From a virus: DNA of 64,000 nt. The stretch spans positions 96,984 through 160,983 of the IMG/VR virus record IMGVR_UViG_3300042542_003555; one strand, 5' to 3'. Shown here in pieces: positions 1-64,000 of the stretch; positions within the stretch are counted from its first letter, which is position 1; each line of letters begins with the position of its first letter. The translations under genes and the position numbers were made by a program. The notes beneath the pieces are model-generated. The model was not told the origin of the DNA. It did not search any database and worked only from the letters and a program-made list of their open reading frames with translations.

Positions 1-93
1 GACCATTTACTTGGTTTTTAGTGCGGCGAAAGCCGGCTTTTGGGACGCCTCTTGGCATAATAGCTCCTTATCAATAAACTACATTCATCACAA

Positions 94-136
94 TATGGAT
101 ACAGTATAGGGCTATTGGTGCAAATTGTCAAGGGTT
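94..136 (-). promoter_or_regulatory. Early sigma70-type promoter, repeat copy 1
   Basis: Minus strand AACCC-TTGACA(131-126)-N17-TATACT(108-103)-GTATCCATA. Confidence 0.85.
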
Positions 137-230
137 TTATCCTCTTATTCCTATTAAAAATAAGAGAACCGTTGCTATAAATGCAACAATTCCTGAAGAT
201 AGCAGAATAGCAAGGTCCTCTTTCATGTTA

Positions 231-410
231 TCAGGCTGTAAACGGTACTCTGCCCGCCATTGCAGGTTCAAAGGCAAAGTATAGATTCAGGATGGCTAAG
301 GCTAGACTAGTGCCCCATACCTTCCATCCGTTGCCGATTCTATAATCAACCAAAGCCATCATAGCCATGCCAAGTCCGGCAATCATACAAAAAACATTCA
401 TTGCACCCAT
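231..410 (-). CDS. Small membrane protein (2 TM)
   Basis: GGAG RBS before ATG at 410; two hydrophobic segments. Confidence 0.6.
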   Translation of the reverse strand: MGAMNVFCMIAGLGMAMMALVDYRIGNGWKVWGTSLALAILNLYFAFEPAMAGRVPFTA

Positions 411-411
411 G

Positions 412-594
412 TTATACTCCATTCCTATATTTTTCAAGTTTATAGTTCCAAAATTCTAAGGTGCTGGCTAATTGCATACCCGCAGCCTCAACCCCAATAA
501 GCTTACCCTGGGGTGACGGATTATTCATTACCGCTTCCAATCGGTGTATTAGGTCAATGATAGAATTATTCATTTCAATTTCCAACTCGGTCAT
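412..594 (-). CDS. Hypothetical protein
   Basis: ATGA overlap with upstream ORF; GGAGG RBS. Confidence 0.6.
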   Translation of the reverse strand: MTELEIEMNNSIIDLIHRLEAVMNNPSPQGKLIGVEAAGMQLASTLEFWNYKLEKYRNGV

Positions 595-1034
595 ACAGTT
601 TCCTCCTTCAATACTTCATTCAGGTTTTTAAATTCATGACCATAGGCAGATACTAGCCATTCGCCCTGGTCGTACAGGTAAAAATACTCTGCTCCTGTAG
701 GATCATAGTATTCCACAAAGGCATCAAAATTTTCAAAGGTTTTGTATTCGGTGCCTTTTTCACCACGGTCACGACCATAATAAGTGGTCATTTCCTTATA
801 ATTTTGTTTTTCTATTTCATCAAGGTTATAGGTATCGAATGGGTGTTTCACACCAATTTCAGGACCCAGGCTTGATATATCGCCTAGACTGATTAAGGCT
901 TTGATTGTTTCGGGGTCGGTGTAGTTTTCTGCTAGAATAGCACCATTGTGGGAAGGATAGCCATCCCAATGACAATAGACTGCCATGATATCACCATTTT
1001 CCAATTTGATGCCGATAGCGGAACGAGTAGCCAT
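591..1034 (-). CDS. Conserved phage protein (YCHWDGYP motif), function unknown
   Basis: MATRSAIG...VYCHWDGYP motif typical of a widespread phage early-gene family; GGAG RBS. Confidence 0.75.
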   Translation of the reverse strand: MATRSAIGIKLENGDIMAVYCHWDGYPSHNGAILAENYTDPETIKALISLGDISSLGPEIGVKHPFDTYNLDEIEKQNYKEMTTYYGRDRGEKGTEYKTFENFDAFVEYYDPTGAEYFYLYDQGEWLVSAYGHEFKNLNEVLKEETV

Positions 1035-1170
1035 TATTTTTTCTCCATAATAAATTTGATTATTTCCTTGGCGTCCTTCATTGAGGAAGTTTCCACTGCC
1101 GCTTCAATGTAGTCCCAATAGGTTTCTTCGAGGTCATTCAGTAAATGATCCAATATTTGTCGTTTTCGGT

Positions 1171-1341
1171 TCATAGAATGTCCGAATTCAAAAGGTCAAT
1201 CAGGTTGTCCCAAATTTTTTGTTTTTCAGAATCATTAGCGGTTGCCCATTGATTCCAAAATTCTGCCTGTGGACGGAAGCCAGTGGCATCCTTGTGGAGG
1301 TCAGATACCTCCAATTCCTTGAAGGTATATTGATTAGGCAT
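1171..1341 (-). CDS. Hypothetical protein
   Basis: ORF coupled to upstream gene; SDLHKDATGFRP motif. Confidence 0.6.
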   Translation of the reverse strand: MPNQYTFKELEVSDLHKDATGFRPQAEFWNQWATANDSEKQKIWDNLIDLLNSDIL

Positions 1342-1573
1342 TTTCACGGTCCATAACATAAGTAAAGATTACCCACTTGGCACGGTTCAATAATTGGCGC
1401 TGGGCTTCAATTGTATGAAAATCTGGTTGCTCATAAGCCATCATTTCCTGGGCATCGGATAACATGGATGCGGCTATCATTCCAGGACCAGATAATTTGA
1501 AGGTGATGCTAGATTCTACACTTTCACGCAATTGGGCTTCGGTGCAGCCATACATGGAAATTTCCTGATTCAT
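1334..1573 (-). CDS. Hypothetical protein
   Basis: AGGAG RBS, ORF track. Confidence 0.65.
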   Translation of the reverse strand: MNQEISMYGCTEAQLRESVESSITFKLSGPGMIAASMLSDAQEMMAYEQPDFHTIEAQRQLLNRAKWVIFTYVMDRENA

Positions 1574-1588
1574 TTTAATCTCCTAATC

Positions 1589-1789
1589 TCACAGGTTCAT
1601 ATAATCGGAGCCACCGAAGGCGTACTCCATGCGGGTAACGTACAGGTATTCCTCGGCTTCGGCTTCAGAATAAAAACTTTTGAGTTTGGTGCCTACACGG
1701 CCAGTGGCAGTGGGTGCCCATTCAACCACGCACCACTCAGGCAGGCGGTCGTCATCGCCATCATAAAAATCCACAGAGAATCGTTCCAT
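1589..1789 (-). CDS. Hypothetical acidic protein
   Basis: AAGGAG RBS and ATG at 1789 directly after promoter copy 2. Confidence 0.65.
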   Translation of the reverse strand: MERFSVDFYDGDDDRLPEWCVVEWAPTATGRVGTKLKSFYSEAEAEEYLYVTRMEYAFGGSDYMNL

Positions 1790-1810
1790 TACAGTCTCCT
1801 TATCAATCAA

Positions 1811-1853
1811 TATGGATACAGTATAGGGCACCTATGCCGAATTGTCAAGGGTT
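1811..1853 (-). promoter_or_regulatory. Early promoter, repeat copy 2
   Basis: TTGACA(1848-1843)-N17-TATACT(1825-1820). Confidence 0.85.
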
Positions 1854-1974
1854 ATTCAATTCCCATAGCCAATCTTCCAGATTGTCATATTGATAATCTG
1901 CCCATTCCCAAAAAGGTCTTAATAATAGCAGAGGCAATAGCATTGTCAATCTGACAACCCAGGTTAGTACCCAC

Positions 1975-2196
1975 TTACACACTTTCACAATTGATAATAT
2001 TAGCATTTGGAAAATATTGTCTAAAAAACAATTCCGCATTAGTTTCATTATTGACACCATTCACCGTGACCTCATAAGGGGTCTCTAGGTCGTGGACCGT
2101 ATAGGTGATGGTATACTTGCCTCGGCCTTCGGAGCCTCCTGTAGCCTTGATTTTAGGCTCCTTGGGCTTGTTTTTACTGCCCTTGGGTCTACCCAT
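1975..2196 (-). CDS. Small protein with N-terminal AT-hook-like motif
   Basis: MGRPKGSKNKPK; AGGAG RBS. Confidence 0.65.
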   Translation of the reverse strand: MGRPKGSKNKPKEPKIKATGGSEGRGKYTITYTVHDLETPYEVTVNGVNNETNAELFFRQYFPNANIINCESV

Positions 2197-2514
2197 GCTA
2201 TACTCCTAGGCTGGTAGGCAGGTCTGCCACGGTAAAGCGGCTAGCATACAGGTTCAGCCGTTGCCAGGCCCATAGGTCTGTTATCTTATTGAAAACAGGA
2301 CCAAACAGGTAGCCTGAGGTTTCAATGCAGGTCTGCCAGCCGCCTGCTACATTCTTACATGTAATTTTCATTTTTTCTCCTTGAATACTTTTTTCACTTC
2401 GGCAATGGATACTTGCAATTCCATCGATATAAAATCCAGGGTATCGAATTCCTTGCCTTTAGGATCGCCTACTTGTTTGGCTAATTCCAAAACTTTTGTT
2501 TTAAAGGTTTTCAT

Positions 2515-2748
2515 TTAAAACTCCTCGCCATAATATCCATAATCCTCATCGGTGCCGTAGCCAGCTGAGGCCATAGCGGAATCAAAATCGCCGTCCATAG
2601 ATTCATCATAAGCCTCGGCCATTTGATCCATCATTTCCTCAAAAATCAATTCTACGTCCCAAATGGACATGTTAAACTTTTCGGCAATTTGCGCCCAGGT
2701 CAGGTCACCAGCGGAAATTTCATCTTGCACTTTTGATACGATATTCAT
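2515..2748 (-). CDS. Acidic hypothetical protein (possible HTH N-terminus)
   Basis: AAGGAG RBS after promoter copy 3; DGDFDSAMASAGYGTDEDYG tail. Confidence 0.7.
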   Translation of the reverse strand: MNIVSKVQDEISAGDLTWAQIAEKFNMSIWDVELIFEEMMDQMAEAYDESMDGDFDSAMASAGYGTDEDYGYYGEEF

Positions 2749-2770
2749 TTGATATCTCCTTTGTTCACGT

Positions 2771-2813
2771 TATGGATACAGTATAGGGTAAGTGGTGCGA
2801 ATTGTCAAGGGTT
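2771..2813 (-). promoter_or_regulatory. Early promoter, repeat copy 3
   Basis: TTGACA-N17-TATACT with conserved flanks. Confidence 0.85.
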
Positions 2814-3018
2814 ATTCCTCATCCTCATCCTGTGATTCTATAATACCTCGTTCTAGCATTTCCGACAACAATTCGGCGTCGGACAGGTCACGCCATCCCT
2901 TGACACCAAATTCTAGTATATTTGACAAGTATTCAAAATCACGGTTGGCAATACATTCCGTTACGGTATTGATATCATCGGCCAGCAGGTCCTGAATGGC
3001 TTTTTCACGGTTAAACAT
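2812..3018 (-). CDS. Acidic hypothetical protein
   Basis: AAAGG RBS, ORF track. Confidence 0.6.
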   Translation of the reverse strand: MFNREKAIQDLLADDINTVTECIANRDFEYLSNILEFGVKGWRDLSDAELLSEMLERGIIESQDEDEE

Positions 3019-3046
3019 AATTTACCTTTCTTTGGTTAGTGGCCAC

Positions 3047-3796
3047 TTAGGCAGCCATCATCATAACAGTAGGATACTTGACAAAGCCGCTGGTATCTTT
3101 TTTTGCTTTGCCTTTTGCATACAGGCCAACAATAACACCTTTAGGATCAAGGAATCGCAGGTCGGAATCGTCACCATTGAATACAGGACGGCCATTGTAG
3201 AATTCAGGCATAGGCATTGTTTTCTTGATACCAAACACCGTTGCTACATTGTAACCTTGCTCAATGGCTTTGGCCACGTCGGAATCGTTACCATCAGCGG
3301 CAGAGAATGTCAAGTGGTAGTTAGGAATATGCTTGATTTTACGACCTAGAATCTTGGTGTAATCATAGAATTGTACCTCAGGGAATGCAAAGAAAATATT
3401 GTCATATTGCACACCGTTACGGATAACAGAGTATTTTTCAAAGGCAAGGTCAGAGGTGCCGTTCAGGCGGAATACAGGAATCAGATTAAGCCTTGCGGAT
3501 TGTTTAATTGCTTTTTCAATATCAGCAACCAGCCACTCCATGAAACCTGCTCGTTCCTCAAAGAAAAATTGGGTCTTGCGGATTCTTGCTTTTTGGATAA
3601 CGTTAGTGGTCTCGCCTTTTTTAAACATGCCGCCACGTCCTGCGGTATTGAGGCAGGCTTCCGCACAACCAGGAGTGGCTTTAGGGCAGGTCTGATAGCC
3701 GCTGAGGTTAGCAGGTGCGAGGTGCAGGATATAGGTGTTATAGCCTTGCTTAGTGCCTTTGAGAATCTTAGGATTACCTGTGGATAGCAATTTCAT
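3047..3796 (-). CDS. GP88-family protein (Cys-motif, radical-SAM-like fold)
   Basis: CPKATPGCAEACL, RLNGTSD, FYDYTK and GDDSDLRFLD motifs typical of phage gene product 88 family. Confidence 0.75.
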   Translation of the reverse strand: MKLLSTGNPKILKGTKQGYNTYILHLAPANLSGYQTCPKATPGCAEACLNTAGRGGMFKKGETTNVIQKARIRKTQFFFEERAGFMEWLVADIEKAIKQSARLNLIPVFRLNGTSDLAFEKYSVIRNGVQYDNIFFAFPEVQFYDYTKILGRKIKHIPNYHLTFSAADGNDSDVAKAIEQGYNVATVFGIKKTMPMPEFYNGRPVFNGDDSDLRFLDPKGVIVGLYAKGKAKKDTSGFVKYPTVMMMAA

Positions 3797-3825
3797 AATT
3801 TTTCCTTTTTCTTATAATCAATCAA

Positions 3826-3863
3826 TATGGATACAGTATAGTGGCATCCATGCCAATTGTCAA
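3826..3863 (-). promoter_or_regulatory. Early promoter, repeat copy 4
   Basis: TTGACA(3863-3858)-N17-TATACT(3840-3835). Confidence 0.85.
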
Positions 3864-4076
3864 TAGGCCAGCAAGGAATATTTCAATCCCCAAAGGTGTA
3901 TGATAATTGATAACCTTCTGCCTCATACTGATCCCCAATGGAGATTAGCATTTCCGTAATAACCGCATCGGTAGCGGAAGGATGCTTTTCTTGCAACACC
4001 GCTGTGGAGGTTATCATAAAATCACCATTATCCTTACGGGCACACAAATTAATAAAAAACATATAATTCCTCTCAA

Positions 4077-4268
4077 TTAACCTATTGATAAAATTTCAGA
4101 TTGTTTCAAAATAACACTATTCCTTACACCGCTATAGACTGTTATCGGTTTGATAAGGTCCACATAATAGATTAATTCATTCCTACGCATACGGTATTCA
4201 CGGATTGTACCTTTGACAAGATATTCATTTAGATAATTTCCAGTAATTGTCATTCCGTTAAGGTTCAT
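4077..4268 (-). CDS. Hypothetical protein
   Basis: GGAG RBS after promoter copy 5. Confidence 0.6.
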   Translation of the reverse strand: MNLNGMTITGNYLNEYLVKGTIREYRMRRNELIYYVDLIKPITVYSGVRNSVILKQSEILSIG

Positions 4269-4290
4269 ATAATCTCCGTTCAATCAATCA

Positions 4291-4327
4291 ATGGATACAG
4301 TATAGAGGAAAGTGGCTGAATTGTCAA
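4291..4327 (-). promoter_or_regulatory. Early promoter, repeat copy 5
   Basis: TTGACA(4327-4322)-N17-TATACT(4304-4299). Confidence 0.85.
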
Positions 4328-4339
4328 TAGTCTATAGTG

Positions 4340-4610
4340 GATCCGCAGAAAATACTGTTATCCAAAAGATAACCGCAGAATATATCAGAGGAATACTATG
4401 ACCCAGTGGTTCCTGATAGATTTTGGCTATTGGTGCGCTTAGTAGGTCGCTGGTGCCTCTGGGTATTGGGTCTTTATGCGAGCCACCGAGTAATCCTTTC
4501 AGATTGGACAGGCTGAGAGGGTCGGAGAGAGGTTATTTAAGGGTCTCTGATCCATCCATAGTAGCCTGAAAATACCCTCGGAGAACCCTTAAGGGCACGG
4601 AGGTTGTTAT
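4340..4610. other. GC-richer structured non-coding region (candidate ncRNA or origin-like element)
   Basis: No ORF of 60 aa or more; several nested inverted repeats (see findings). Confidence 0.35.
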
Positions 4611-4693
4611 ACGGACAATCAATTGCAATAATGATAACATCTAGTGCAGGAGTGGATTAGGATACCAGATTTTGCTGCATCTCCAATAGTGTA

Positions 4694-4724
4694 ATATTAC
4701 AGTGGACTGGCTGAATTGTCAAGG
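4694..4724 (-). promoter_or_regulatory. Early promoter, degenerate copy 6
   Basis: TTGACA(4722-4717)-N17-TAATAT(4699-4694). Confidence 0.65.
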
Positions 4725-4732
4725 CTTATACC

Positions 4733-4764
4733 AAAAAAATCCTCTAGTTTTTATACTAGAGGAT
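4733..4764 (-). terminator. Intrinsic terminator
   Basis: ATCCTCTAGT-loop-ACTAGAGGAT followed by a T-tract, downstream of 4783..5082. Confidence 0.8.
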
Positions 4765-4782
4765 CTTATCATATTACTAAGC

Positions 4783-5082
4783 TTAGGCTGTTGCAAACTT
4801 AGTAACGGTTACAGGGCTAGGCTTTTTGGCTGCCTTTTTTGCTTTGATGCCCACTTTGGGGGTTTCGAGGGCTAGGAGTTTCGCTTTGAGTTTTTCAATA
4901 CGGGCAGCCTTTTTGGCTTCACGGTCTTGGGCTTTGAGTGCCTTCAGCATGGCTTTAGTGGCCTTCTGGGTTGCACGGAATTCCTTGTCGTCCTCTCGGG
5001 CAGCCTTGTACTGGGCACGGAGGGACTTGAGGTTAGCGGCAGCGGAGGCAATATCAGCCTTCAGGAGTTGGAGCTTGGTCAT
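4783..5082 (-). CDS. Lys/Ala-rich basic coiled-coil protein (histone H1-like composition)
   Basis: K/A-rich; own promoter, RBS and terminator. Confidence 0.75.
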   Translation of the reverse strand: MTKLQLLKADIASAAANLKSLRAQYKAAREDDKEFRATQKATKAMLKALKAQDREAKKAARIEKLKAKLLALETPKVGIKAKKAAKKPSPVTVTKFATA

Positions 5083-5107
5083 GGTGTTTCCTTTCGTTTT
5101 TAATCAG

Positions 5108-5150
5108 TATGGATACAGTATAGGGTACCTGGTGCGAATTGTCAAGGGTT
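5108..5150 (-). promoter_or_regulatory. Early promoter, repeat copy 7
   Basis: TTGACA(5145-5140)-N17-TATACT(5122-5117). Confidence 0.85.
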
Positions 5151-5163
5151 TACCTCAGGACTA

Positions 5164-5358
5164 TTAGCAGTCCTCTACCTCAAAATCATCCATGAGGCTG
5201 TCGATATAGTCATTCAGATAACAATTGTAGGCGATCGGATCGCATTCCTTGAGGATGGTCGAGCGGTTGAATTGTATACCTGCTACCTCGACGGTACCTT
5301 CACAATCCAAGGCATCCTCGAACATCTCCACAGCGGTGGCGTAGGATATTGATTCCAT
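5164..5358 (-). CDS. Acidic hypothetical protein
   Basis: AAGGAG RBS; ILKECDPIAY motif. Confidence 0.7.
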   Translation of the reverse strand: MESISYATAVEMFEDALDCEGTVEVAGIQFNRSTILKECDPIAYNCYLNDYIDSLMDDFEVEDC

Positions 5359-5381
5359 TATTTTCTCCTTTAATTAATCAC

Positions 5382-5424
5382 TATGGATACAGTATAGCGG
5401 CATTCCTGCCAATTGTCAAGGGTT
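5382..5424 (-). promoter_or_regulatory. Early promoter, repeat copy 8
   Basis: TTGACA(5419-5414)-N17-TATACT(5396-5391). Confidence 0.85.
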
Positions 5425-5683
5425 ATTTGGTCTTGCGGTCTTGATAAGCATCCCAGATAAGATAAGGACCTACAAGGACTGTCAGTATTGCAAAGATGAT
5501 ATCGATGGTTTCCATGATGTTTATTTGATAAGGTTGATGATTGTCAGGATTGTATCTTGTCCGTTTTGCAACAGAACGCTTGCAATTGCGATAACAGTAG
5601 CAGAAAAGTAAGCGCCGACAAGGAGGCTTGCTGCAATAATAATACTTTGCATTTATATAACTCTCATTTATTGTTTCAGTCTG

Positions 5684-5720
5684 TACAGTATAGCGGCGAG
5701 GGGTCTAATTGTCAAGGGTT
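5684..5720 (-). promoter_or_regulatory. Early promoter, repeat copy 9
   Basis: TTGACA(5715-5710)-N17-TATACT(5692-5687). Confidence 0.8.
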
Positions 5721-5758
5721 AATGCGACAGGTTTTGTCGTTTTACCTACCTCGACCTG

Positions 5759-5787
5759 TTGACAATTTACCTCACTTGCCCCATAAT
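5759..5787 (+). promoter_or_regulatory. Divergent early promoter
   Basis: TTGACA(5759-5764)-N17-CATAAT(5782-5787). Confidence 0.75.
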
Positions 5788-5823
5788 GTATACATTGATT
5801 AAACAAAACGAAGGAGAAAAAAA

Positions 5824-6063
5824 ATGAATTATTCTTTTAACATCAAATCCACGTACACTGGCATGATGTCCGACCACTATGAGGTTTGTTCTTTTGACAA
5901 CAAATTGATGGGCACTATTTGCCGTAGTGATGTGGAGACTGATGACATTTTCACATATGATGCATTTTTTGCAATGCTCCCTGGGGATGATGATTGGCAT
6001 GATACTGAATTTGCAACATTCGGCGAGGCTCTTGATTTTTTGATAAGAGAATTCAAATCGTAG
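5824..6063 (+). CDS. Acidic hypothetical protein
   Basis: Promoter, AAGGAG RBS and terminator all present. Confidence 0.75.
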   Translation: MNYSFNIKSTYTGMMSDHYEVCSFDNKLMGTICRSDVETDDIFTYDAFFAMLPGDDDWHDTEFATFGEALDFLIREFKS

Positions 6064-6072
6064 TATTTTGAC

Positions 6073-6093
6073 AAGTCCTTCGGGACTTTTTTT
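6073..6093 (+). terminator. Intrinsic terminator with UUCG tetraloop
   Basis: AAGTCC-TTCG-GGACTT-TTTTT. Confidence 0.85.
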
Positions 6094-6236
6094 GTGCCCT
6101 GGGTGTTGTCAAAAGGATAAGGCTTTGGGAGGGCTTAGTGAAATTAAAAAAAATGCAATATTCTCAAACCCCTAGACCCGTAACTGGAAATCTGGAAGTG
6201 GAACCCACAGAAACCAAAATTTTTTCCGGAGCGGAA

Positions 6237-7070
6237 TCAGAGGATTTTCGAGGTTTTCTTATAGCTCTTTCCTTTTTTACTTGTGCTGTAACCAGTTTTA
6301 CCTTTATTCCATGGTACCCAACCACTCTCAAGTTTTTTCTTCATGGCAGCTTTCATATTCTCTTTAGCTTCTTCAGACATTTTTTTACCTTTATGAGCCT
6401 CAGAAATTTTCTTTTTTGTTTCTTCTGTTGGATTCAGAGTACCATTTTTTCTTTTAGTCTCAGTAATTTTAGCACGACTTTCGGGAGACAGAGTATTGTT
6501 TCTTGTTTCAATTCCTTTCAGATATTTCTCACGAACTTCTGGTCTCCACATGGCTTCTTTGGTTTTCTTTGAGATATACTCTTTGTCCATGTTTTCGACC
6601 ATCTTTTTTCTACTCTGACGATATATCTGTTGATACTCTGAATCTTGATGTTTCTTCAGCATGATTTGACGGATTCGTTCCTTAGTCTCGTCTGTCATAT
6701 TCTTACTGGGATTACCATCAGACTTCCACAGTTCACTCAGATGTACCATGAGTTCTTTTCTCAGTTTCTCGTAGGTTTTAGAGTTTATCTTATAGTCTCT
6801 GTTGGAAGGTGTCTGTGTGAACTTATTAGCCATAGCATTATAGGCATGAAGCATCTGTATGTGTTTCTTTTTGGATAGATGCATCTTGGCTAGGAGGGCG
6901 TGAGCCATGTAATGTTCACGGGCGGTTAAAACAACAAGATTATCAGAATCATCTGACCCACCAAAGCACTTAGGAATAACATGATGAGTCTCTGTGTATC
7001 CAGATAGAGATTCTCTTTGTCTAGATTTCTCCATAAGAGAATCGTACCAGTTCTTATATTTGTCACTCAT
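6237..7070 (-). CDS. HNH homing endonuclease with NUMOD3-like repeats
   Basis: ETHHVIPKCFGGSDDSDNLVVLTAREHYMAH; C-terminal EETKKKISEAHKG and PWNKG motifs. Confidence 0.85.
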   Translation of the reverse strand: MSDKYKNWYDSLMEKSRQRESLSGYTETHHVIPKCFGGSDDSDNLVVLTAREHYMAHALLAKMHLSKKKHIQMLHAYNAMANKFTQTPSNRDYKINSKTYEKLRKELMVHLSELWKSDGNPSKNMTDETKERIRQIMLKKHQDSEYQQIYRQSRKKMVENMDKEYISKKTKEAMWRPEVREKYLKGIETRNNTLSPESRAKITETKRKNGTLNPTEETKKKISEAHKGKKMSEEAKENMKAAMKKKLESGWVPWNKGKTGYSTSKKGKSYKKTSKIL

Positions 7071-7250
7071 AATTAAACGTATACATCAACTTTACTTGCA
7101 GATACCACAGACTCATGTTGTTTCTGCTGATGTTCTTCTAGCTTCTCTTGCTTGATAGCATTCTCTAAGCGGTCTATACGTTCTCTGTAATCTTCTATAC
7201 GCAAATCTCGTCTAACTGCTAGAAGATTAAGATAATAAGCATTATGGATT

Positions 7251-7763
7251 CTATTCATCTTTTTGTTCCCATTTCTTCCGGCGTTCTTCAGCTTCTTTTT
7301 CTTCTTGTATACCATGCTCTGTTAATTCTACATCACTTTCACAGTATGGACAAATATGTCGTGGGTCTTCAAGTTCATTACCTTCTTTGTCTGCCCAAGC
7401 CCACTCAGCATCATAGCTTTGACCAGTCCACTTACAGTTTGTACACTTGTGAGTAGGCTCTGGTTCTTTCTCTGGTGCTACCCAACTATTCGCATCACCT
7501 AACTCATAGGTAATATCATAGCCACCTTTACGAGAAGTCCAGCAGTCAGAATACTGATGCTCCCATTCTATCTCTACATCATTGTTCCAGGCGTCTTGCA
7601 TCAATTCTTCAACGTCTACTTCACCATTCTCTATGCGTACTAGCAGAGAAACGATCTGATCTTCATCGAGGTCTGGATAGATATCACTGAGTGTTTCTTC
7701 ATCTAGATAAAATGCATACTGCTCGTCTACTTGATGCCATTCGTGTTTGACTATGGTTACCAT
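7251..7763 (-). CDS. Acidic protein with CxxC...CxxC zinc ribbon
   Basis: CTNC...CPYC; AAGGAG RBS. Confidence 0.7.
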   Translation of the reverse strand: MVTIVKHEWHQVDEQYAFYLDEETLSDIYPDLDEDQIVSLLVRIENGEVDVEELMQDAWNNDVEIEWEHQYSDCWTSRKGGYDITYELGDANSWVAPEKEPEPTHKCTNCKWTGQSYDAEWAWADKEGNELEDPRHICPYCESDVELTEHGIQEEKEAEERRKKWEQKDE

Positions 7764-7924
7764 GATTGCTCCTTCTCTCGTAGTTTCTCAATCTCATCAG
7801 CAGCTTCTTCTAGCAGGTCAGCTATTCTGTCAGGCTGTCCTTCTTGTACCGATTTTCTAGAAGGTATCTGACGGCGTATCTCTGCTCTCTTACGAAGTCT
7901 GTACACTAAGTCATTTTCGTTCAT
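7757..7924 (-). CDS. Small conserved phage protein (55 aa, below the ORF track cutoff)
   Basis: MNENDLVYRLRKRAEIRRQIPSRKSVQEGQPDRIADLLEEAADEIEKLR; ATGA overlap. Confidence 0.7.
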   Translation of the reverse strand: MNENDLVYRLRKRAEIRRQIPSRKSVQEGQPDRIADLLEEAADEIEKLREKEQSW

Positions 7925-8124
7925 TGATTTACTCCGAAATACTTTAGAATTTTATCAGCACAATAATGACCATCCATTCCTTTATCACCTAGTTCTTCAC
8001 ATATACTTAAACATTCATAGATAATCAACTCGGCGAACTTTTGAAATAATATTGAATTACTTCCCATATAATTTACTGGATTGAATCCAGCATCTTCAGC
8101 AAGTTCTTTTATTCGGTCGTTCAT
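7921..8124 (-). CDS. Hypothetical protein, MNxRIKELA paralog family
   Basis: MNDRIKELAEDAG...KFAELIIYEC...YFGV. Confidence 0.7.
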   Translation of the reverse strand: MNDRIKELAEDAGFNPVNYMGSNSILFQKFAELIIYECLSICEELGDKGMDGHYCADKILKYFGVNQ

Positions 8125-8345
8125 ACAGAATACTCCATCTTCACTTCAATACAGGTACCTTCTAGTGTTTTGATATTACCTTTGTTACCTTTGCCAGCTT
8201 TCTTCACTAATTCTTTCATGTGCTGCTTTTGCAGTTCTACATTGTCTCGGCATTGTTTCTCTGACCGATAGGTTTGTGTTGACTGCATGAACTCACAATT
8301 GCTATTGATACAAATGAATAATACGGGTATAAAAATAAACATCAC
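8121..8345 (-). CDS. Small Cys-containing secreted or membrane protein
   Basis: Hydrophobic N-terminus, 4 Cys. Confidence 0.6.
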   Translation of the reverse strand: MMFIFIPVLFICINSNCEFMQSTQTYRSEKQCRDNVELQKQHMKELVKKAGKGNKGNIKTLEGTCIEVKMEYSV

Positions 8346-8545
8346 ATATTCACCTTAATAGCGCATTTCTCACAGAGTTGTCTGTGCATATAGACAGCTT
8401 GTTCAAAGGTAGAAGATACTGACCATTTCTCAGTATATCCACCACCGTGATTGTATAGATGAGTCTCATAGCAATCAACATCAAATCCAAGATATGCTGT
8501 AATTATTGATTGTGCATGGTTGTTAGATACAAACAGAATCTTCAT
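8342..8545 (-). CDS. Hypothetical protein
   Basis: ATGA-coupled ORF. Confidence 0.55.
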   Translation of the reverse strand: MKILFVSNNHAQSIITAYLGFDVDCYETHLYNHGGGYTEKWSVSSTFEQAVYMHRQLCEKCAIKVNM

Positions 8546-8751
8546 TCTTTCATTCCAAAGTGTTCTTCAATATACCCTGCGGCTTTTAACTGACCAGCAT
8601 ACAGTTCATCATTCATACCACGATTGTAGCACTGATCTAAGCATTCTCTGATAATCAACTCAGCGATAACTTCAATTCTGTGTTGGCAATCCTCAGAGAT
8701 ATATTTGTGAGTACCAGACTGAAGCATGATTTCTTTGAGTCTTTTATTCAT
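8542..8751 (-). CDS. Hypothetical protein, MNxRIKELA paralog family
   Basis: MNKRLKEI...IAELIIREC...IEEHFGM. Confidence 0.65.
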   Translation of the reverse strand: MNKRLKEIMLQSGTHKYISEDCQHRIEVIAELIIRECLDQCYNRGMNDELYAGQLKAAGYIEEHFGMKE

Positions 8752-9007
8752 TCTATATTTCTTGGAGGGCGTACTTATGGGCGGTCCCAACTATCATACC
8801 AGTGTCAGTATCATAGTAATACCACTTAGCGTTTCTCTCACGCCATTCATAGGTTTTGTTCATTAACTTCTTTCTTTAGAAAAACTCTGGAGAATTCTGA
8901 TTTGAATCCATTAACTTCTCGTTTAAATTCATTGTGAGCATCTATAGTTGCTTTTTGTACTGTGGAGCATCCAGATAACAACAAACAGATTAAAAGTAGT
9001 GTTTTCA

Positions 9008-9208
9008 TTACCAATCCGTTTCATCAACAAGGGATGCAGTAACTTTCAAAGGAGTACCATGAATTTCTGTTTCCCATTGCATCTCTAGTGTATAACCAAT
9101 ACCAGAATGGTTGTTATAGATTAAATCAAAACCTTGTTTGATATCGTGCTTCTCCACAAGTTCATTAATAATCTTGAGGTCAGCAATGTTCACGGATAGT
9201 TTAGTCAT
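9008..9208 (-). CDS. Hypothetical protein
   Basis: Coupled ORF; SGIGY motif. Confidence 0.6.
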   Translation of the reverse strand: MTKLSVNIADLKIINELVEKHDIKQGFDLIYNNHSGIGYTLEMQWETEIHGTPLKVTASLVDETDW

Positions 9209-9426
9209 TTGAGATTCCTATCAATTAAAAAACGAACATAATCAATATCACCTTCTGCTTCTTGTATATAGGTTTCTATTTCTTTTATAAACAAATCAAC
9301 AAACTTCTGTAGTTCATAGTCATAGTTGGATGACCAGTCAATGGTTGCACCATCTGGCTTCCATGGTTCATCTTCCCACATAGCGAAGCCAGCATCTTCT
9401 GCCAATTTTAAAATTATTGGATTCAC
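9205..9426 (-). CDS. Hypothetical protein, MNxRIKELA paralog family
   Basis: LAEDAGF...LQKFVDLFIKE. Confidence 0.65.
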   Translation of the reverse strand: MNPIILKLAEDAGFAMWEDEPWKPDGATIDWSSNYDYELQKFVDLFIKEIETYIQEAEGDIDYVRFLIDRNLK

Positions 9427-9692
9427 AGGTTACTCCACTTTTTTAGTTTGTCACGTTTTTGATCTTTATAAAATTCCAAATCAGCTTCTTTGAGAATATT
9501 ATTCTTAATGCAGATATCAATCATACAGAGCAAGTCACCAACTTCTTTATTGAGTAATTGATCATTGTATTCTGCCGTGATAGGATTATAACCCCGTAGA
9601 CCAAAACGATGCATCTTTGAGATAACTTGAATAACTTCTGCACATTCTTCTTGCAGAATCACCAAAGCTTCATCACATTGCAACACACTCAT
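9423..9692 (-). CDS. MazG-like NTP pyrophosphohydrolase
   Basis: QEECAEVIQ...KEVGDL (ExxE...ExxD). Confidence 0.75.
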   Translation of the reverse strand: MSVLQCDEALVILQEECAEVIQVISKMHRFGLRGYNPITAEYNDQLLNKEVGDLLCMIDICIKNNILKEADLEFYKDQKRDKLKKWSNL

Positions 9693-9889
9693 TTCAGTAC
9701 ACTCTTGTCAATGCAATGAAAGCTTTCCATTCCTTTTACCATAATACCATTTTTAGTTTTACAGTCATCTGCTTGGTTTCTTGTCGATTCTCCCACAAGC
9801 CAAGAAACACCAAGAATCATTGCCATTGCAACACCAAAGACAACAAGAATGTGTAACCAAGGTCTAGATTCGTATTGAAAATCAGTCAT
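9689..9889 (-). CDS. Small membrane protein
   Basis: One TM segment, 2 Cys. Confidence 0.6.
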   Translation of the reverse strand: MTDFQYESRPWLHILVVFGVAMAMILGVSWLVGESTRNQADDCKTKNGIMVKGMESFHCIDKSVLK

Positions 9890-10137
9890 TATAATATCCC
9901 AAATTCGTTTTTAATCGCACTCACGTAAACTCCTGCACTTTTGCCATAATGGAAGCCTGCAGGAATTTTCTCTTGCTCTTGCATGATTCTGAATACTTCT
10001 TGTAGAATCTTTCTACCATAATCTTCAACTTCATCAACGTCCGCCCAACTTGCAACAAAGCACTCTCTAGGCGTTTCATTATCAATATAATTCAAAAGGC
10101 CAGCATCAAGAGCAAGTTTTTCAAACTTCTCGTTCAT
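9889..10137 (-). CDS. Hypothetical protein, MNxRIKELA paralog family
   Basis: MNEKFEKLALDAG...IKNEFGI. Confidence 0.65.
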   Translation of the reverse strand: MNEKFEKLALDAGLLNYIDNETPRECFVASWADVDEVEDYGRKILQEVFRIMQEQEKIPAGFHYGKSAGVYVSAIKNEFGIL

Positions 10138-10568
10138 GATCTACACACAACTTGAATTTCGGATGCGTTCATACCTTTTTCAATCGCTTTTAGTCTACAT
10201 TCATGAATAAGTGAATTTGAAATTATAGATGCAGCAAACATTAATCCAAAAAAGACTAAAATGCCAACAACGAAAACTAAAGATTCTTTAATACTGTCAG
10301 TCATGATTCACTCCTTGTAATGTTTTCTCTTTAAATGCTCTATGCATTGCTTTACGCCATTTTACTTTCTGTCTCTTGGGAAGAGCATTGTAAATGGTAT
10401 GAAGCTGCTTAGATTCTTTTTCATCTGTAACAAACTTAAAAAACTTAGGACTTGCCATCCTCTTTCTCCTTTGCTGCTTGCTTATAAGCTTCAAGTATTT
10501 CAAATAACGAAACTTTTTCTTCCCAATAATCAGAATAGATTACTGGTTCTGTATTTGCTTCTGGTTTC

Positions 10569-10943
10569 TTAAACGGGATGATGTTGGACATAATGATCAT
10601 CACACAATGTTCTGACCCATGAAGCATCTCGGCGCTTACCAGGATTACCACAAACTTCACATACATGAATAGATATTTTTTCTGCCATGTCAATAAGACC
10701 ATTCATGTATTCATCTGTGTTATCGGCATAGAATCGTAGACCACCAAACTTCTCTTTGATTTGTGCTACTCTAGGATAATCAACGTTTGATTGTTTAGCA
10801 GCATCATATATCTTTTTTGATAGTATGTCTACAAGGTCAAACCATCCTTTGTCTATGTAAATACCACAATAGACATTTTCATACATCTCAGGATAATTTT
10901 CTTTGAGATGTTTTTCAAATTCATCTAGGTTATTAATGTGCAT
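10569..10943 (-). CDS. Conserved phage protein (QIKEKFGGLRFY plus C-terminal Zn finger)
   Basis: QIKEKFGGLRFY; CEVCG...TLCDDH. Confidence 0.75.
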   Translation of the reverse strand: MHINNLDEFEKHLKENYPEMYENVYCGIYIDKGWFDLVDILSKKIYDAAKQSNVDYPRVAQIKEKFGGLRFYADNTDEYMNGLIDMAEKISIHVCEVCGNPGKRRDASWVRTLCDDHYVQHHPV

Positions 10944-11145
10944 AGTCTAAAGTTCTCCGTGATACTTCTATCCACTCTGGTCTTGGTGCGCCTGCTGCAT
11001 CAAGAGTCATCATATATTCTTCTGTTACTTGCCAAGTTTCTAACCAAACTATATACTCACCAACAATAGTAGGAAGTAATGCAAATTCTTTTAAATGACG
11101 AATATCGCCTATCTTCGGTTCAGGATTTTTTAGTTTCCATCTCAT
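10933..11145 (-). CDS. Hypothetical protein
   Basis: Coupled ORF. Confidence 0.6.
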   Translation of the reverse strand: MRWKLKNPEPKIGDIRHLKEFALLPTIVGEYIVWLETWQVTEEYMMTLDAAGAPRPEWIEVSRRTLDYAH

Positions 11146-11387
11146 GCTGATTCATCTCCATCATATGGATTCAAATACGCATTTATCTTCCTGTTAGCTT
11201 CTTCAAGTGATATAGCATAGACAGTAAATGTCATCACACCTTTAGCATTGATAGAAATGTTAAAAGGTACAGGACCACCACGAAATTCAAAGTCATCGGG
11301 CACAGGTCGCATAATACGAAACTGCTGCGACTGCTTCATTCGATCAATGATTTCGCTAGTTAGCTGGCTGGGAGTTTTATCGTTCAT
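11142..11387 (-). CDS. Hypothetical protein
   Basis: ATG just after the -10 box of the promoter at 11394-11422 (possibly leaderless). Confidence 0.6.
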   Translation of the reverse strand: MNDKTPSQLTSEIIDRMKQSQQFRIMRPVPDDFEFRGGPVPFNISINAKGVMTFTVYAISLEEANRKINAYLNPYDGDESA

Positions 11388-11393
11388 AGTGAT

Positions 11394-11422
11394 ATCATAT
11401 CAAAGAAGAAGTGAATTGTCAA
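11394..11422 (-). promoter_or_regulatory. Sigma70-type promoter
   Basis: TTGACA-N17-TATGAT. Confidence 0.7.
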
Positions 11423-11781
11423 GACTGTTTTTGTGAATCTCCTGGCATAATTCTATAGTTGTCTTCCACAGAATCTGGTGTTGATACTTCAATAATCGCA
11501 CCTTCTTCAAAACATACCAATTGATGAGGCACTAGAGGAGGATTATGCCAAGTTGATCCTTTAGTTAGTCTTGTGTGTTTCATTACTGAATCTTTTGTAT
11601 CTATCCAGTTTACTTGAAAATCACCAGATAACACATACCAAGTTTCATCTTTCTGTGCATGAAAGTGCATACTGAATTTAGCACCTTTGTTGAAGTGCAT
11701 CATCTTACCACAATACTTATCGTTGGTTGCCCAGATTTCTTCGTGACCCCAACCTTTTTCTACTTTACCCGATAGCCTCAT
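11419..11781 (-). CDS. Cupin (mannose-6-phosphate isomerase-like)
   Basis: KGWGHE, SMHFHAQKDETWYV, PH, EVST motifs. Confidence 0.8.
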   Translation of the reverse strand: MRLSGKVEKGWGHEEIWATNDKYCGKMMHFNKGAKFSMHFHAQKDETWYVLSGDFQVNWIDTKDSVMKHTRLTKGSTWHNPPLVPHQLVCFEEGAIIEVSTPDSVEDNYRIMPGDSQKQS

Positions 11782-12532
11782 ATATTTCCTCTTTTGTTGG
11801 TGCATATACTCCAAGGTGTTGCACAGTTAATGATGCTGCTATGTTTGCATAGTTGATTGCAATTTGCATATCTTTTGATTCACAGTAGTATACTGCAAGT
11901 GCTGCTAAAAATGTATCACCCGCACCACAAGCATCAGCAACATTTACTTGTGGACAAGGATAATGATTTCCTTTATATCTTGCTCCATTCTTACCATCTG
12001 TAACTATTACATTTCTGTGAAATGAAGTTACCTTTTTACTTTCGGGTGAGTTGATTTTGATAAAAACATTGACTGGAGGAAATATTTGATCAAATTTTTC
12101 AAGATCCGTTTTCTTCGTATCTATGAATATTGGCAGAGAACTATACGCATTAATAATATGTTTTATATTCTTATAATCCAAACTTCCTTTACCATAATCA
12201 GAGATGACAATACAATCATATTCTTTATGAGGAATATCATTTATTGAAATAGGATCAGAAATTGCATCTTCATCTAGTCTAAGAAGTTGATGCCCACTCT
12301 TTTCATCAATGAATCTAGTTTTAACAGAAACTTTATTTCCTACGACTTCGGTGATATTAACACCAAGTGACTGTAAGTTCTTAGAAACATTTGCTGCCAT
12401 ACCAGCAAGTTTTTTGGTGTGGGTGAGTTCCAGAACAGGTACGGGAGCTTCTGGACTTATTCGGTTTACATTACCATAATGATAAACATCATCACAGATA
12501 TCACCGACTAGTAATACGTTTAATCGTTTCAC
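11765..12532 (-). CDS. PfkB-family heptose-7-phosphate kinase (HldE/RfaE domain I-like)
   Basis: RISPEAPVPV, ISDYGKG, DACGAGDTF. Confidence 0.85.
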   Translation of the reverse strand: MKRLNVLLVGDICDDVYHYGNVNRISPEAPVPVLELTHTKKLAGMAANVSKNLQSLGVNITEVVGNKVSVKTRFIDEKSGHQLLRLDEDAISDPISINDIPHKEYDCIVISDYGKGSLDYKNIKHIINAYSSLPIFIDTKKTDLEKFDQIFPPVNVFIKINSPESKKVTSFHRNVIVTDGKNGARYKGNHYPCPQVNVADACGAGDTFLAALAVYYCESKDMQIAINYANIAASLTVQHLGVYAPTKEEIYEAIG

Positions 12533-12893
12533 TTGTTGAATATCCTTCTACCAAATCAAAAAATATAATCTCTTTACATACTTCTTGTCCTACAATATCT
12601 TTACCTATGTAGTCACTACCTTTAACCATTGCATCATGTTTTGATATTAATTCAATAAGTTCTTCATCAGTATCAAAACAAACAACAGCGTTTACACTTC
12701 TTAGGTGCATCAACATTAACATTCTGTTAACGCAAGAATTAACCGGTCTTGTATGACCCTTTAATCGTTTTACTCTTGTATCAGTATCTACTGCCACAGT
12801 TAGGAAGTCTCCCTGTTCACGGGCAAATAATAATAATTCAAGATGACCTCTATGTAATATATCAAAGGTACCATTGACGAATATTTTTCTCAT
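12501..12893 (-). CDS. Nucleotidyltransferase, HldE/RfaE domain II-like (ADP-heptose synthase)
   Basis: NGTFDILHRGH, KRLKGHTRPVN, VKGSDY, GYSTS. Confidence 0.85.
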   Translation of the reverse strand: MRKIFVNGTFDILHRGHLELLLFAREQGDFLTVAVDTDTRVKRLKGHTRPVNSCVNRMLMLMHLRSVNAVVCFDTDEELIELISKHDAMVKGSDYIGKDIVGQEVCKEIIFFDLVEGYSTSETIKRITSR

Positions 12894-13168
12894 TCTTCGT
12901 GTAATTTCCTTTGCTTGTGGCTTTTTTCTTGCATGGTTTCTTCTTCGAATACTTTTCTTGGATTAGCACACATATGACACTTTGGATCACCGCAGTTGAA
13001 AATATGTTTCTTATGATTTCTATGAGGCTGCAAAAGATAACGCCAGTTGTGCATTGTGCTGCTTAGTTTGTGATAACCATAGTCTTTTGCCAATTGTACT
13101 TGTTTTTTAATCTTTGTTTCTTTTTGATGAATTCTTTTGGAGTGTTTCTCTTTTGTTTCTTGGTCCAT
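12890..13168 (-). CDS. Basic hypothetical protein (CxxxxCxxC)
   Basis: CGDPKCHMCANPRK. Confidence 0.65.
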   Translation of the reverse strand: MDQETKEKHSKRIHQKETKIKKQVQLAKDYGYHKLSSTMHNWRYLLQPHRNHKKHIFNCGDPKCHMCANPRKVFEEETMQEKSHKQRKLHEE

Positions 13169-13172
13169 TTTT

Positions 13173-13364
13173 TTACTCGGCTAAGAAAACGGGTGTTGTT
13201 CCTTCATGTACAAAATCTTCAGCTATTTGTTCTGCATCATTTATTCTTGTCTTGTTGATTCTTTGTATATGTTTTCCATCAACAAAAAAATCAATCATAT
13301 AAGTATCTGAAAATTTTGATACAGTTGCTTTTCTATTATCAACCTGATATTCCGACAGTAGCAT
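13173..13364 (-). CDS. Hypothetical protein
   Basis: AAGGAG RBS. Confidence 0.65.
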   Translation of the reverse strand: MLLSEYQVDNRKATVSKFSDTYMIDFFVDGKHIQRINKTRINDAEQIAEDFVHEGTTPVFLAE

Positions 13365-14313
13365 TTGATGTTCTCCTTTGTATTGCTTCCCACTGATAGG
13401 CAGTGGTGATTATATCTTTTAGTCCATATTTAGGTTTAAAACCTAAGACTTTTTCTGTATAGTTGGTGTTAGTGTTTACCAATTTAGCAGGATCACCTGG
13501 TCTGCGGTCACTATAGAAAATTTCAAAATTAATTCCTGTTACTTCTTCTACCATTGTAATAACATCCAGAACAGAATAACCTGTACCAGAACCGAGATTA
13601 AAAATGCTAGAAGTTTTATTTTCATTTAGAAACTGTGCTGCCTTTACATGAGCCTCTGCTAAGTCAGATACATGTATATAGTCTCTTATACAGGTACCAT
13701 CAGGAGTAGGAAAATCATTACCATAGACAGTGAAATCATTCCTAGTGAGAATACGGGGAATGAGATGAGTTTCTGGATCATGATTTTCGCCAAACTCCCC
13801 ATCAGGATCAGCACCAGCAACATTGAAGTACCTAAGAATAGCACTATTGACTCCTTCTTTCTTTGCATCTCCTAAAATGATTTCACACATTCGTTTTGTC
13901 TGTCCGTAAACAGATTGTGGTTCTTCTGCTGCACAAGAAGACGAGAAAACAATGTTCTTACATCCATAATCTTTCATTAATCTTAGAATATTGATTGTAC
14001 CGGAAACATTGTTCTCGTAGTAATAGGTGGGCATTTCTTCGCTTTCTCCTACCTCTATAGAACCGGCAAGATGAAAGACAATATCAAAGCTGAACTTATC
14101 ATCATCAAACATTTTACCATACTCTATCTCATCAAGAATATGATCATAATTTCTTATGTCTGTCCGAATATATTCATCACAATATTTCGTTGCCATAAGT
14201 TGTGATGGATGTTTGCGATCCATCACAATCACGTAATAGCCATTTTTCTTCAATTCTTTTTGAAGATGATGACCAATGTAGCCAGCACCTCCAGTCACTA
14301 ATGCTTTCTTCAT
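13339..14313 (-). CDS. galE: UDP-glucose 4-epimerase
   Basis: VTGGAGYIG, YGQTK, RYFNVAGA, ETHLIP, DGTCIRDYIHVSDLA. Confidence 0.85.
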   Translation of the reverse strand: MKKALVTGGAGYIGHHLQKELKKNGYYVIVMDRKHPSQLMATKYCDEYIRTDIRNYDHILDEIEYGKMFDDDKFSFDIVFHLAGSIEVGESEEMPTYYYENNVSGTINILRLMKDYGCKNIVFSSSCAAEEPQSVYGQTKRMCEIILGDAKKEGVNSAILRYFNVAGADPDGEFGENHDPETHLIPRILTRNDFTVYGNDFPTPDGTCIRDYIHVSDLAEAHVKAAQFLNENKTSSIFNLGSGTGYSVLDVITMVEEVTGINFEIFYSDRRPGDPAKLVNTNTNYTEKVLGFKPKYGLKDIITTAYQWEAIQRRTSNATVGISG

Positions 14314-16433
14314 GTAATCATTCCAATAAAACGGTTGAGTACAACACGATTGATAACTTTGTTTGTATTGTACTTAGTAAAGGCGTTTACGAGGCCTCGG
14401 GTAGTGTTTGATTTTACTTCAAGTTCACTGTCGGCGTCAACATCAGTTTCGGCACGAATGATGTAATATTCATCATAGCCAGATGTTGTGCAAGTTACAT
14501 TCTTTTCTTTCATGAACTTTTCACGAACGTCATCTATGTTTGCAGTCTTAGGAAACAGTCGTTGAGCGTTTGGTCTAAATTCACGGCTGCTTACAAGATA
14601 GAAACCAATAACATTTGTTTTTGTGACTTGTTTGAAAATTTTCAATGCAGCAGCAGTAAAATGTTCACAACTATAACTTTGAATCTTTTCTGAAATACCT
14701 GTGCTTTGATGACGTAGAACAGCAACATTGGATCCATTTGTTGAAAATGGAAGATCGTTATACATATTTCCAAGTTCTGCTTTTTTTCTAGCTAGTATGT
14801 GACCTTCACCATCAGTAAGAAATACAGTATTGACTACTTGCAGCTTATATTGCTTCTGAAACATCGGAACAATTTTCATTGCTGCAAAGATTGTTTCATT
14901 GAGTGGAGTATATTGCATACCCATCCATTCTGGAAAACCATGAATACGATCTACCAGTCGTGGGTTGTTTGGATATATACTTGATGATCCATGCAGCAGA
15001 ACAGATGCCATATAAGAAAGTTCACTTGCATTCATTTTGCTTGAAAGCAGATTTAGCAAATTGAATGTTTTTAGCATAACATCATTTTCTTGATATTCTA
15101 CTTGAATACCATACTCTTTTGGTTTTTCATAATAATCGTGGTAGAACCTATTTGAGAATGCGTACACTTCAAACGGAATGTTTACTTTCTTACAGAACAG
15201 AACAAGATTTAAGAGTTGCTTAATGGTTGCATTCAAGTAGTTTGTCATAGATCCAGACCAGTCTAGGAAGATGACAAGACCATGAGATTTACCACCAGGA
15301 ACAACAGTCAATCGTTTGAAAATATCGTCATTAAACTTGTATGAATAAATTTTACTCATATTAAGTTCACCAGTTTTTGCAACACTGGCTCGCTTCATCT
15401 GATCCGCATTTTTACGGAGTTCAAATTCTTTCACAAGATAAGAAACAACCTTTGACGATTTTGTTTTAAAGTTGTTGAATGTGGTTGTGCTTACTTGACT
15501 GTTGTAGTAAGATTCTTTCTTATAACGATTGATTATGTATTTGTATGGAATTACAATATTCTCAAGTTTGATATTTTCTGGAACATTACCATAATTGTAA
15601 TCAAGAGAATCTTCACTCAAAAGTTGTTTTTCGTGTTTGCGAAATGCATCATCGGTGTGTGATTCTACTTTATCATCATCATTGAAACTTTCCATTTGAT
15701 CTTCGTTATCAATCTCATCTGAGATTTCAGAAGGTTTTTGTTTTTCTTGTTCTTTGTCATCTTCATCTTCTTCTTCACCATCATCAAAATCCATGGTCTC
15801 TGATGAATACTCAGTATCTTCATTCCACTCCTCTGTGTGAGCTTCTTCTTGACGTTTTTCTTTTTGCTTTTGTTTTTGTTCACGATAGAGTGCTTGAATC
15901 TTTACAGAAAGTTTGATAACATCAACAAAAGTTTCCAATTCATTCATTTCATCAACAATTGCAAGTTCTTCTTCATTGAACTTGATGCCGAGGTGTGCGC
16001 CAATCTTGAAATGAATATTCAAACGGTCTAGAATATTCATACCATTGAGATCAACACCTTCAGTTGCAAAAAAATTATCGTTATAAAGTTGACGATATGC
16101 TTTTGAGAATGAGGAACGCAGGCCAGGATACTTGCGTTTGATAAGTTTCTCAATTCTTGCATCTTCTACAATATTGAGAATAACTTTAGGAATTTTCAAA
16201 TCAATAACTGAATCGTGCCAACCTTCAGTGGGAGTATTCAATGCATGACCAACTTCATGACCAACAAACAGGTCATACATTTCGGGAGTAAGAGTATCTT
16301 TAAGAATAGGAATTACCAGCTTACGCTCTTTTGTATTGAAATAAGCGGTAGGAACTTTCTTGTGTTCAACAATCAGGTTTTCCGTCGCCATCAACTTGGC
16401 GAGTTGTGATTTGGATTCTTGTGTCGTTTGCAT
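14310..16433 (-). CDS. CobT-like protein: HExxH metallopeptidase-like N-domain, acidic linker, vWA domain
   Basis: GHEVGHAL, NIVEDARIE, DWSGSM (MIDAS), TPL, FLTDG. Confidence 0.8.
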   Translation of the reverse strand: MQTTQESKSQLAKLMATENLIVEHKKVPTAYFNTKERKLVIPILKDTLTPEMYDLFVGHEVGHALNTPTEGWHDSVIDLKIPKVILNIVEDARIEKLIKRKYPGLRSSFSKAYRQLYNDNFFATEGVDLNGMNILDRLNIHFKIGAHLGIKFNEEELAIVDEMNELETFVDVIKLSVKIQALYREQKQKQKEKRQEEAHTEEWNEDTEYSSETMDFDDGEEEDEDDKEQEKQKPSEISDEIDNEDQMESFNDDDKVESHTDDAFRKHEKQLLSEDSLDYNYGNVPENIKLENIVIPYKYIINRYKKESYYNSQVSTTTFNNFKTKSSKVVSYLVKEFELRKNADQMKRASVAKTGELNMSKIYSYKFNDDIFKRLTVVPGGKSHGLVIFLDWSGSMTNYLNATIKQLLNLVLFCKKVNIPFEVYAFSNRFYHDYYEKPKEYGIQVEYQENDVMLKTFNLLNLLSSKMNASELSYMASVLLHGSSSIYPNNPRLVDRIHGFPEWMGMQYTPLNETIFAAMKIVPMFQKQYKLQVVNTVFLTDGEGHILARKKAELGNMYNDLPFSTNGSNVAVLRHQSTGISEKIQSYSCEHFTAAALKIFKQVTKTNVIGFYLVSSREFRPNAQRLFPKTANIDDVREKFMKEKNVTCTTSGYDEYYIIRAETDVDADSELEVKSNTTRGLVNAFTKYNTNKVINRVVLNRFIGMIT

Positions 16434-16461
16434 TTTGATATCTCTCTATTGAAGATGATAC

Positions 16462-16490
16462 ATTATCTCATGGATCCAATCATTTGTCAA
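16462..16490 (-). promoter_or_regulatory. Sigma70-type promoter
   Basis: TTGACA-N17-GATAAT upstream of the vWA gene. Confidence 0.65.
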
Positions 16491-16511
16491 CAAAAAACCC
16501 GATTGTTGTAT

Positions 16512-16688
16512 TTACGCAACACTTGTCAAGATGATAACATTTCCTTCTGGTTCTTGTTTTATATCAAGATTTAAGGTTTGACCTTCTTTCCAGCCTAGGT
16601 CTGCCAACATTTCATCTGGAAGTTCAATATAAACATCTCCAGAACCATCTTCACACTCTTTAACTACTGAGGTATATATTTTAGACAT
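16512..16688 (-). CDS. AbrB/MazE/SpoVT-like small DNA-binding protein (58 aa, below the ORF track cutoff)
   Basis: DGSGDVYIELPDEMLADLGWKEGQTL. Confidence 0.7.
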   Translation of the reverse strand: MSKIYTSVVKECEDGSGDVYIELPDEMLADLGWKEGQTLNLDIKQEPEGNVIILTSVA

Positions 16689-16851
16689 AATTTACCCATA
16701 CATGAATTGTTTTCTCAAATCTTCATAATGATCTAAATCTTCTTGCCATCGTCTTTTAATAACCCACTGCTTGATAATCTGTTCAACTTCATCTAGTGCT
16801 TCCTTTTGTTGTTGCAATTTTGCTATATCTTCAGTTTTCATGTTCACCCCT

Positions 16852-17067
16852 TTAATGATAAAAAGAACTGCTATCCATAAGTAAAAAATTACTATTCTTT
16901 TTTGCTTCTCCCATAACTTCAACCATCTTAATAAAATCTTCCACTTCATCGGAAGTCATATCGTCCAACATTTCACTCATTTCCTCCAATAAGACGATTT
17001 CTTCATCTGTAAAATGATCCAGTTCACTCAAATTTAAGTCCGACATAGCCAACACTCCTTTCATCAT
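16852..17067 (-). CDS. Acidic hypothetical protein
   Basis: AAGGAG RBS before MSDL (start probably near 17046). Confidence 0.55.
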   Translation of the reverse strand: MMKGVLAMSDLNLSELDHFTDEEIVLLEEMSEMLDDMTSDEVEDFIKMVEVMGEAKKNSNFLLMDSSSFYH

Positions 17068-17722
17068 AAATTTTTTCTAAACGATTAACTGCAAGTTGAT
17101 AAACTTCGGGAACTATTTCTGTTCCTATCCATTTTCTATCAGAATATATGCAGGCAGCAGCGGTACTACCTGATCCCATGAATGGATCAAAGACAATTTC
17201 ATTTGGATTTGTATAAACATCGAGGAATTGTGAAATCAAGTCTGTCGGATAATTGTCTATATACGTTCCTATAGGCTTAACTATATGCTCAAGTACATCA
17301 GGAATAGACAGATCACTAAAACCTTCCCGAGAAAACTGTTTTCCGGGTCTTTTAAAGGTTAAAATAAAAGAATAGTTAAAGCGATATAGGTTTGCATTCA
17401 TTGAACGCACCCAAATCCTTTGACTTTTATGAATCCAACCTAACTCTTCCATTAAATTTGTGATAAAAGTGTGTTTTTTTACCACTTTCCCGCCCGATTT
17501 GCGGTCACGCAGAACAATTGTTATGACATTATTGACTGGATGAACTTGAGAGAAAGTATCTCTCATCAAACTTTCCCACTTTTTCACAGATTCATCAGGA
17601 TTTTCCCCAATTTCATCAAAATCCGGTGGGGAGGTGATGACATAGTGATAGTTTAAGTTCCACTTTAGAACTTCCAAACAATCTGTATTGTATAGAATAC
17701 AATTATCCAAAGGTGCGTACAT
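17024..17722 (-). CDS. DNA N6-adenine/N4-cytosine methyltransferase (beta-class order)
   Basis: ITSPPD (motif IV variant) N-terminal to VFDPFMGSGST (motif I). Confidence 0.8.
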   Translation of the reverse strand: MYAPLDNCILYNTDCLEVLKWNLNYHYVITSPPDFDEIGENPDESVKKWESLMRDTFSQVHPVNNVITIVLRDRKSGGKVVKKHTFITNLMEELGWIHKSQRIWVRSMNANLYRFNYSFILTFKRPGKQFSREGFSDLSIPDVLEHIVKPIGTYIDNYPTDLISQFLDVYTNPNEIVFDPFMGSGSTAAACIYSDRKWIGTEIVPEVYQLAVNRLEKIYDERSVGYVGLKFE

Positions 17723-17838
17723 TAATTTTCTCCTTATGCTTCACTTTACGTGTATATCTTACATCAATTTTGTGTTTTTGTGGGGCAGGAATAGGTGTGC
17801 GACATACAGGTTTTGGTATTTTCACAATTATCTTCATT

Positions 17839-18192
17839 TTATCGCCTCATTTTGGCCATATCTTTTGCTTCAGTATCATTAAAAACAGGTACTGCATTAG
17901 ATTTGTGTAGAGTTCCGATACCGATCATCTTATCACCCGTATAGGTGACTTTTTCTTTCTTATTCCAATTAGCTACTTGTACACCGGTATCTATTGATTT
18001 GAATTTTTTATGATCACGTTCAGCAGGAATAACAAGTTTGGGAAATTTACCAGTTGACTTGAAAGTTGACGGAGTTATCTTTTTAGAAACGACGCCGATA
18101 CCAACTTTACGGCACCATGCATCATATTCTGCTTGTTGCACCTTTGTCAACTTCTTCGGTTTTGATTTGCGAATGTGTCCGTAAATTATCAT
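17839..18192 (-). CDS. Conserved basic phage protein
   Basis: YTGDKMIGIGTLHKSNAVPVF motif; promoter upstream. Confidence 0.7.
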   Translation of the reverse strand: MIIYGHIRKSKPKKLTKVQQAEYDAWCRKVGIGVVSKKITPSTFKSTGKFPKLVIPAERDHKKFKSIDTGVQVANWNKKEKVTYTGDKMIGIGTLHKSNAVPVFNDTEAKDMAKMRR

Positions 18193-18220
18193 AATGTAAA
18201 TCTCTAATGAATGAGACTAC

Positions 18221-18249
18221 ATTATAGCAATGAACAAACAAATTGTCAA
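18221..18249 (-). promoter_or_regulatory. Sigma70-type promoter
   Basis: Perfect TTGACA-N17-TATAAT. Confidence 0.8.
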
Positions 18250-18262
18250 CTACTATTTTGTT

Positions 18263-18445
18263 TCAATATTTGAAACGTCTAAATTCTTCATCCTCTCCAT
18301 GGCGATTCTCATATTCCCATTGTTTTAACTTTTTCTTAACTTCGCCATGTTCTTTGAATTTTCTTTTCTTTTTTGAAGATTTCGTAAATTCATAATCATC
18401 ACCGTAATCATCATTTTTACGGAATTTACCAGCAAATTTACTCAT
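18263..18445 (-). CDS. Small charged hypothetical protein
   Basis: ORF track. Confidence 0.6.
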   Translation of the reverse strand: MSKFAGKFRKNDDYGDDYEFTKSSKKKRKFKEHGEVKKKLKQWEYENRHGEDEEFRRFKY

Positions 18446-18463
18446 TTGGTTTTCTAGACTCCA

Positions 18464-18862
18464 TTATTTCATTAGTAGGAACTTGATGCCTTTCATTTTA
18501 CCTTCAGGCGAGGTTTCTTTATCTCCATTTCTGGAAATAAAAAATATATCGGAGTGAGGATAGCACATTTGTACTATTTTGAGAAGTTGACATGCGGTAC
18601 CGTCAGTATCATTATACATAAAAACTTCATCAACGTATTTGATACTTCTGACGATATCCGATCTTGAGTTGTAGTTTTGAACAAAACCTTTTTCATACTT
18701 TGTTAGGTAAATATCGGAGTGTACACCGACAATTAGCCAATCACCTTTTTTTCTAGCCTTTTTGAGAAATTCAATATCTGATAATTCTATAGGATCAAAA
18801 GTGCCAATCGTTACAATTATTTTTTCTTTTCTTGTTTTCATGGTAACATGTTGGGAAAACAC
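18464..18862 (-). CDS. Cytidylyltransferase-like (TagD-type) protein with degenerate HIGH motif
   Basis: GTFDPIELSD...GDWLIVGVHSD...YVDEV. Confidence 0.7.
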   Translation of the reverse strand: MFSQHVTMKTRKEKIIVTIGTFDPIELSDIEFLKKARKKGDWLIVGVHSDIYLTKYEKGFVQNYNSRSDIVRSIKYVDEVFMYNDTDGTACQLLKIVQMCYPHSDIFFISRNGDKETSPEGKMKGIKFLLMK

Positions 18863-19260
18863 TCCTTGACAAAATTATATGTCAATCCTTTTACACCTAA
18901 ATCTTTCTTAAATATTCCAATAATCACTTCTGCTTCTCTTGGTTCTAAAGATTCTAAAAGTTGAATTAGAAGTTCATTCTTTCTCTGTTCTGTTAAATTT
19001 TGAGAAGTAGGATGTCCTTCTTGAAACAAATAAATTCTTCTTAGTTCTGTTCCTAGATGAGCAAAAGAAACACCAGGTAAGGTATCAGGAATTTTATAAT
19101 TATCAGGAATTTCTTTCACAGTCCATTTGTAATTTGGATGAAAGGTGTATTCCAAAACTTTAACAAGGGTTGGAGAAAGATTGTTTTGTATTACGAGTTT
19201 TCTATCTGCCTTTGTCTTTACTTCTTCAAATTCATCCAATATTTCATAAATGTTTCTCAT
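18838..19260 (-). CDS. Conserved T4-like phage protein
   Basis: QLLESLEPREAE motif; usual neighbour of rnh in T4-like genomes. Confidence 0.7.
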   Translation of the reverse strand: MRNIYEILDEFEEVKTKADRKLVIQNNLSPTLVKVLEYTFHPNYKWTVKEIPDNYKIPDTLPGVSFAHLGTELRRIYLFQEGHPTSQNLTEQRKNELLIQLLESLEPREAEVIIGIFKKDLGVKGLTYNFVKECFPNMLP

Positions 19261-20117
19261 TAAAATTCCTCAATAACGTCCATCAGGTTCTTCAGTCGGT
19301 TCTCAATAAAGTAATTCAACAACTTACTTCTAGGAGCAGGTTTTGTTTCTTCATAAGTATTTATGATTTTCTCCTTTATATCACCTGGTATTAAAGACAG
19401 GTCAATTAGGAGTTGATTACGGGTAAAGCCAGTATTTGCTATAGATTCATAGTTACTGTAATGCTCAGATAGAAATTTATCTAGTTTTCCTTTTGTAATA
19501 GGAGTCTGACGTTTATCTAGAACAAAACAATCTGAAGAAGATAAGATATTTGGTATACCATCACCTTTGTCACCTTTGATGATTTTTTCTTTCAGGTCTT
19601 TTTGTGGATTCTCTGAAATGACAAACTTCTTCAAAGCAGGATTATATTGCTTTACACTAAATTCACTTCTACTGTTATATGCTTGAAGTTGTAAGAAATC
19701 ACCATCACTGGAAAGAATCAAGATATTTTCGTGCATGATATGACGAGGAACTAATGTGCCTATAATATCATCAGCTTCGGCCCCTTCAACATCAATTACT
19801 TTGTATGGAAAATTTTCCTTGAGTTCGCTTTTTAGTTTGGCGAGAATATCAAAGATTAGGTGCCAATCAAGATCAGATTTCTCTCTGGCTTTTTTGCGGC
19901 CTGCTTTGTAGAAAGGAAATACAGATTTACGCCAATAGTTACGATTGTCGCAACACAGCACAATTTCACCATATTCACGAAATTTATTGGTGTGGGTGCG
20001 AATGACATTGAGCACCATATGGCGAACTAGTCCTTCTTCCAGTTTCACATTTTTTTGGGATGCAATCTGAGCCATGATGCCAGAAAGCAGGACTTGATTT
20101 AGGTCAATTAATATCAT
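19260..20117 (-). CDS. rnh: T4-type RNase H (5'-3' exonuclease)
   Basis: LIDLNQ, YWRK...YKAGR, EADDII, SSDGDF, GDKGDGIPN. Confidence 0.9.
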   Translation of the reverse strand: MILIDLNQVLLSGIMAQIASQKNVKLEEGLVRHMVLNVIRTHTNKFREYGEIVLCCDNRNYWRKSVFPFYKAGRKKAREKSDLDWHLIFDILAKLKSELKENFPYKVIDVEGAEADDIIGTLVPRHIMHENILILSSDGDFLQLQAYNSRSEFSVKQYNPALKKFVISENPQKDLKEKIIKGDKGDGIPNILSSSDCFVLDKRQTPITKGKLDKFLSEHYSNYESIANTGFTRNQLLIDLSLIPGDIKEKIINTYEETKPAPRSKLLNYFIENRLKNLMDVIEEF

Positions 20118-20147
20118 GATAACACTCTTTGTTCAGGAAACTCTATA

Positions 20148-20492
20148 TTACACTAGTTCATTTACTTTGTCAAATATATTTGTAACAAAGCTACCAGATG
20201 TTGTTGTTTTTTTAGCAACGAAGCCATAAAAATCACAGGTTATCATTCTGGAAACATATTCTAGAGGTTCTATTAAAATTGCTTCAAATAAATCCGGATC
20301 TATAGGATTACCTTCATCATCTCTTTTGAATACCATAATATGATACATATTTCCCAATTCACTCATATCAAGACTTTCACCTGGATCTCTATATTTTGCT
20401 CCTTCAACACTTACAGAATCTTCTTCTGGTCCAGGAACAAAGAAGAAAGCATCAAAATTGTCATTCTTCATTTCTTTGAGAAACTCTAGCAT
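20148..20492 (-). CDS. Hypothetical protein
   Basis: AAGGA RBS; ORF track. Confidence 0.6.
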   Translation of the reverse strand: MLEFLKEMKNDNFDAFFFVPGPEEDSVSVEGAKYRDPGESLDMSELGNMYHIMVFKRDDEGNPIDPDLFEAILIEPLEYVSRMITCDFYGFVAKKTTTSGSFVTNIFDKVNELV

Positions 20493-20898
20493 TATAGTCC
20501 TTAATATGTGATTTTCTAACTCTTACCATTATCCAAACGTTGTAGTAATCTTCACTTTCCATCACACCACGAACGAACTGTTCCTTCGCTTCAAGATATC
20601 CACATTCACCTTTTGTTTTGCATAGATGTAGAATCTCTCTAGAAAAGTTTTCTTCTCCGTGTAGTTTAACATCATTTACAAGTTCTGTGTTGGAACCATA
20701 GTAAGTTTGCCAATCACTTGCTACTTTCACTTTTTTCTTTTTACCTTTGACTTGTTTGGTTTTGGCAGAATAAAAAAATTTCTTACCTATGTATTTTCTT
20801 TTATTCGTGAGATTAGTAATCTCGTAAACGAATCCGTAGTTATCACCAATCAAGTCTTCCGTAAAATCAATATTATTATATGTCCAATTTAGTCCCAT
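20461..20898 (-). CDS. GIY-YIG endonuclease (EndoII/DenA-like)
   Basis: GFVYEITNLTNKRKYIGKK, YYGS, FSREIL. Confidence 0.8.
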   Translation of the reverse strand: MGLNWTYNNIDFTEDLIGDNYGFVYEITNLTNKRKYIGKKFFYSAKTKQVKGKKKKVKVASDWQTYYGSNTELVNDVKLHGEENFSREILHLCKTKGECGYLEAKEQFVRGVMESEDYYNVWIMVRVRKSHIKDYNARVSQRNEE

Positions 20899-21074
20899 TC
20901 TTCATCATCTTCAGAGTCCTCATCTTCTATATATTCTTCTTGAATTTCTTCGATGGGCTCTCCGCAAAATGGACAATGTTCTGGATATTCTTGAGACACA
21001 AATTCCTCAGTATAGTTAATTTGATAAGATGATTCGCAGTTGTGACATTCTGCTGTTATTATTTTGTCGTTCAT
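20889..21074 (-). CDS. Zinc-ribbon protein with acidic tail
   Basis: CHNC...CPFC. Confidence 0.7.
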   Translation of the reverse strand: MNDKIITAECHNCESSYQINYTEEFVSQEYPEHCPFCGEPIEEIQEEYIEDEDSEDDEEWD

Positions 21075-21083
21075 TTTGTTTCC

Positions 21084-22070
21084 TTAGTGTGCCCATACAT
21101 CCGCCCAATCTCCAGACAAAGCACCTTTCGCATAATCAGTTGCTCTATTCTCAAAGAAGTTGGTGTGTGTTGGTGCATTAATCATTTCTTCTACCCAAGG
21201 TAGAGGATTTCTTTTTACTTTAAAGATTCCTTTTAGTCCTAGACTAATCAATCTTCTATCTGCAATATAACGAATATATTTTTTCACTTCCTCAGCAGTC
21301 AGTCCTTCCATTTCATTTACACTAAATGCCAAGTCAATAAACTTATCTTCAAGTTCAACCATTCTTTCAGCAATAGTATAAATTCTGCTTTTCAAATCGT
21401 CGTTCCAAATTTCCTTATTTTCTTCAACATAAGTTCTAAACAACTTAATCATAGATTCGCAATGTTGTGTCTCATCTACAATTGACCACGTTACAATCTG
21501 ACCCATACCCTTCATCTTACCGGTGCGTGGGAAGTTAAGTAACATGATAAAGGAACTGAATAGTTGCATTCCTTCGGTGAAAGCAGAGAATACTGCAATA
21601 TGAGTAGCAGTAGAAGTCCTATCGCCATTCTGTGAGCTAAGATTAAGAATATAATCGTGCTTCTCACGCATCTCTGCATATTCCAAGAATTCATTGTAGG
21701 TTGTCTCCGGTAATCCTAGTGTCTCAATAAGATGTGAGTATGCTGCGATGTGTAGTGCTTCTCTTGCTGCAAAACCAAGAAGCATCATTCTCACTTCAGG
21801 TTGAGCAAAGTATGGTAGATAGTTTTTAACATAACCACCAGCAACATCAATATCGCCTTGAGTGAAGAATCTAAAAATATGTGTTAGGAATTTCTTTTCT
21901 GAGTCTGTGAGTTTTTTCTTCCAATCTTTTACATCTTCTAACATTGGAACTTCTGTGTGAAGCCAGTGAGACTGCTCATGTTTCAACCATGAATCATATG
22001 CCCACGGATAGTTAAATGGTTTAAACGATGTTCTATCTTCTGTTAAATCTGATTGTTGCTTCTTGATCAT
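21084..22070 (-). CDS. nrdB: Ribonucleotide reductase class Ia beta subunit
   Basis: EALH and DETQH di-iron motifs; FFTQGD; NFFE. Confidence 0.92.
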   Translation of the reverse strand: MIKKQQSDLTEDRTSFKPFNYPWAYDSWLKHEQSHWLHTEVPMLEDVKDWKKKLTDSEKKFLTHIFRFFTQGDIDVAGGYVKNYLPYFAQPEVRMMLLGFAAREALHIAAYSHLIETLGLPETTYNEFLEYAEMREKHDYILNLSSQNGDRTSTATHIAVFSAFTEGMQLFSSFIMLLNFPRTGKMKGMGQIVTWSIVDETQHCESMIKLFRTYVEENKEIWNDDLKSRIYTIAERMVELEDKFIDLAFSVNEMEGLTAEEVKKYIRYIADRRLISLGLKGIFKVKRNPLPWVEEMINAPTHTNFFENRATDYAKGALSGDWADVWAH

Positions 22071-22087
22071 TCTTCTTCTTCTCCTGT

Positions 22088-22726
22088 TTATTCTTCATAC
22101 ATTACGGTATTAGTATCACCTAATGTCCATTTTGGTTTTTGTTCTACAACATATTTCTTTGTACATACCTTAAAATCTGGAAACTTCATTTCTTTTGGAT
22201 TGCTTGCTGCATCTAAAAATAAACAACGATTATTTGGTTGTGCTGCGAACTGTCCATTATCTAGTTGCATAAAGTTAAAGCTCTTATGGTCTTCTGGCCA
22301 TTCTGCATAACTTGTATCAATAATATTCAAGTCGGGTGCAGAATGGTCTACTGTAAATAGATATTCGCCCTCATAGAAGTTTTTATCTTTTGCATAAAAC
22401 TTGCAAGTCAAGTTGCGTAGAAATGCTTTTTGTATGACTGCAAAATCATAACTAAAACAATCCCAGATTTGTAATGTGTCTAGAGGTAAAAACTTCTTAG
22501 GGTCAAGATTCTCTGTGCGTGATACATACGCATGTAAAGGTAATTTGTCATAAACTGCGCCATAGTTTGGTAAGTATGCCTCTATTCTAAATGCTTGACC
22601 ACGAATGCTTTTGATTGATACCCATATACACGGTTCATATTCACCATGCCCCTTTTCAAAGTCATATAAAAACTCTTTGCGTATATAACAATGAACTGGT
22701 GGTATGTTAGCTACAAGATGTGCCAT
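22088..22726 (-). CDS. Conserved hypothetical protein
   Basis: LQIWDCFSY, GQFAAQPNNR motifs; lies between nrdA and nrdB. Confidence 0.7.
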   Translation of the reverse strand: MAHLVANIPPVHCYIRKEFLYDFEKGHGEYEPCIWVSIKSIRGQAFRIEAYLPNYGAVYDKLPLHAYVSRTENLDPKKFLPLDTLQIWDCFSYDFAVIQKAFLRNLTCKFYAKDKNFYEGEYLFTVDHSAPDLNIIDTSYAEWPEDHKSFNFMQLDNGQFAAQPNNRCLFLDAASNPKEMKFPDFKVCTKKYVVEQKPKWTLGDTNTVMYEE

Positions 22727-22854
22727 TTTTCTTCTCTTCCTCTTTTTTACATTCAATAGGTGGCTTTTCTGGCCATACTTTTTCTTTAATGTATGTTGCA
22801 CCAAACCAACCCCATGCGGAAAAGAAACCCCACATAATGATTTCGCCTATCATA

Positions 22855-23496
22855 TTATTTCTCCATTAATCTATTGACAAAATTCAACAACAGATGATGC
22901 TTATTTCCATTCCAGTGTTTTTTCATCCATGAATAACTATCATACCAATGTTTTTCTGCTTCAAGATGACATGCAATTAGTCCTATGTTATTTTGTATAA
23001 TAGCCATAGGATCACCATTCATGTATCTTGCTATCGTTTCAAATTTTGTTTCATCTCCTGTAACTGCAAATCCATCGTAAAAGTACATTCTTTCCCGCTG
23101 ATGGTTCCAGTCAACTTCCAAATATTTGGCGTGTGGTCTTTTTGTGTCTGTGTTTGGTCTTTTAATATACTGCGTGGTGGTAACGTCATCAGATAGAACA
23201 TCAAGATAATAGTGGTTGGCCCAATAACCACCCATACAGATTCCGAGATACTTACCACCATCTTGTACAAATCTACGGATTCTGTCGCCATTATTGGCAA
23301 AGCACATATCAAACTTACTAGCATCACCAAAGCCGCCTGGGATGCATACAATATCAACGTCATCAAAGAAGTCATCTTCAAGTTCATGTTTAGTGAATAT
23401 CTTAAACCTATAGTTCGGTGTCAATGCATTAATGATACCATTGCCTGATTGCACCGAACAATACGGCTGGTGCATAAACATTGCAATCGTTTTCAT
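22855..23496 (-). CDS. BPL-N / class I glutamine-amidotransferase-like protein
   Basis: IPGG, GGKYLGICMGGY, HLE triad-like motifs. Confidence 0.75.
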   Translation of the reverse strand: MKTIAMFMHQPYCSVQSGNGIINALTPNYRFKIFTKHELEDDFFDDVDIVCIPGGFGDASKFDMCFANNGDRIRRFVQDGGKYLGICMGGYWANHYYLDVLSDDVTTTQYIKRPNTDTKRPHAKYLEVDWNHQRERMYFYDGFAVTGDETKFETIARYMNGDPMAIIQNNIGLIACHLEAEKHWYDSYSWMKKHWNGNKHHLLLNFVNRLMEK

Positions 23497-25280
23497 TAAC
23501 CCTCACATGCAATACAATCATTTCCTTGTGCAATTTGTGTCATATCAAGTTCTTTAATTACTTGGCGTTCAATTCTCTTTGATACTTTATCTGCTTTACC
23601 GATCTTTTCACTTCTGCAATAGTACAGCGACTTCAAACCTTTCTTCCACGCCATGAAATGAATAGCATGTATGTATTTGATATTTGCATCAGGTCTAAAG
23701 AATAGATTCAAAGACTGTGCTTGATCAATATATTGTTGTCTATCTGCTGCTAGGTCAATTACCCAACGCTGATCAATTTCCATTGATGTTTTAAATACAG
23801 CCTTTTCATTTTCATCAAGAATGTCTAGGTGTTGTACTGAACCATCGTTTGCAATAATACTAGACCAAATATCATTATACTCTTGTTCATCGGGTACTTT
23901 CTTTTTGATGATTGCATCTAGCCATCTATTCTTGTTTAAATAGGCTCCAGAAAGAGTATCTTGTCTATAGGCATTGGCACGATAAGGCTCAACAGAAGGG
24001 CTAGTATTCCCCATGATAATAGAGCTAGAAGCATTAGGAGCAATGGCCATAAGATGACTGAAACGATATCCGGTCCCTCCAGCATCTGGCGCTTCACCAC
24101 GTTCACTCCCCAATTCAAGATTCGCTTCATTTAATTTTTCTCTGATGTGTTTAAAGATTTTGTTGTTGGCGACTTTTGCCATGACACCCTCAAAAGCAAT
24201 ACCATTACGCTGTAGATAAGCGTGGAAACCGAGAGCACCAATCCCAATGCTACGCTCACGGGATGCAGAATATTTTGCACGGCTGATTGTGTCAGGAGCA
24301 TTATCAATAAAATACTGTAACACGTTATCAAGCATCTCAGCAACATCTCTGAGGAATAATGGTTCGTTCTTCCATTCATCATAAGTCTCCAGATTCAATG
24401 ATGATAAACAACATACTGCGGTTCGTTCTTCATTGGTGGGTAACACAATTTCACTGCAAAGGTTAGATTGATGAATTTTCAATCCTTTATTTTTCAACCA
24501 TTGAGGCATTTGTTTGTTACTTGTATCAATAAAGTGAATGTATGGTTCACCAGTATGCATTCTCAATTCTAGAATCATCTGCCACAAATGTCTTGCTGAT
24601 ACTACTTCTCTTACTTCTCCACTATGCGGATCTTTTAGTTCCCAATCATCGTTTGCTTGTGGATCTAACATGCAGTTTTCAATGATGGACATAAAGTCAT
24701 CTGTGATATTGATACCGTGATGTAGATTTAAACATCTGACGTTTGGATCTCCCGTTGGCTTTCGCATCTCCAAGAACGGAATAACGTCAGGATGAGATAT
24801 GTCAAGATAAGCGGCATAAGAACCACGGCGAGTGCGGCCTTGACGATAAGCCAAAGAGCTTGAATCATAAATTTTAAGATGAGGCATAACGCCAGTAGAC
24901 TTATCATCAGCAGAGCGGATGCCAAAGCCAATACCCACTCCACCTCCGAGCATACTGAGCCAATTAGTTTCTGATAAGTTGTCAACTAGTCCTTCCGCAG
25001 TATCTTCAATATAGTTGAGAAAACAAGATATAGGCATTCCACGCTTAGAACGACCAAAAGAAAGAATAGGCGTAGAATAAGATAGCCAATGTCTACTACT
25101 ATATTCATACAACCTTTGAGCATGTTCTGGATTACTTCCGAAACTCTTTGATACAAATGCAAATCTGTGTTGCGGAGATTCTTCATCTTCTCGCATATAT
25201 GATTCTTTAAGTCTTTTGATTCCAAGTTCATCAAATAATTTATCTCTCTCTAAGTCTATCTTGATTCCTAAATATTCCAT
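23496..25280 (-). CDS. nrdA: Ribonucleotide reductase class Ia alpha subunit
   Basis: ISCF, SNLCSEI, VCCLSS, IAPNASSS, KSLYY, C-terminal CIACEG. Confidence 0.92.
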   Translation of the reverse strand: MEYLGIKIDLERDKLFDELGIKRLKESYMREDEESPQHRFAFVSKSFGSNPEHAQRLYEYSSRHWLSYSTPILSFGRSKRGMPISCFLNYIEDTAEGLVDNLSETNWLSMLGGGVGIGFGIRSADDKSTGVMPHLKIYDSSSLAYRQGRTRRGSYAAYLDISHPDVIPFLEMRKPTGDPNVRCLNLHHGINITDDFMSIIENCMLDPQANDDWELKDPHSGEVREVVSARHLWQMILELRMHTGEPYIHFIDTSNKQMPQWLKNKGLKIHQSNLCSEIVLPTNEERTAVCCLSSLNLETYDEWKNEPLFLRDVAEMLDNVLQYFIDNAPDTISRAKYSASRERSIGIGALGFHAYLQRNGIAFEGVMAKVANNKIFKHIREKLNEANLELGSERGEAPDAGGTGYRFSHLMAIAPNASSSIIMGNTSPSVEPYRANAYRQDTLSGAYLNKNRWLDAIIKKKVPDEQEYNDIWSSIIANDGSVQHLDILDENEKAVFKTSMEIDQRWVIDLAADRQQYIDQAQSLNLFFRPDANIKYIHAIHFMAWKKGLKSLYYCRSEKIGKADKVSKRIERQVIKELDMTQIAQGNDCIACEG

Positions 25281-25293
25281 TTCTTCTGCCTTA

Positions 25294-25938
25294 TTATTGT
25301 TGTACGAATTCTTCTATCATCGGGAAAATAGGTTCAATAGCCTTTGCACATGCTATAGCAATTTCTTGATGTTCTTTTTGTGTACCATTTGCACTCCTGA
25401 GTTGTATATAGTGTACCCAAGAACGTAAAGTTCCGTTCATATACAGGCGAGAAGGGGTCATACCCTCAGGTAATACTACTCTCGCTTGTTCTTTAGCAAT
25501 CCCGTTTTTTATTGCCCAATCGTAGACCTGTTGTACTTTAAATGCTACTGCTGCTTGGTGTTCTTGCCATCTTTCTTTAGTATATTCATCATCAGTTTCA
25601 ATACTCTTTTGGCGATTTTTATAATCCTGTAGTCTTGCTTCACGGTATTCAAATTCATTTTCCACAACCGCATAACGTTGACTAAATTCTTGAAAAGAGA
25701 ATGACCTATGGCGTAATATTTGCCTGGCTATGTCTCTTGTGGTATTGATTTCTAAACATACATTGACCATTTCAAGTGGTGACCAATGTTGATGTTTAAT
25801 TAGGTAACGAACCAGCTTTTCTGCTGTATCGTTATTATCTTGGTTTGCTGGATTAGAAACTCTAGCAACAAAGGCTACTTGTTCCAAGAGGTTTCTTCCA
25901 TCAGTTCCTTGAGAGTGAGACACTAGTTTTACATTCAT
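25294..25938 (-). CDS. thyX: Flavin-dependent thymidylate synthase
   Basis: HWSPLE, QILRHRSFSFQEFSQRY. Confidence 0.92.
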   Translation of the reverse strand: MNVKLVSHSQGTDGRNLLEQVAFVARVSNPANQDNNDTAEKLVRYLIKHQHWSPLEMVNVCLEINTTRDIARQILRHRSFSFQEFSQRYAVVENEFEYREARLQDYKNRQKSIETDDEYTKERWQEHQAAVAFKVQQVYDWAIKNGIAKEQARVVLPEGMTPSRLYMNGTLRSWVHYIQLRSANGTQKEHQEIAIACAKAIEPIFPMIEEFVQQ

Positions 25939-25953
25939 TATAAAATCTCCATA

Positions 25954-26991
25954 CTAAACTTTTTTCCATTTGGAAAACTCAAGATTAGCTCTCAAATTAC
26001 TGAAAGTAAATTTATCTATAATATCCAATATTTCATCAGGCGAAATTCCTGCTAAAATCATGTCATTTATATCTTTTTGCTTGATGTTTTCCGGCAGTAA
26101 TGTTACATTATATCCAGAAGCAATTGCTTTGCCGATTTGCTTTACAATATCTTTGTTTCTTGGTTCATTATCATACACTAAAACAAAATCAGTTAGCTCT
26201 AACTTCGCTGCTCTTGTTAGGTCCGCATCAGCAGTTGCAATTGCGTTTGGTAAAAACATTGAATCAATTGGTCCTTCAACAACATAAACTTTTTTATTTC
26301 TATTTAATTTATTCAACCCATAAAACTTCATGTGTCCTTGAAGTAATTCATTCTCCACCAAGGTGATTGTGATGTAACGGATCTTTGATTCCGATAGCGC
26401 CCTACCCTGTATGGCAAAGAGTTCATTATTTTCGTCGTAGAACGGTATGATAAGCCTAGGGTCTTCCGATTTAAGATTTTCCTTTTCAACACCGAGAGAT
26501 TGTACCAACATCTTGAAATCAGGCGCAAAGAATAATTCCGAGAAATATTTCTCAGGAATCTTCCTCGCTTTAACATATGCTTTCGCATAATGCGATTCTG
26601 GTAAGGACTCAATTGTATCCAACTCGATCTTCTTTTGCGTTGCCTTTTCATTGAACGCAGGTTGACTCTTGAATTCCTCAAAGGTTGGTTTCGGATAATT
26701 ATGATTCCCGGTCTCCCCGTTAGTGAACCTTTCATAGGTATACTCTTTCAGTAAGGATGGATCTACAAACTTTAGAAAATTGTAAAAGGTATGACTGGCA
26801 CCACAATTATGGCACCTGAAAAAGTAGTCATTACTTTTCTTGTAAACAAAACCTCTGGCTTTGGATTTATTCTTTTGTGAATCGCCACAAATAGGACACC
26901 TAAAGTTATACAGGTCTTGCTTTTTTTGAGCAAAACGTTCTAACTTTGGTGAAACTAGGTGTAGGAATTTTCTGTCAATATAGATGCTCAT
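25954..26991 (-). CDS. gp61: DNA primase (T4 gp61-like)
   Basis: CPICGDS...CHNC zinc finger; VEGPIDS Toprim; KDINDM. Confidence 0.9.
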   Translation of the reverse strand: MSIYIDRKFLHLVSPKLERFAQKKQDLYNFRCPICGDSQKNKSKARGFVYKKSNDYFFRCHNCGASHTFYNFLKFVDPSLLKEYTYERFTNGETGNHNYPKPTFEEFKSQPAFNEKATQKKIELDTIESLPESHYAKAYVKARKIPEKYFSELFFAPDFKMLVQSLGVEKENLKSEDPRLIIPFYDENNELFAIQGRALSESKIRYITITLVENELLQGHMKFYGLNKLNRNKKVYVVEGPIDSMFLPNAIATADADLTRAAKLELTDFVLVYDNEPRNKDIVKQIGKAIASGYNVTLLPENIKQKDINDMILAGISPDEILDIIDKFTFSNLRANLEFSKWKKV

Positions 26992-27037
26992 GTTGTAATG
27001 ATATCACAAATTTGACAGATTGTAAAGTGGTAAAAAG

Positions 27038-27466
27038 TTATTTACCGATAAGACTGGAAAAAGTTTCTAAATTAATATTTGATATTAACCAAGATATGGC
27101 AATAACACCACCAACTACCATCCACTTCCATTGCAGAAGTTTATCTAAAGATTCTTTTTCTTTGGAATTATGATCCTGCATATCTTTACGCATGGCTTTC
27201 AATTCATCCATGAGTCTCAACTCAGAATCTTGCAGCTTATCAAGAACCGTGTCTATTCTAACATGGATTTCTTTGATATCTGTCTCTGTTTCTAATCTTC
27301 TATTGTCCATGTCTGTATATATTTTAGCAATATGTCTGTCGTGCTGATCGACCAGTTTCTCCATCACCTTATCCATTTTGTCGCAAAGAGTACATAGGGT
27401 GCTGACTTGTTGTTTCAGCACCCCTACGTCAATTTGCAGATTCACTACTTCTTTATCGTCAGACAT
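27038..27466 (-). CDS. Coiled-coil protein with C-terminal TM segment
   Basis: Heptad pattern; WMVVGGVIAISWLI. Confidence 0.65.
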   Translation of the reverse strand: MSDDKEVVNLQIDVGVLKQQVSTLCTLCDKMDKVMEKLVDQHDRHIAKIYTDMDNRRLETETDIKEIHVRIDTVLDKLQDSELRLMDELKAMRKDMQDHNSKEKESLDKLLQWKWMVVGGVIAISWLISNINLETFSSLIGK

Positions 27467-27652
27467 TTCTATTTCTTTACTTTTTTTCTGGAATTTTTGT
27501 ACCATCTAATTTCTTATGTACTTTAATTGTTTTACATACTTCTTTTTCTTTTTTAGTTTTGTTATCATATTCTTTGACACATACTTTTTTTTCTTCTGCG
27601 GCATACACTGATGTTACAAGAAATAATGCAATTGCTAAGGCAAATATGTAGT

Positions 27653-27880
27653 TCATTTTTCTTCCTTTTTAGTAAATTTTTCAGATGCAGTAAATCCTAA
27701 TCCTGCGATAACAATATACATCATTGAATCAAAGGCTTCTTTTGATACATGATATTCGGTAAATAGCTCTGTCATAAAAGCAACAGAACACATTAAAAAT
27801 GCTGCTAAAGTAATAAAGCGTTTGCTGCTGACAGTCTTATTAGTTCCATCAGCAAGCAAACTATTAAACCACATTCTCAT
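27653..27880 (-). CDS. Small 2-TM protein, holin candidate
   Basis: SSKRF plus two TM segments and a charged tail; lies in the endolysin operon. Confidence 0.55.
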   Translation of the reverse strand: MRMWFNSLLADGTNKTVSSKRFITLAAFLMCSVAFMTELFTEYHVSKEAFDSMMYIVIAGLGFTASEKFTKKEEK

Positions 27881-28393
27881 TTACTTCTCCGGATGAGGAG
27901 GTTGTTCTGGTGCTTCTTTACCCCCAAACCCAGAAACTACTTCAGCCTTTACTGGCATAATACCACCACTCATCATGCCTGAAGGTGCTGATACAACTGG
28001 TGCTGGTGGTGGAACGTCATGCATGACTTTTTTGGTTGCTTCAAAGTTATCATTGGCCATCTTTTGTGCCTGAAGCATTGCCTCTTTATCTTCTTTAGAT
28101 GTTCCTGCTAACATGATACCTGATAGAGTACCCGTTAAGAATGTAGCAATGGGAACAATCAACTCAAAGAACTTTTGGTCAATTGGAGAAATTGCATTGA
28201 GAGGTTGCGTTACAAAAATAAGAGAATATAACACAACAAAGACGATTCCAGTTAATGTTAATGCTAAACATATGCCAATAAAAAACTTCAATCTAGACAT
28301 CAACTGTTCATCTGTATATAGGAATGGTTGATTATTTTCCACAGTTTGCTCCTTGTGAAACAGGCGGTGTATTAATTGTTTGAGTTGGTTCAT
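27881..28393 (-). CDS. 2-TM membrane protein with Pro-rich tail (lysis region)
   Basis: PIATFLTGTLSGIML; true start probably near GTG of VENNQ. Confidence 0.65.
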   Translation of the reverse strand: MNQLKQLIHRLFHKEQTVENNQPFLYTDEQLMSRLKFFIGICLALTLTGIVFVVLYSLIFVTQPLNAISPIDQKFFELIVPIATFLTGTLSGIMLAGTSKEDKEAMLQAQKMANDNFEATKKVMHDVPPPAPVVSAPSGMMSGGIMPVKAEVVSGFGGKEAPEQPPHPEK

Positions 28394-28607
28394 CTTTTGG
28401 AGGTCCTAATCTAGGGTCACGTTGTCCTTTAAATACATGTTCTGGACAAGTTCTTGTCACATCACATATAGGTGCTTTGCAAATATCCTTATCCCAATTA
28501 GCAGGATCCTGACAAGGATATCTGAATCTATCTCCACTACACATTGCCATACCTATCGGCAGCAATAACAACACAAGCATAAACTTTGCTAGTTTTGCAT
28601 CTGTCAT
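28332..28607 (-). CDS. Cys-rich putative lipoprotein
   Basis: Signal-like N-terminus; DRFRYPCQDPANW...C...C...CP. Confidence 0.65.
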   Translation of the reverse strand: MTDAKLAKFMLVLLLLPIGMAMCSGDRFRYPCQDPANWDKDICKAPICDVTRTCPEHVFKGQRDPRLGPPKDEPTQTINTPPVSQGANCGK

Positions 28608-28608
28608 C

Positions 28609-29223
28609 TTATGCTCCTAATACGTGCAATGCATGTTCGTAGTGTTTTATTCTATCATCGAGTCCTATTGTTCCACCATTGATTCTCTTTGTCATGGTAA
28701 CAATATCACCACTATCTGCGTATTGATTTAGTTTGTTTGTTTCCCAGAACCAACATGCTGATTGTGCAGCACCTTCAAACGTTTGAGTATACTCTGCTGC
28801 TTCTTCTGGAGAGATTTCTAGTGATGCAGCAAACCAAGTATAGTTTGTTTTGCCTGTCAGTTGAATTAATCCACGACCACGATATTTCCATCCGTCACCA
28901 GATGCTTCGTTACCGTTACCCATACGGTCTGCGTAGACACGATTCGCAATCTTTTGTGGATTTCTTTCGTATGCTTTTGCTGTGGCCATATCTGGAAAAT
29001 ATTTTTTGAAAGTCTTCATCAAACTTTCTGCTCTGTAGTTCAGGTTTTCTGTAAGAAAGATGAACCCACCAGATTCGTGGGCACATTGAGCCATGAATGC
29101 TGCAATACGTTTTGGTGTGTTTATTTCATAGTCAGGAAATAGTTGACTTAGTGCTTTATGCCACTGATTAATATATGGATTTTTTGGAAGCAGTTGTTTT
29201 AATTGTTCTTTTGTTAGTTCCAT
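28609..29223 (-). CDS. Endolysin, glycoside hydrolase family 19
   Basis: AQCAHES, ENLNY, YRGRGLIQLTG, TKRINGG. Confidence 0.9.
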   Translation of the reverse strand: MELTKEQLKQLLPKNPYINQWHKALSQLFPDYEINTPKRIAAFMAQCAHESGGFIFLTENLNYRAESLMKTFKKYFPDMATAKAYERNPQKIANRVYADRMGNGNEASGDGWKYRGRGLIQLTGKTNYTWFAASLEISPEEAAEYTQTFEGAAQSACWFWETNKLNQYADSGDIVTMTKRINGGTIGLDDRIKHYEHALHVLGA

Positions 29224-29234
29224 TTAATTTCACC

Positions 29235-29501
29235 TTATTTTATACTTTCGAATATTTTTTTCTGTTTAGCATACCAAATATTCCACTCATCAACCTTTAT
29301 TGAACACTCATAATATTGAGTATAATTTTCTACAACTTTGGTGTGTAAATCTACGATATTTATTTGATCGCCTTCCAGTTTTCTAAGCGGCTCACACTTT
29401 TCTGTTAGTGATTTTGGTGCTTCTGGAAATTTAGCTACCACTGGTACTGTAGTAGAACAACCAACTAACAACAAGGATAGCAATAAAATATAGGTTTTCA
29501 T
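29235..29501 (-). CDS. o-spanin-like lipoprotein (Rz1-like)
   Basis: Lipobox LVGC; Pro and Cys residues; adjacent to endolysin. Confidence 0.7.
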   Translation of the reverse strand: MKTYILLLSLLLVGCSTTVPVVAKFPEAPKSLTEKCEPLRKLEGDQINIVDLHTKVVENYTQYYECSIKVDEWNIWYAKQKKIFESIK

Positions 29502-30025
29502 TTTGGTTGCGCTGCCTTATTATGTTCTTCAATTATAATTTTAGGGATAGGGCAATTTTTGATTGCATCTTGTAGTTCTTTTTGCTTAACCAAAAATGCC
29601 TGTCTTTCTTCTTCACTCATATCTTTAGTTACTTCTTTAATTACTTCTACTGTATCGCCTTTAACTAAACGATTAATATATTCAATTTGAGTTTTACCTT
29701 TTTCTTTAACAACTTTAGTTCGCTCAACAACTCTTATTTCAACTTCTTTATTGACTTCTTTTGATTGTTCTTCGGCAACTTTAACTTTTTCTTCTAACTC
29801 TTTTACTCTAGCTTCCCATTGATCGTTATTGTATATTGCACCAGACATAAAGACACCAAGAATTATTAGGGCTATAGATATTAGTTGTATCGGTGTTTTA
29901 TAAACGTAGATAGGTGGAATAAACTTAGCTAAGAATTTAACTAAGTAAGTTGATATTAATCCTATCACACCAACAACAAGTGCCGCATAAAAAATCCAAT
30001 CTGGTAGCCATTTTAAAATCCACAT
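29498..30025 (-). CDS. i-spanin-like protein (Rz-like)
   Basis: N-terminal TM segments, coiled coil, C-terminal CPIP. Confidence 0.65.
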   Translation of the reverse strand: MWILKWLPDWIFYAALVVGVIGLISTYLVKFLAKFIPPIYVYKTPIQLISIALIILGVFMSGAIYNNDQWEARVKELEEKVKVAEEQSKEVNKEVEIRVVERTKVVKEKGKTQIEYINRLVKGDTVEVIKEVTKDMSEEERQAFLVKQKELQDAIKNCPIPKIIIEEHNKAAQPK

Positions 30026-30036
30026 ATTACACTCTC

Positions 30037-30264
30037 TTACGCTTTAGGTGGTTTTCTAGTTAATGTTGGATACTTTTTTTTCATAGGCATCTTTACTGCT
30101 GTTGCACTCACAGGATCAGTCGCACTTTGTACACCAGTGACAACTGTTGGTCCTGCTGAACCATCTTCTTTAACGCAACTACCTTTTGAGTACGGTGTTT
30201 TGCCTGGAACTTTTCTATATCCTGACCAGCAAAGTTCTCTGATATCTTTGAATTTCTTTTTCAT
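30037..30264 (-). CDS. Small late protein
   Basis: CWSGY...GSCVKE motif seen in T4-like head-associated proteins. Confidence 0.6.
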   Translation of the reverse strand: MKKKFKDIRELCWSGYRKVPGKTPYSKGSCVKEDGSAGPTVVTGVQSATDPVSATAVKMPMKKKYPTLTRKPPKA

Positions 30265-31274
30265 CAGCAATTCCACTTTCTCAGCGATTTATTAATTCTG
30301 CTATTTGGATCTCTTGCTGTCTTTGCCGAGGTTAATCTGCGTTTCATGCCAGACATTCTTGCACAGAATGACTTTCTACGATTCCATGCTTTTGAACCTT
30401 TCTTCAACTTTGATGGCTTTGTTGTTACAGCCATTGAAAGTTTAGAACCAGGATTAGCACGACGATACGATGCAATACCTTTACGATTTAGGCCACCTTC
30501 AGGATCTTTACCTGCTGATCTTTGCCATGCTGGTGATTTTTCCATGATAGAGTCTTCTGTCAGAATCTCATCATCACCAATATCAAAATCTTCTTTCAAG
30601 CCTGCAATAAAGTTGTAATCGTCCATTGTTAGGACACCTTTGTTGCGAATCTCAATTAGTCTTTCTGTGATAGCATGAAGTTCCATGTCATCTTTAACAT
30701 CTTCTCTTGCTAGTTCTAGCATACGAATCATGAGAGGAATGTTTAAGGTAATAGTATCTTTTTTGTCGGTGACCTCAGTAACAAACTGTCTAAATGATTT
30801 CACTGGTTCTCTTTCTTCTTTTACTGATCTCCAACCACCACCTTTTGACTTGTACCATTTAGAAGCCCAGCCGTTTGCATACGCTGAAGGATATACATCA
30901 AACTTTGATCTTGCAAGTGATTTTGCTCTAGCCCAGAGTTTAGGATTCGTTGGTTTATTTTTTTCTTCTAAATGTTCCATATCTTCACTCAACTTTCCTT
31001 TTCCGTAACTTGATACATTGATAGGAGCACCTTTTCTTTCTGGATTAGGATCGTGCTTTCTTTTTGCTCTTACCGCAGCAGCACGTTCTTTCTTTGAAAG
31101 TGACGCTCTCTTTTCTTTTGACATACATTTTGGTTTCGCTTCACCCGGTTCTCTTGCACAAGGACCAACAACTTCACCTTTAGAATTAATTCTTTTCCAA
31201 TCGCCTTTGGGGTGAGTCTTGCTGAACCACTGTCTTAAATCTTCATTCTGTAAAAACCTTTTTAGTGATTTCAT
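30264..31274 (-). CDS. Multi-module basic protein (putative internal head protein)
   Basis: Modules EDLRQWF, VYPSAYANGW, GKDPEGGLN...RRKSFCARM separated by acidic linkers. Confidence 0.7.
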   Translation of the reverse strand: MKSLKRFLQNEDLRQWFSKTHPKGDWKRINSKGEVVGPCAREPGEAKPKCMSKEKRASLSKKERAAAVRAKRKHDPNPERKGAPINVSSYGKGKLSEDMEHLEEKNKPTNPKLWARAKSLARSKFDVYPSAYANGWASKWYKSKGGGWRSVKEEREPVKSFRQFVTEVTDKKDTITLNIPLMIRMLELAREDVKDDMELHAITERLIEIRNKGVLTMDDYNFIAGLKEDFDIGDDEILTEDSIMEKSPAWQRSAGKDPEGGLNRKGIASYRRANPGSKLSMAVTTKPSKLKKGSKAWNRRKSFCARMSGMKRRLTSAKTARDPNSRINKSLRKWNC

Positions 31275-31657
31275 ATCTGCCTTAGTAAAGCTTCTATCTT
31301 TAAATCTACTGATATGTTAGAGGTTGCAATGTCTTTTCCTCTAATGCCTTTCACCATTAACGGTAGCAGATTGAGATACATCAAGAAAGTTTTTAGGATG
31401 TCATAATCTTTTTCATCAATGCGATAAAACAATATTCTTGTTGTAGCTTCTGCGCCAAATACGTTATATAACAATACCAAATGATTCAGTATCAGTCTTT
31501 CTTTTAATTCTTTTGTTGTTTTATATCTGCGAAAGAGTCTTTTAAGATACTTTGTTCTTTTTAAGTCTCCTTCAAATTCAGACATAATACAGTTAGGTGA
31601 TTCATATGCCTTTACTGCATACATCATGAAATTTTCTTCATTCAAATCATCAAACAT
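31271..31657 (-). CDS. Conserved T4-like phage protein
   Basis: KYLKRLF...ERLILNHLVLLYNVFG. Confidence 0.75.
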   Translation of the reverse strand: MFDDLNEENFMMYAVKAYESPNCIMSEFEGDLKRTKYLKRLFRRYKTTKELKERLILNHLVLLYNVFGAEATTRILFYRIDEKDYDILKTFLMYLNLLPLMVKGIRGKDIATSNISVDLKIEALLRQI

Positions 31658-31699
31658 GCGTTAAAGTGGGGAAGATTTCTCCTCCCCACACTTTCAAGA

Positions 31700-32377
31700 T
31701 TAAGTTACGGTAATTACGCCGTTTGAAGATGTTGCAGATACTCCTTGATCTGCTGCTGTAACAGTAACACGGAATCTGTGGGTGTTTACTGTTGTATCTG
31801 CTGGCTTGACAAGTAGTGTTGCTGAGGTTCCACCGGTGTAGTTTGTATTCGCTGGTGTTCCATTTACAACGTTCGTCCATCCTAGCGAACCAGCTGCATT
31901 GTTGACTTGCCACTGATATGTTAGAGCGGCAGCGGTGTTTCCAGTCAGTGTTGGTGTTACAACAAATGTTGCTGAGTTAGCATATAGCGTGTTGGCAACA
32001 ACAGAAGCGGCTGAGGTTACTGCTAAAGAAATTGCTACGTTCGGGAATAGTTGTGCATCACCATCTTTAATGACGGTACTTAGTGCAACAAGAGTTTCGT
32101 ATTGAACACGATTTGCTCTTCCACCTGAACCTTGAGTTTTGAGTACCCAACCAGTATGTGCTCCCTTATTATTGAGAACAGTAACTTCTTGAGAGTCTAG
32201 TCCGAATAGACCAATCGTTTCGGCGGCAGTGTATACGTTGGCTGTAGTATTTGCATATAGTAATGCTACGTTGGCCGCTGTAGGTGCTGCTCTATTTGGA
32301 TTTGCAGGTGCAATTGCTGAGTTTACCGCCCAGTAAGGTGCGTTTGCTGAGTTGTCGTTATTACCCCATGAGGACAT
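31700..32377 (-). CDS. Virion structural protein with Ig-like C-terminal domain
   Basis: HTGWV...RVQYETLVA; LTYQWQ...ATLLV...FRVTVT. Confidence 0.75.
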   Translation of the reverse strand: MSSWGNNDNSANAPYWAVNSAIAPANPNRAAPTAANVALLYANTTANVYTAAETIGLFGLDSQEVTVLNNKGAHTGWVLKTQGSGGRANRVQYETLVALSTVIKDGDAQLFPNVAISLAVTSAASVVANTLYANSATFVVTPTLTGNTAAALTYQWQVNNAAGSLGWTNVVNGTPANTNYTGGTSATLLVKPADTTVNTHRFRVTVTAADQGVSATSSNGVITVT

Positions 32378-32411
32378 GTTTTTCTCCTTAAATATCCTGT
32401 TTGTTGATTAT

Positions 32412-33653
32412 TTATTTGTTTGTATTGTTGTCATCAGCATCTTGTGCATCTTTATTTGAACGCACTTTCATTCTAGGATCCAACTCAACAATATCTCTTT
32501 TTTGTTTTGTTAAAGTTGTTCCACCAGATAATACTGCGGCAGCATCAGACTCTTTTTTAACTTTGCTTGCTTTATCATCAGACTTGGAAAATTTAGGCTG
32601 TTTGCCATATGATGATGTACTTTTATCATCTTTTTCCCAATCATAGGTATCTTCTTTCATGCCTTTTTTCTTATATAACGCCTTGATGATTCTGGCAGAC
32701 CGAGATAGTTCTTTTTTACGTTCGGATACTCTAGTTAATGTTCCTTTTGGGTCATCATATAATACAGATTCTACTTTATACTTCTTCTTAATTTCAGACT
32801 GCTTTGATAATCTTTCTTTGTCATCTTCAATATCATATGACTTACCTAATTCCTTGTAATAGTCTGAGTGTGGCAAACCACTTTTCTTTCGGAGTTCTTG
32901 GTGTTTAGCATGAAGTGTGTTCCGAACACTTCCTTCTTCCAGTTCGACTTCCTCATTCATACCATCTTCGTTCTTGCTGGACATATAATGTCCAACAGTA
33001 TCCATATAGTCTGCGGCTAGAGTTATTTTCGATTGAACCCAAGCAGGAATTTGCATCTTAGGATCTTTTACAGCAACTCTTAGTTTTGCAATTGCATCAT
33101 CTAGAATATCAAGTTGATTTAGAACCATGCTACCTTCATCGTCAAGCTGTTTGCCCATAGCGATTGCAACATGATCTTCATTTTGTGCTTCTTTATTATG
33201 ACTTCCTGGACCACGTGGAGTTTTTATTTCCATTGATCTGGTATGTAATTTCTTTTTCAATGCATGTTGATGCTGATGGGTAGGAGTCATTTGTTCTTCG
33301 ACTTCTTCACGCTGAGTAGCGGCCCATTGCTTAAATTGATTAGATTTAGCATGAGCTATTTTGGAGTCTGTGCTAACCTGTACTGGATTAATTCCTCTAG
33401 AGAGAAGATATCTATGAAGTTGATTATTTGCTTCATCCAAATCTACTTCTTCTCTTTGAGTTGTAACCCACTGTTTAAATTGATTAGATTTAGAGTGGGC
33501 TATCTTTGTATCTTTTGATAAAGTTTCAGGATTAAGTCCTCTAGACAAAAGATATTTGTCAAGTAAGCCACTTTCAGTTATGTTTGCTTTGGTAGACCAT
33601 GGATCCCATGGATTCTTACCAAATGATTCTTTGAAGGTCTTCTTATTCTTCAT
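32412..33653 (-). CDS. Putative internal head protein with internal duplication
   Basis: Two copies of YLLSRGxNP...KIAHxKSNQFKQW..TQREEV; AWVQSKITLAADY; EEVELEE. Confidence 0.7.
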   Translation of the reverse strand: MKNKKTFKESFGKNPWDPWSTKANITESGLLDKYLLSRGLNPETLSKDTKIAHSKSNQFKQWVTTQREEVDLDEANNQLHRYLLSRGINPVQVSTDSKIAHAKSNQFKQWAATQREEVEEQMTPTHQHQHALKKKLHTRSMEIKTPRGPGSHNKEAQNEDHVAIAMGKQLDDEGSMVLNQLDILDDAIAKLRVAVKDPKMQIPAWVQSKITLAADYMDTVGHYMSSKNEDGMNEEVELEEGSVRNTLHAKHQELRKKSGLPHSDYYKELGKSYDIEDDKERLSKQSEIKKKYKVESVLYDDPKGTLTRVSERKKELSRSARIIKALYKKKGMKEDTYDWEKDDKSTSSYGKQPKFSKSDDKASKVKKESDAAAVLSGGTTLTKQKRDIVELDPRMKVRSNKDAQDADDNNTNK

Positions 33654-35388
33654 CTTTTTTCTCTGAAGTCATACCAGCTTTACCAATCATTTCTTTTTTC
33701 ATAGCCATAAATGACTTTAATTTTTTTGGTTTATTCATATGGCTGGTTTCATCAAGTTCAACATCTTCATTGGTTTTCATCTTTTTCATTCTATCAACTG
33801 CTTTATGGACACCTTTGTCTCTGGTACCAGGAGTCAACAGAGCAACACCTCTATTGCCGCCTTTTCCTGGAAGATTTTCTTTTTTAGCTTTATCTACATA
33901 GCTACGCAAAGTACCATGGCTCAGTTCATCGATCTGTTCAACTTCTTCTTTTGTATGGCGTGTTTTAATTTTCTCGATTGCACGGTTTATTCCCTGAACT
34001 CTTTTTTCTTCTTTGTTTCTATCTCCACCAATTAGTGCCTTGTTTGCCTTTGTGGAATATCTTAACATGGTTGAAGTTTTAAGTTCATCAATTTGTTCAA
34101 TTTCTTCATTTGTTTTTTTAGCAATTTTAGATACGGCTTTTGCCATATTTTCATTACCTTTATTATTTTTTGAACGTGGAGAAACCATAGAACCACGCTT
34201 TTGCAAATAAGATGATAATGTGTCTTTTGACAACTCATCAAGTTGTTCTTCTTCTTTTAAAGCATCTTTCTTAACCATCTTCTTCACCAATGCTCTATCT
34301 TCCTTTTCGTCCTCATGTCCTTCATCTTCTTTTTCATCTTCTTTTTCTTCGCTCATAGGACCTGCTTTGAACTTTACTTTAGTGCTTCTGCTATCTGAGC
34401 CAGGACCAACATCATCTTTTTGTTTTGTTGGTTTGTTTGCACCAGAGATAGCATCTTTTGTTCTTACATCTGGATCAATTTCTTCTTCAACTTCATCATA
34501 TGCTTCTTCTTTCATGCCATGTTTAATTTTGGCATTCATACGAGCAGCAGCACGTTGAGCCCTACCCAACATAACATTGGCACGGCTTTGACGCATTGCT
34601 GCCGCCACCGCACCTACAACTTTATCTTTTTCATCTTTAGACTGAGTTTTTGCTTCATCAAGTTCAACTTCATCATATGCTTCTTCCTTCATGGCTTGTT
34701 TTGTAGCAGTAGCGTACATTACATCTTTCCAACGTGACCCATAACGCTTTTTAAGACCCGCTGTGTCTTTCTTCATTGACATAACGATATCTTCTTTCTT
34801 TTTCTTTTGAGTATCACTCATTTCTTTTTCATCAATAGGAAGTGCAGACTTTTTACCATACATTGATTCAATTAGTTGTTCAGCAAAAGACAATCCTTCT
34901 GTCATTTTCTTTTTCTTTGAGCGCAGAAGTTTAAAATCATGCGAATCAATTTTACCATTTTTATTAGCATCAATCTTGTGCTGATTGCCTTTTAGTTCTT
35001 CCTTGTGCATATCCTTTTCATGCTTACCAACTTCTTTTTTAGCAATCTCTTTTGCCTTTGGTTCATCTACACAATCATCAGCTTCTTTGTATAGTTTAGT
35101 GTTCGTAAATCTATCTTTACGAGCACCATACTTCTCTCTTTTCTTTGGTTCTTTTTTTGTGTCATCATCATCATCTTTCTCTGGCTCATCAGCTTGACGA
35201 CCACCACCATAACGTGTTCCCAATTTGATTCCCGCACCACCACTAGGCTTAGGCGCACTAGCTCTCTTTTGAGCATCAGCTACAGTAGGAAATGCTTCAT
35301 TAAGTTGTTCAGGCTCTTTAGATTCTGTAGCAAGAACTTTATTAACTGCGTCAATTAATGATTGGGACACTCTATCTTTGGCAAACAT
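33643..35388 (-). CDS. Putative internal head polyprotein with repeated (L/I)DE cleavage-like motifs
   Basis: EEAYDEVE x2, EQ(I/L)DEL x3, DVELDE; DANKNGKID. Confidence 0.7.
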   Translation of the reverse strand: MFAKDRVSQSLIDAVNKVLATESKEPEQLNEAFPTVADAQKRASAPKPSGGAGIKLGTRYGGGRQADEPEKDDDDDTKKEPKKREKYGARKDRFTNTKLYKEADDCVDEPKAKEIAKKEVGKHEKDMHKEELKGNQHKIDANKNGKIDSHDFKLLRSKKKKMTEGLSFAEQLIESMYGKKSALPIDEKEMSDTQKKKKEDIVMSMKKDTAGLKKRYGSRWKDVMYATATKQAMKEEAYDEVELDEAKTQSKDEKDKVVGAVAAAMRQSRANVMLGRAQRAAARMNAKIKHGMKEEAYDEVEEEIDPDVRTKDAISGANKPTKQKDDVGPGSDSRSTKVKFKAGPMSEEKEDEKEDEGHEDEKEDRALVKKMVKKDALKEEEQLDELSKDTLSSYLQKRGSMVSPRSKNNKGNENMAKAVSKIAKKTNEEIEQIDELKTSTMLRYSTKANKALIGGDRNKEEKRVQGINRAIEKIKTRHTKEEVEQIDELSHGTLRSYVDKAKKENLPGKGGNRGVALLTPGTRDKGVHKAVDRMKKMKTNEDVELDETSHMNKPKKLKSFMAMKKEMIGKAGMTSEKKDEE

Positions 35389-35389
35389 G

Positions 35390-37285
35390 TTATTTCTCCT
35401 GTTTTTGTTTCTTATTCTTTTTAATTAACAATCCTACTGTTTTATCTTGATCTTTGTAAGTTTGCATGGGTTCTTTATTTGTGGCGCCACCTAAAACACC
35501 ACCAACACCCATATCTACAGCACCAGGATCGTCTATTGCTTCTTCTATCTTTTGATTTCTAAATCGATTGAAACTTATGCGAAGTCCTGCTGCGGTACCT
35601 TCCTTTATATATTTATGCTTAGAAAGTTCTGTATCTTCACGATAAGTTACATCACCAAGACCCGACATAGGATAAACTGTTCCTTGTTGTCTTGTATCAT
35701 ACTCTGGTCCTATTCCCGCTACATTTCTCAGACGTTGATTCTGTGTTGGTGAATCAACTAATCCTTTTTTCTTTAGTTTTTCTTTGTCTTTGCTGAAGTT
35801 GCTTTCTTTGGGCGGCGGGTTGACTTTGAGGGTGGGTTCTCCTTCAACGTAGGTTCTGAAGATGTAACTGGAGTTGCTGGCAACGTCTCCGTCTCGGACA
35901 TCATCGATTCTTCCTGCTTTTCTGGCAATTTGGATGGCTGGGGCGTTGTTGTCGGCAAGGACTCTTCCAGTTTTGGTTCTGCTTTTGTTTGTAGTTGCTG
36001 TAGTAGGGACGGTTCTTGAACTTGCGGCTTGAATAGATTTAGAATCCATTTTAACATTTTCTTGCTCCTTGAATAGTAATGAAACTTTTTCGTTAATGTT
36101 TAGTTTCTTGTTTCTCATCAACCAATCAATTGATGCTTCATTTAGTGTATTTCTATCTAAAAAATCATTCACATGATCATAAACATCACTTATTGATTCT
36201 TCAACTATTTCTAAGTTATCGTTATTCTCAAACAGATTAAAGTCATCAAACATTTCGTGAAACTTTACTTTATTAACTTGTGCTTTGTTCCATTTCTCTT
36301 GACGAACGGATTCGGATATCATTCTTTTTAATCCGAGGTTGCGTTGACGGCTAACTTCATTTAGAGTGTCAACATATATCATCATGGTAGAATACCCAAG
36401 TTCCTCTAATTCTTCTCTGATGGTGCAAACAATATCAATATTATCTGCTGATCCGTTGATGACCAGCGGACTACGATGACGAATAGCTTCTCTACGAAAA
36501 TCTTTGCTACTTTCAGACAGTCTCTTTTTATCCATCAGATAATCAAATGCCTGAACTGTGCTTAGTTCAACGGCTCTTTGTTCTGCAATACCTTCACGGA
36601 TGATAATGTCTTTACCTGACCCTGGTCCACCAGTAATAAAGATTGCTTTGAACATACCACGATTCACATCTTCATGTAAACCCATTCCTTTACGAACATC
36701 ATTGAATAGTTCTTTAGCATGTTTATCATTTTGTTGCATGTGTGAAGAAAGATTACTCTTGAATGATTTGTAATCATTGTTCTGTGCATGATTACGCATA
36801 TCAGTTCCAGAAACGCCTTTCGTTCTTTCACCAGATGACGATACAGTTATCTTTTTGAAGTTATATGAACCGTGTTTAAATGGACGACCTGCATCATCAT
36901 GCGTTCTACCGTTATAATGATTGAGCAATCTTCTATATTCATCTACTCTATCTGCACCAGCAATAACATGAAGATGCGTATATCCAGCTGCATGAGCATC
37001 AGATGCATGATGCATAATAGTAGGTTTTTCTTTACTTGATGTTATAATATTTGTACCAGGAAACGCTCTTTTTAAATGCTTTAATTTAGTGTCTGGTGAT
37101 AAAGGATTCTTTTTGGCATCTTGTGAATGAGATGCAATGACCAAATGATCCGAATTCTCTTTCTCTGCTGTTTTCTTTAGACCTTCAACATTTTCCTCAT
37201 GGCCTTTTGTTGGAGGATTCATACGACCAAACAACATCGTAAGTTTTTTTTGTTGTTCTTCTACTAGTTGTGAGAATCTTTTCAT
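35390..37285 (-). CDS. Nucleotidyltransferase-like domain fused to a P-loop kinase domain
   Basis: FGRMNPPTKGH, KNPL, GADR, SGTDMR; then FKAIFITGGPGSGKD. Confidence 0.75.
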   Translation of the reverse strand: MKRFSQLVEEQQKKLTMLFGRMNPPTKGHEENVEGLKKTAEKENSDHLVIASHSQDAKKNPLSPDTKLKHLKRAFPGTNIITSSKEKPTIMHHASDAHAAGYTHLHVIAGADRVDEYRRLLNHYNGRTHDDAGRPFKHGSYNFKKITVSSSGERTKGVSGTDMRNHAQNNDYKSFKSNLSSHMQQNDKHAKELFNDVRKGMGLHEDVNRGMFKAIFITGGPGSGKDIIIREGIAEQRAVELSTVQAFDYLMDKKRLSESSKDFRREAIRHRSPLVINGSADNIDIVCTIREELEELGYSTMMIYVDTLNEVSRQRNLGLKRMISESVRQEKWNKAQVNKVKFHEMFDDFNLFENNDNLEIVEESISDVYDHVNDFLDRNTLNEASIDWLMRNKKLNINEKVSLLFKEQENVKMDSKSIQAASSRTVPTTATTNKSRTKTGRVLADNNAPAIQIARKAGRIDDVRDGDVASNSSYIFRTYVEGEPTLKVNPPPKESNFSKDKEKLKKKGLVDSPTQNQRLRNVAGIGPEYDTRQQGTVYPMSGLGDVTYREDTELSKHKYIKEGTAAGLRISFNRFRNQKIEEAIDDPGAVDMGVGGVLGGATNKEPMQTYKDQDKTVGLLIKKNKKQKQEK

Positions 37286-38457
37286 TTTGCTCTTGCTAGA
37301 CGATTCAATCTATTGAATTCGTTCCTGTCGTTTAGTTTAGAAACTGTACCTTCGTGATTTACGACGAAGCCTTCTGGTTTTACTGACTGTCCTTTGATTT
37401 CATGCTCTAATCCGCCGGTGTGTTGTGCCAAAGTACGAACTAAAACATTTTTTGCATTTTGTAAATGATGATGTACGTCAAAGACGTTTTCAAGATTTTG
37501 TTTGTGAACATTTGTGTGTTGTATTAGACTTGCTAGTTGATCTTGATATTTTTTCTTGCCAGCATCAGTCTTTTTCTTGTCTATTTCTTTAGTTAGTTTA
37601 TTTTCTATATGTTTTTGTAGACCTTTAACTGACGGTTTTTCTTGTGTGTCAACTGTTGAATTTATATATGTTTTCATATGCTCTCTAACAGGATCAATAG
37701 AGAGGTACATATGAGGATTTTTGTCGTGAATTCTTTGTGCTGCGGCTACATGCTTTGCGTACTCTGTATGTGCAGATTTGGGCATTACAACTTTTGAAGT
37801 ATCATGACCTGGAAGTCTATGATAAACGTCAGGATGTTCAGCAAAATTTGATAGATCGGGACTGTAGTTTGCAGTCATTGCTTTTGCTGTGGGTCCTACA
37901 TACTCTGTATGATTGTATATACCAAACTTTGCTTTGGCTATTTTTTTACCATCTTCGGAATTTTTATTTGCAGAGTATTTGATAACGTTTGGTGTGAAGG
38001 TATACTTGTCACCTTCTTTTTTCTTATCTTTATCTGAGAATAAAACATCACCTTGATAGACACCTTGTTTTGGTGTTATCTTCGGTAAATGCTGCAATGC
38101 AGACTTGAGTTTTTCAACTAAACCAGGTGCGTGACCATGATTCTGTTGAATGTCTTTTTCTGTATAATTAATCTTTGGGTTTTTGTTAAATGCAGACTTA
38201 GAAGCAACGAAGAACTTGCCAGTTTCTGGATGATGACCATAAACAATAGATGGAGAACCATCATGTTTCATGGTAAGTGTCGAATCGTGTGATCCAGCAA
38301 TAATATGATTATGTGCCTGATCTAAAGCACCAATTGCGTGTTCAAAACCTTTGGCTCCATCATTGATAGGATGGTCCTCTAGATGCTCAATGTGCTTGAG
38401 TTTTTCGCCTTCCGGTTCTGTAGTTTCTTCTTTTAGAAAAGTCTTGAATTTTTGCAT
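37282..38457 (-). CDS. Conserved T4-like phage protein (possible ligase-like K-x-DG motif)
   Basis: HIEHLED, TMKHDGSPS, PEGFV; late promoter upstream. Confidence 0.7.
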   Translation of the reverse strand: MQKFKTFLKEETTEPEGEKLKHIEHLEDHPINDGAKGFEHAIGALDQAHNHIIAGSHDSTLTMKHDGSPSIVYGHHPETGKFFVASKSAFNKNPKINYTEKDIQQNHGHAPGLVEKLKSALQHLPKITPKQGVYQGDVLFSDKDKKKEGDKYTFTPNVIKYSANKNSEDGKKIAKAKFGIYNHTEYVGPTAKAMTANYSPDLSNFAEHPDVYHRLPGHDTSKVVMPKSAHTEYAKHVAAAQRIHDKNPHMYLSIDPVREHMKTYINSTVDTQEKPSVKGLQKHIENKLTKEIDKKKTDAGKKKYQDQLASLIQHTNVHKQNLENVFDVHHHLQNAKNVLVRTLAQHTGGLEHEIKGQSVKPEGFVVNHEGTVSKLNDRNEFNRLNRLARAK

Positions 38458-38497
38458 TGATTCCTCAAATGGCAATACCCTGTGATTACCTATTGAG

Positions 38498-38505
38498 TAT
38501 TTATA
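38498..38505 (-). promoter_or_regulatory. T4-type late promoter TATAAATA
   Basis: Exact match upstream of the late/virion gene block. Confidence 0.7.
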
Positions 38506-39310
38506 CGATTAATTTGTCTATTATTTCGCCCATGTTATAATTGGGAGTATAACCCAACTGCGTGATTTTAGTGATATCCAATACCATGTCCTTTGTCTGA
38601 ACAATCTTATGAAACTCGGCAGTTTCAACATTTTCTATCTTGGATTTTGAGTTTAATTTAGTTGCAGCATATTTTACTGCCTCTACTAACGGAACGGCGA
38701 GACCATTTCCTATGTTGTAGATTTCATTGATATTTCCTTTTGAGATAACCAGATTGATTGCATGAACTACATCATCAACATAAATGTAATCACGGAAAGC
38801 CATACCACCGTCATACAGAGATATTGTATTTCCAGCTTTCAGTTCCCCAATCATATATTGTAATGCATTCTTCTTTTTAGATACTTTTTTGTCAGATTCT
38901 CCCAAAACATTTGCCAAACGAAGAATTCGATATTTTATACCAAAGGTTTCACAATATGAAATGAGAAGTTGCTCGGCAGTCCGTTTGGTTATGCTATAGA
39001 AGCCTTTTGGATTGCAATGTGCTGTTTCTTTGGCTGGCAATTCAACATCACCATATACAAACCAAGAACTCACAAAGTTAAATGTAACATCTCTGCGCTT
39101 GCAAGATTCCAAAGTTTTTATCAGAGTGGTTAGATTTGTCTCTATGTCGATATATGGGTTTTCCCAGACATTGTAATTATCTACGGTAGAAATAAAATAA
39201 AGAACTTCATTTGATTTTACTTCGTAGTCATTTCTATCATTTATTATAACATTTGGAGTTAGTTCAGCATATCTGCTTCCCACGAATCCTGCGCCAAGTA
39301 CATTTACCAT
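38501..39310 (-). CDS. NAD-dependent epimerase/dehydratase
   Basis: GAGFVG, YSITK, RDYIYVDD. Confidence 0.8.
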   Translation of the reverse strand: MVNVLGAGFVGSRYAELTPNVIINDRNDYEVKSNEVLYFISTVDNYNVWENPYIDIETNLTTLIKTLESCKRRDVTFNFVSSWFVYGDVELPAKETAHCNPKGFYSITKRTAEQLLISYCETFGIKYRILRLANVLGESDKKVSKKKNALQYMIGELKAGNTISLYDGGMAFRDYIYVDDVVHAINLVISKGNINEIYNIGNGLAVPLVEAVKYAATKLNSKSKIENVETAEFHKIVQTKDMVLDITKITQLGYTPNYNMGEIIDKLIV

Positions 39311-40584
39311 TTTTTACATACTCCTTCAATGTAATTTAAAACTTTTTCGTTATACAGTGGAGAACATCCAATAAAGAACACATTACTCAAAGCTAGGTTT
39401 GAGTTTGGGTATTGCTTGTAGTCATCTAGATGTTTGTACCCTGGATGTAAAAGAATATTACCACTGAAGTAATTTCTAGTTTGAACTTTATTAGACTCAA
39501 AGTGAGACACTAGCAACTCTTTCATATCTTGTGATTCACAGTAGATGGGAACGCCAAACCAAGAAGGATCTGAGTTTTCTGTAGCATTAATAACTCTTGC
39601 ACCAGGAATATTATCTTCAATATATTTTTGAATAGTTTCTTTATATTCTCTGCGTTTACTTTCAAGCATATCAAACTTTTTCAATTGTTCAAGACCAATA
39701 GCACCTTGAAGATCAAGAGGTTTTAGATTATATCCAATGTTTGTAAACAGATATTTGTGATCAATAATACCATCATAATTCTCAAGCCAATTGTCAAATC
39801 GTTTACCACAAGTTCCGCATTCTAGTAGATTGTTTGAGCCTACGCAATAACAATCTCTACCCCACCATGAAATGCTTCTTGCCTCTTTGATGAAATCTTC
39901 ACTGTTTGAACACACCATACCTCCTTCACCCGTACTAATATGGTGAGCAGGATAGAATGAGGTTGTCCACGTATCATAATAATCTGTAATTAATCTTCCG
40001 TTCCAGAGTGAACCTAGAGAATCGCAATTATCACCGAGCAAAGTTAACCCATATTTGTTGCATATGTCAACAATCACATCCATGTTTGGAGGATTACCCA
40101 AAACAGGAGATACAAAAATTGCTCTTGTCTTTGAATTGATTTTTTCTTCAATTTTACTAACATCAAAATTTAATGTTTCAAGTTCAATGTCAATGAAAAC
40201 TGGTTTCATTCCATTCTGAATGATAGGTGCGATAGTTGTTGGGAACCCGACAGGAGAAACAATAATCTCATCGCCGTCTTGCCACTTGTAATATTTTTTA
40301 GCAGCAGTCACCATCACAAGATTTGCTGAACTACCTGAGTTCACCATGTGAGAGTATTTGACGTTGAATCTTTTGCTAAAAGCATCTTGAAATTCAGATA
40401 CCTTTTCTCCAGAAACAATCCATGCACCATTTAGAAGTGCATCTATTGCAGCATGAATTTCATTATGATCCCAGAGTTGACCTGAGTATTGTACGAACTG
40501 ACCTTCTTGATAGTTGTCATAGTTTTTGACATACTTAGGAAGAATGCTCTTAGATAATGCTTCAATCATTTCATTTGTTGTCAT
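39304..40584 (-). CDS. DegT/StrS-family PLP enzyme, RfbH/ColD-type NDP-4-keto-6-deoxyhexose 3-dehydrase
   Basis: VNSGSSAN, DNCDSLG, SFYPAHHISTGEGG (His in place of catalytic Lys), GRDCYC...CGTC. Confidence 0.82.
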   Translation of the reverse strand: MTTNEMIEALSKSILPKYVKNYDNYQEGQFVQYSGQLWDHNEIHAAIDALLNGAWIVSGEKVSEFQDAFSKRFNVKYSHMVNSGSSANLVMVTAAKKYYKWQDGDEIIVSPVGFPTTIAPIIQNGMKPVFIDIELETLNFDVSKIEEKINSKTRAIFVSPVLGNPPNMDVIVDICNKYGLTLLGDNCDSLGSLWNGRLITDYYDTWTTSFYPAHHISTGEGGMVCSNSEDFIKEARSISWWGRDCYCVGSNNLLECGTCGKRFDNWLENYDGIIDHKYLFTNIGYNLKPLDLQGAIGLEQLKKFDMLESKRREYKETIQKYIEDNIPGARVINATENSDPSWFGVPIYCESQDMKELLVSHFESNKVQTRNYFSGNILLHPGYKHLDDYKQYPNSNLALSNVFFIGCSPLYNEKVLNYIEGVCKKW

Positions 40585-41513
40585 TTGTTTTCTCCATACC
40601 ATTCTAATGTTTTTTGTATTCCTTCTTCCAAAGTGTATTTTGGTTTATATCCAAGGGCTGATATCTTGTCACAATTAATAGCATATCTTCTATCGTGACC
40701 TGGTCTATCTAGTACATATTCTATCAGATTTTCGGGTTTATTCATAGCACCTAGAATCATTTTTACCAGTTCTATATTAGGAATTTCTGTACCACCACCT
40801 ATATTATATTTCTCTCCAATCTGTCCTTTCTCTAGGATTAGATTGATGCCATAACAATGATCATCAACAAACAACCAATCTCTAACATTTAGACCATCAC
40901 CATATACTGGTATCTTTTGATCCTTTGCTGCTTTCTTTATGATGGTGGGCATAAACTTTTCGGTGTTTTGACCGGGACCATAATTATTGGAACAGTTTGT
41001 TATGATAGCTGGTACATCATATGTCTTGTGAAATGCTCTAACAAAATGGTCACTTGCTGCTTTTGATGCAGAATATGGATTGTTTGGCTGATATTGTGTT
41101 GTTTCGTGGAAGCTATCATTCGATTCTAATTCCAAACTGCCGTAGACTTCATCAGTTGAAATATGAATAAACTTTTCTAATGAATCTAAGTTTCTTGAGT
41201 GCTGTAAAAGATTGATTGTGCCTAGAATATTTGTATCAACGAAAGGTTGACAATCCTTAATTGAGTTATCAACATGAGATTCGGCAGCAAAGTTTACTAT
41301 ATGTTTTGGTTTAAACTTGTTGAAAATAGTTTTAATTGCTTCGCTATCTTTTATATCTGCATGATAAAATATAACTCGTCCACTATCGGTAAGAGATGCA
41401 ATGTAATTATAATTAGATGCGTAAGTTAGATTGTCAACACAAATGATTTCCTCATCTGTATTCCAAAGATAATTACCACCAATAAAACCTGCTCCACCTG
41501 TAACTAAAATCAT
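40581..41513 (-). CDS. rmlB: dTDP-glucose 4,6-dehydratase
   Basis: GGAGFIG, AAESHVD, ISTDEVYG, YSASKA, CSNNYGP, DRPGHDRRY. Confidence 0.9.
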   Translation of the reverse strand: MILVTGGAGFIGGNYLWNTDEEIICVDNLTYASNYNYIASLTDSGRVIFYHADIKDSEAIKTIFNKFKPKHIVNFAAESHVDNSIKDCQPFVDTNILGTINLLQHSRNLDSLEKFIHISTDEVYGSLELESNDSFHETTQYQPNNPYSASKAASDHFVRAFHKTYDVPAIITNCSNNYGPGQNTEKFMPTIIKKAAKDQKIPVYGDGLNVRDWLFVDDHCYGINLILEKGQIGEKYNIGGGTEIPNIELVKMILGAMNKPENLIEYVLDRPGHDRRYAINCDKISALGYKPKYTLEEGIQKTLEWYGENK

Positions 41514-42181
41514 AACTCCACTCCATAATGTTTTGCAATACCATGTTTACCGTGAAAACCTAAACTCTTACCTAGCCATGGTGAACTCATGTTATGTTCT
41601 ATGCTAAATTTATCTACTATATCACCATCGGCAAATTTAATATCGTATTTTTCTTCAAGTTCTTTTCTATGTATCTTGCAGATAATGTTATCTTCAGGAA
41701 TAACTTTATCACCATATGCATCAAATACATAGTTGTCTGGATTATTAATAACTTCTTGTGGGTAATCTGATGTTTTACTTTTAACGTCTAAATCTAATAA
41801 TGCATCATATAATTTTCTACTCCTCAGACAAAATCCACCATTACCTACCATTCCATTATTCCATCTAGCACCAATATAATCATAGTTTAGAAACTCTTTG
41901 TCCCATGCATTTCTATTTACTGCAAATCCATCGGAATGAATAATAATATTATATGGTTCTGTAACTATGTGCGGCACTAATTTCAGAGTGATGAAATTAT
42001 ATTCGTCAGTATATCTTTTAAATTTGTTTATTTTTATCCAAGTTACGGGAAATTCATCTGTACTTAAATTGACATCACTAAACCAATAAACCCTACTTAT
42101 AGGAATACAGGACATTGTACTTTTCAATGCCTTAATTGTTGGCATGTAGTTTAATGCATCAATACAGGTCAGACTAATCAT
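41510..42181 (-). CDS. Putative glycosyltransferase (DUF5672-like)
   Basis: YDYIGARW, VGNGGFCLRSR, PED, FSIE, GFHG. Confidence 0.7.
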   Translation of the reverse strand: MISLTCIDALNYMPTIKALKSTMSCIPISRVYWFSDVNLSTDEFPVTWIKINKFKRYTDEYNFITLKLVPHIVTEPYNIIIHSDGFAVNRNAWDKEFLNYDYIGARWNNGMVGNGGFCLRSRKLYDALLDLDVKSKTSDYPQEVINNPDNYVFDAYGDKVIPEDNIICKIHRKELEEKYDIKFADGDIVDKFSIEHNMSSPWLGKSLGFHGKHGIAKHYGVEL

Positions 42182-42815
42182 ATGGGTATGGATCTACAAA
42201 AGTTCCTGCTGAGTGAGCATACTGAAGAACATCATGACCAAAGAAATTTCTATAAATGTCTAATATATGCACTTGGTCCAATAAGTTTGATTCTTTGACA
42301 GAATCATACCAAACGTATTCTAGGTCTTTTTCGCAACGCCATAATTCATCCATTGATAATGTTAGATTGAAAAAGTTTATCTCACTAAAATACATTTGTG
42401 TACCCAAACTGACATCGTTTCCCCACTTTGCTGTAACTGCTTTTTTGCCGGTCTCTTTACACTTCTGTATGATATCATGATAATCTAAATCTGGCTTATT
42501 ATCATATGCCATCTTCAGTAGATATTTGAAATTTTCAGGTATTAATTTTACTGCATTTCTCATAAGTGTCAACTCTGCGACACCATGATTTGTCGTTCTT
42601 TGTGGAACACCATCAAATGAAAATCTATTATCTTTATCATAAACAAATACATCACAATAGTTTTGTGTGTCTATATCTATAGGCGAGTGTGTCGCAAGAA
42701 TAACATAATGACCTTCCTCTGACAACATTTTGCAGAGTGTTCTAGTCATTTTTCTTTTTTCTTCTTGATGATTACCTCCACAGTAAGAGGTAACTATAAT
42801 TGCTGTATCGTTCAT
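42174..42815 (-). CDS. Hypothetical protein in glycosylation cluster
   Basis: Gene context; translationally coupled. Confidence 0.65.
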   Translation of the reverse strand: MNDTAIIVTSYCGGNHQEEKRKMTRTLCKMLSEEGHYVILATHSPIDIDTQNYCDVFVYDKDNRFSFDGVPQRTTNHGVAELTLMRNAVKLIPENFKYLLKMAYDNKPDLDYHDIIQKCKETGKKAVTAKWGNDVSLGTQMYFSEINFFNLTLSMDELWRCEKDLEYVWYDSVKESNLLDQVHILDIYRNFFGHDVLQYAHSAGTFVDPYPYD

Positions 42816-43519
42816 GCTGTTCTATAGGTAAAAGTTTCTTTCATGTCATCTCTATATGCTTCCGATGGCAGATACCAACGATTTGTTTCACCCGGGTGCA
42901 TATCGTATGCATTGGGTTCACCGCTACCGTGCCAACATTCAAGATCAAAACGATGATGTGGTTGTCCTTCAAACTGAGGCTTAAACATATTTTCAGGTGG
43001 AGTTTTGAGTCTACGACACTTTCTCAGATATGATGCTTTTGCCCAGAAAAAATTACCTGCATAAAAGGGATGTGGAGGATTATTTAAGAATGCAGCACCA
43101 CACATATCATAACCTTCATCAAGCTTTGCAACACAGTCTCTCCATTTTTCTATATTCCAGTATTGCATGTATCTTCGCCAGTTTTGATGACCACCAGGAC
43201 CATGACTTGCTCCTTTGTGTGTCATGAAGCAAACATAAAATTCTTCATCGTTTTCATGACAATATTCTTGCAAATAGTTTACTGAAGTTGCCTCATACCA
43301 AGGCTGATAATCTTGACTATAATAGAGGAGGTCAACGTTCTTTCTATCTTTCCATCTTTCTTCTAACCAAGAATAATTTTCTTCGTTAAAGTGTGCAAAG
43401 AAATATGCTTGGTCTACAGCATCAAGTAATCCTGTTTTTTCTAACAATTCTGTTTGCTCTATTGTGATGTCTTTTCCACATCCAATATCAATCATATGAC
43501 TGAATAATTTAATTTTCAT
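42812..43519 (-). CDS. Putative glycosyltransferase-like protein
   Basis: HKG, WRRYMQYWN, GNFFWA, R..E.W motifs; gene context. Confidence 0.6.
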   Translation of the reverse strand: MKIKLFSHMIDIGCGKDITIEQTELLEKTGLLDAVDQAYFFAHFNEENYSWLEERWKDRKNVDLLYYSQDYQPWYEATSVNYLQEYCHENDEEFYVCFMTHKGASHGPGGHQNWRRYMQYWNIEKWRDCVAKLDEGYDMCGAAFLNNPPHPFYAGNFFWAKASYLRKCRRLKTPPENMFKPQFEGQPHHRFDLECWHGSGEPNAYDMHPGETNRWYLPSEAYRDDMKETFTYRTA

Positions 43520-43520
43520 A

Positions 43521-44222
43521 TTATACCCATTTTGTTTGTTCTAAGTTATGCCAGTAATGAACAATTATTCCTTTACCTAACGTTGAATTGAAAGGAGTAG
43601 TATGTAGTAGTCCGTGACCAGAGTAAAAGTATATGATATTTTGTGGACCATTTTCTAATGCGCCAGCAAAATGACTTGTTCCAGTATCGCCACCAATGAA
43701 TGTTTTGCAGGTCATTATGTGATCTAGATTCTTCAGAAAATCGGTAGACTGTTCCCAGCCTTCAACTTCATCTATTGGAGTTTCTAGACATAAAACTTTT
43801 CTATAGTTAGGATAAAGTTCATTATTATGTTTGATAATATTATCAAATACATATTTGGGCCAATTTCTGTACGTATTATATTCAGCATTAAATAGAGGAA
43901 AGATTACAATCTTGTCTTCTTTGATTTTGCTATTTGGTATCTTAACTAGGTCACCAGACAATCCTCTAAAGTCCCAAAGATTAATATTATTCCAAGTTAA
44001 CTGTCTTTCTCCTGCAATTTCAGAAAAATAATCAGTATTTCTCAACAAGAACTTATAAAATTTTTGACAATGACTTGTTGAAGATATTGAGCTAGGAAGC
44101 AAATGAAATTTTATATTTGCGTCATCTGTTTTTCTGAGATATTCTACAACATTAGCTACGGCAATCATATCACCGTTTCTTAAAGGACCACCAAAGGCAC
44201 CGAGAGGAACATTAATAATCAT
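43521..44222 (-). CDS. GT9 (heptosyltransferase)-like GT-B protein
   Basis: RNGDMI near N-terminus; FIGGDTGTSHFAGAL resembles the GT9 DTGxxHxAxAL motif. Confidence 0.6.
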   Translation of the reverse strand: MIINVPLGAFGGPLRNGDMIAVANVVEYLRKTDDANIKFHLLPSSISSTSHCQKFYKFLLRNTDYFSEIAGERQLTWNNINLWDFRGLSGDLVKIPNSKIKEDKIVIFPLFNAEYNTYRNWPKYVFDNIIKHNNELYPNYRKVLCLETPIDEVEGWEQSTDFLKNLDHIMTCKTFIGGDTGTSHFAGALENGPQNIIYFYSGHGLLHTTPFNSTLGKGIIVHYWHNLEQTKWV

Positions 44223-44953
44223 AATTTAAAGTCTCTTATATAAACTAGTTTTGAATTTCTGTTTTGATAGTAGTGTAGTTTGTAATCATACTCAACACCC
44301 CAGCCTTGCCAATTTCTTAAATCTTCATCCCAAAGAATGTAGCAATCTTTTTTCATCAAGTCAGCAACAATACCTATACCAGTGAACGTAGTAATAAATG
44401 GATTTGGATTATTTTTTATTAAAGAACAATTATACACTAAATCTTTTTTATAGTCAAGATATTGTGCTTTTTCTTTTGGTATAATTTCTGCTGATTCTAT
44501 TAAGTTTGAATATCTTCTCTCATCAACATCTACTGCATCTTTTGATGACCATCTATCTCCAACAATTAATTTATCTGAATGATAGTTAATGTCTAGCTTA
44601 GGTACTTGCAATTCAAAATCATCATCAATATCAAAGTTTATCTTATAATTGTCTTTGAGAAAATTATAAAATTTATGACATACTATTGGACTATCACCAT
44701 GATCTTTTTCTTCTCCTATGTCATCTAAAATCATGTATCTCTGAGCCACTGTTGCTTCTTCATGCATGAATTTTATTTCGCCAAACATTTCTTGTTGCAA
44801 CAACAATTCTTTTATACCAACAAATCTTTCTAGTCTATCGCAAATGACGAATGAAAATTTATATTTTAGTGTCTTATGTAAACCAGACAAAGCAGGGAGA
44901 CAATGCATGAAGTCTCCTAGATTATGAATTCTTGGTGAGTAGATTTTAATCAT
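44219..44953 (-). CDS. GT9-like GT-B protein
   Basis: HNLGDFMHCLPALSGL resembles the GT9 N-terminal motif. Confidence 0.55.
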   Translation of the reverse strand: MIKIYSPRIHNLGDFMHCLPALSGLHKTLKYKFSFVICDRLERFVGIKELLLQQEMFGEIKFMHEEATVAQRYMILDDIGEEKDHGDSPIVCHKFYNFLKDNYKINFDIDDDFELQVPKLDINYHSDKLIVGDRWSSKDAVDVDERRYSNLIESAEIIPKEKAQYLDYKKDLVYNCSLIKNNPNPFITTFTGIGIVADLMKKDCYILWDEDLRNWQGWGVEYDYKLHYYQNRNSKLVYIRDFKL

Positions 44954-45774
44954 GCTTGGTCATTATATGCTTTGAATATTCTGAACCAATCATTTGAATC
45001 AGCAGGATGCAATTCACAATCTTGTGGACTACTTAAATAAGACATCAATAACAATGTTTGATCATCATCAATCAAGTTGTTTTGTAGTAGAACATCCAAA
45101 TTCTTTAATACTAGGTCTTTAAGTGTTGACCATTTTTTTGTTCCTGCTACAATATGACATCCTTGAATATAAACATCTCCGGTGTAGATGATACTATCTA
45201 TTGGTCTATTTGATTCAATTGGATATTGATTGAAGAAGTGAATTTTTTCACGGTCAAAGTTATAGGTCCAACGATTTGATGATGGTATAGTTGTATCATT
45301 ACGAACATAACCAAAATCAATCCAAGCAGTCAAATCATTTGATATCAATCCTTTCTCAATTGCATCAGTGACATACCATGCCTTGAAAATATTGACTAGA
45401 ACATAGTCGGCATGCCAATATTCAATGAGTTGAGGATTAACTACTTTCTTATAATAATTGGGATCATCCATAACTTTTTGAACCATCGGTTTGATTAGTT
45501 CATATCTTTGAGGCATGTATGATTCTGTCGTTACGACCTTTGTTAGATGTTCCAATCCATAATGTTTTCTGATAGATAGAACAGTCTCTATAAGATCCGG
45601 TGTTGTATAAACAACCATTTCATTTTCAAGTTTTGCTAAATTGCTGAAAAAATGCAAATACTGATCTACACTCCTATGCTGATAGAATGGCAGTTCTCTA
45701 CCATGTTTTACTTTTGGTAAATTACCTCTACCAATATCATAGAATGCTGTAACTACTGAAATATCATTATCCAT
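44950..45774 (-). CDS. HtrL/YibB-family glycosyltransferase-like protein
   Basis: VTAFYDIGR, AWIDFG, DDDQ. Confidence 0.75.
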   Translation of the reverse strand: MDNDISVVTAFYDIGRGNLPKVKHGRELPFYQHRSVDQYLHFFSNLAKLENEMVVYTTPDLIETVLSIRKHYGLEHLTKVVTTESYMPQRYELIKPMVQKVMDDPNYYKKVVNPQLIEYWHADYVLVNIFKAWYVTDAIEKGLISNDLTAWIDFGYVRNDTTIPSSNRWTYNFDREKIHFFNQYPIESNRPIDSIIYTGDVYIQGCHIVAGTKKWSTLKDLVLKNLDVLLQNNLIDDDQTLLLMSYLSSPQDCELHPADSNDWFRIFKAYNDQA

Positions 45775-46615
45775 ATTTTCTCTCAATCTTTTCTTTCCAT
45801 TCGGGTACCCTGTTGTATTGGTGCACCATTACATATTTCTCACCATTGCTTGTATAAGCATATTCCCCATCAAAAGTAGGCTCAGGACTCAATAGATGGG
45901 GTCTGAAGCTGTTTATTTTATTTGGGTCTACTGTCGTGCCGCATTCACATGCCCAATTCGTGTCGTGATCATTAAATTTGGTAAGTGAATAGTATGGTTC
46001 AATAGATAACATAACATTAACACCAGCTTGATCTGGTGTTGGATGTTGAACATTGTTTATTGCAAGAGATACTGCCAGAGAATAATCTTTGAACATATCA
46101 AATTCGCCAGCCATTGAACCCGCATTATAAATCGGTCTATTTTTCATATGATGATAAAGTTGTGGGAAACATTCTGCCATGTTTTGATTTCCCCATGCTT
46201 CATCTTTATATTTTAGGCCTTCACATCCATAGTTTAGTTTTTTATTACCTAAGTTTTGTTCAAGCCATTCTGACGGGTTACTCTGAAATACAACATCAGA
46301 GATATCAGTAGAAATAACATATCGTATATCCTTTAACTGAGATAAAACTGCCCAATAGAAATAATGCCTGAGCATAGGAACTTGAAACGTTAATCCTTCT
46401 GCGAATAGATACCCATCATTATTTGCGTTTCGTTTGTCTGTAGTAAGATAAACTTCAACACCTTCATCTTTGAGTTTATTGAAAGTTTCGTCTTTGATGT
46501 TGAATGCAATAACTCCAACTCTGCCTTTGAAGCCACACATTTTAATTGAGTTCACCCAATATTTTAATTTGTCGTATCCATATTCAGATACGGCACTAAT
46601 AATCATATCTTGCAT
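45767..46615 (-). CDS. Putative GT-A-fold glycosyltransferase
   Basis: TDISDVVFQSNP, NAG, DQA, HQYNR. Confidence 0.65.
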   Translation of the reverse strand: MQDMIISAVSEYGYDKLKYWVNSIKMCGFKGRVGVIAFNIKDETFNKLKDEGVEVYLTTDKRNANNDGYLFAEGLTFQVPMLRHYFYWAVLSQLKDIRYVISTDISDVVFQSNPSEWLEQNLGNKKLNYGCEGLKYKDEAWGNQNMAECFPQLYHHMKNRPIYNAGSMAGEFDMFKDYSLAVSLAINNVQHPTPDQAGVNVMLSIEPYYSLTKFNDHDTNWACECGTTVDPNKINSFRPHLLSPEPTFDGEYAYTSNGEKYVMVHQYNRVPEWKEKIERKYG

Positions 46616-47394
46616 AATTTTTTTCCTAAATCTTCAATGCTACCAGTAATATAAATTGGATTGGATATGAGTTTCAGTTCTTTGACTAGTTTTGTATTGT
46701 CTATAATGAACTGCTCTTTGACAACATCACTGGTACATAAAAACTCACCTTTACCATAACCTCTAATTAAATGTTTTGCTACTTTACCGATTTCGAGTCC
46801 ATGATTTGAACTCAAGTTATATATTCCTGTAAATTTTCTTCTTAAAATTTTATCCAACATACATGCTGATGTAGTTACATCAATAAAGTCTCTTTTCGTT
46901 TTTTCACTAATTGAAAATACAATCTTTTCACTATGCTTCAATTGATCCATACAGAAACCCATAAAAGATTGTCTGCCCAATTCAAAACCAAATAGATTTG
47001 ATCCTCTCACTATAACTGCTCTATCACCAAATTCTTTTTGAATTTTGTTCTCACAAATTAATTTGTTCTCACTGTAAAAATCAAATGGATTTGTTGGACT
47101 TTCTTCTGTATATGTTTTTAACTCTACTGATGAACCATAAACTTTTCTGGTAGATATCATTACATAGTGACAGTTGTTTTCATATGCAATTTTTGCTATT
47201 TCATAATCAACATCAATCTTTTCATTATATACTTGAGTTTTAAACACAGGATTCAATGCACAATTGATGATACCATCGTATTGAGAAAAATCAACATGAT
47301 GAATATCTTTATATGCAACAATATCATAATTTTTCAGTTTGACTAATTCATTTCCAATAAAACTAGTCTTACCTACTATCAATCTTTTCGCCAA
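46603..47394 (-). CDS. NAD-dependent epimerase/dehydratase
   Basis: GKTSFIG, ISTRKVYG, YSENK, RDFID. Confidence 0.75.
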   Translation of the reverse strand: MAKRLIVGKTSFIGNELVKLKNYDIVAYKDIHHVDFSQYDGIINCALNPVFKTQVYNEKIDVDYEIAKIAYENNCHYVMISTRKVYGSSVELKTYTEESPTNPFDFYSENKLICENKIQKEFGDRAVIVRGSNLFGFELGRQSFMGFCMDQLKHSEKIVFSISEKTKRDFIDVTTSACMLDKILRRKFTGIYNLSSNHGLEIGKVAKHLIRGYGKGEFLCTSDVVKEQFIIDNTKLVKELKLISNPIYITGSIEDLGKKLCKI

Positions 47395-48095
47395 GGAAGT
47401 TTTCCTTTATAAAAGTCGTTCATCACTTTATTGCCTTGATCAAAAAATTCTTTTGTAACAGAACCAGCATTACCATCTACCTTATAGTTGACGGTATATT
47501 TTCCTGTGCAATCCCACTTCTTAAAGTTAGTTGCTATTGTGTTAAAAAATACTCTATCTTGACCCCAACCACCATGCCATACAGATGCTAATCTTATCAG
47601 AACTTCACGGCGAACACAATAACTATTTGTGTCAATGTGGTGAGTATTTGTCCATGCCATCCATTTGCCAAGACTTTCACAATCATCATTAAGCAAAAAA
47701 TCTCCTTCTTTGTTCATAATTCTTCTCAGAGAATATGACCATTCTAGGTCTTCTTTTTCGATTAGGTCTATACAGTTTTGTACATGTGTTGGTTCAAACC
47801 AACAGTCTTGATCAAGAAATAAAACATAATCTTCGTTGACTAGATGAGAGAAGGCAGCATAAACTCTATGACCATAGAAGCCATTAGCACCAACATTTTC
47901 TGGAAGGTAACACTGTCGGAAATTGCGGTGACCTAAGAATTCGTCAGCAATAGGTTTAACTCTACCTCTAAATTGTTCACCATCACATACCAAATAACAC
48001 TTGGTTGGATATGTTTGATTTAATACACTTTCAATCGCATCACGTACCTCAGGAGTACCTGTGGTGGGTAAAATAACAACAGCACTCATAATCAC
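47379..48095 (-). CDS. Glycosyltransferase family 2
   Basis: AIESVLNQTY, VCDG, FLDQD. Confidence 0.8.
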   Translation of the reverse strand: MIMSAVVILPTTGTPEVRDAIESVLNQTYPTKCYLVCDGEQFRGRVKPIADEFLGHRNFRQCYLPENVGANGFYGHRVYAAFSHLVNEDYVLFLDQDCWFEPTHVQNCIDLIEKEDLEWSYSLRRIMNKEGDFLLNDDCESLGKWMAWTNTHHIDTNSYCVRREVLIRLASVWHGGWGQDRVFFNTIATNFKKWDCTGKYTVNYKVDGNAGSVTKEFFDQGNKVMNDFYKGKLPWRKD

Positions 48096-48099
48096 TCCA

Positions 48100-48339
48100 T
48101 TATTTATCGCTTATACAATAGCCACCTTTAAACTTGTAAACATTTGATGTGACCGAAATTTGTTCGTATAGCTCATTATCATGACACATGTATGGATCCT
48201 TATAGTTAATCATTAGAAAGTATCCACCAACACAAAGCACACCAACTATCAGTAATATAGGTAGATATTTAATTATACTTGGCAAAACTTGTAATATTTG
48301 CGGTAAGTTTTGCAGAAGTTTTTGTAAAATATCTTTCAT
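48100..48339 (-). CDS. Small membrane protein
   Basis: One TM segment, 2 C-terminal Cys. Confidence 0.55.
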   Translation of the reverse strand: MKDILQKLLQNLPQILQVLPSIIKYLPILLIVGVLCVGGYFLMINYKDPYMCHDNELYEQISVTSNVYKFKGGYCISDK

Positions 48340-48345
48340 TATTTT

Positions 48346-48630
48346 TTAACCTCTAGTCAGCTTGAGTATCCTCTCAATCTGTTTTTCAATAACTGGTTTA
48401 CGATTCGGCCAGTAAATATATTCTTTATCGGCAGTTTGATATAGTTTCTGTAGAAAAGGAATAATCATTTTTTCTACTTCATTCAATCGTGTTTTATAAT
48501 CATCTGCTGTTTCTGCTGTTTTATTAATTACAGAATTATATTCTTCTTCTGATACTGCTGAGAAACCAAAATCATCAGTTGAGCTTTCGTATTCTTTAAA
48601 TACCTTATCAAAATCATATGATAGACTCAT
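48346..48630 (-). CDS. Conserved T4-like phage protein
   Basis: DDFGFSAV...KEYIYWPNR. Confidence 0.7.
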   Translation of the reverse strand: MSLSYDFDKVFKEYESSTDDFGFSAVSEEEYNSVINKTAETADDYKTRLNEVEKMIIPFLQKLYQTADKEYIYWPNRKPVIEKQIERILKLTRG

Positions 48631-49451
48631 ACCTTAACTCCACCTGCAGGTTTTCTTGCTAATCTGAAACTTGCCATAACATCAATAGATGTGGGTTTAG
48701 TTTTGTCTTTGAGTCCTCTTGGTTGAATACGAACTTCTAGTTTCGCATTAAGTTCTCGTAATGTAGTAATTTCTGTTGCACCAAATAATTGAGCAACCAT
48801 TTTTTTCTCTTGAAAAGATAAACTTCCAGTTTCTTCTAAAAACCAAATAGTGTCTTTTAACATCATGAACATAATACTATGATCAGCATTAGTATTTAAA
48901 TTATCATGAAATTTTTTATGATAATGATCTAATACTTTTTGACCCAAACCAGAATCGCTAATATTTGCTATCGAATAATTATCAGTATTATTTACGAAAT
49001 GCTCCAGTCTCATTCTTCTTTGCGGGAGATTTTTCTCTACTGATAACATTCCAGAAGATATCTTTTTAAATTTATATGTAGGTTTTTTGGGAGTGTCAAA
49101 ATACGAATTAAAATCTTTCAATAGCCTTTTTCCATTAGCAATTGCGCCTGGAGTGGCATTCATTACCTCTAACAATTGTTGTTTATCGTTATCGGTATCT
49201 GCATCGGGTGCATCAAATTCTGTTCCATCAAACGTCCAGTTTCTCATTGAACCCATCTGTGCGGTATAGTCAGACTTATATTCAAAAAACAAATCAACAC
49301 GTTTTTTATTAACATAAACTGTAAATCCAAAATCTGGAAATCCTGTTGCGAACCCGGCAGGAGAAGCAAATGCTTCAGGATTCCCTAAAAGTTTTTTTAC
49401 TTTTTTATATGCAGCTTCTTCATCTAATAGTGCTTGTCTATTGACACCCAT
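48627..49451 (-). CDS. Hypothetical protein, possible PD-(D/E)xK nuclease
   Basis: FPDFGF...FFEYK motif. Confidence 0.55.
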   Translation of the reverse strand: MGVNRQALLDEEAAYKKVKKLLGNPEAFASPAGFATGFPDFGFTVYVNKKRVDLFFEYKSDYTAQMGSMRNWTFDGTEFDAPDADTDNDKQQLLEVMNATPGAIANGKRLLKDFNSYFDTPKKPTYKFKKISSGMLSVEKNLPQRRMRLEHFVNNTDNYSIANISDSGLGQKVLDHYHKKFHDNLNTNADHSIMFMMLKDTIWFLEETGSLSFQEKKMVAQLFGATEITTLRELNAKLEVRIQPRGLKDKTKPTSIDVMASFRLARKPAGGVKV

Positions 49452-49483
49452 GTTAGTACCTCAAAGTTATATTTGAATATTTA

Positions 49484-50887
49484 TTAGACTTTGAAGCCAC
49501 CAAACTTCTTTTTCATGGAAGATAACCGTTCTCTTTCACCAAAAGAATTTAGAGGCTTATCGTCATCTTTTCCAGCATCTATAATATCGTCTTGTGCTGA
49601 CTGTTCCACATCATACAGCTTCATCTTTGATCTGTCAATACCTATGGCAAATCTTTTATGTGTTGTTGGGTCAGAATATCTATTTTTCAACTGTTTCACC
49701 ATGATCTGGTTCAAGGCTTCAAGTTCTTCTGATGTTATCAAAGCGAACATCAAGTCTGCGGTAGCTGGCAAACCAAAAGACTCACTTGTGTCCTCAAGTC
49801 CTGGGTCTGAATTTGTGTAACCTGATCGTGTTGTTTGTGTTGCAGAAACAATTGGTACTCCGAACTCAACGGCCAGACCTCGCAGTTCTTCGGCAATTGA
49901 TTTGATGTAGGTATAAGAGTTAACGCTTGCTCCTGGTTTGATTCTTGCAGAGGCGCAAATATTAAGATAATCAACAAAAATAATGTCAGGCATGAAGCTA
50001 CGTTTGAGATGTAATTCATTTAAAAGTGTCCTAAAATGTACTGTTGAAGCACTTGCAGTTGGATATTCTTTGATGATAAGTTTACCCGTAGTATTTTCAC
50101 GAACTCTGGACACTTTCTTATCATACATTTCCTTTGAGAGTTTGATCAAGTCATCAACTGTAACATTCAGTAGATTAGCATCTATTCGCTCTGCAATCTT
50201 TTCTTCTGCCATTTCAAGTGTGATGTAAAGAACATTCTTACCTTGCACCATACAACCAGCGGCAACATGGCACATGAACAGAGACTTACCTACACCAGTA
50301 CCCGCCAAGGCAATGTTAAGGGTCTTAATAGGGAGACCACCTTTGGTAATCTTATTGAAGAACTCAAGGTCAAAAGGAATTCGTTTTTCTTTTCTATGAT
50401 AGAATTCATAACGCTCATCTGCATTATCTAAGTAATCGTGACCAATATTAGTATCAAACCCTACACCCAATGCGTCTGCAAGTATCTTGGGAATAGCTCC
50501 TTTTTCCTGTGCTTTATCTTTTCCATCAAGAATAGAAATAGATGCCAAGACGGCATTATAAATCGCTTTTTCTTGACAAAATATTTCGGATTGTTTAAGG
50601 AGCCAGTCGATTTTGGAACTTTCCTTATTTTGCTCAATTTCATGTATATAATCTTCGCATTTCGCCACCTGGTCATCCGTAAGATTTTTCTTTTCTTTGA
50701 CGGCAAGTGTAATAGCCTCAATCGTTGGTGTAGTGTTGTAAGATGATACGAATGATGAAATTTCATCAAAAATTAATCTTTCTGTTCTGTCTGAAAAATA
50801 TTCTGGTTTTATGAAAGGAATTACCTTACGGAGATATTCCTCGTTGCAAATCAGATTCCTCAGTATCACTTGTTCCAGTTTCATCAA
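49484..50887 (-). CDS. gp41: Replicative DNA helicase (T4 gp41-like)
   Basis: AGTGVGKS, ITLEM, VDYLN, ATQTTR, SESFGLP. Confidence 0.92.
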   Translation of the reverse strand: MMKLEQVILRNLICNEEYLRKVIPFIKPEYFSDRTERLIFDEISSFVSSYNTTPTIEAITLAVKEKKNLTDDQVAKCEDYIHEIEQNKESSKIDWLLKQSEIFCQEKAIYNAVLASISILDGKDKAQEKGAIPKILADALGVGFDTNIGHDYLDNADERYEFYHRKEKRIPFDLEFFNKITKGGLPIKTLNIALAGTGVGKSLFMCHVAAGCMVQGKNVLYITLEMAEEKIAERIDANLLNVTVDDLIKLSKEMYDKKVSRVRENTTGKLIIKEYPTASASTVHFRTLLNELHLKRSFMPDIIFVDYLNICASARIKPGASVNSYTYIKSIAEELRGLAVEFGVPIVSATQTTRSGYTNSDPGLEDTSESFGLPATADLMFALITSEELEALNQIMVKQLKNRYSDPTTHKRFAIGIDRSKMKLYDVEQSAQDDIIDAGKDDDKPLNSFGERERLSSMKKKFGGFKV

Positions 50888-51164
50888 TAATATCCTGTTC
50901 TAGGTTGCCTGACATTACTTCTACCAATAAATCCCCAAGATAGTTTTTGAAGTTTTCGTCTTTCTCCAACTTCTTAGGTTTATCAGCAGAAGATTCTAGC
51001 ACATCATATGCGAAAAGTAAATACACATTCCCTGCTCTTTCTTCAAACTTTACCTTGCCATATTTAAATACTGTGTCTTTATATTTACCTTCTAGTAAAC
51101 GAATATGCACTGATTCTGGATCATCTTTAGGATAGATGAAACAATAGTCAATTCCTTCAGTCAT
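50826..51164 (-). CDS. Putative gp40-like head vertex assembly chaperone
   Basis: Syntenic between uvsX and helicase as in T4; similar size. Confidence 0.5.
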   Translation of the reverse strand: MTEGIDYCFIYPKDDPESVHIRLLEGKYKDTVFKYGKVKFEERAGNVYLLFAYDVLESSADKPKKLEKDENFKNYLGDLLVEVMSGNLEQDIIDETGTSDTEESDLQRGISP

Positions 51165-52236
51165 TTTCCACTCCGTTTGTAGTTTCTACAGCAAAAACAT
51201 CTTCCACTTCTTCATCCGAAATGATTTCTCCATTTGCAATACAATATCTGCTTTCGATGAATTCACGGAAGGACTTTTGTTTTAAGATAGAAAGCCAGAA
51301 ATCTTTAGTATCTGTATCTTTCAGTCTATACTTCTTATCTTCATATACCCCATCTTCATCACGGCGAGAATACCAGCCATTACTTGGTTTTACCACATGA
51401 CCGCTTTCGAGTGCGATATCCAGTAGACCAGACCACTTGCTAATACCACCATCAAAGGATACAGAAATAGGAATTTTAGATTTTTCTTTAACATACCTGC
51501 TCTTTTCTACGTTTATAATAAAGTTATAACCAACAATTTCTTGTCCTTCTTTTTCTTGTTGACGACCAATTATAAAAATATTGTCGGCTGAATAGTAAGA
51601 ACCGGTACCACCACCAACAATATCTTTTGGGAACATACCAATTTCTTTGTATGTATGGTTGACAACAATCATAGGAATATCTTTCATTGTCAAATGTGGT
51701 GTTACCATGCGAAATAGAGACTTAACTTGTTTAGCTCGACTCATATCAGCAACAGATTTTTGTTCTAGTGCATCTTCAACTTCTTTCTTTGATGCGAGAT
51801 TACCAATTGAATCTACAACAATAATTACCTTGTCATCACGCTCTAGGCTTGAGAGTTGTTGCATGATATCAAATTTCAACTGCTCAATATCCGTAATAGG
51901 AGTATGGAGCACCCTGTCTGTGTTGATACCAAAACTATCAAAATAAGATTGCGGAGTACCGAACTCCGAATCATAGAATAGAAGTGCTGCATCTTCATAT
52001 TTGTCCAAATAAGATTTAGCCATCAGTAAACTAAAGGCAGTTTTGAAGTGCTTTGATGGTCCTGCCCACATTGTAAGACCTGGGGTAAGACCACCATCTA
52101 GTTTACCACTTAGTGCAATATTTATGGCTGGCACAGAAGTGGGAATCATATCTTTCTGTGTGAAGAACTTTGATTTTGATAGAATAGCAGATTCTTTGAT
52201 ACTGCTGTTCTTTTTGATTTTGTCAAGAACGCTCAT
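51157..52236 (-). CDS. uvsX: RecA-like recombinase UvsX
   Basis: AGPSKHFKT, YDSEFG, DSIGNLAS, GGGTG. Confidence 0.92.
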   Translation of the reverse strand: MSVLDKIKKNSSIKESAILSKSKFFTQKDMIPTSVPAINIALSGKLDGGLTPGLTMWAGPSKHFKTAFSLLMAKSYLDKYEDAALLFYDSEFGTPQSYFDSFGINTDRVLHTPITDIEQLKFDIMQQLSSLERDDKVIIVVDSIGNLASKKEVEDALEQKSVADMSRAKQVKSLFRMVTPHLTMKDIPMIVVNHTYKEIGMFPKDIVGGGTGSYYSADNIFIIGRQQEKEGQEIVGYNFIINVEKSRYVKEKSKIPISVSFDGGISKWSGLLDIALESGHVVKPSNGWYSRRDEDGVYEDKKYRLKDTDTKDFWLSILKQKSFREFIESRYCIANGEIISDEEVEDVFAVETTNGVEND

Positions 52237-53288
52237 TTATTATCCTTTTCTTTAAATGCCAATGGTGATTCTTCATAATCATATTTAGGTTCTAATTTTT
52301 TCAAAGGTGGTATAGATTCACCAGATGCTTCATCTATGACTATGACATTTTCTTTAGATACGTGTAAAACCTCATCAGACCTTTTCTCAGGTCTAGGTTC
52401 TTCTTTCCTGGGTACTTCTTCATTAGGCGAATCCTGATCTTCCTCAAGTTTTCTTTTCGCTTCCTCCATTTTTTCAAGTACCCTCTGGTATACAGGGTCC
52501 TTTTCTCTTTCATCATACTTCTTTTTCTTGGGTTTCTCATCATTTTTTTCCATTGAGATGTTACTTGCTATCAATAATAGTACAGCAAGAGGATCAAACA
52601 CAATCATAATTAAAATGATTACCAATCTAACTGCTTTATCTATAATATCTGCATCACCAGAACCATATACAAGTTCAGCAACATATTTTATTGGTCCAAA
52701 GTCTGATTCTGCTTTTCGTAATTCATTCGCCAACGGCGCTTTCTCATCTGTAAGCTTAGAAATTTCTTTCTGCGTTTTTGTAATTTCATCAGATAACTGT
52801 GTACGTTCTTTCTGTTGGGACTTTCTAATTTGAATAGACCTTTCGGCAGACCTTTCCGAATCTGAACGTGCCATAACTTGATCCACCGCCTCGTCAAGCT
52901 GTTTAAGTGTCTTGCGGTCGGCATCAATATTCTCCTTCAGTGTTTTAATCTTTTCATCAATTATAGCCACCTTATCAGAAATAGGACTAATGTCTGATGC
53001 GTGTTCTAGGTGTGCTTTTGATAGATAACCGAATATACCCATAGAGGTAATTAGCATCAAAATAGCAACAGCACTCGTCAGATAGTATTTTAATATTCCA
53101 GGTGAAGTTTTCCAGTTACGATATAGCCATGATGCTGTTACCAGTTTTGCAGATTCTAAAACTGAACCCATGAAAACAACAGGCCAAAATGCACCAGGAA
53201 ATATTGCAGCAAGGCCAATTACTGAATAATATGCTGCTACTGCTGACAATAATATGGCATTTATAAATGTAAAGAGTGCGGTGCTCAT
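52233..53288 (-). CDS. Multi-TM coiled-coil membrane protein
   Basis: Three N-terminal TM segments, ITSMGIFGYLSKAH, GPIKYVAE, VFDPLAV. Confidence 0.75.
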   Translation of the reverse strand: MSTALFTFINAILLSAVAAYYSVIGLAAIFPGAFWPVVFMGSVLESAKLVTASWLYRNWKTSPGILKYYLTSAVAILMLITSMGIFGYLSKAHLEHASDISPISDKVAIIDEKIKTLKENIDADRKTLKQLDEAVDQVMARSDSERSAERSIQIRKSQQKERTQLSDEITKTQKEISKLTDEKAPLANELRKAESDFGPIKYVAELVYGSGDADIIDKAVRLVIILIMIVFDPLAVLLLIASNISMEKNDEKPKKKKYDEREKDPVYQRVLEKMEEAKRKLEEDQDSPNEEVPRKEEPRPEKRSDEVLHVSKENVIVIDEASGESIPPLKKLEPKYDYEESPLAFKEKDNK

Positions 53289-55816
53289 CCGAAAAAGTCC
53301 TCAAGTGTACTTTGCTTGTCTATGTGCCAATTCATACAATCCAAAACTACTTTAATAGGCTCAAGAAAAGCTTTCTCAAATTGCATATCATAATCTATAT
53401 AACGACCCAAGTCAAATTCTTCGGGCAACTTTACCGGAAATGAAATCACCATATCCTTGAATGGGTTTGGAACCTTCAAGTATGAGAACTTGATTTTTTC
53501 GCCCTCGTTGATGAGAGGATATTTCTTTGTTAGACCTTTTTGTTTAAGTGTGTGATTATATATGATTGCACCCTTAACATGAATTGGTGTTCCTTTGGAA
53601 TATAAAGTTGTTGGGTGTGAATATTTTTGAATACCACGAATGCCTCTAGGAAAAGAAACATCTTCTGCTGGTAACTTTTTAAATTCTTCTTTGAATTCGG
53701 TAATAAATCTCTGAACTTGTTCTTCAGTACCACTCATCATTAACTTGATTATTTCTTCCATCTTACCACGAATAAATTCGGGAGTAGAAGATTTTACCAT
53801 TTCAAGACCCATTACTTTTAGATGTGGTTCCGAATATTGAACACCTTCATTATTATACACATTCATGATATAACGTTTTTTGGCTGTCCAAATTGCTTTG
53901 TCTGCCAATGCTTCACGTTTCATTTGCATCTTTTGTTCGTAAGCATGAACATAATCAGCAAGCTCTTGATAGCTTTTGTCAATAAACGGTTGAATCTTAT
54001 CTTCACAGATTTTATCCATGAAGGCGATAACTTTTTGAGGTTCTTGTGGTGATTGATACACCTTTTTAACAAGTGAGCCAAGATTAAGATAAATCGAATC
54101 TGTGTCTGAGGCGATAACATAGTCTGTGTCAGTTTTTAATAGAGTATTCATGTACTCGTTGAGTTTCTTTTCGATCCAACGAATTGATAATTGACCAGAC
54201 ATAGTAACTGCAAGAGCGATTCTCAAATCAAAGAAACGAAAGAATTCATTACCCATTGCACCATAGGCAGAATTCAAACAAACTTTTTTTGCAAGTTGTA
54301 GATTGTTATATCTGGCAATACGTTTTTCAATTGCGAATCTCTTTGATGCATCCTTCTCATCTTCAAGTTCTTGTTTTGCTATAAGTGCTTTCTTCTTGTA
54401 TACCTTACGATCTTCATACATAGAAGCCATCATCTTAGGAAGAAAACCTTGTGTGTCTGTACGAAAGAATTGTGCATTAGGTGTCAAAGCAACACTAGAA
54501 AGATTGTCTGTGTTGATTTTCTTATCAAGTAATTTGTCAACAGAAACACCTTGTGAAAGAACTTCACGCATTTCATCCGTATAATTTTCAGGCAACACAA
54601 GCATCTCTGGTGATAGGTTATATTGCATGATCAAGTGTGGGTATAGACTGTTTAAGTCAAATGATGCGACCCAATCATGTTTACCTATCTGTGGTACTTT
54701 AACGTAGGCACCTTCAAATGCTTCTGATTTATTTCTTCGTTCTGTCGGTGGAACTATGATATTATCTTTATGTAAGAAGTTGAAGATGAGGGTATCCCAC
54801 ATACGAACTTGTGCAAATACATCGTCATAGTTTGTTTTACTGTCGTAAGCCAAAGTCAACGCAAGTTCAATCAACTTTAGCTTATCTTCAAGTTGTTCAA
54901 TCAGTTCAACGTCAACGATGTTATACTCAATAAACTTTTGAAAGTTAAGTTTGTAGAGTTGATGTAGACTTTCATATTCGGAATAATTTACTTTTCCTCT
55001 TTCAAGTTCCACATGAGCAATATGATCTAGTCTGTATGATTCTTGTGATGCACCACCAGGAGCATACTTACGATAGAGTTCAATATAATCAAGCATGGGT
55101 AAACCAACAAACTCATAAACTGTATGAGACTTCGCCATCAATATTGCTGTTCGTTCTGAAATGTATCCCCAAGGTGATAGCGACTTTGCCTCACTCTCAC
55201 TTAGAATATGTTTAAATCTATTCACAAGATATGGGAAGTCAAAGAACTTGATATTCCAACCAGTGACAATATCAGGATAATTTTTTGTCCAGAATTCTAG
55301 AAACTTTTTGCAAAGAGAATATTCGTCTCGGCACTTCGTATAGATTTCATCCCCTCGCACTTCATAATCACCGCAACCCCAAACATAAGTTTTACCACCA
55401 AGATATTTTACGGCAATAGCAGTGATTGGTTCTGTTGCTTGATATGGATCGGGAAACCCATTCTCTGAACCAACTTCAATATCAATGATTGCTGTTTGAA
55501 TGTGTGATTGATCCCAATCAATGTCATCAGGATATTCTTCGGCAATGTAGCAATATTCAAACTTAGTATTGCCATACACTTTTTTATTGGACACATCTTC
55601 ATTTCTTTTGATGTAGTCTCTGGCTTCCCTGATAGACGAGAATTTGAATTCATGAAGATACTCACCATCCAAAGATTTGAATGGTGTTTCTTTGCGAACT
55701 ACTTCATAGAGTGATGGTTGATATTCAAACTTTTCTTTAACTCGTTTGCCGTTAACAACACCACGAAAAAGAATGTTGTTACCCAAGCATTGAACGTTTG
55801 TGTAGAAATTTGCCAT
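53285..55816 (-). CDS. gp43: Family B DNA polymerase (T4 gp43-like)
   Basis: DIEV exonuclease motif, SFDLNSLYP, KVCLNSAYG, SDTDS. Confidence 0.95.
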   Translation of the reverse strand: MANFYTNVQCLGNNILFRGVVNGKRVKEKFEYQPSLYEVVRKETPFKSLDGEYLHEFKFSSIREARDYIKRNEDVSNKKVYGNTKFEYCYIAEEYPDDIDWDQSHIQTAIIDIEVGSENGFPDPYQATEPITAIAVKYLGGKTYVWGCGDYEVRGDEIYTKCRDEYSLCKKFLEFWTKNYPDIVTGWNIKFFDFPYLVNRFKHILSESEAKSLSPWGYISERTAILMAKSHTVYEFVGLPMLDYIELYRKYAPGGASQESYRLDHIAHVELERGKVNYSEYESLHQLYKLNFQKFIEYNIVDVELIEQLEDKLKLIELALTLAYDSKTNYDDVFAQVRMWDTLIFNFLHKDNIIVPPTERRNKSEAFEGAYVKVPQIGKHDWVASFDLNSLYPHLIMQYNLSPEMLVLPENYTDEMREVLSQGVSVDKLLDKKINTDNLSSVALTPNAQFFRTDTQGFLPKMMASMYEDRKVYKKKALIAKQELEDEKDASKRFAIEKRIARYNNLQLAKKVCLNSAYGAMGNEFFRFFDLRIALAVTMSGQLSIRWIEKKLNEYMNTLLKTDTDYVIASDTDSIYLNLGSLVKKVYQSPQEPQKVIAFMDKICEDKIQPFIDKSYQELADYVHAYEQKMQMKREALADKAIWTAKKRYIMNVYNNEGVQYSEPHLKVMGLEMVKSSTPEFIRGKMEEIIKLMMSGTEEQVQRFITEFKEEFKKLPAEDVSFPRGIRGIQKYSHPTTLYSKGTPIHVKGAIIYNHTLKQKGLTKKYPLINEGEKIKFSYLKVPNPFKDMVISFPVKLPEEFDLGRYIDYDMQFEKAFLEPIKVVLDCMNWHIDKQSTLEDFFG

Positions 55817-56127
55817 TAACTAGTGATGAGTTGTTTGGTTGGAGGAAGTACAATACCCGACCCAAAAATCTGATTATAATTGTTTAGATATTCTTGTGCT
55901 GGTGAATATTCATATACTACATGTTTTCCCGCAATGATATATTCACTATCTTTTTCTTGGTCTGCATGTATAGGCCAGGGTGCAAATCCTACGTTCGGTT
56001 GTCCATTAGGTCCAGCCATAACAGCGATTCTAACTGGATTGACAACTCTATAGCCAAGTTCACCAGACTCAACTTCTGCCATAATATCTTCTCCAGTAAC
56101 TAGTTTGAGAACTAAAACGTTTTCCAT
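55816..56127 (-). CDS. Sm-like fold phage protein
   Basis: LKLVTGEDIMA...YNQIFGSGIVLP. Confidence 0.7.
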   Translation of the reverse strand: MENVLVLKLVTGEDIMAEVESGELGYRVVNPVRIAVMAGPNGQPNVGFAPWPIHADQEKDSEYIIAGKHVVYEYSPAQEYLNNYNQIFGSGIVLPPTKQLITS

Positions 56128-56196
56128 AATATCTCCATAGGGTTAAATGTGTGTCATAATATCATACTTTTTCATGAAAATCAAGAGGTTGTCTGG

Positions 56197-56204
56197 CATA
56201 AATA
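56197..56204 (+). promoter_or_regulatory. Late-promoter-like CATAAATA
   Basis: One mismatch to TATAAATA; upstream of the plus-strand 3-gene block. Confidence 0.5.
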
Positions 56205-56234
56205 ATAAGCGTCCACTAAATTTAAGGAATTATA

Positions 56235-56468
56235 ATGTATTGGAACCCACAAGCAGTTCTCAATTTTCCATATACAGTAAATGACGTTATGGACAAACAC
56301 ACTACTTTTTTATGCGAGTTTGTTGACTTAAAAAGAAATGGTTATCATCATTTTACAAAAGCATACAACAATCTTACTTATGGGTTCTGGAGCCCTTGGT
56401 TAAAACAATCCGACACATATGTAAGCAACTTCGCCGAACATCTTAAATTGACTCTGAAGTTAAAGTAA
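56235..56468 (+). CDS. Hypothetical protein
   Basis: AAGGA RBS. Confidence 0.6.
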   Translation: MYWNPQAVLNFPYTVNDVMDKHTTFLCEFVDLKRNGYHHFTKAYNNLTYGFWSPWLKQSDTYVSNFAEHLKLTLKLK

Positions 56469-56512
56469 TACATTAGTTTTCTTCGTTATGTAACGTTTAA
56501 ATTACGGAGAAA

Positions 56513-57298
56513 ATGGATCCATTTACACTATTTGCTTTAGCTAATGGTGCAGTACAAGCGGTTAAAAAAGGCTGTGAACTATATAAGGAAATAGCAAGCG
56601 CCACCAATGATGTTAAAGGCGTCCTGAACGATCTTGAGGAACAATTTAATTCTCGTCATAAAGATAAGCCTCCTACTGTTGCTGAGAAAAATCAGTATAT
56701 AACAGAAAAAAACCGCATAATTGAATTAAGCAAACAACAGCCTAATGATGTCTATACGCAGATAGGGGAAGAACTTGGCGTATATTTTGAAAATTATGCA
56801 AAGTGTTCTGCCATCTTTGAGGAAGAAGCAAGACATGACCATGAAGTTTACACAGGAGAAACTAGTCTAGGTAAAAGAGCTTTACAACGGGTTCTTATGG
56901 AAAGCAGATTAAGTGCCATGGAAGCAGAACTTCGTGAGCTTATGGTTTACAACTGTCCTTCGGAATTAGGTGATTTATACACCCGTGTCTATGGTATGAT
57001 GGAGAGGATGAAAAAACAACAGGCTGTAGCATGGACTAAGAAAAGAGAACAAGACAGAAAAGCAGCTAATGTAAAAAGACGTAGGATAGAAAAAATAAGA
57101 TGTGAGGCTTGGAAATATGGGTTGAGTGTTTTTATTATAATCTATTTAACCTGGCTAATATGGGCAGTGGTACAAATAAGAATAGAAGTCTATCCTGAAC
57201 TTGGTCGTTGTTTGATACCAAAAGGTAGTGTAGTATATAATTGGTACAATAACTTAAAATGGATAGATTGTGAGTTTAAACCTAAAGAGGAAAATTAA
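56513..57298 (+). CDS. Helical protein with C-terminal TM segment
   Basis: MDPFTLFALA N-terminus; GGAG RBS; one TM. Confidence 0.7.
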   Translation: MDPFTLFALANGAVQAVKKGCELYKEIASATNDVKGVLNDLEEQFNSRHKDKPPTVAEKNQYITEKNRIIELSKQQPNDVYTQIGEELGVYFENYAKCSAIFEEEARHDHEVYTGETSLGKRALQRVLMESRLSAMEAELRELMVYNCPSELGDLYTRVYGMMERMKKQQAVAWTKKREQDRKAANVKRRRIEKIRCEAWKYGLSVFIIIYLTWLIWAVVQIRIEVYPELGRCLIPKGSVVYNWYNNLKWIDCEFKPKEEN

Positions 57299-57589
57299 AT
57301 GAAGAAGATTTTACTTATCGCTCTAATGCTCGTTTCTAGTTTTACATATTCAGAAGAAAGACAAAAGCCAGTTGCTTGTTATCAACTATCTGAGATGTTG
57401 AATAACCTGAAAACAAATCATGGAGAAAAACTTGATTTTGTTGTTACGAATCAAATGTACAGAAGTTTTATTACCAATATTGCTATGTACAGAAATGAAC
57501 AAACTGGTTCATGGACAATGATAGAGTATGGAGAAAATTTTCAAGGTGAAGGTTGTATTATAGGATCAGGAAAAGACACTACATCATAA
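57299..57589 (+). CDS. Secreted small protein
   Basis: Signal peptide, 2 Cys, GAGG RBS. Confidence 0.65.
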   Translation: MKKILLIALMLVSSFTYSEERQKPVACYQLSEMLNNLKTNHGEKLDFVVTNQMYRSFITNIAMYRNEQTGSWTMIEYGENFQGEGCIIGSGKDTTS

Positions 57590-57590
57590 T

Positions 57591-57664
57591 TGGTTGCGGG
57601 CCCAAGATTCGAACAAGGAACTGAGGATTATGAGTCCTCTGTGATACCGTTTCACCAACCCGCC
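57591..57664 (-). tRNA. tRNA-Met(CAT), initiator-like (G1-A72 mismatch)
   Basis: GAGGA-CT-CAT-AA-TCCTC; encoded CCA. Confidence 0.8.
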
Positions 57665-57674
57665 ATATATTTAG

Positions 57675-57757
57675 TGGTGCGAGTAGACGGATTTGAACCG
57701 TCACGCCGAAGCGGGAGATTTTAAGTCTCCTGTGTATACCAATTTCACCATACTCGC
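57675..57757 (-). tRNA. tRNA-Leu(TAA)
   Basis: GGAGA-CT-TAA-AA-TCTCC; long variable arm; CCA. Confidence 0.9.
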
Positions 57758-57764
57758 ATTATTT

Positions 57765-57841
57765 TGGTGCCCCAGAGGAGAGTCGAACTCCTAAAATTTG
57801 GCTTCTAAGACCAACACGTATACCAGTTCCGTCACCGGGGC
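57765..57841 (-). tRNA. tRNA-Leu(TAG), short variable loop
   Basis: TTGGT-CT-TAG-AA-GCCAA; CCA. Confidence 0.85.
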
Positions 57842-58005
57842 ATAAATACTTTTATGAACTACGACTACTACGAACGAACTTTTGGCCGTCATGCCTCTTA
57901 TACTAGTGATACAAAAGGAAAAAATTTCATTCCTATGTATAACGAAATACCTAAAGAACACTATGAGTTTGTGCCAATGAGATGGCCAACTTATGGTGAA
58001 ACTTT

Positions 58006-58081
58006 TGGTGCACCCTCTAAGAATCGAACTTAGTTCATCGGTTCTTCAAACCGCTGCTATGACCACATCAGCTAAAGGTGC
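58006..58081 (-). tRNA. tRNA-Phe(GAA)
   Basis: CGGT-TT-GAA-GA-ACCG; CCA. Confidence 0.85.
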
Positions 58082-58082
58082 T

Positions 58083-58157
58083 TGGTGCATCGTGATGGAT
58101 TCGAACCAACGACAACCTGCTTGTAAGGCAGGGACTCTACCACTGAGCTAACGATGC
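58083..58157 (-). tRNA. tRNA-Val(TAC)
   Basis: CCTGC-CT-TAC-AA-GCAGG; CCA. Confidence 0.9.
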
Positions 58158-58158
58158 T

Positions 58159-58404
58159 TTAATCAAATATTCCAATAATTTCATCGACATTTATTTGATA
58201 CAAATTATCCATTAATTTAGTTGCTTTATTCCAATTAATTAAAAGAATATTGTTAACTTCAACATCAGTAACTTCTGGTCCAATTGCAATAACTCTTGCT
58301 TTATCTGCCTCATCATTACTTTTAAGAATAATACCAGATGATGTGGTCAATTCTTTTTCAAGTTTTTCTACTATAACATTATTTCTAAGAGGTGTCAAGT
58401 TCAT
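58159..58404 (-). CDS. groES: Co-chaperonin GroES
   Basis: LTPLRNNVIV, TTSSGIIL, VIAIGP. Confidence 0.85.
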   Translation of the reverse strand: MNLTPLRNNVIVEKLEKELTTSSGIILKSNDEADKARVIAIGPEVTDVEVNNILLINWNKATKLMDNLYQINVDEIIGIFD

Positions 58405-58422
58405 TTTAATATTCCTTTTAAT

Positions 58423-58893
58423 TTAAGCCGCCAATACTTCTTTCAATCTATCTGCTGCATAAGAAGCCGCAAATGCTCTTGGCTTTACCATAGGTATCAC
58501 ATTACATGTACCACGAATATAACCAACTGCTTGTTGAATGACACAAGATGATCCATGCATTTCATTAGGATTAATATCTAAGTGTACTTCAACATAACGA
58601 TTTTCTAATACATCAGCAAGACTTTGAAACAGTTCTGATACTTTATATACTTCATTCATCAAACGCATAGAAGGACGATCCTTACGTTGATCATAATCTC
58701 TTTCTCTTGTTACTTCACCAAAAATTTTACAACCATGGCGACCATCTATATGTACAACAATTGCTGTTGTGTAATCTGCATACCAAACACCATTCATATT
58801 AAATCTTTCGGAGTCTGCACCTAGATAGATTTTTGTTTCTGGTGACTGAGCAAGAATATACTCTTTTACTTCCTCTAGATTTAATTTTTTCAT
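58423..58893 (-). CDS. RNase H-like YkuK/DUF458 family protein
   Basis: IYLGADS, RLMNEV, EVHLDIN, KPRAFAASYAAD. Confidence 0.8.
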   Translation of the reverse strand: MKKLNLEEVKEYILAQSPETKIYLGADSERFNMNGVWYADYTTAIVVHIDGRHGCKIFGEVTRERDYDQRKDRPSMRLMNEVYKVSELFQSLADVLENRYVEVHLDINPNEMHGSSCVIQQAVGYIRGTCNVIPMVKPRAFAASYAADRLKEVLAA

Positions 58894-58911
58894 TTTGTTC
58901 CTCTATGTTGT

Positions 58912-58985
58912 TGGCTCCGGTGGAGGGAATCGAACCCCCACTAACGGTTTTGGAGACCGCCGCACTGCCATTATACTACACCGGA
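58912..58985 (-). tRNA. tRNA-Trp(CCA)
   Basis: GCGGT-CT-CCA-AA-ACCGT; CCA. Confidence 0.9.
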
Positions 58986-58986
58986 A

Positions 58987-59253
58987 TCATTTTTTATCTA
59001 ATGTATTAATTTCATTAGTAATGTAATCACCAGATTTATCACTAATTCTATTCATTTCTTTTAGTGCATCTAACACACAATCTTCTGTACTTAGGATATC
59101 TTGAAAATCTGAAGAACTTTTTTTAATGTTGCACTTACATTTTTCACATTTACATTCTTTTTCTTTTTTAAAGATTTTGTCCCAGTTGTCATTATATGTT
59201 TTTTGATCCACACTGAATGGTCTGGGATTACTTCCTTTGCCACCATCAGACAT
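58987..59253 (-). CDS. Hypothetical protein (GGKGSxPRP...YxDNWDKIF motif)
   Basis: AGGAG RBS; motif common in small phage proteins. Confidence 0.65.
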   Translation of the reverse strand: MSDGGKGSNPRPFSVDQKTYNDNWDKIFKKEKECKCEKCKCNIKKSSSDFQDILSTEDCVLDALKEMNRISDKSGDYITNEINTLDKK

Positions 59254-59273
59254 ATTTAACTCCTATTAAAAAT

Positions 59274-59347
59274 TGGTCCTCTCTGATGGTAACGATCCAA
59301 CGTCTACCGCTTATCAAGCGGGTGCTCTACCTTTGAGCTAAGAGAGG
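59274..59347 (-). tRNA. tRNA-Ile(GAT)
   Basis: CCGC-TT-GAT-AA-GCGG; atypical T-loop; CCA. Confidence 0.85.
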
Positions 59348-59349
59348 AA

Positions 59350-59425
59350 TGGCCGGTCCTGAAGGAATCGAACCTCCACCTGTAGGTCCGTAGCCTACCG
59401 TAATCATCCATTTTACTAAGGACCG
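59350..59425 (-). tRNA. tRNA-Arg(ACG)
   Basis: GTAGG-CT-ACG-GA-CCTAC; CCA. Confidence 0.9.
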
Positions 59426-59430
59426 ATAAT

Positions 59431-59589
59431 AAATTTATAGCCGGTGTGTACACATTGAGGCATCACCCTCTCCCGACACTCCGTTCACTAAGCACAGCCG
59501 TTCACTAATTCCTGATTGATGGTCAGTTTTCGTTAATACTAAGCCATGTAGTCATCCTTCCCACTGGACTCTGCTCCTGCTATAAATTT
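59431..59589 (-). ncRNA. Stem-enclosed structured RNA of unknown family
   Basis: 11-bp terminal inverted repeat AAATTTATAGC/GCTATAAATTT between two tRNAs; no ORF of 60 aa or more. Confidence 0.6.
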
Positions 59590-59664
59590 TGGTGGTAATG
59601 GAGAGATTCGAACTCCCAACACACACCGTATGAAGGTGCTGCACTACCATTGTGCTACATTACC
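59590..59664 (-). tRNA. tRNA-Met(CAT), elongator (Ile2 not excluded)
   Basis: GCACC-TT-CAT-AC-GGTGT; CCA. Confidence 0.85.
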
Positions 59665-59668
59665 TAAT

Positions 59669-59745
59669 TGGTCTGAGTAGAGAGGATCGAACTCCCGACC
59701 TCCTGCTCCCAAAGCAGGCGCACTACCAGGCTGTGCTATACTCAG
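59669..59745 (-). tRNA. tRNA-Pro(TGG)
   Basis: CCTGC-TT-TGG-GA-GCAGG; CCA. Confidence 0.9.
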
Positions 59746-59752
59746 ATAAAAC

Positions 59753-59826
59753 TGGAGCGGGATATCAGAATCGAACTGATAACAGGAGCTTGGAAGGCTC
59801 ACGTTTTACCATTAAACTAATCCCGC
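59753..59826 (-). tRNA. tRNA-Gly(TCC)
   Basis: GAGC-CT-TCC-AA-GCTC; U73; CCA. Confidence 0.9.
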
Positions 59827-59829
59827 ATT

Positions 59830-59903
59830 TGGTGCCGCTTGATGGAATCGAACCAACGATTGATGCTTACAAGGCAACTGTTATGCCATTTAACTAAAGC
59901 GGC
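59830..59903 (-). tRNA. tRNA-Thr(TGT)
   Basis: TGC-CT-TGT-AA-GCA; CCA. Confidence 0.85.
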
Positions 59904-60643
59904 TATAATGCTTCAATAATTTTTTTACCTACTCGTTGTACATCTCTGGTATTTCTTTCACCTAAGATGACTATTGTATATTTCTCGCCATTTTTTGTCA
60001 AGAGCATTGCCAGACATTTGCCGGCAGCATTAGTGAAGCCAGTTTTTGATATCTCAATTTCTTTATATTCTTTTAATAAGTTATAATTTGTATTTTGAAC
60101 TACCAAATTACGTTTTACTTTTCTTCTTGTATATTGTGTTACATGCATTTGTTCTATTGCTGCAAGATTTTTCATTGTGTCAAAATTATATGCATAATTT
60201 AATAATATTGATAAATCTCTTGCGTTGCTTATATTATTTCTTCCTATACCAGAAGGATCTTCATATTGCGTATGAATCATTCCTAACTGTTCTGCTTTGT
60301 GATTCATGTTAGCAATAAAACTACTTCTGCCGCCTGAGTGTGCTTTTGCTAAAGCTTCGGCGGCTTGATTATCACTTTTAACTAATAATAATTTTAACAA
60401 TTCTTCTCTACTTAACTCTTTTCTACCCAAAAAACCTCTGTAGGAAACTTTTTCGTTTAATGATGCACCACTTTCAATAACAACAATTGCAGTCATTAGT
60501 TTTGTAACACTTGCAATTGGTCTTACTCTTTCAGATGCATATTCATGTACTACTTCATCTTTTGTTACATTATAAACATAAGTTGTTGCAGATGATACAT
60601 GTGCCGACAATAATAAAGATAAAATGAGAATTAATTTTTTCAT
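59903..60643 (-). CDS. D-alanyl-D-alanine carboxypeptidase/endopeptidase (peptidase S11, PBP5/PBP7-like)
   Basis: Signal peptide; SVTK (SxxK), SDN (SxN) and KTG motifs. Confidence 0.88.
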   Translation of the reverse strand: MKKLILILSLLLSAHVSSATTYVYNVTKDEVVHEYASERVRPIASVTKLMTAIVVIESGASLNEKVSYRGFLGRKELSREELLKLLLVKSDNQAAEALAKAHSGGRSSFIANMNHKAEQLGMIHTQYEDPSGIGRNNISNARDLSILLNYAYNFDTMKNLAAIEQMHVTQYTRRKVKRNLVVQNTNYNLLKEYKEIEISKTGFTNAAGKCLAMLLTKNGEKYTIVILGERNTRDVQRVGKKIIEAL

Positions 60644-60668
60644 CTTTGTTCCTGTGTGTGTAAAGGTT

Positions 60669-60676
60669 TATTTATG
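60669..60676 (-). promoter_or_regulatory. Late-promoter-like CATAAATA overlapping the tRNA-Ala CCA end
   Basis: One mismatch to TATAAATA, about 25 nt before the S11 peptidase ATG. Confidence 0.45.
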
Positions 60677-60748
60677 GTGGAGGATAACAGAATCGAACTG
60701 TTAATCTCGGCTTGCAAAGCCGATGTTATCCCATTTAACTAATCCCCC
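60675..60748 (-). tRNA. tRNA-Ala(TGC)
   Basis: TCGGC-TT-TGC-AA-GCCGA; G3-U70; CCA. Confidence 0.9.
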
Positions 60749-60766
60749 GACCGCCTCACACGCTAC

Positions 60767-60852
60767 TGGTGGGTGCTCTCCGATTCGAACAGAGAAGGCC
60801 TAGACAACGGATTTACAGTCCGCCCCCGATACCATTACGGGACTAAACACCC
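60767..60852 (-). tRNA. tRNA-Tyr(GTA)
   Basis: GCGGA-CT-GTA-AA-TCCGT; long variable arm; CCA. Confidence 0.9.
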
Positions 60853-60859
60853 TAAAACT

Positions 60860-60934
60860 TGGCTCCGGAGGTTGGGATCGAACCAACGACATATGGATTA
60901 ACAGTCCACCGTTCTACCACTGAACTACACCGGA
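60860..60934 (-). tRNA. tRNA-Asn(GTT)
   Basis: GTGGA-CT-GTT-AA-TCCAT; CCA. Confidence 0.9.
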
Positions 60935-60941
60935 ATAAATT

Positions 60942-61018
60942 TGGCGACACTTAGGGAATTCGAATCCCTGACCTCTGCCGTGACAGGGCAGCGTTCTAAC
61001 CAACTGAACTAAAGTGCC
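60942..61018 (-). tRNA. tRNA-Asp(GTC)
   Basis: CTGCC-CT-GTC-AC-GGCAG; CCA. Confidence 0.9.
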
Positions 61019-61023
61019 ATAAT

Positions 61024-61156
61024 AATATGGTGATTGGACGCCACGCCAACTTTCTGCTTACCACAAGGATGCCTTTCGGCTTCGCATTACTGGGTTGTTT
61101 CAGCGCACAGCCACTATACAGTGACCAAATCCCTTACCTTGCTTCTTCACCATATT
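61024..61156 (-). ncRNA. Stem-enclosed structured RNA of unknown family
   Basis: 10-bp terminal IR AATATGGTGA/TCACCATATT; internal GCC-GAAA-GGC hairpin. Confidence 0.55.
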
Positions 61157-61228
61157 GAAACACACTGGGACTCCATTGGAGTGAATTATCTTCGGAACAA
61201 CCCTTAGAACCAATGTGTTTCAATATGG
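61150..61228 (-). ncRNA. tRNA-Lys 3'-trailer stem cassette (three-way junction)
   Basis: 19-bp IR (one G-U on the minus strand) starting at the tRNA CCA; two internal hairpins. Confidence 0.6.
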
Positions 61229-61300
61229 TAGGTGCGGAGAATTTCGAAATCTCGACTTACCGGTTAAAAGCCGGTTACTCTGCCTCTGAGTTACGCACCC
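61226..61300 (-). tRNA. tRNA-Lys(TTT)
   Basis: ACCGG-CT-TTT-AA-CCGGT; CCA. Confidence 0.9.
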
Positions 61301-61329
61301 ATTATCTTATCACTCTTGTCACTATCCAT
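61291..61329 (-). CDS. 12-aa mini-ORF MDSDKSDKIMGA ending inside tRNA-Lys
   Basis: AAGGAG RBS 7 nt before ATG. Confidence 0.4.
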   Translation of the reverse strand: MDSDKSDKIMGA

Positions 61330-61355
61330 AACAGGACTCCTTTTTAAAAAATTAA

Positions 61356-61573
61356 TCTTGCTTAGGCTACTTGTTTTCCACGCAAGCCCCTATGCTGAGT
61401 TGTTACCCTGTCCACATTATGTTGAGCATTTGTCACGCATAATGAACGCTGCTATGTTGTTTGAAACACCGGAAACGCCGATTTCGCAGAGTTTATGTTT
61501 CGCTGACGGTGCCATAGCCACCGGGACTCTCTCGTTTACCACACGCTACTTTCAGGAAAGTAGTAACCGGAAC
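61356..61573 (-). ncRNA. About 220-nt multi-stem structured RNA (possibly manA-motif-like)
   Basis: Hairpins CTACTTT/AAAGTAG, CGGTG/CACCG, CATTATG/CATAATG, TAGG..CTTG/CAAG..CCTA. Confidence 0.55.
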
Positions 61574-61625
61574 TTATATGGTATAATCTACCAAGCATAT
61601 TGTGCTTGTATCACAGTTAGTTATA

Positions 61626-61774
61626 CCATATTAAAGTATTATCTGCTCAATTTAGGAAATTGGTGCGCTTGCCATCCATAGCCGAGAGCGGTTATATTAG
61701 GATCAGTCGCCGGCTGCTTTGACCCGAATAGTGTATGCGTCCATACACGATACCCTGATAATACTTTAATATGG
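61626..61774 (-). ncRNA. tRNA-Glu 3'-trailer stem cassette with possible pseudoknot
   Basis: 18-bp perfect IR starting at the tRNA CCA; internal GTGTATG/CATACAC and GGGTCA/TGATCC stems; loop AGCCG complementary to downstream CGGCT. Confidence 0.6.
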
Positions 61775-61846
61775 CACACCCAACCGGATTCGAACCGGTG
61801 TTACTGCCGTGAAAGGGCAATGTCCTGACCACTAGACGATGGGTGC
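61772..61846 (-). tRNA. tRNA-Glu(TTC)
   Basis: TTGCC-CT-TTC-AC-GGCAG; CCA. Confidence 0.9.
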
Positions 61847-61890
61847 ATCGTATTGCTAAATTGTTAAAGAAACTCAACTACAGAAACATC

Positions 61891-61919
61891 ATTGTACACT
61901 GGCTCAATCGTTTTGTCAA
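61891..61919 (-). promoter_or_regulatory. Internal sigma70 promoter of the tRNA array
   Basis: TTGACA(61919-61914)-N17-TACAAT(61896-61891). Confidence 0.8.
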
Positions 61920-61958
61920 GCGTGTTGTACAAATACAACATGTTGCTACTTTTGCAAC

Positions 61959-62036
61959 TGGAGCAACGGGTCAGATTCGAACTGACGGTTTTAAGGTTTT
62001 GCAGACCTTTGCATTGGGCCACTCTGCCACCGTTGC
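61959..62036 (-). tRNA. tRNA-Cys(GCA)
   Basis: AAGGT-CT-GCA-AA-ACCTT; U73; CCA. Confidence 0.9.
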
Positions 62037-62042
62037 GTCAAC

Positions 62043-62132
62043 TGGTCCTTCGGTGTGGAGTCGAACCACATCCTGGGTCTTATCTGGACAAATGCTTATA
62101 AGGCATCCTGCTCTACCGTGAGCTACCGAAGG
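62043..62132 (-). tRNA. tRNA-Ile(TAT) with an abnormally long variable region
   Basis: GATGC-CT-TAT-AA-GCATT; acceptor CCTTCGG/CCGAAGG, A73, CCA; about 20-nt variable region. Confidence 0.75.
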
Positions 62133-62191
62133 TCATTCTTAAATATAAAATAAAGAAGCAAAAAAATGATAACTACAACTATCGCAGCCAT
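62123..62191 (-). CDS. 22-aa hydrophobic mini-ORF MAAIVVVIIFLLLYFIFKNDLR ending inside tRNA-Ile(TAT)
   Basis: AGGAAAGGAG RBS; TM-like peptide. An alternative ATG 4 nt upstream gives an 18-aa ORF in another frame. Confidence 0.4.
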   Translation of the reverse strand: MAAIVVVIIFLLLYFIFKNDLR

Positions 62192-62223
62192 TCATAATTA
62201 CTCCTTTCCTTTTGTTCGTTAAT

Positions 62224-62316
62224 TGGCGGAGATAGTTGGATTCGAACCAACGGATCATTTTTAAGATGATCGACGGTTTAGCAAACCGCTGCCTTAAGCC
62301 TCTCAGCCATATCTCC
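62224..62316 (-). tRNA. tRNA-Ser(GCT)
   Basis: GCGGT-TT-GCT-AA-ACCGT; long variable arm; G73; CCA. Confidence 0.9.
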
Positions 62317-62421
62317 TACTATTACTGCAAACTTATAAAACGAAAACATCACAGTAGCCATAAAAAAGCCCATTGCTATCCAATAACCTAATATTGTTAA
62401 TACAATTATTGCTATAGACAT
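62278..62421 (-). CDS. 47-aa membrane peptide ending inside tRNA-Ser(GCT)
   Basis: AGGAGA RBS; MSIAIIVLTILGYWIAMGFF... Confidence 0.45.
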   Translation of the reverse strand: MSIAIIVLTILGYWIAMGFFMATVMFSFYKFAVIVGDMAERLKAAVC

Positions 62422-62435
62422 TTGTTCTCCTATAT

Positions 62436-62520
62436 CCATAGTAAAACACATTCTTGGATTCTCGTAACAGTAATCCATGACCCCGGGCGTCATTATGTGT
62501 TTGAATGTGTTTTACTATGG
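62436..62520 (-). ncRNA. tRNA-Ser(TGA) 3'-trailer stem cassette (three-way junction)
   Basis: 18-bp perfect IR starting at the tRNA CCA; internal ATGAC/GTCAT and GGATT/AATCC hairpins. Confidence 0.6.
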
Positions 62521-62605
62521 CGGAAGCGGTGAGATTCGAACTCACGGACCTTTTACAGTCGGCAGTTTTCAAGACTGCTGATTTAAACCACTCATCCACA
62601 CTTCC
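62518..62605 (-). tRNA. tRNA-Ser(TGA)
   Basis: GCAGT-CT-TGA-AA-ACTGC; long variable arm; CCA. Confidence 0.9.
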
Positions 62606-62614
62606 ATAAATCTT

Positions 62615-62689
62615 TGGGGTGTCTAACGAGTACCGACCTCGTACCTACTCTTTCACAGAGAGTAATGCTACCACTACACCATAGACACC
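62615..62689 (-). tRNA. tRNA-His(GTG)
   Basis: ACTCT-CT-GTG-AA-AGAGT; G-1:C73; atypical T-loop; CCA. Confidence 0.88.
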
Positions 62690-62691
62690 AC

Positions 62692-62765
62692 TGGCAGGGA
62701 CATTAGGATTCGAACCTAAACTAACAGAGTCAAAGTCTGCGGTGCTGCCGTTACACTATGTCCCA
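62692..62765 (-). tRNA. tRNA-Gln(TTG)
   Basis: GCAGA-CT-TTG-AC-TCTGT; CCA; first tRNA after the attenuator. Confidence 0.9.
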
Positions 62766-62769
62766 ATAT

Positions 62770-62803
62770 AAACAAAAAACCCCTAGTTTTTACGCTAGGG
62801 GTC
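62770..62803 (-). terminator. Intrinsic terminator of the putative attenuator
   Basis: GACCCCTAG-CGTAAAAA-CTAGGGGTT-TTTTGTTT. Confidence 0.85.
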
Positions 62804-62843
62804 TTGTGTTTAGATTAAGATTTCTAGTCTATACACGGACCCC
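62798..62843 (-). promoter_or_regulatory. Antiterminator hairpin of the putative attenuator
   Basis: GGGGTC-C-GTGT-A-TAGA (end of leader ORF) pairs with TCTA-A-ACAC-AA-GACCCC, sequestering the terminator 5' arm. Confidence 0.75.
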
Positions 62844-62924
62844 AAAGGCGAACCATGACGCATCACCACAATTAATTGTGTGATACTCTGGCTGACTTAT
62901 AATGGGTTTGCGTATGGACAACAT
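62829..62924 (-). CDS. Attenuator leader peptide containing all 20 amino acids (MLSIRKPIISQPEYHTINCGDASWFAFGVRV)
   Basis: Lies between promoter and terminator; AGAAAG SD-like element. The 63-aa version in the ORF track starts upstream of the promoter and is unlikely. Confidence 0.75.
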   Translation of the reverse strand: MLSIRKPIISQPEYHTINCGDASWFAFGVRV

Positions 62925-62957
62925 TGTAATCTTTCTAACTAAATTTAATATGTTAAC

Positions 62958-62986
62958 AGTATATAGTAAACTTTTTGGTTTGTCAA
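62958..62986 (-). promoter_or_regulatory. Sigma70 promoter of the tRNA operon leader
   Basis: AACCC-TTGACA(62986-62981)-N17-TATACT(62963-62958), same consensus as the early promoters. Confidence 0.85.
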
Positions 62987-63004
62987 GGGTTATTTTGATG
63001 TTTT

Positions 63005-63514
63005 TTATGAAACTTTCCATTTTATTGGAATTGAAACTATTGGATCATCAGGATTCTTAAATTCATCAAAGATATTCCAAAGATGATGCATCACTACAAA
63101 TTTATATAATAATCCTGGTTCTCTACCGTATGCATCAATCTCCCAAGGATGATCCCAATAGTCTACCTTACTTTGATCTATCTTTTTATTTTTCCATCTA
63201 GATAATACATCGTCGGTTTCGTTCATGATATATTGTTTAACATGTACCATCTCATGTGCAAGTGTTTCCAATATTAATCTTGCCCCAATTCCCGAATGTA
63301 TCTCTATTAGAAATTCTCTAGGTTGTTTTCCTTTGTTATATCCAGAAATACTGGCATAACCATATTCTTTGATTTTCTTTGTAAAGACAATTTTAGTCTT
63401 ACAGTTATTGCTAATTCTTTTATTTGGGATTAATTCTTGGGCAAAAAAGGAGGCTGCCTCAGACACAAAAGGCTTAAAGTCTTTATCTGGACAATTGACA
63501 ATCTTGAACTGCAT
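63005..63514 (-). CDS. Zincin-like metallopeptidase domain protein
   Basis: TLAHEMVHVKQY...PWEIDAY. Confidence 0.75.
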   Translation of the reverse strand: MQFKIVNCPDKDFKPFVSEAASFFAQELIPNKRISNNCKTKIVFTKKIKEYGYASISGYNKGKQPREFLIEIHSGIGARLILETLAHEMVHVKQYIMNETDDVLSRWKNKKIDQSKVDYWDHPWEIDAYGREPGLLYKFVVMHHLWNIFDEFKNPDDPIVSIPIKWKVS

Positions 63515-63543
63515 CGGTGTTCCTTTGTGTACCTATGCATCAT

Positions 63544-63551
63544 TATTTATA
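63544..63551 (-). promoter_or_regulatory. T4-type late promoter TATAAATA
   Basis: Exact match 30 nt upstream of the 63514 ATG. Confidence 0.6.
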
Positions 63552-63552
63552 T

Positions 63553-63972
63553 TTAACCTCTCTCCGACCCATCTGACGGCTCTGAAGTCTTGAAAATCAT
63601 CACTCCACATTCAGTTAAGAACTTCAATCCATCGCTGGAACGATAATCTTTCTCATAGTATACTGTTTTGATACCAGCGGTAAATATCTGTTTGGCACAG
63701 TCAATACAAGGAGCATGAGTTAAAAACATAGTAGCATCTTTGCCAGATTCTGTGCTTTTGGCCAACTTTGCAATAGCATTGGCTTCCGCATGGATTACTT
63801 CTGGTTTTGTTTTTAGTCCACCATCTTCATTTGTATCTTCACAGATATTACTCCAACCAGATGGCATTCCATTATAACCAATAGAAACAATTCTATCTTC
63901 TTTAACTATAATAGCACCAACTTGTAAACGAACTGCTGATGATAATTCAGCAAATCGTTTTGCTACATCCAT
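63553..63972 (-). CDS. cd: dCMP deaminase (frame stays open to the window edge, so the start may be further upstream)
   Basis: VGAII, GYNG, HAEANAI, PCIDC. Confidence 0.9.
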   Translation of the reverse strand: MDVAKRFAELSSAVRLQVGAIIVKEDRIVSIGYNGMPSGWSNICEDTNEDGGLKTKPEVIHAEANAIAKLAKSTESGKDATMFLTHAPCIDCAKQIFTAGIKTVYYEKDYRSSDGLKFLTECGVMIFKTSEPSDGSERG

Positions 63973-64000
63973 GTATGCTCTAATATATTTAAAGAAGATA

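What the first reader, a model, noticed from the sequence alone, without database searches (positions are those of the whole stretch)
61150..62520. Three tRNAs whose CCA end is the first 3 bp of an 18-19-bp inverted repeat enclosing a small structured RNA
Seen: Ser(UGA) CCATAGTAAAACACATTC...GAATGTGTTTTACTATGG (62520-62436); Glu CCATATTAAAGTATTATC...GATAATACTTTAATATGG (61774-61626); Lys CCATATTGAAACACATTGG...CCAGTGTGTTTCAATATGG (61228-61150). In each precursor the CCA would pair with a terminal UGG. The stems resemble each other (CCATA-T/G-T-A/G-AA..) but the cargo differs: two three-way junctions and one possible pseudoknot. Inference: a reusable cassette. It could be an RNase III-like processing stem releasing small RNAs, a gate that blocks tRNA 3' maturation or shields CCA from CCA-targeting toxins, or a tRNA-targeting miniature mobile element.
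Basis: partly seen in the sequence, partly recalled or inferred. Interest (0 to 1): 0.72.

Follow-up and report, generated by a model that had tools for sequence, protein, structure and literature searches.

The report
CCA-anchored RNA clamp cassettes beside phage tRNAs
In this uncultured lake phage, three tRNA genes are followed by a long, almost perfect RNA stem that begins with the tRNA's own CCA end and encloses a small RNA. The same swappable stem-plus-insert design recurs behind tRNAs in well over a hundred related phage contigs and matches phage T5's stable RNAIII, so it is probably a cutting signal for maturing the tRNA transcript, though this is untested.

Summary
tRNA-Ser(UGA), tRNA-Glu and tRNA-Lys each end in a CCA that forms the first 3 bp of an 18-19-bp inverted repeat, at 62436-62520, 61626-61774 and 61150-61228 on the minus strand. 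The arm motif occurs nowhere else in the 161-kb genome.

- **Frequency in relatives:** 49 of 544 tRNA CCA ends carry such a stem, against 0 of 4619 control CCA sites. A 16-mer of the 3' arm hits at least 120 viral contigs.
- **Selection on the stem:** it is 96% paired, 7 of 17 pairs show compensatory changes, and the wobble pairs lie in the tRNA-sense orientation. Stem length stays at 16-23 bp even when the sequence differs completely.
- **Variable inserts:** they range from 3 nt (bare hairpins in the closest relatives) to about 190 nt.
- **Recent gain:** the Ser cassette is an 83-nt insertion absent from four relatives.
- **One insert is conserved:** the Glu insert is a structured RNA found elsewhere inside a different 19-bp stem.
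- **Known counterpart:** phage T5's annotated stable RNAIII has the same CCA-to-UGG clamp.

Best reading (about 0.5): these are double-strand-specific (RNase III-type) processing clamps that punctuate the tRNA transcript, release stalk-closed small RNAs, and are shuffled by recombination. Rival readings are a selfish palindromic element and a CCA gate. This scan has met the family before on other DNA. I rate it a new variant of a known but obscure kind.

The parts
62518..62605 (-). tRNA-Ser(UGA). Its encoded CCA (62518-62520) forms the first 3 bp of the Ser cassette stem.
   Evidence: ARAGORN; Rfam tRNA model, 56.2 bits; 3' end sequence.
62436..62520 (-). Ser cassette, 85 nt. The 5' arm is 62503-62520, the 49-nt insert with two hairpins is 62454-62502, and the 3' arm is 62436-62453, ending in TGG.
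   Evidence: 18/18 inverted repeat. Three-way-junction fold, -35.2 kcal/mol, z -8.1. It is an 83-nt insertion relative to L001, L006, L011 and L014.
62278..62421 (-). Conserved 47-codon ORF for a small hydrophobic protein. Its ribosome-binding site lies directly after the Ser cassette. In relatives it lies directly after the CCA.
   Evidence: ORF list; alignment of filled and empty sites.
61772..61846 (-). tRNA-Glu(UUC), the first gene after the internal promoter. Its CCA (61772-61774) starts the Glu cassette stem.
61626..61774 (-). Glu cassette, 149 nt. The 5' arm is 61757-61774, the 113-nt structured insert is 61644-61756, and the 3' arm is 61626-61643.
   Evidence: 18/18 inverted repeat. 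Fold -49.5 kcal/mol, z -5.0. The insert has homologues in L327 and L328 inside a different 19-bp stem, with compensatory changes. The closest relatives L001 and L002 have a bare 41-nt hairpin at this site.
61574..61628 (-). Window-specific second hairpin. It re-uses the TGG of the Glu cassette and ends in CCA, so its polarity is reversed. It is absent from relatives.
   Evidence: Comparison with L001, L006, L011 and L014. Fold -12.9 kcal/mol, z -2.5.
61226..61300 (-). tRNA-Lys(UUU). Its CCA (61226-61228) starts the Lys cassette stem.
61150..61228 (-). Lys cassette, 79 nt. The 5' arm is 61210-61228, the 41-nt insert is 61169-61209, and the 3' arm is 61150-61168.
   Evidence: 19-bp stem with one U.G pair. 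Fold -35.2 kcal/mol, z -7.1. In relatives this site holds either a bare 39-nt hairpin or 81-85-nt cassettes with other arms.
61017..61149 (-). About 118-nt spacer RNA ending in CCA, then a 14-nt mini-palindrome (61017-61030) whose last GG is nt 1-2 of tRNA-Asp. The palindrome looks like a remnant of the Lys-Asp hairpin seen in relatives.
   Evidence: Sequence. The fold is not better than shuffles, z +0.4. L124 shows the analogous arrangement of a cassette, a CCA-ending RNA and another cassette.
62958..62986 (-). Sigma-70-like promoter (11 of 12 matches) driving the unit Gln-His-Ser(UGA)-cassette-ORF-Ser(GCU)-Ile-Cys.
61891..61919 (-). Sigma-70-like promoter (11 of 12 matches) driving the unit Glu-cassette-(about 326 nt of RNA)-Lys-cassette-Asp-Asn...
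   Evidence: No terminator-like site lies between it and the cassettes.

Best explanation
The three elements belong to a large family of 'clamp cassettes' found in the tRNA operons of uncultured, mostly freshwater, T4-like phages.

**Proposed mechanism.** In the polycistronic precursor, the 3' CCA of a tRNA (or of another CCA-ending RNA) pairs with a downstream UGG. The pairing continues into a 16-23-bp, nearly perfect RNA helix that closes off whatever lies between the arms. I propose that this helix is a substrate for a double-strand-specific endonuclease, most likely the host's RNase III. Staggered cleavage inside the stem would have three effects:
- It would detach the tRNA with a short 3' trailer, which exonucleases would trim back to CCA.
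- It would create a new 5' end for the downstream RNA or mRNA.
- It would release the insert as a small RNA protected by a residual stalk.

Because the arms are repeated at many CCA ends, recombination moves, swaps, empties and fills the cassettes.

**Shown:** the anatomy, the specificity for CCA ends, selection for pairing, the constant stem length, gain and loss, cargo swapping, and the T5 counterpart.

**Inferred:** that the helix forms in RNA, that RNase III cuts it, and that the inserts accumulate as stable RNAs.
For: - **Anatomy and significance:**
- **Specificity for CCA ends:** 49 of 544 tRNA CCA ends against 0 of 4619 control CCA sites. All 41 paired motifs in L001-L080 sit at tRNA 3' ends. 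Of 108 hits to the 3'-arm 16-mer in 80 further contigs, 97 have a CCA-anchored partner and 58 sit at called tRNA ends.
- **Selection for pairing:** the stem is 96.3% paired. Seven of 17 pairs change on both sides. The covariation score is 0.275 against 0.141 for shuffles (0 of 500 reach it) and 0.03-0.14 for slid controls.
- **Wobble orientation:** there are 36 tRNA-sense G.U pairs against 14 A.C pairs, and the asymmetric pairs always lie in the same orientation.
- **Length rather than sequence is kept:** at least three further unrelated arm families (in L017/L041, L020 and L001 His) still run from CCA to TGG over about 20-22 bp. The same Glu insert sits in an 18-bp stem here and a 19-bp stem of different outer sequence in L327, with 6 compensatory pairs.
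- **Co-transcription:** the cassettes are internal to promoter-defined units.
- **The stem alone can suffice:** L001, L006 and L011 conserve bare 39-41-nt hairpins whose terminal GG is nt 1-2 of the next tRNA.
- **Precedent:** T5's annotated 'stable RNA with unknown functions' RNAIII lies in a 19-bp stem running from the CCA of RNAI to a UGG overlapping tRNA-His. Its annotated ends fall inside that stem with a 2-nt 3' overhang, the geometry RNase III leaves.
- **Literature:** RNase III is listed among the E. coli endonucleases acting on tRNA 3' trailers (PMC10879173).
Against: - There are no RNA-end data for this phage or its relatives.
- The host, and so its RNase III, is unknown. The phage itself encodes no RNase III.
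- The arm sequence, not only the pairing, is strongly conserved. Persistent non-Watson-Crick positions include an A.C in 11 of 19 cassettes and a U.G in 16 of 19. This points either to common descent of copies or to a sequence-specific partner, rather than to a generic dsRNA nuclease.
- The A.C position would be a wobble pair only on the antisense strand.
- The T5 overhang rests on annotation coordinates, and its 3' cut could equally be RNase P acting at tRNA-His.
- Covariation between inverted-repeat arms could also arise from DNA-level hairpin repair.
Confidence: 0.5

Rival explanations
1. This is a selfish palindromic DNA element, MITE-like or REP-like. It inserts at the junction right after a CCA and persists because it is harmless there. 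Any RNA hairpin is a by-product.
For: - The Ser site is filled in the window and empty in four relatives, as a clean 83-nt indel.
- The same arms, with the same asymmetric mismatches, recur at many different tRNAs and genomes, which implies copying from a common source.
- Cargo is swapped between identical arms.
- A TA dinucleotide lies at both junctions of the Ser insertion.
Against: - The TA cannot be confirmed as a target duplication, because relatives have GA or AA at that position.
- The phage has no Y1 transposase, and no long autonomous version was seen.
- Copies occur only at CCA ends within tRNA arrays, always in the tRNA-sense orientation, and never elsewhere in a 161-kb genome.
- Compensatory changes and sense-strand wobble pairs indicate selection on a folded strand.
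- Unrelated arm sequences keep the same length and the same CCA-to-TGG design.
Confidence: 0.2
2. The stem is a CCA mask or gate. By pairing CCA with UGG it keeps the tRNA 3' end unavailable until the clamp is removed. The CCA would be hidden from RNase P RNA, which pairs with RCCA through a GGU motif. It would also be hidden from aminoacylation and from 3'-end-directed nucleases or toxins. The result would be an imposed order or timing of maturation.
For: - CCA-to-UGG pairing is invariant in all 31 distinct cassettes collected and in T5 RNAIII. Note that the scan behind the 31 cassettes required these three pairs. An unconstrained scan found a Gln variant (L025-L029) whose stem starts one base into the CCA.
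- The RCCA-RNase P RNA interaction, and the dependence of some T4 precursors on the 3' CCA, are established (PMC11143913).
- A pseudo-tRNA-linked copy in L155 keeps the pairing through a U.G pair after its CCA decayed.
Against: - Only 3 of about 24 tRNAs in this phage carry the stem, and which tRNAs carry it varies among close relatives. Any gating is therefore dispensable.
- The same insert works in a stem without a CCA.
- Pairing of positions 72 and 73 beyond the CCA is only 50%.
Confidence: 0.12
3. The inserts are the point. The stems are only folding insulators and exonuclease-proof stalks for functional small RNAs, for example decoys or tRNA-elbow mimics, that ride in the tRNA operon. That a stem starts at the CCA is simply economical packing.
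For: - The Glu insert is conserved, with a compensatory change, in L327 and L328.
- The large Glu inserts form conserved families, L016 with L025 and L030 with L033.
- Some inserts carry a T-arm-like hairpin next to the 3' arm.
- T5 RNAIII is annotated as a stable RNA.
Against: - Bare hairpins with 3-7-nt loops are conserved at the Lys and Glu sites of the closest relatives.
- The Ser and Lys inserts have no exact 21-22-mer match in 2.9 million viral contigs. This is a weak test.
- Inserts between identical arms are unrelated.
Confidence: 0.13

Closest known systems
Phage T5 stable RNAIII, with RNAI, RNA1, RNA2H, RNAIV and RNA2 of the T5 tRNA region. GenBank AY692264 and NC_005859 annotate them as 'stable RNA with unknown functions'.
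   Same: - It lies inside a phage tRNA cluster on the tRNA strand.
- It is enclosed by a 19-bp stem that begins with the CCA of the preceding RNA and ends with a UGG overlapping the next tRNA.
- The insert is multibranched.
- Its function is unknown.
   Different: - The arm sequence is only loosely similar.
- T5 has a single instance of this design. Here it is a multi-copy, polymorphic family with interchangeable inserts.
- In the window, the 3' arms are not flush with the next tRNA.
RNase III processing stems: the stems flanking 16S and 23S rRNA, and the phage T7 early-region sites (from my own knowledge).
   Same: - Complementary flanks form a helix of about two turns, which encloses an RNA excised from a polycistronic transcript.
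- Occasional non-canonical pairs occur in the helix.
   Different: - Here the 5' strand of the helix is the functional 3' end of a tRNA.
- Cleavage has not been shown.
- The arm sequence is conserved as a repeat family.
Correia repeat-enclosed elements of Neisseria and other bacterial MITEs (PMC2649163, PMC10969869).
   Same: - They are small elements bounded by inverted repeats.
- They show presence/absence polymorphism.
- When transcribed, they fold and are bound or cut by RNase III.
   Different: - Correia elements are scattered genome-wide with a TA target duplication.
- These cassettes sit only at CCA ends in tRNA arrays, in one orientation, with no clear duplication.
Theta (HDV-like) ribozymes next to tRNAs of gut phages (PMC10879173).
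   Same: Both are structured RNAs associated with phage tRNA genes and proposed to handle the 3' trailer.
   Different: - Theta ribozymes have a conserved catalytic core and accompany mostly CCA-less tRNAs.
- Here the inserts are unrelated to one another, Rfam finds no ribozyme, and every tRNA encodes CCA.
Phage T4 species 1 and species 2 RNAs (rnaC, rnaD).
   Same: They are small stable RNAs of unknown function co-transcribed with phage tRNAs. rnaD ends in CCA.
   Different: They lack a long closing stem that uses an upstream CCA. Their folds are tRNA-like rather than clamped.
PeSL promoter/stem-loop cassettes of T4-like phages (PMC4122927).
   Same: They are repeated intergenic stem-loop motifs in T4-like genomes, thought to drive modular shuffling by recombination.
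   Different: PeSLs combine an early promoter with a terminator. These cassettes contain no strong promoter match and are tied to CCA ends.

Membership tests
T5 RNAIII-type clamped stable RNA of phage tRNA clusters | Lies within a tRNA gene cluster, on the tRNA strand, inside a transcription unit. | tested here: met
T5 RNAIII-type clamped stable RNA of phage tRNA clusters | Closing stem of about 17-19 bp whose first 3 bp are the CCA of the upstream RNA. | tested here: met
   Window stems are 18, 18 and 19 bp. The T5 stem is 19 bp.
T5 RNAIII-type clamped stable RNA of phage tRNA clusters | 3' arm ends in UGG overlapping the first bases of the next tRNA. | tested here: not met
   In the window, the 3' arms are followed by an ORF (Ser), about 326 nt (Glu) or 131 nt (Lys). 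The feature is met in relatives: L001, L006 and L011 Lys-Asp, L017 Glu-Lys and L020 Glu-Ser.
T5 RNAIII-type clamped stable RNA of phage tRNA clusters | The insert accumulates as a stable RNA in infected cells. | not testable with these tools
   No expression data are available.
RNase III substrate | Near-continuous double-stranded RNA of roughly two helical turns. | tested here: met
   Stems are 16-23 bp and 96% paired across 19 cassettes.
RNase III substrate | Staggered cleavage leaving 2-nt 3' overhangs, dependent on rnc. | not testable with these tools
   The only indirect evidence is that the annotated T5 RNAIII ends fit this geometry.
MITE / Correia-like transposable element | Terminal inverted repeats. 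| tested here: met
MITE / Correia-like transposable element | Target-site duplication at filled sites. | tested here: inconclusive
   TA lies at both junctions of the Ser insertion, but the empty sites read GA or AA.
MITE / Correia-like transposable element | Dispersed copies in varied genomic contexts and in both orientations. | tested here: not met
   Copies occur only at CCA ends of tRNA arrays and in the sense orientation.
REP / IS200-IS605-type (Y1 transposase-dependent) palindromic element | A cognate Y1 (HUH) transposase in the genome. | tested here: not met
   PF01797 is absent from the 96%-complete genome. A host-encoded enzyme cannot be excluded.
Self-cleaving ribozyme 3' of tRNA (theta/HDV-like, hammerhead, twister) | A conserved catalytic core recognised by Rfam models. 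| tested here: not met
   No ribozyme hit at E up to 1 over 57000-64000. The inserts are mutually unrelated.
PeSL cassette of T4-like phages | An early promoter fused to a terminator stem-loop. | tested here: not met
   No match of 11 of 12 or better falls inside a cassette, only weak 9-10/12 chance-level matches on the opposite strand. No T-run follows the stems.

The most novel reading that the evidence does not exclude
The clamp is a portable 'maturation socket'. It is a module that spreads specifically among CCA-ending RNA genes by a dedicated mechanism still to be found, with no transposase and no clear duplication. It brings its own double-strand cleavage signal. Phages could therefore plug arbitrary small RNAs, including tRNA-elbow mimics that might act as decoys for tRNA-directed defence nucleases, into their tRNA operons and have them matured and stabilised by host enzymes.
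Probability: 0.15. Interest if true: 0.85.

Novelty: new variant of a known kind. Interest (0 to 1): 0.6.

Why it matters
Phage tRNA arrays are increasingly viewed as tools for codon supply and counter-defence. How long arrays interrupted by ORFs and spacers are cut into working tRNAs is poorly understood.

A conserved helix that uses the tRNA's own CCA as one strand would be a simple, modular punctuation mark for these transcripts. It would also give a rationale for the 'stable RNAs of unknown function' that the T5 and T4 records annotate without any assigned role.

The family offers a natural library of many inserts in one standard frame. It includes empty frames and recent insertions, so stem function and insert function can be tested separately. 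The design could also be borrowed for expressing several tRNAs and small RNAs from one transcript.

Tried and rejected
- **Rfam.** A search at E up to 1 over 57000-64000 found only tRNAs and sub-threshold noise in the cassettes.
- **Cultured phages.** blastn of the array and of the Lys cassette against 50,697 phage records found only tRNA similarity or chance hits, so no cultured carrier is known.
- **T4 rnaC and rnaD as direct counterparts.** Rejected, because they have no CCA-anchored stem.
- **Phage-encoded RNase III.** Absent.
- **YkuK-like RNase H-fold gene in the array (58423-58893) as a dedicated nuclease.** It is present in only 3 of 5 related genomes and missing from a 100%-complete one that has cassettes. 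I dropped it as a required partner.
- **Y1 transposase.** Absent.
- **Bacterial genomes.** A scan with the 3'-arm 16-mer gave roughly chance-level single hits. The few double hits were in short freshwater MAG contigs that are probably phage DNA.
- **Inserts elsewhere.** Exact-word searches for the Ser and Lys inserts found nothing.
- **The about 118-nt spacer after the Lys cassette as a structured RNA.** Its fold is no better than shuffles.
- **Literature.** Searches for a published description of CCA-anchored inverted repeats in phage tRNA clusters found none. Much of the older T5 and T4 literature is outside the searchable library.
- **Work cut short.** The script machine was lost. A planned larger catalogue covering all 200+ loci, junction signatures and long versions with ORFs could not be made.
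Full report
**1. What the window is**

The window is the last 64 kb of a single-contig, 160,983-bp virus record with 36% G+C. CheckV estimates it as 96% complete.

ARAGORN finds 23 tRNA genes, all on the minus strand between 57591 and 62765. Every one of them encodes its CCA. Sigma-70-like promoters with 11 of 12 matches lie at 62986-62958, 61919-61891, 60001-59973 and 58398-58370 on the minus strand. All three elements under study are therefore internal to transcription units.

**2.

The inverted repeats are exactly as described:
- Ser: 62503-62520 with 62436-62453, 18/18.
- Glu: 61757-61774 with 61626-61643, 18/18.
- Lys: 61210-61228 with 61150-61168, 19 bp with one U.G pair.

The three RNAs fold with the stem closed. 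The z-scores are -8.1, -5.0 and -7.1, and no shuffle folds as well. The shared 10-nt start of the arms occurs only at these six positions in the whole genome. Rfam assigns nothing to the inserts.

**3. It is a large family specific to CCA ends**

I used the ORF just upstream of the array (63005-63514) to fetch 80 related loci from viral contigs.

- In these loci plus the window, 49 of 544 tRNA CCA ends carry a CCA-anchored stem scoring 28 or more. None of 4619 other CCA sites does.
- All 41 paired occurrences of the arm motif are at tRNA 3' ends.
- The carrier tRNAs are Glu (most often), Lys, Gln, Ala, Leu, Asn, Ser and His.

In the 80 loci I could analyse, 97 of 108 hits had a CCA-anchored partner arm, and 58 lay at called tRNA ends.

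Direct reading of L124 and L155 shows runs of three cassettes in tRNA-sense orientation. Some follow pseudo-tRNAs or non-tRNA RNAs of about 105-120 nt that still end in CCA. The window has the same arrangement after its Lys cassette, at 61017-61149. No record among 50,697 deposited phage genomes carries this arm type.

**4. The stem is under selection for pairing, and its length matters more than its sequence**

I aligned 19 distinct cassettes (A1) and counted pairs.

- The 17-bp core is 96.3% paired.
- Seven of 17 pairs change on both sides.
- The covariation score is 0.275. Column shuffles give 0.141 (0 of 500 reach the observed value) and slid controls give 0.03-0.14.

Three columns carry most of the non-Watson-Crick cells:
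- One column follows the series A-U, G.U, G-C.
- One is U.G in 16 of 19 cassettes.
- One is A.C in 11 of 19.

Over 31 distinct cassettes there are 501 Watson-Crick pairs, 36 sense-strand G.U pairs, 14 A.C pairs and 7 others. The asymmetric pairs never appear flipped. This fits a hairpin in the tRNA-sense transcript. The persistent asymmetries also show that the copies descend from a common source.

Other arm families have no sequence similarity beyond the CCA, yet they keep the CCA-to-TGG design and a length of about 20-22 bp. They occur at L017/L018 and L041/L042, at L020, and at L001 His.

The Glu insert of the window has homologues in L327 and L328. There it is closed by a 19-bp stem with a different outer sequence. 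That stem follows another cassette instead of a CCA and abuts tRNA-Cys. Six stem pairs and one internal hairpin pair differ by compensatory changes. A helix of constant length with free sequence is what a double-strand-specific enzyme would require.

**5. Cassettes are gained, lost, emptied and refilled**

- **Ser(UGA) site.** The window carries a clean 83-nt insertion relative to L001, L006, L011 and L014, in which the ribosome-binding site of a conserved small ORF follows the CCA directly. A TA lies at both junctions, but the empty sites read GA or AA. A target duplication can therefore be neither affirmed nor excluded.
- **Lys site.** L001, L006 and L011 have a bare 39-nt hairpin (18 bp, 3-nt loop, -16.8 kcal/mol) whose final GG is nt 1-2 of tRNA-Asp. 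L014 and L015 have 81-85-nt cassettes with other arms. The window has yet another arm variant, followed by about 131 extra nt of which the last 14 are a palindromic remnant.
- **Glu site.** L001 and L002 have a bare 41-nt hairpin with nearly the same arms as the window. L011, L014 and L015 share arms but hold unrelated inserts. The flanks are conserved throughout.
- **Inserts.** Some include a T-arm-like hairpin beside the 3' arm. The large Glu inserts fall into conserved sub-families. The Ser and Lys inserts of the window have no exact 21-22-mer anywhere in the viral collection.

**6. A known counterpart exists in T5**

Both T5 records annotate RNAI, RNAIII, RNA1, RNA2H, RNAIV and RNA2 in the tRNA region as stable RNAs of unknown function.

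RNAIII lies within a 19-bp stem. The stem's first three bases are the CCA that ends RNAI, and its last three are a UGG overlapping the start of tRNA-His. The fold is -42 kcal/mol with z -5.6. The annotated RNAIII termini fall inside this stem and leave a 2-nt 3' overhang. That is the geometry of RNase III products (my own knowledge). The 3' cut could equally be RNase P acting at tRNA-His.

T4's rnaC and rnaD do not have this design.

**7. Mechanism**

The most economical reading is that the clamps are RNase III-type processing sites. They would separate a tRNA from what follows it and release a stalk-protected small RNA. Recombination between the repeated arms would account for the shuffling.

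Nothing here shows cleavage. The host is unknown, and the phage has no RNase III of its own. The YkuK-like RNase H-fold gene inside the array is not consistently present in related genomes.

Three rivals remain:
- A purely selfish palindromic element. No Y1 transposase was found, and the copies have a strict context and orientation.
- A CCA mask that delays RNase P or other enzymes that read the 3' end. The RCCA-GGU pairing with RNase P RNA is documented in PMC11143913. Too few tRNAs carry the stem, and too variably, for this to be the main role.
- Stems as mere stalks for functional inserts. The conserved bare hairpins contradict this.

**8. Novelty**

I found no publication describing CCA-anchored clamp cassettes. 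The T5 RNAs are annotated, but as of unknown function. Theta ribozymes (PMC10879173), Correia elements (PMC2649163) and PeSLs (PMC4122927) share single aspects but fail the defining tests.

This scan has already met the family on other DNA (e1-5653403, e1-166674, e1-5739795, e1-5827571 and others). I rate it a new variant of a known but obscure kind, with interest 0.6.

**Limits**

The script machine was lost, so the analysis of the second locus set stayed partial. The covariation test used 19 cassettes only.

Noticed in passing
window 60771-60852 (-): Probable tRNA-Tyr(GUA) with a long variable arm, missed by ARAGORN in the window. Rfam's tRNA-Sec model scores 29.9 bits here. Relative L001 has a called tRNA-Tyr between Asn and Ala. 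The array would then hold 24 tRNAs.
   Followed up: partly
window 61301-61573 (-): About 270 nt of RNA between the Glu cassette and tRNA-Lys is conserved in L001, L006, L011 and L014. It ends in a ribosome-binding site and a 12-codon mini-ORF whose stop lies inside tRNA-Lys. Rfam has no match.
   Followed up: partly
window 59431-59589 (-): A 159-nt element starts right after the CCA of the second tRNA-Met and is closed by a 14-bp stem (93% complementary). The stem does not include the CCA. It is a different arm family with a similar design.
   Followed up: no
window 58423-58893 (-): A YkuK-type RNase H-like gene (PF04308, E 6e-17) sits inside the tRNA array. It is present in 3 of 5 related full-length phage genomes.
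   Followed up: partly
window 59903-60643 (-): A D-Ala-D-Ala carboxypeptidase (Peptidase_S11) gene with a signal-like N-terminus lies in the middle of the tRNA array. A strong promoter match (60001-59973) lies inside its 3' end.
   Followed up: no
window 62776-62805 (-): A terminator-like hairpin with a T-run lies directly upstream of tRNA-Gln and downstream of the 62986 promoter. It is the subject of another note of this scan, the leader-peptide attenuator.
   Followed up: no
L145 13185-13378 (-): A group I intron match (Rfam RF00028, 53.4 bits, above the gathering score) lies in the tRNA region of a related phage contig.
   Followed up: no
L095 13937-14332 (+): A related phage contig carrying cassettes also encodes a tmRNA, with a tag peptide ending in ALAA.
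   Followed up: no
L155 6040-6360 (+): Pseudo-tRNAs lie between cassettes: truncated cloverleaves, one with an Rfam tRNA score of 34.8 bits. Where the CCA has decayed to CUA, the clamp keeps pairing through a U.G pair.
   Followed up: partly
L014 4331-4409 (+); L155 5903-6001 (+): Cassette inserts contain a T-arm-like hairpin (the GGTTCGA-type loop) next to the 3' arm. They may be tRNA-elbow mimics or tRNA remnants.
   Followed up: no

Follow-up and report, generated by a model that had tools for sequence, protein, structure and literature searches.

A Candidate Ribosome-Mediated Attenuator with a Leader Peptide of Exceptional Amino-Acid Variety Ahead of tRNA Arrays in T4-Like Phages

Overview

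The tRNA array of an uncultured, T4-like phage from a lake is probably headed by a ribosome-mediated leader-peptide attenuator that gives feedback on phage tRNA supply (rough probability, 0.6). The narrower statement that a conserved leader-peptide attenuator stands ahead of phage tRNA arrays is well supported: the short ORF and the intrinsic terminator persist in relatives, as does an antiterminator that covaries, in the attenuator geometry that the original prediction had recognized in a single sequence. A further reading, in which the leader serves as a pan-amino-acid test gene that senses the whole charged-tRNA pool or the speed of translation, is plausible but more tentative. Why phages carry tRNA genes, and how these genes are controlled, is a long-standing open question.

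The window, by which is meant the whole stretch of DNA that was analysed, consists of 64,000 nt at positions 96,984 to 160,983 of IMGVR_UViG_3300042542_003555 (full record, 160,983 bp); coordinates below without a contig name refer to it, and the features described there are on the minus strand. Searches with megablast, blastn and tblastn found no close relatives among GenBank phages, and the family carrying the leader unit, with more than 100 members, is known from metagenomes only. Relatives were gathered by using a neighbouring 169-aa gene as an anchor, by three pattern scans, and by a profile search of 1.8 billion proteins together with the contigs encoding the matches, giving a family set of 27 distinct leader peptides in 8 lineages.

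Structure of the Leader Region

The leader promoter (62958-62986) is of the sigma-70 type, with TTGACA at 62986-62981, a 17-nt spacer and TATACT at 62963-62958; it agrees with the consensus at 11 of 12 positions and is the top match within the 8 kb scanned. Relatives have the same arrangement, with TTGACA or TTGCCA, N17 and TATAAT. The leader ORF (62829-62924; 31 codons) starts with ATG at 62924, 6 nt downstream of a weak Shine-Dalgarno-like GAAAG (62931-62935), and ends with TAG at 62831-62829. It contains all 20 amino acids, 19 of which have appeared by codon 25, and uses 29 different codons among its 31; no amino acid occurs more than four times, and a codon cluster for the amino acid or amino acids served by the operon is absent. 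Downstream is an intrinsic terminator (62770-62805; -14.9 kcal/mol) composed of an 11-bp stem (62805-62776) and a T-run (62779-62774, continuing to 62770). tRNA-Gln (62765-62692) begins 8 nt past the T-run and opens the first tRNA block (Gln, His, Ser-UGA, Ser-GCU, Ile-UAU and Cys; 61959-62765). The promoter, the all-20 ORF, its early coverage of 19 amino acids and the terminator are all where the original prediction placed them.

Three regions within the leader can form alternative pairings upstream of the terminator 3' arm. Region 1 (62904-62919) comprises codons 2-7; region 2 (62827-62843), the antiterminator 5' strand, comprises the last four codons, the stop codon and 2 nt; and region 3 (62798-62814), the antiterminator 3' strand, has 62803-62798 in common with the terminator 5' arm. 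In a fold that leaves the terminator 3' arm aside, 62843-62828 is predicted to pair with 62814-62798, exactly the antiterminator originally written out. The full-length fold of the leader (z=-6.2) includes a third pairing that had escaped the original prediction, formed between codons 2-7 (62919-62904) and the ORF 3' end and enclosing a stable central hairpin (codons 11-25; 62851-62893). With this region 1:2 pairing added, the layout becomes the full 1:2, 2:3, 3:4 scheme. The central hairpin is present in every lineage and is possibly a pause hairpin. In the same full-length fold, 62927-62932, just 5' of the start codon, pairs with 62812-62817 in the spacer between regions 2 and 3, so that terminated transcripts may hide their own ribosome binding site.

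The 169-aa gene used as an anchor lies upstream (63005-63514, minus strand). Its product has an HExxH motif and matches phrog_10499, which has no assigned function, at 1e-24; its Pfam matches (SprT-like, M91) are sub-threshold only, and one homologue, from a cyanophage, bears the annotation of a WLM protease domain protein.

Conservation of the Alternative Pairings

Across the family, the region 2:3 helix is preserved in at least 10 versions that differ in sequence. Duplex-energy tests, in which cognate strands were compared with non-cognate strands and with shuffles, were used in place of column-based covariation. Cognate region 2:3 pairs have a mean energy of -18.3 kcal/mol, compared with -13.3 kcal/mol for non-cognate pairs, and none of 20,000 permutations was as good (P<5e-5). 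Shuffles of the sequence beyond the GGGG core give P=0.004-0.1 per version and a Fisher combined value of 2e-8, to be read with the versions being not all independent. In one lineage, both strands of the antiterminator helix carry matched insertions relative to the neighbouring lineage, the stop codon is always within or just past this helix, and the terminator stems also covary among lineages. For the region 1:2 helix, the difference between cognate and non-cognate duplexes is weaker than for region 2:3 (P=0.005). With MAFFT and RNAalifold, column-wise covariation yielded the GGGG:CCCC core alone, since bulges and register vary from one lineage's helices to the next.

The conserved peptide motifs sit in these helices, with Lys-Pro opposite Gly-Val, Tyr-Arg opposite Gly-Asp and Pro opposite Trp. 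In the central hairpin, one arm varies between Arg and His (CGC/CAC), and a synonymous Gly change (GGC/GGT) on the opposite arm matches it. In the DEG lineages, the central segment is nearly invariant, loop bases and synonymous sites included, and the hairpin varies only at the third base of one Pro and one Gln codon (L041:3590-3625, and the same segment in L030, L082, L116-L118, L125, L132 and L168), which suggests a pause signal or a binding site. As the motifs coincide with helices and synonymous sites are invariant, much of the apparent peptide conservation is RNA conservation.

Ribosome Position and Folding

The effect of a translating ribosome was modelled thermodynamically for 13 representatives by folding RNA that ended just before the terminator 3' arm, with a 30-nt mask placed at each codon. 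With the footprint at codons 1 to about 23, the antiterminator is the best fold in these representatives, and once the footprint reaches roughly the final 8 codons or the stop codon, the terminator 5' arm is free; the constrained folding thus behaves as had been anticipated. In RNA of the same extent carrying no ribosome, the antiterminator is preferred in 10 of the 13.

Under equilibrium folding of the entire RNA, no mask displaces the terminator in the window's lineage, which indicates that the switch has to be kinetic and decided during transcription. Full-length equilibrium folding with ribosome masks was dropped as the relevant model, the terminator always winning in lineages A, B and E. 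Termination of untranslated RNA would depend on the region 1:2 helix, the first to form. The reading best supported by the modelling is that termination would need a ribosome that finishes the leader in time, and that slow translation would result in read-through.

Translation of the Leader ORF

Several features point to translation of the ORF. All 27 variants share one open frame, whereas the other five frames each contain 1-5 stops. The position of the start codon is constant, and GGAG, AAGGAG or AGGAA is found 5' of the start in most relatives. The spacings between conserved anchors differ between lineages by multiples of 3 only, and leader dN/dS is 0.17-0.86. In lineage C1, the Shine-Dalgarno sequence is absent and a -10-like box (TATACT or TATAAT) is found 3 nt before the ATG (L026:3516-3540, and at the same place in L086, L093, L111 and L119); judged from this sequence, the mRNA of lineage C1 may be leaderless or the ORF may be read from the transcript of the upstream gene. 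A 63-codon version of the ORF proposed by gene callers (start, 63020) is closed by stops in the L007 group and is not conserved.

The leader peptides of four family members had no match in Pfam or PHROGs at E<=1, and a search of 57000-64000 against Rfam at E<=1 gave tRNAs and chance matches only, with no T-box. Identity to the window's peptide drops to about 25%, and the peptide of L151 has little in common with the others beyond Trp and Gly-Val. The dN/dS values imply some amino-acid constraint, which weakens the original interpretation.

Amino-Acid Coverage of the Leader Peptides

The window has 932 ORFs of 25-40 codons, of which the leader alone contains 20 amino-acid types and 7 contain 19. 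No 31-residue segment of the phage's long ORFs reaches 20 types (0 of 13,703), and the expectation from independent draws is 4e-4. An all-20 ORF would be found about once per 64 kb by chance, and so the weight of the argument rests on the relatives.

In the family, the leader peptides are 30-43 residues long and hold 20 types in thirteen cases, 19 in ten, 18 in two, 17 in one and 15 in one. This breadth is specific to the frame: the other frames of the leader RNAs give 13-18 types (mean, 15.5), and stop-free nucleotide shuffles give a mean of 15.5-16 types, with P(20) of 0.0003 to 0.004. Cys is found in 25 of the 27 peptides (expected fraction, 0.32), across 13 alignment columns, and His in 26 of the 27 (expected fraction, 0.57). 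Such rare residues shift position between lineages yet remain present, and gaps in coverage fall on common residues (Lys, Arg, Ala and Val).

Shared ancestry affects how these counts are to be read. A conditional test that takes ancestry into account, in which columns common to at least 4 lineages were fixed, one P value was taken per lineage and the discovery lineage was excluded, gives a combined P=4e-4. In a strict descent test, which treats every residue found in another lineage as inherited, significance is lost for most lineages, and the coverage of the window's own peptide is unremarkable. Near-complete coverage in relatives, as originally expected, holds in a frame-specific manner for the 23 of 27 peptides with 19-20 types, but not for the four with 15-18 types. 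In addition, given 29 distinct codons among 31, the chance of all 20 types is about 1-2% by our own calculation. Taken across the peptide sequences, selection for amino-acid coverage appears likely. Val is found only in region 2, at codons 29 and 31, and could not be sensed.

The tRNA Array and Its Relation to Leader Codons

ARAGORN detects 23 tRNAs for 19 amino acids in the array. It misses a tRNA-Tyr (anticodon GTA; about 60852-60768, minus strand) that has a long variable arm and ends in CCA; Rfam gives only a sub-threshold tRNA-Sec match at this site. With tRNA-Tyr added, the downstream array covers all 20 amino acids, in agreement with the original prediction.

A strict mirror relationship, in which the residue missing from the leader would correspond to the tRNA missing from the array, was considered and is contradicted by lineage B, in which the leader lacks Lys and the array has tRNA-Lys, and in which the leader has Asn and Val and the array has no tRNAs for Asn or Val. 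The leaders encode Arg with CGN at 8 of 9 independent positions, whereas 54% of all Arg codons in the phage are AGA. The gene for tRNA-Arg(UCU) is upstream of the attenuator in the genome of the window and in five relatives; L125 has the sole AGA-bearing leader and is the sole phage with tRNA-Arg(UCU) in the downstream array. The CGN preference in leaders could also stem from helices that need G and C. In several lineages, tRNA-Arg(UCU) and tRNA-Met form a pair upstream of a dCMP deaminase gene and outside the attenuated unit (G000:C1:145-302, at the other end of the record; L120:5899-6055; L121:8293-8446).

Distribution of the Unit and Promoters Downstream of the Terminator

In all 8 lineages with the 27 distinct peptides, the terminator and a tRNA array are always 3' of the ORF, and the unit is present in a single copy per genome. 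It reaches relatives in which the neighbouring 169-aa protein is merely 50% identical, and in L115 the upstream genes are quite different and the unit is placed within an array. A further 26 more distant anchor-gene loci that lack tRNAs have no leader unit. The exceptions are L018-L020, which keep the terminator and promoter and lack the ORF, and L021 and L046, which run straight into tRNAs. The view that homologous loci keep the ORF therefore needs qualification for L018-L020. The leaders at L132:4606-4710 and L125:1577-1681 have N-terminal codons of the window-lineage type and a central segment of the DEG-lineage type, which looks, from the sequences, like recombination within the leader.

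In the window, no promoter-like site is found between the terminator and tRNA-Gln, and the next in the 8 kb scan is at 61919-61891. In the window's lineage and in L115, the tRNA genes follow 8-17 nt past the T-run with no intervening promoter. Most lineages have a strong promoter between the terminator and the first tRNA, which indicates that the attenuator is not the sole control there and that read-through would only add to tRNA transcription. The post-terminator promoter of relatives consists of TTGACA-N17-TAnAAT followed, just before the first tRNA, by the conserved motif TGTTCTTTAAAAATT or one near it (L116:1800-1875; likewise in L017, L018, L026, L030, L041, L082, L117-L119 and L151), which we take to resemble boxA of rrn operons, where NusB/S10 act in antitermination. 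In lineage B, the motif is retained but no post-terminator promoter is obvious, and no boxA-like motif above chance was found in the tRNA region of the window.

Proposed Mechanism and Alternative Explanations

In the proposed mechanism, host RNA polymerase would start at the early-type promoter and transcribe the 31-codon leader. Region 2 would pair with either region 1 or region 3, and the terminator would form only when region 3 is free. A ribosome at the last 8 or so codons or at the stop codon would cover region 2, and transcription would end 8 nt before tRNA-Gln; a ribosome held within codons 1 to about 23 would leave region 2 free, the antiterminator would form, and polymerase would enter the tRNA genes. 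If no ribosome is present, region 2 would also be free unless the first-transcribed region 1:2 pairing holds it. Because the leader contains nearly each amino acid once, a shortage of almost any charged tRNA would probably raise read-through, as would generally slow translation, resulting in feedback control of the phage's own tRNA supply.

A real attenuator might respond to a different signal, either a nascent-peptide stall on a ligand or a report on transcription-translation coupling in early infection, with the variety of amino acids then arising as a by-product of the complexity of the RNA switch; this is rather unlikely. In the ligand-stall version, the conserved Tyr-Arg/His-Thr, Asp, Trp and Gly-Val would stall the ribosome as in TnaC and SpeFL, and dN/dS below 1 together with a few invariant positions would fit such a peptide, but the conserved residues fall in RNA helices and the DEG central segment is synonymously invariant, which argues for a constraint on the RNA rather than on the peptide. 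The by-product idea draws on the diversity of codons (29 distinct of 31), which several specific helices would favour and which raises the probability of 20 types to the 1-2% given above, and on coverage that is not strict (15 to 20 types). However, other frames of the same RNA hold merely 13-18 types, and the rare residues move yet persist.

Somewhat less probable again is that the ORF is a conventional small early gene, with a promoter and terminator to itself and a peptide product that has a function of its own. The terminator would then end the leader and upstream transcripts and insulate the tRNA promoter, and the alternative pairing would act on mRNA stability or translation, not on termination. 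The promoter directly 3' of the terminator in most relatives is what such an arrangement would have, dN/dS is below 1, and gene callers list the ORF as a protein; but the window's lineage and L115 have no promoter between the T-run and the tRNA genes, the helix that competes with the terminator arm is maintained by covariation with the stop codon always in or just past it, no Pfam or PHROG family matches the peptide, and the unit is found only with tRNA arrays. A structured RNA without coding function, or a leader bound by protein, in either case with an incidental ORF, is highly improbable: the strong fold (z=-6.2) and the conserved hairpins and loop bases would suit it, whereas the frame is open in 27 of 27 variants and 8 lineages, start codons, mostly with a Shine-Dalgarno sequence, keep their position, indels add or remove whole codons, dN/dS stays under 1, and Rfam has no match.

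Significance and Comparison with Known Systems

If the pan-amino-acid proposal is true, the phage would raise its complete set of tRNAs when any tRNA runs short and lower it again once decoding is fast. The shortage could come from starvation, host shut-off or tRNA-cleaving defence nucleases, and two recent reports link phage tRNAs to evasion of host defences that cleave tRNA (PMC10264068, PMC11464382). The element would be the first known regulatory input to phage tRNA expression, and would widen the reach of leader-peptide attenuation, from single amino acids to the full set and from enzyme genes to tRNA genes. A full-text literature search found neither leader-peptide control of tRNA genes nor an all-amino-acid leader. 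Although phage and host are both uncultured, the entire element, at about 220 nt, is short enough to be tested directly in a defined transcription-translation system.

Attenuators of the trp type include trpL, hisL, leuL and pheL, the multivalent thrL and ilvL, and also pheST. The phage element has in common with them a short ORF close to the promoter, an intrinsic terminator ahead of the genes under control, the 1:2, 2:3 and 3:4 pairings, and a choice of pairing decided by ribosome position, which is here predicted by constrained folding. These four structural features are all present in the phage leader, with a Shine-Dalgarno sequence that is weak in the window, and the codon run characteristic of the type is missing: instead of repeating the codons of one or a few amino acids, the phage leader uses nearly every amino acid once or twice. 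The phage element further differs in being viral, in regulating tRNAs rather than biosynthetic enzymes or synthetases, and in having a second promoter 3' of the terminator in most relatives. In addition, the phage ORF runs through region 2, whereas trp-type ORFs stop between regions 1 and 2.

Other systems resemble the phage leader in part. The pyrBI leader of E. coli likewise has no regulatory codon run, and its outcome is set by the closeness of the ribosome to polymerase; there, however, the ribosome melts the terminator and the signal is UTP-dependent pausing, whereas a closely following ribosome on the phage leader would favour termination. The T-box (Rfam RF00230) also links tRNA charging to terminator read-through via an antiterminator, but it is untranslated and binds one uncharged tRNA directly. 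TnaC and SpeFL, like the phage leader, are short conserved leader peptides that control downstream transcription termination, but they use Rho and a ligand in the exit tunnel, whereas the phage terminator is intrinsic and the conserved residues of its leader lie in RNA helices.

Follow-up and report, generated by a model that had tools for sequence, protein, structure and literature searches.

The window, that is the whole stretch of DNA analysed here, corresponds to the final 64 kb of an IMG/VR virus record of 160,983 bp with a G+C content of 36%. It contains an array of 23 tRNA genes predicted by ARAGORN, all of them on the minus strand (Table 1). The array is preceded by a sigma-70-like promoter (P1), a short leader open reading frame (ORF) and an intrinsic terminator. 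P1 matches the consensus at 11 of 12 positions and is located 26 nt upstream of the leader ATG, while 23 nt separate the leader stop codon from the terminator. In this phage, as in its closer relatives, the terminator is followed by tRNA-Gln without an intervening promoter. The tRNAs for Gln, His, Ser(UGA), Ser(GCU), Ile(UAU) and Cys hence need read-through of the terminator, because no promoter occurs until the second one at the 3′ side of tRNA-Cys. The presence of tRNA-Ile(UAU) in this attenuated segment had been pointed out in the earlier note on this DNA, and the gene indeed falls within the stretch bounded by the terminator and the second promoter.

Table 1 Features of the leader region and the tRNA array (positions in the window)
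Feature	Position	Strand	Description
Promoter P1, sigma-70-like	62958..62986	(-)	TTGACA 62986-62981, 17-nt spacer, TATACT 62963-62958
Shine-Dalgarno-like AGAAAG, weak	62931..62936	(-)	6 nt 5′ of ATG
Leader ORF	62829..62924	(-)	31 sense codons + TAG, MLSIRKPIISQPEYHTINCGDASWFAFGVRV; 20/20 amino acids, 29 distinct codons
Region 1 (predicted)	62904..62919	(-)	codons 3-7, GUCCAUACGCAAACCC; AAACCC 62909-62904; pairs with region 2, anti-antiterminator
Central hairpin in ORF (predicted)	62845..62896	(-)	codons 10-27, -18.2 kcal/mol; enclosed by 1:2 helix
Region 2 (predicted), antiterminator 5′ arm	62815..62843	(-)	GGGGUC 62843-62838 (Gly28-Val29), last codons, stop, ~14 nt beyond
Region 3 (predicted), antiterminator 3′ arm	62798..62818	(-)	GACCCC 62803-62798 doubles as terminator 5′ arm
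Intrinsic terminator	62766..62805	(-)	11-bp G+C-rich stem 62805-62776 + U tract, -16.1 kcal/mol
tRNA array	57591-62765	(-)	23 tRNAs (ARAGORN)
tRNA-Gln(UUG)	62692..62765	(-)	first gene of the array, ~5-10 nt past the terminator U tract
tRNA-His, Ser(UGA), Ser(GCU), Ile(UAU), Cys	61959..62688	(-)	remaining read-through-dependent genes, before second promoter
Small hydrophobic ORF	62278-62421	(-)	between tRNA-Ser(UGA) and tRNA-Ser(GCU)
tRNA-Ile(UAU)	62043-62132	(-)	90 nt
Second promoter	61919-61891		3′ of tRNA-Cys
Putative tRNA-Tyr(GUA)	~60771-60852	(-)	missed by ARAGORN
S11 D-Ala-D-Ala carboxypeptidase	59903-60643	(-)	within the array

A probable 24th gene of the array, tRNA-Tyr(GUA), was recognized by an acceptor stem GGGTG...CACCC-A-CCA, an anticodon loop CTGTAAA and a long variable arm; in Rfam it gave only a weak tRNA-Sec-like match (29.9 bits). 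If this gene is counted, the array covers all 20 amino acids.

The leader reads ATG TTG TCC ATA CGC ... GTA TAG. The reverse complement of its positions matches the codons quoted in the earlier note, and the reported 29 distinct codons among 31 with all 20 amino acids were confirmed. ATA and ATT, both for Ile, are the only codons used twice, as had been stated; the description of ATA as rare did not hold, as it accounts for 25% of the Ile codons in this phage. Each amino acid occurs one to four times without any runs, Ile being the commonest with four occurrences, and a cluster of regulatory codons for one amino acid is absent. The first 24 codons specify 18 different amino acids, with Phe and Val confined to the last seven codons.

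We compared the leader with all ORF-internal windows of 31 codons, 40,882 in total, from 174 crude ORFs of the phage. Twenty amino acids were found in four and at least 29 distinct codons in five of these, and none combined both features. Diversity of this kind being common in ordinary windows, which the earlier note had named as a refutation of its interpretation, is therefore not what is seen. In a six-frame scan over 83,646 stop-free windows the leader was likewise the only one with 20 amino acids and at least 29 distinct codons, and among 2,326 short ORFs (25–40 codons) in the 161-kb genome it is the only one encoding 20 amino acids. A chance origin of the leader was rejected, as it is unique within the genome and conserved in relatives. 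Also rejected as a functional frame was a 63-aa ORF from the ATG at 63020, because it shares sequence with both the promoter and the upstream gene's end and is closed in the related loci L007-L016. The leader peptide had no match in Pfam.

The gene upstream of the leader encodes a protein of 169 aa with an HExxH motif that is distantly similar to WLM-like proteins of T4-like phages and has no match in Pfam. In tblastn searches with this gene, named matches were restricted to distant T4-like myoviruses with 26–40% identity, comprising cyanophages, Caulobacter phage Cr30, Methylophilales phage Melnitz and Stenotrophomonas phage DLP6; megablast for named phage relatives returned a tRNA match only. 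Via the same gene we retrieved 80 related loci from IMG/VR, here given L numbers. Loci with at least 46% identity have tRNA arrays downstream, and most of them possess a short ORF and a terminator at the same site (Table 2). The leader is absent from L018-20; in L027 and L028 it is reduced to a degenerate 3′ remnant. P1 is also kept in L002, L007-L016, L023 and L024. The Shine-Dalgarno position is occupied by AGAAAG, AGGAAG, CGAAAG, AAAGGA, AAGGAG or TCGGAG, and no such element was seen at the equivalent place in L026.

Table 2 Leader ORFs in related loci; P values for distinct codons and decoding classes refer to genome codon usage and to the locus in brackets
Loci	Leader length	Amino acids	P, distinct codons	P, decoding classes
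L002 type	31 aa	20	0.07 (L002)	0.49 (L002)
L007-16	31 aa	20	0.11 (L007)	0.03 (L007)
L023, L024	31 aa	19	0.18 (L023)	0.10 (L023)
L026	32 aa	19	0.36 (L026)	0.30 (L026)
L030-37	35 aa	20	0.39 (L030)	0.39 (L030)
L041-44, TTG start after AAGGAG	34 aa	19-20	0.54 (L042)	0.84 (L042)
L017	43 aa	18	0.11 (L017)	0.52 (L017)

The peptide sequence has changed considerably among these leaders, with only 9–14 residues identical to the window's peptide in the diverged relatives, which nevertheless retain 19–20 amino acids. Random drawing of the changed residues according to the phage amino-acid composition gives such retention of diversity a probability of P = 0.0004–0.02 for L023, L030 and L041-43. Two reciprocal swaps were observed. 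Between the window and L007 the sole His has moved from codon 15 to codon 5 and Arg the opposite way (CGC/CAY), and, relative to L002, the window has Ser-AGT and Ile-ATT exchanged at codons 10 and 17; in both cases the composition of the leader is kept while its sequence changes. Judged from these comparisons, the amino-acid diversity of the leader appears to be under selection.

The leader transcript of 186 nt has a minimum free energy of -58.4 kcal/mol (z = -5.9 compared to shuffled sequences). Three helices, 1:2, 2:3 (antiterminator) and 3:4 (terminator), are mutually exclusive in the predicted folds. The full-length RNA folds into the 1:2 helix and a separate terminator, while an RNA ending before the 3′ arm of the terminator refolds to the antiterminator GGGGUC:GACCCC; the predicted stability of the 2:3 helix is -18.6 kcal/mol compared to -16.1 kcal/mol for the terminator. 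The hairpin in the centre of the ORF may act as an RNA polymerase pause hairpin.

Covariation was analysed in an alignment of 13 distinct leader sequences from related IMG/VR contigs. GGGGU is invariant in all 13, and the cores of both the 1:2 and the 2:3 helix use the invariant GGGG. The 2:3 core is paired to 98.7%, five sequences having U-A in place of a C-G pair as a compensatory change, and the 1:2 core ACCC:GGGU is paired in 94% of the cells of the alignment. In the central hairpin a compensatory change from A-U to G-C distinguishes CAC/GGU in the window from CGC/GGC in L007. Moreover, GGG GUY occurs in the same reading frame in all leader lineages, whose ORFs have mostly 31–35 codons despite heavy divergence.

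Such a strong and conserved secondary structure could also belong to an untranslated RNA, be it a switch made of RNA alone, a signal for processing or a T-box-like sensor of tRNA, in which the open frame would be incidental. The weakness of the Shine-Dalgarno sequence, together with its apparent lack in L026, fits this idea. Yet, the frame stays open from start to stop across lineages, GGG GUY is always in frame and 19–20 amino acids are retained. Furthermore, the matches of positions 57000-64000 in Rfam (E ≤ 1) were limited to tRNAs and to families at chance level, with no T-box among them, and the Stem I/specifier loop and the T-box sequence are absent from the leader. We therefore regard an untranslated RNA as very improbable.

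The promoter, the ORF, three competing helices and the terminator, their conservation and covariation, and the retained diversity of amino acids lend good support to a trp-type attenuator whose leader contains every amino acid. On balance, we favour the reading that the leader is the sensing ORF of a trp-type, ribosome-mediated attenuator heading the tRNA array, with its codons as a structure-driven by-product. Transcription would begin at P1. A ribosome translating the 31 codons without delay would reach the stop codon and cover region 2, so that the 3:4 terminator forms and most transcripts end before tRNA-Gln. If the ribosome stalls at a hungry codon within the 1:2 loop (approximately codons 1–24), region 2 would be free to pair with region 3; with the 2:3 helix formed, the terminator would be blocked and the tRNA genes would be transcribed. 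In the complete absence of translation, 1:2 and 3:4 should form and transcription would stop. As every amino acid is represented in the leader, a lack of nearly any charged tRNA could increase the output of phage tRNAs, and the attenuator would thus provide negative feedback on decoding capacity. In this way the leader probably lets the phage gauge decoding capacity. We infer from this arrangement that the ORF is translated, in which direction the system responds, which codons signal and that the polymerase pauses at the hairpin.

The composition of the leader also sets expectations for the sensitivity of such a device. According to the kinetic theory of attenuation by Elf and Ehrenberg, single codons confer low sensitivity to mild starvation (PMC1183508). 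Low sensitivity to mild starvation for a single amino acid is hence expected for the phage leader, as there are only one to four codons for each amino acid and no runs, and the device suits severe loss of tRNAs better. Furthermore, a ribosome stalled at Phe or Val would mask GGGGUC and favour termination. Presumably, not all 20 amino acids can therefore signal in the same way, since these two occur only in the last seven codons.

In several distant lineages (L017, L026, L027, L030 and L041-44) a second promoter exists between the terminator and tRNA-Gln. It is strong, with the sequence TTGACA-N17-TACACT or TAGAAT, and is absent from the window's own lineage. In the distant lineages the tRNAs would accordingly have a constitutive supply as well, and an attenuator would supplement it instead of being the sole gate, because this promoter lies past the terminator. 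It also implies that promoter, 31-codon ORF and terminator can stand alone, and one may ask if they form an independent unit producing a micropeptide or small RNA that acts in trans. Precedents are peTrpL and rnTrpL, a leader peptide and a leader RNA of attenuators with functions in trans (PMC7298713, PMC6614838). However, the leading six tRNAs of the array cannot be reached without read-through in this phage or its closer relatives, the peptide has no match in Pfam and its sequence drifts freely while the composition is retained, and the conserved 2:3 alternative would be without purpose in a plain terminator. An independent unit thus seems quite improbable to us.

Returning to the attenuator reading, the choice of synonymous codons needs to be considered separately from the choice of amino acids. 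The earlier note had gone beyond amino acids in proposing that selection maximises the number of host tRNA species surveyed. According to this proposal, synonymous codons have been selected so that repeated amino acids use different tRNAs and the leader polls individual host isoacceptors, which we consider unlikely. It would follow that the loss of a single isoacceptor stalls the ribosome on the leader and switches on the replacement tRNAs of the phage, the trigger being an anticodon nuclease, tRNA cleavage of the PARIS or retron type, or the decay of host tRNAs during infection; we give this extension a small chance as well. It is in line with the known role of phage tRNAs in countering tRNA-cleaving defences (PMC10264068, PMC11464382).

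Several of the underlying observations were reproduced. All the synonymous switches that had been listed, for Ser, Pro, Ala, Gly, Val and Ile, are present; two further switches, Arg CGC/CGT and Phe TTC/TTT, were not on that list, and each of these pairs shares one tRNA. Under standard wobble rules the leader uses 27 of the 28 NNY/NNR decoding classes open to its peptide, in agreement with the view that repeated amino acids are mostly read by different tRNAs, and in none of the 40,882 ORF windows did the number of classes exceed 24. The reported frequency of G/C-ending codons was found as well, 14 of 31 compared to 8.4 expected from phage usage (P = 0.014), and the codons of the leader are unusually rare by phage usage (log-likelihood P = 0.0014). 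An enrichment in codons not readable by the phage's own tRNAs was rejected, as five such codons were observed compared to about seven expected from genome usage in an informal count by hand. As an anecdote, the exchange of Ser-AGT and Ile-ATT between the window and L002 has kept the only AGY codon.

Given the peptide and genome usage, the probability is P = 0.048 for at least 29 distinct codons and 0.040 for at least 27 decoding classes; with flat usage the two values become 0.18 and 0.065. The rarity of the leader stems almost wholly from its amino-acid composition. The L007 lineage uses 28 classes (Table 2), whereas L002, the nearest relative, uses 25, two fewer than the window. When six lineages were pooled, P was 0.008 for codons and 0.018 for classes under genome usage, and 0.39 and 0.056 under flat usage; for the five lineages without the window's leader the values were 0.034 and 0.096 (genome) and 0.57 and 0.19 (flat). 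These pooled values are optimistic, because the lineages share conserved codons by descent and are not independent. A null model built from the pooled codon usage of the leaders themselves gave P = 0.0009, which we discounted, as conserved homologous codons make this usage peaked and the lineages are non-independent. The test had in addition been framed after the pattern was already seen. Codon diversity in homologous leaders did not amount to a consistent excess, with P values of about 0.1–0.9 in distant relatives, in which 29 of 35 (L030), 26 of 32 (L026) and 27 of 34 (L042) codons are distinct. In these distant leaders diversification would have been possible where codons are repeated, as in L030 with its repeats of TTG, TTT, AAT, TCA and ACG. 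The leaders thus have a flat, G/C-enriched codon usage without demonstrable avoidance of duplicate codons.

RNA pairing offers another cause for the codon choice. Among 300 synonymous recodings of the leader, none was as stable as the native sequence (mean -39.7 ± 3.3 compared to -54.0 kcal/mol), so that recoding costs about 14 kcal/mol of structure. Of the 14 third positions occupied by G or C, 10 form a base pair in one of the two folds. We then considered a structure-compatible null model, in which only substitutions preserving every pair were allowed. Twelve codons are fixed in this model, including both ATA. Pairing alone splits Pro (CCY/CCR), Gly (GGU/GGG) and Val (GUY/GUR) and separates the Ser codon AGY from UCN. 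Expected are 27.2 distinct codons and 26.0 classes, compared to 29 and 27 observed (P = 0.09 and 0.27), which argues against the polling of isoacceptors. The varied synonymous codons ending in G or C, as far as the predicted folds tell, look mainly like what the three helices require, and the breadth of isoacceptors would be mostly a by-product of amino-acid diversity and pairing constraints. Of the proposed selection for a maximal number of tRNA species, the broad coverage of classes thus stands, while the excess beyond the peptide is marginal and is mostly explained by pairing. Structure is a sufficient explanation of the codon choice without being provably the sole one, and the pooled excess over genome usage leaves room for some selection on codons; sequence alone does not tell whether structure drives the codon choice or the reverse. 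The interesting property lies at the level of amino acids together with the RNA switch, and polling of isoacceptors is not needed to explain the codons.

The arrangement resembles the attenuators trpL, hisL, leuL, thrL, pheL and ilvL of E. coli and Salmonella in its promoter-proximal short ORF, the four-region RNA and the mutually exclusive helices, as well as in the placement of the stop codon for masking of region 2 and the intrinsic terminator before the regulated genes. It differs from these attenuators of amino-acid operons by the lack of a run of a single codon, by regulated genes that are tRNAs instead of biosynthetic enzymes, and by being phage-borne. Classical leaders are biased to one particularly sensitive codon (PMC1183508), the opposite of the spreading of codons in the phage leader. 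T-box riboswitches, located upstream of genes for aminoacyl-tRNA synthetases and amino-acid genes, also couple tRNA status to the choice between terminator and antiterminator, but they bind one uncharged tRNA directly and do not need translation. In the leaders of the antibiotic resistance genes vmlR, bmrCD and those of the ermC type, a short ORF likewise reports general slowing of the ribosome and causes read-through; these leaders react to ribosomes that a drug has stalled at certain peptide motifs, and they are not known to have a selected all-amino-acid composition or to control tRNA genes. The element would be a variant of leader-peptide attenuation, set apart by its lack of a regulatory-codon cluster.

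A literature search yielded no published all-amino-acid leader and no attenuator of phage tRNA genes. The large tRNA sets of phages have been explained, so far tentatively, by codon compensation, by substitution for host tRNAs that decay and by evasion of defences that cleave tRNAs (PMC10264068, PMC11464382). If the attenuator reading is true, this would be the first described cis-acting device linking the transcription of tRNA genes to the actual decoding capacity, and an all-amino-acid attenuator would sense translation elongation globally, in a natural and compact form.

Some further observations concern the array and its relation to the leader. The tRNA-Ile(UAU) has an unusually long variable arm, and the same gene exists in L002, L007, L012, L015-L019 and L023. 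ATA codons occur in the leaders of lineages with this tRNA (the window, L002, L007, L017 and L023). The leaders of L030 and L043 are devoid of ATA, and no Ile(UAU) gene is present in the seen part of their arrays; L026 and L042 have one ATA each and no Ile(UAU) in their partial arrays. The codons of the leader may hence track the tRNA repertoire of the phage, in a pattern that is confounded by phylogeny. The small hydrophobic ORF between the two tRNA-Ser genes (...IIVLTILGYWIAMGF...FYKFAVI...) is kept in several relatives, and in L007-L016 it is found approximately 426–590 nt past the upstream gene. The S11 D-Ala-D-Ala carboxypeptidase encoded within the array is a secreted protein assigned to Pfam family PF00768 (E = 1.7e-37).
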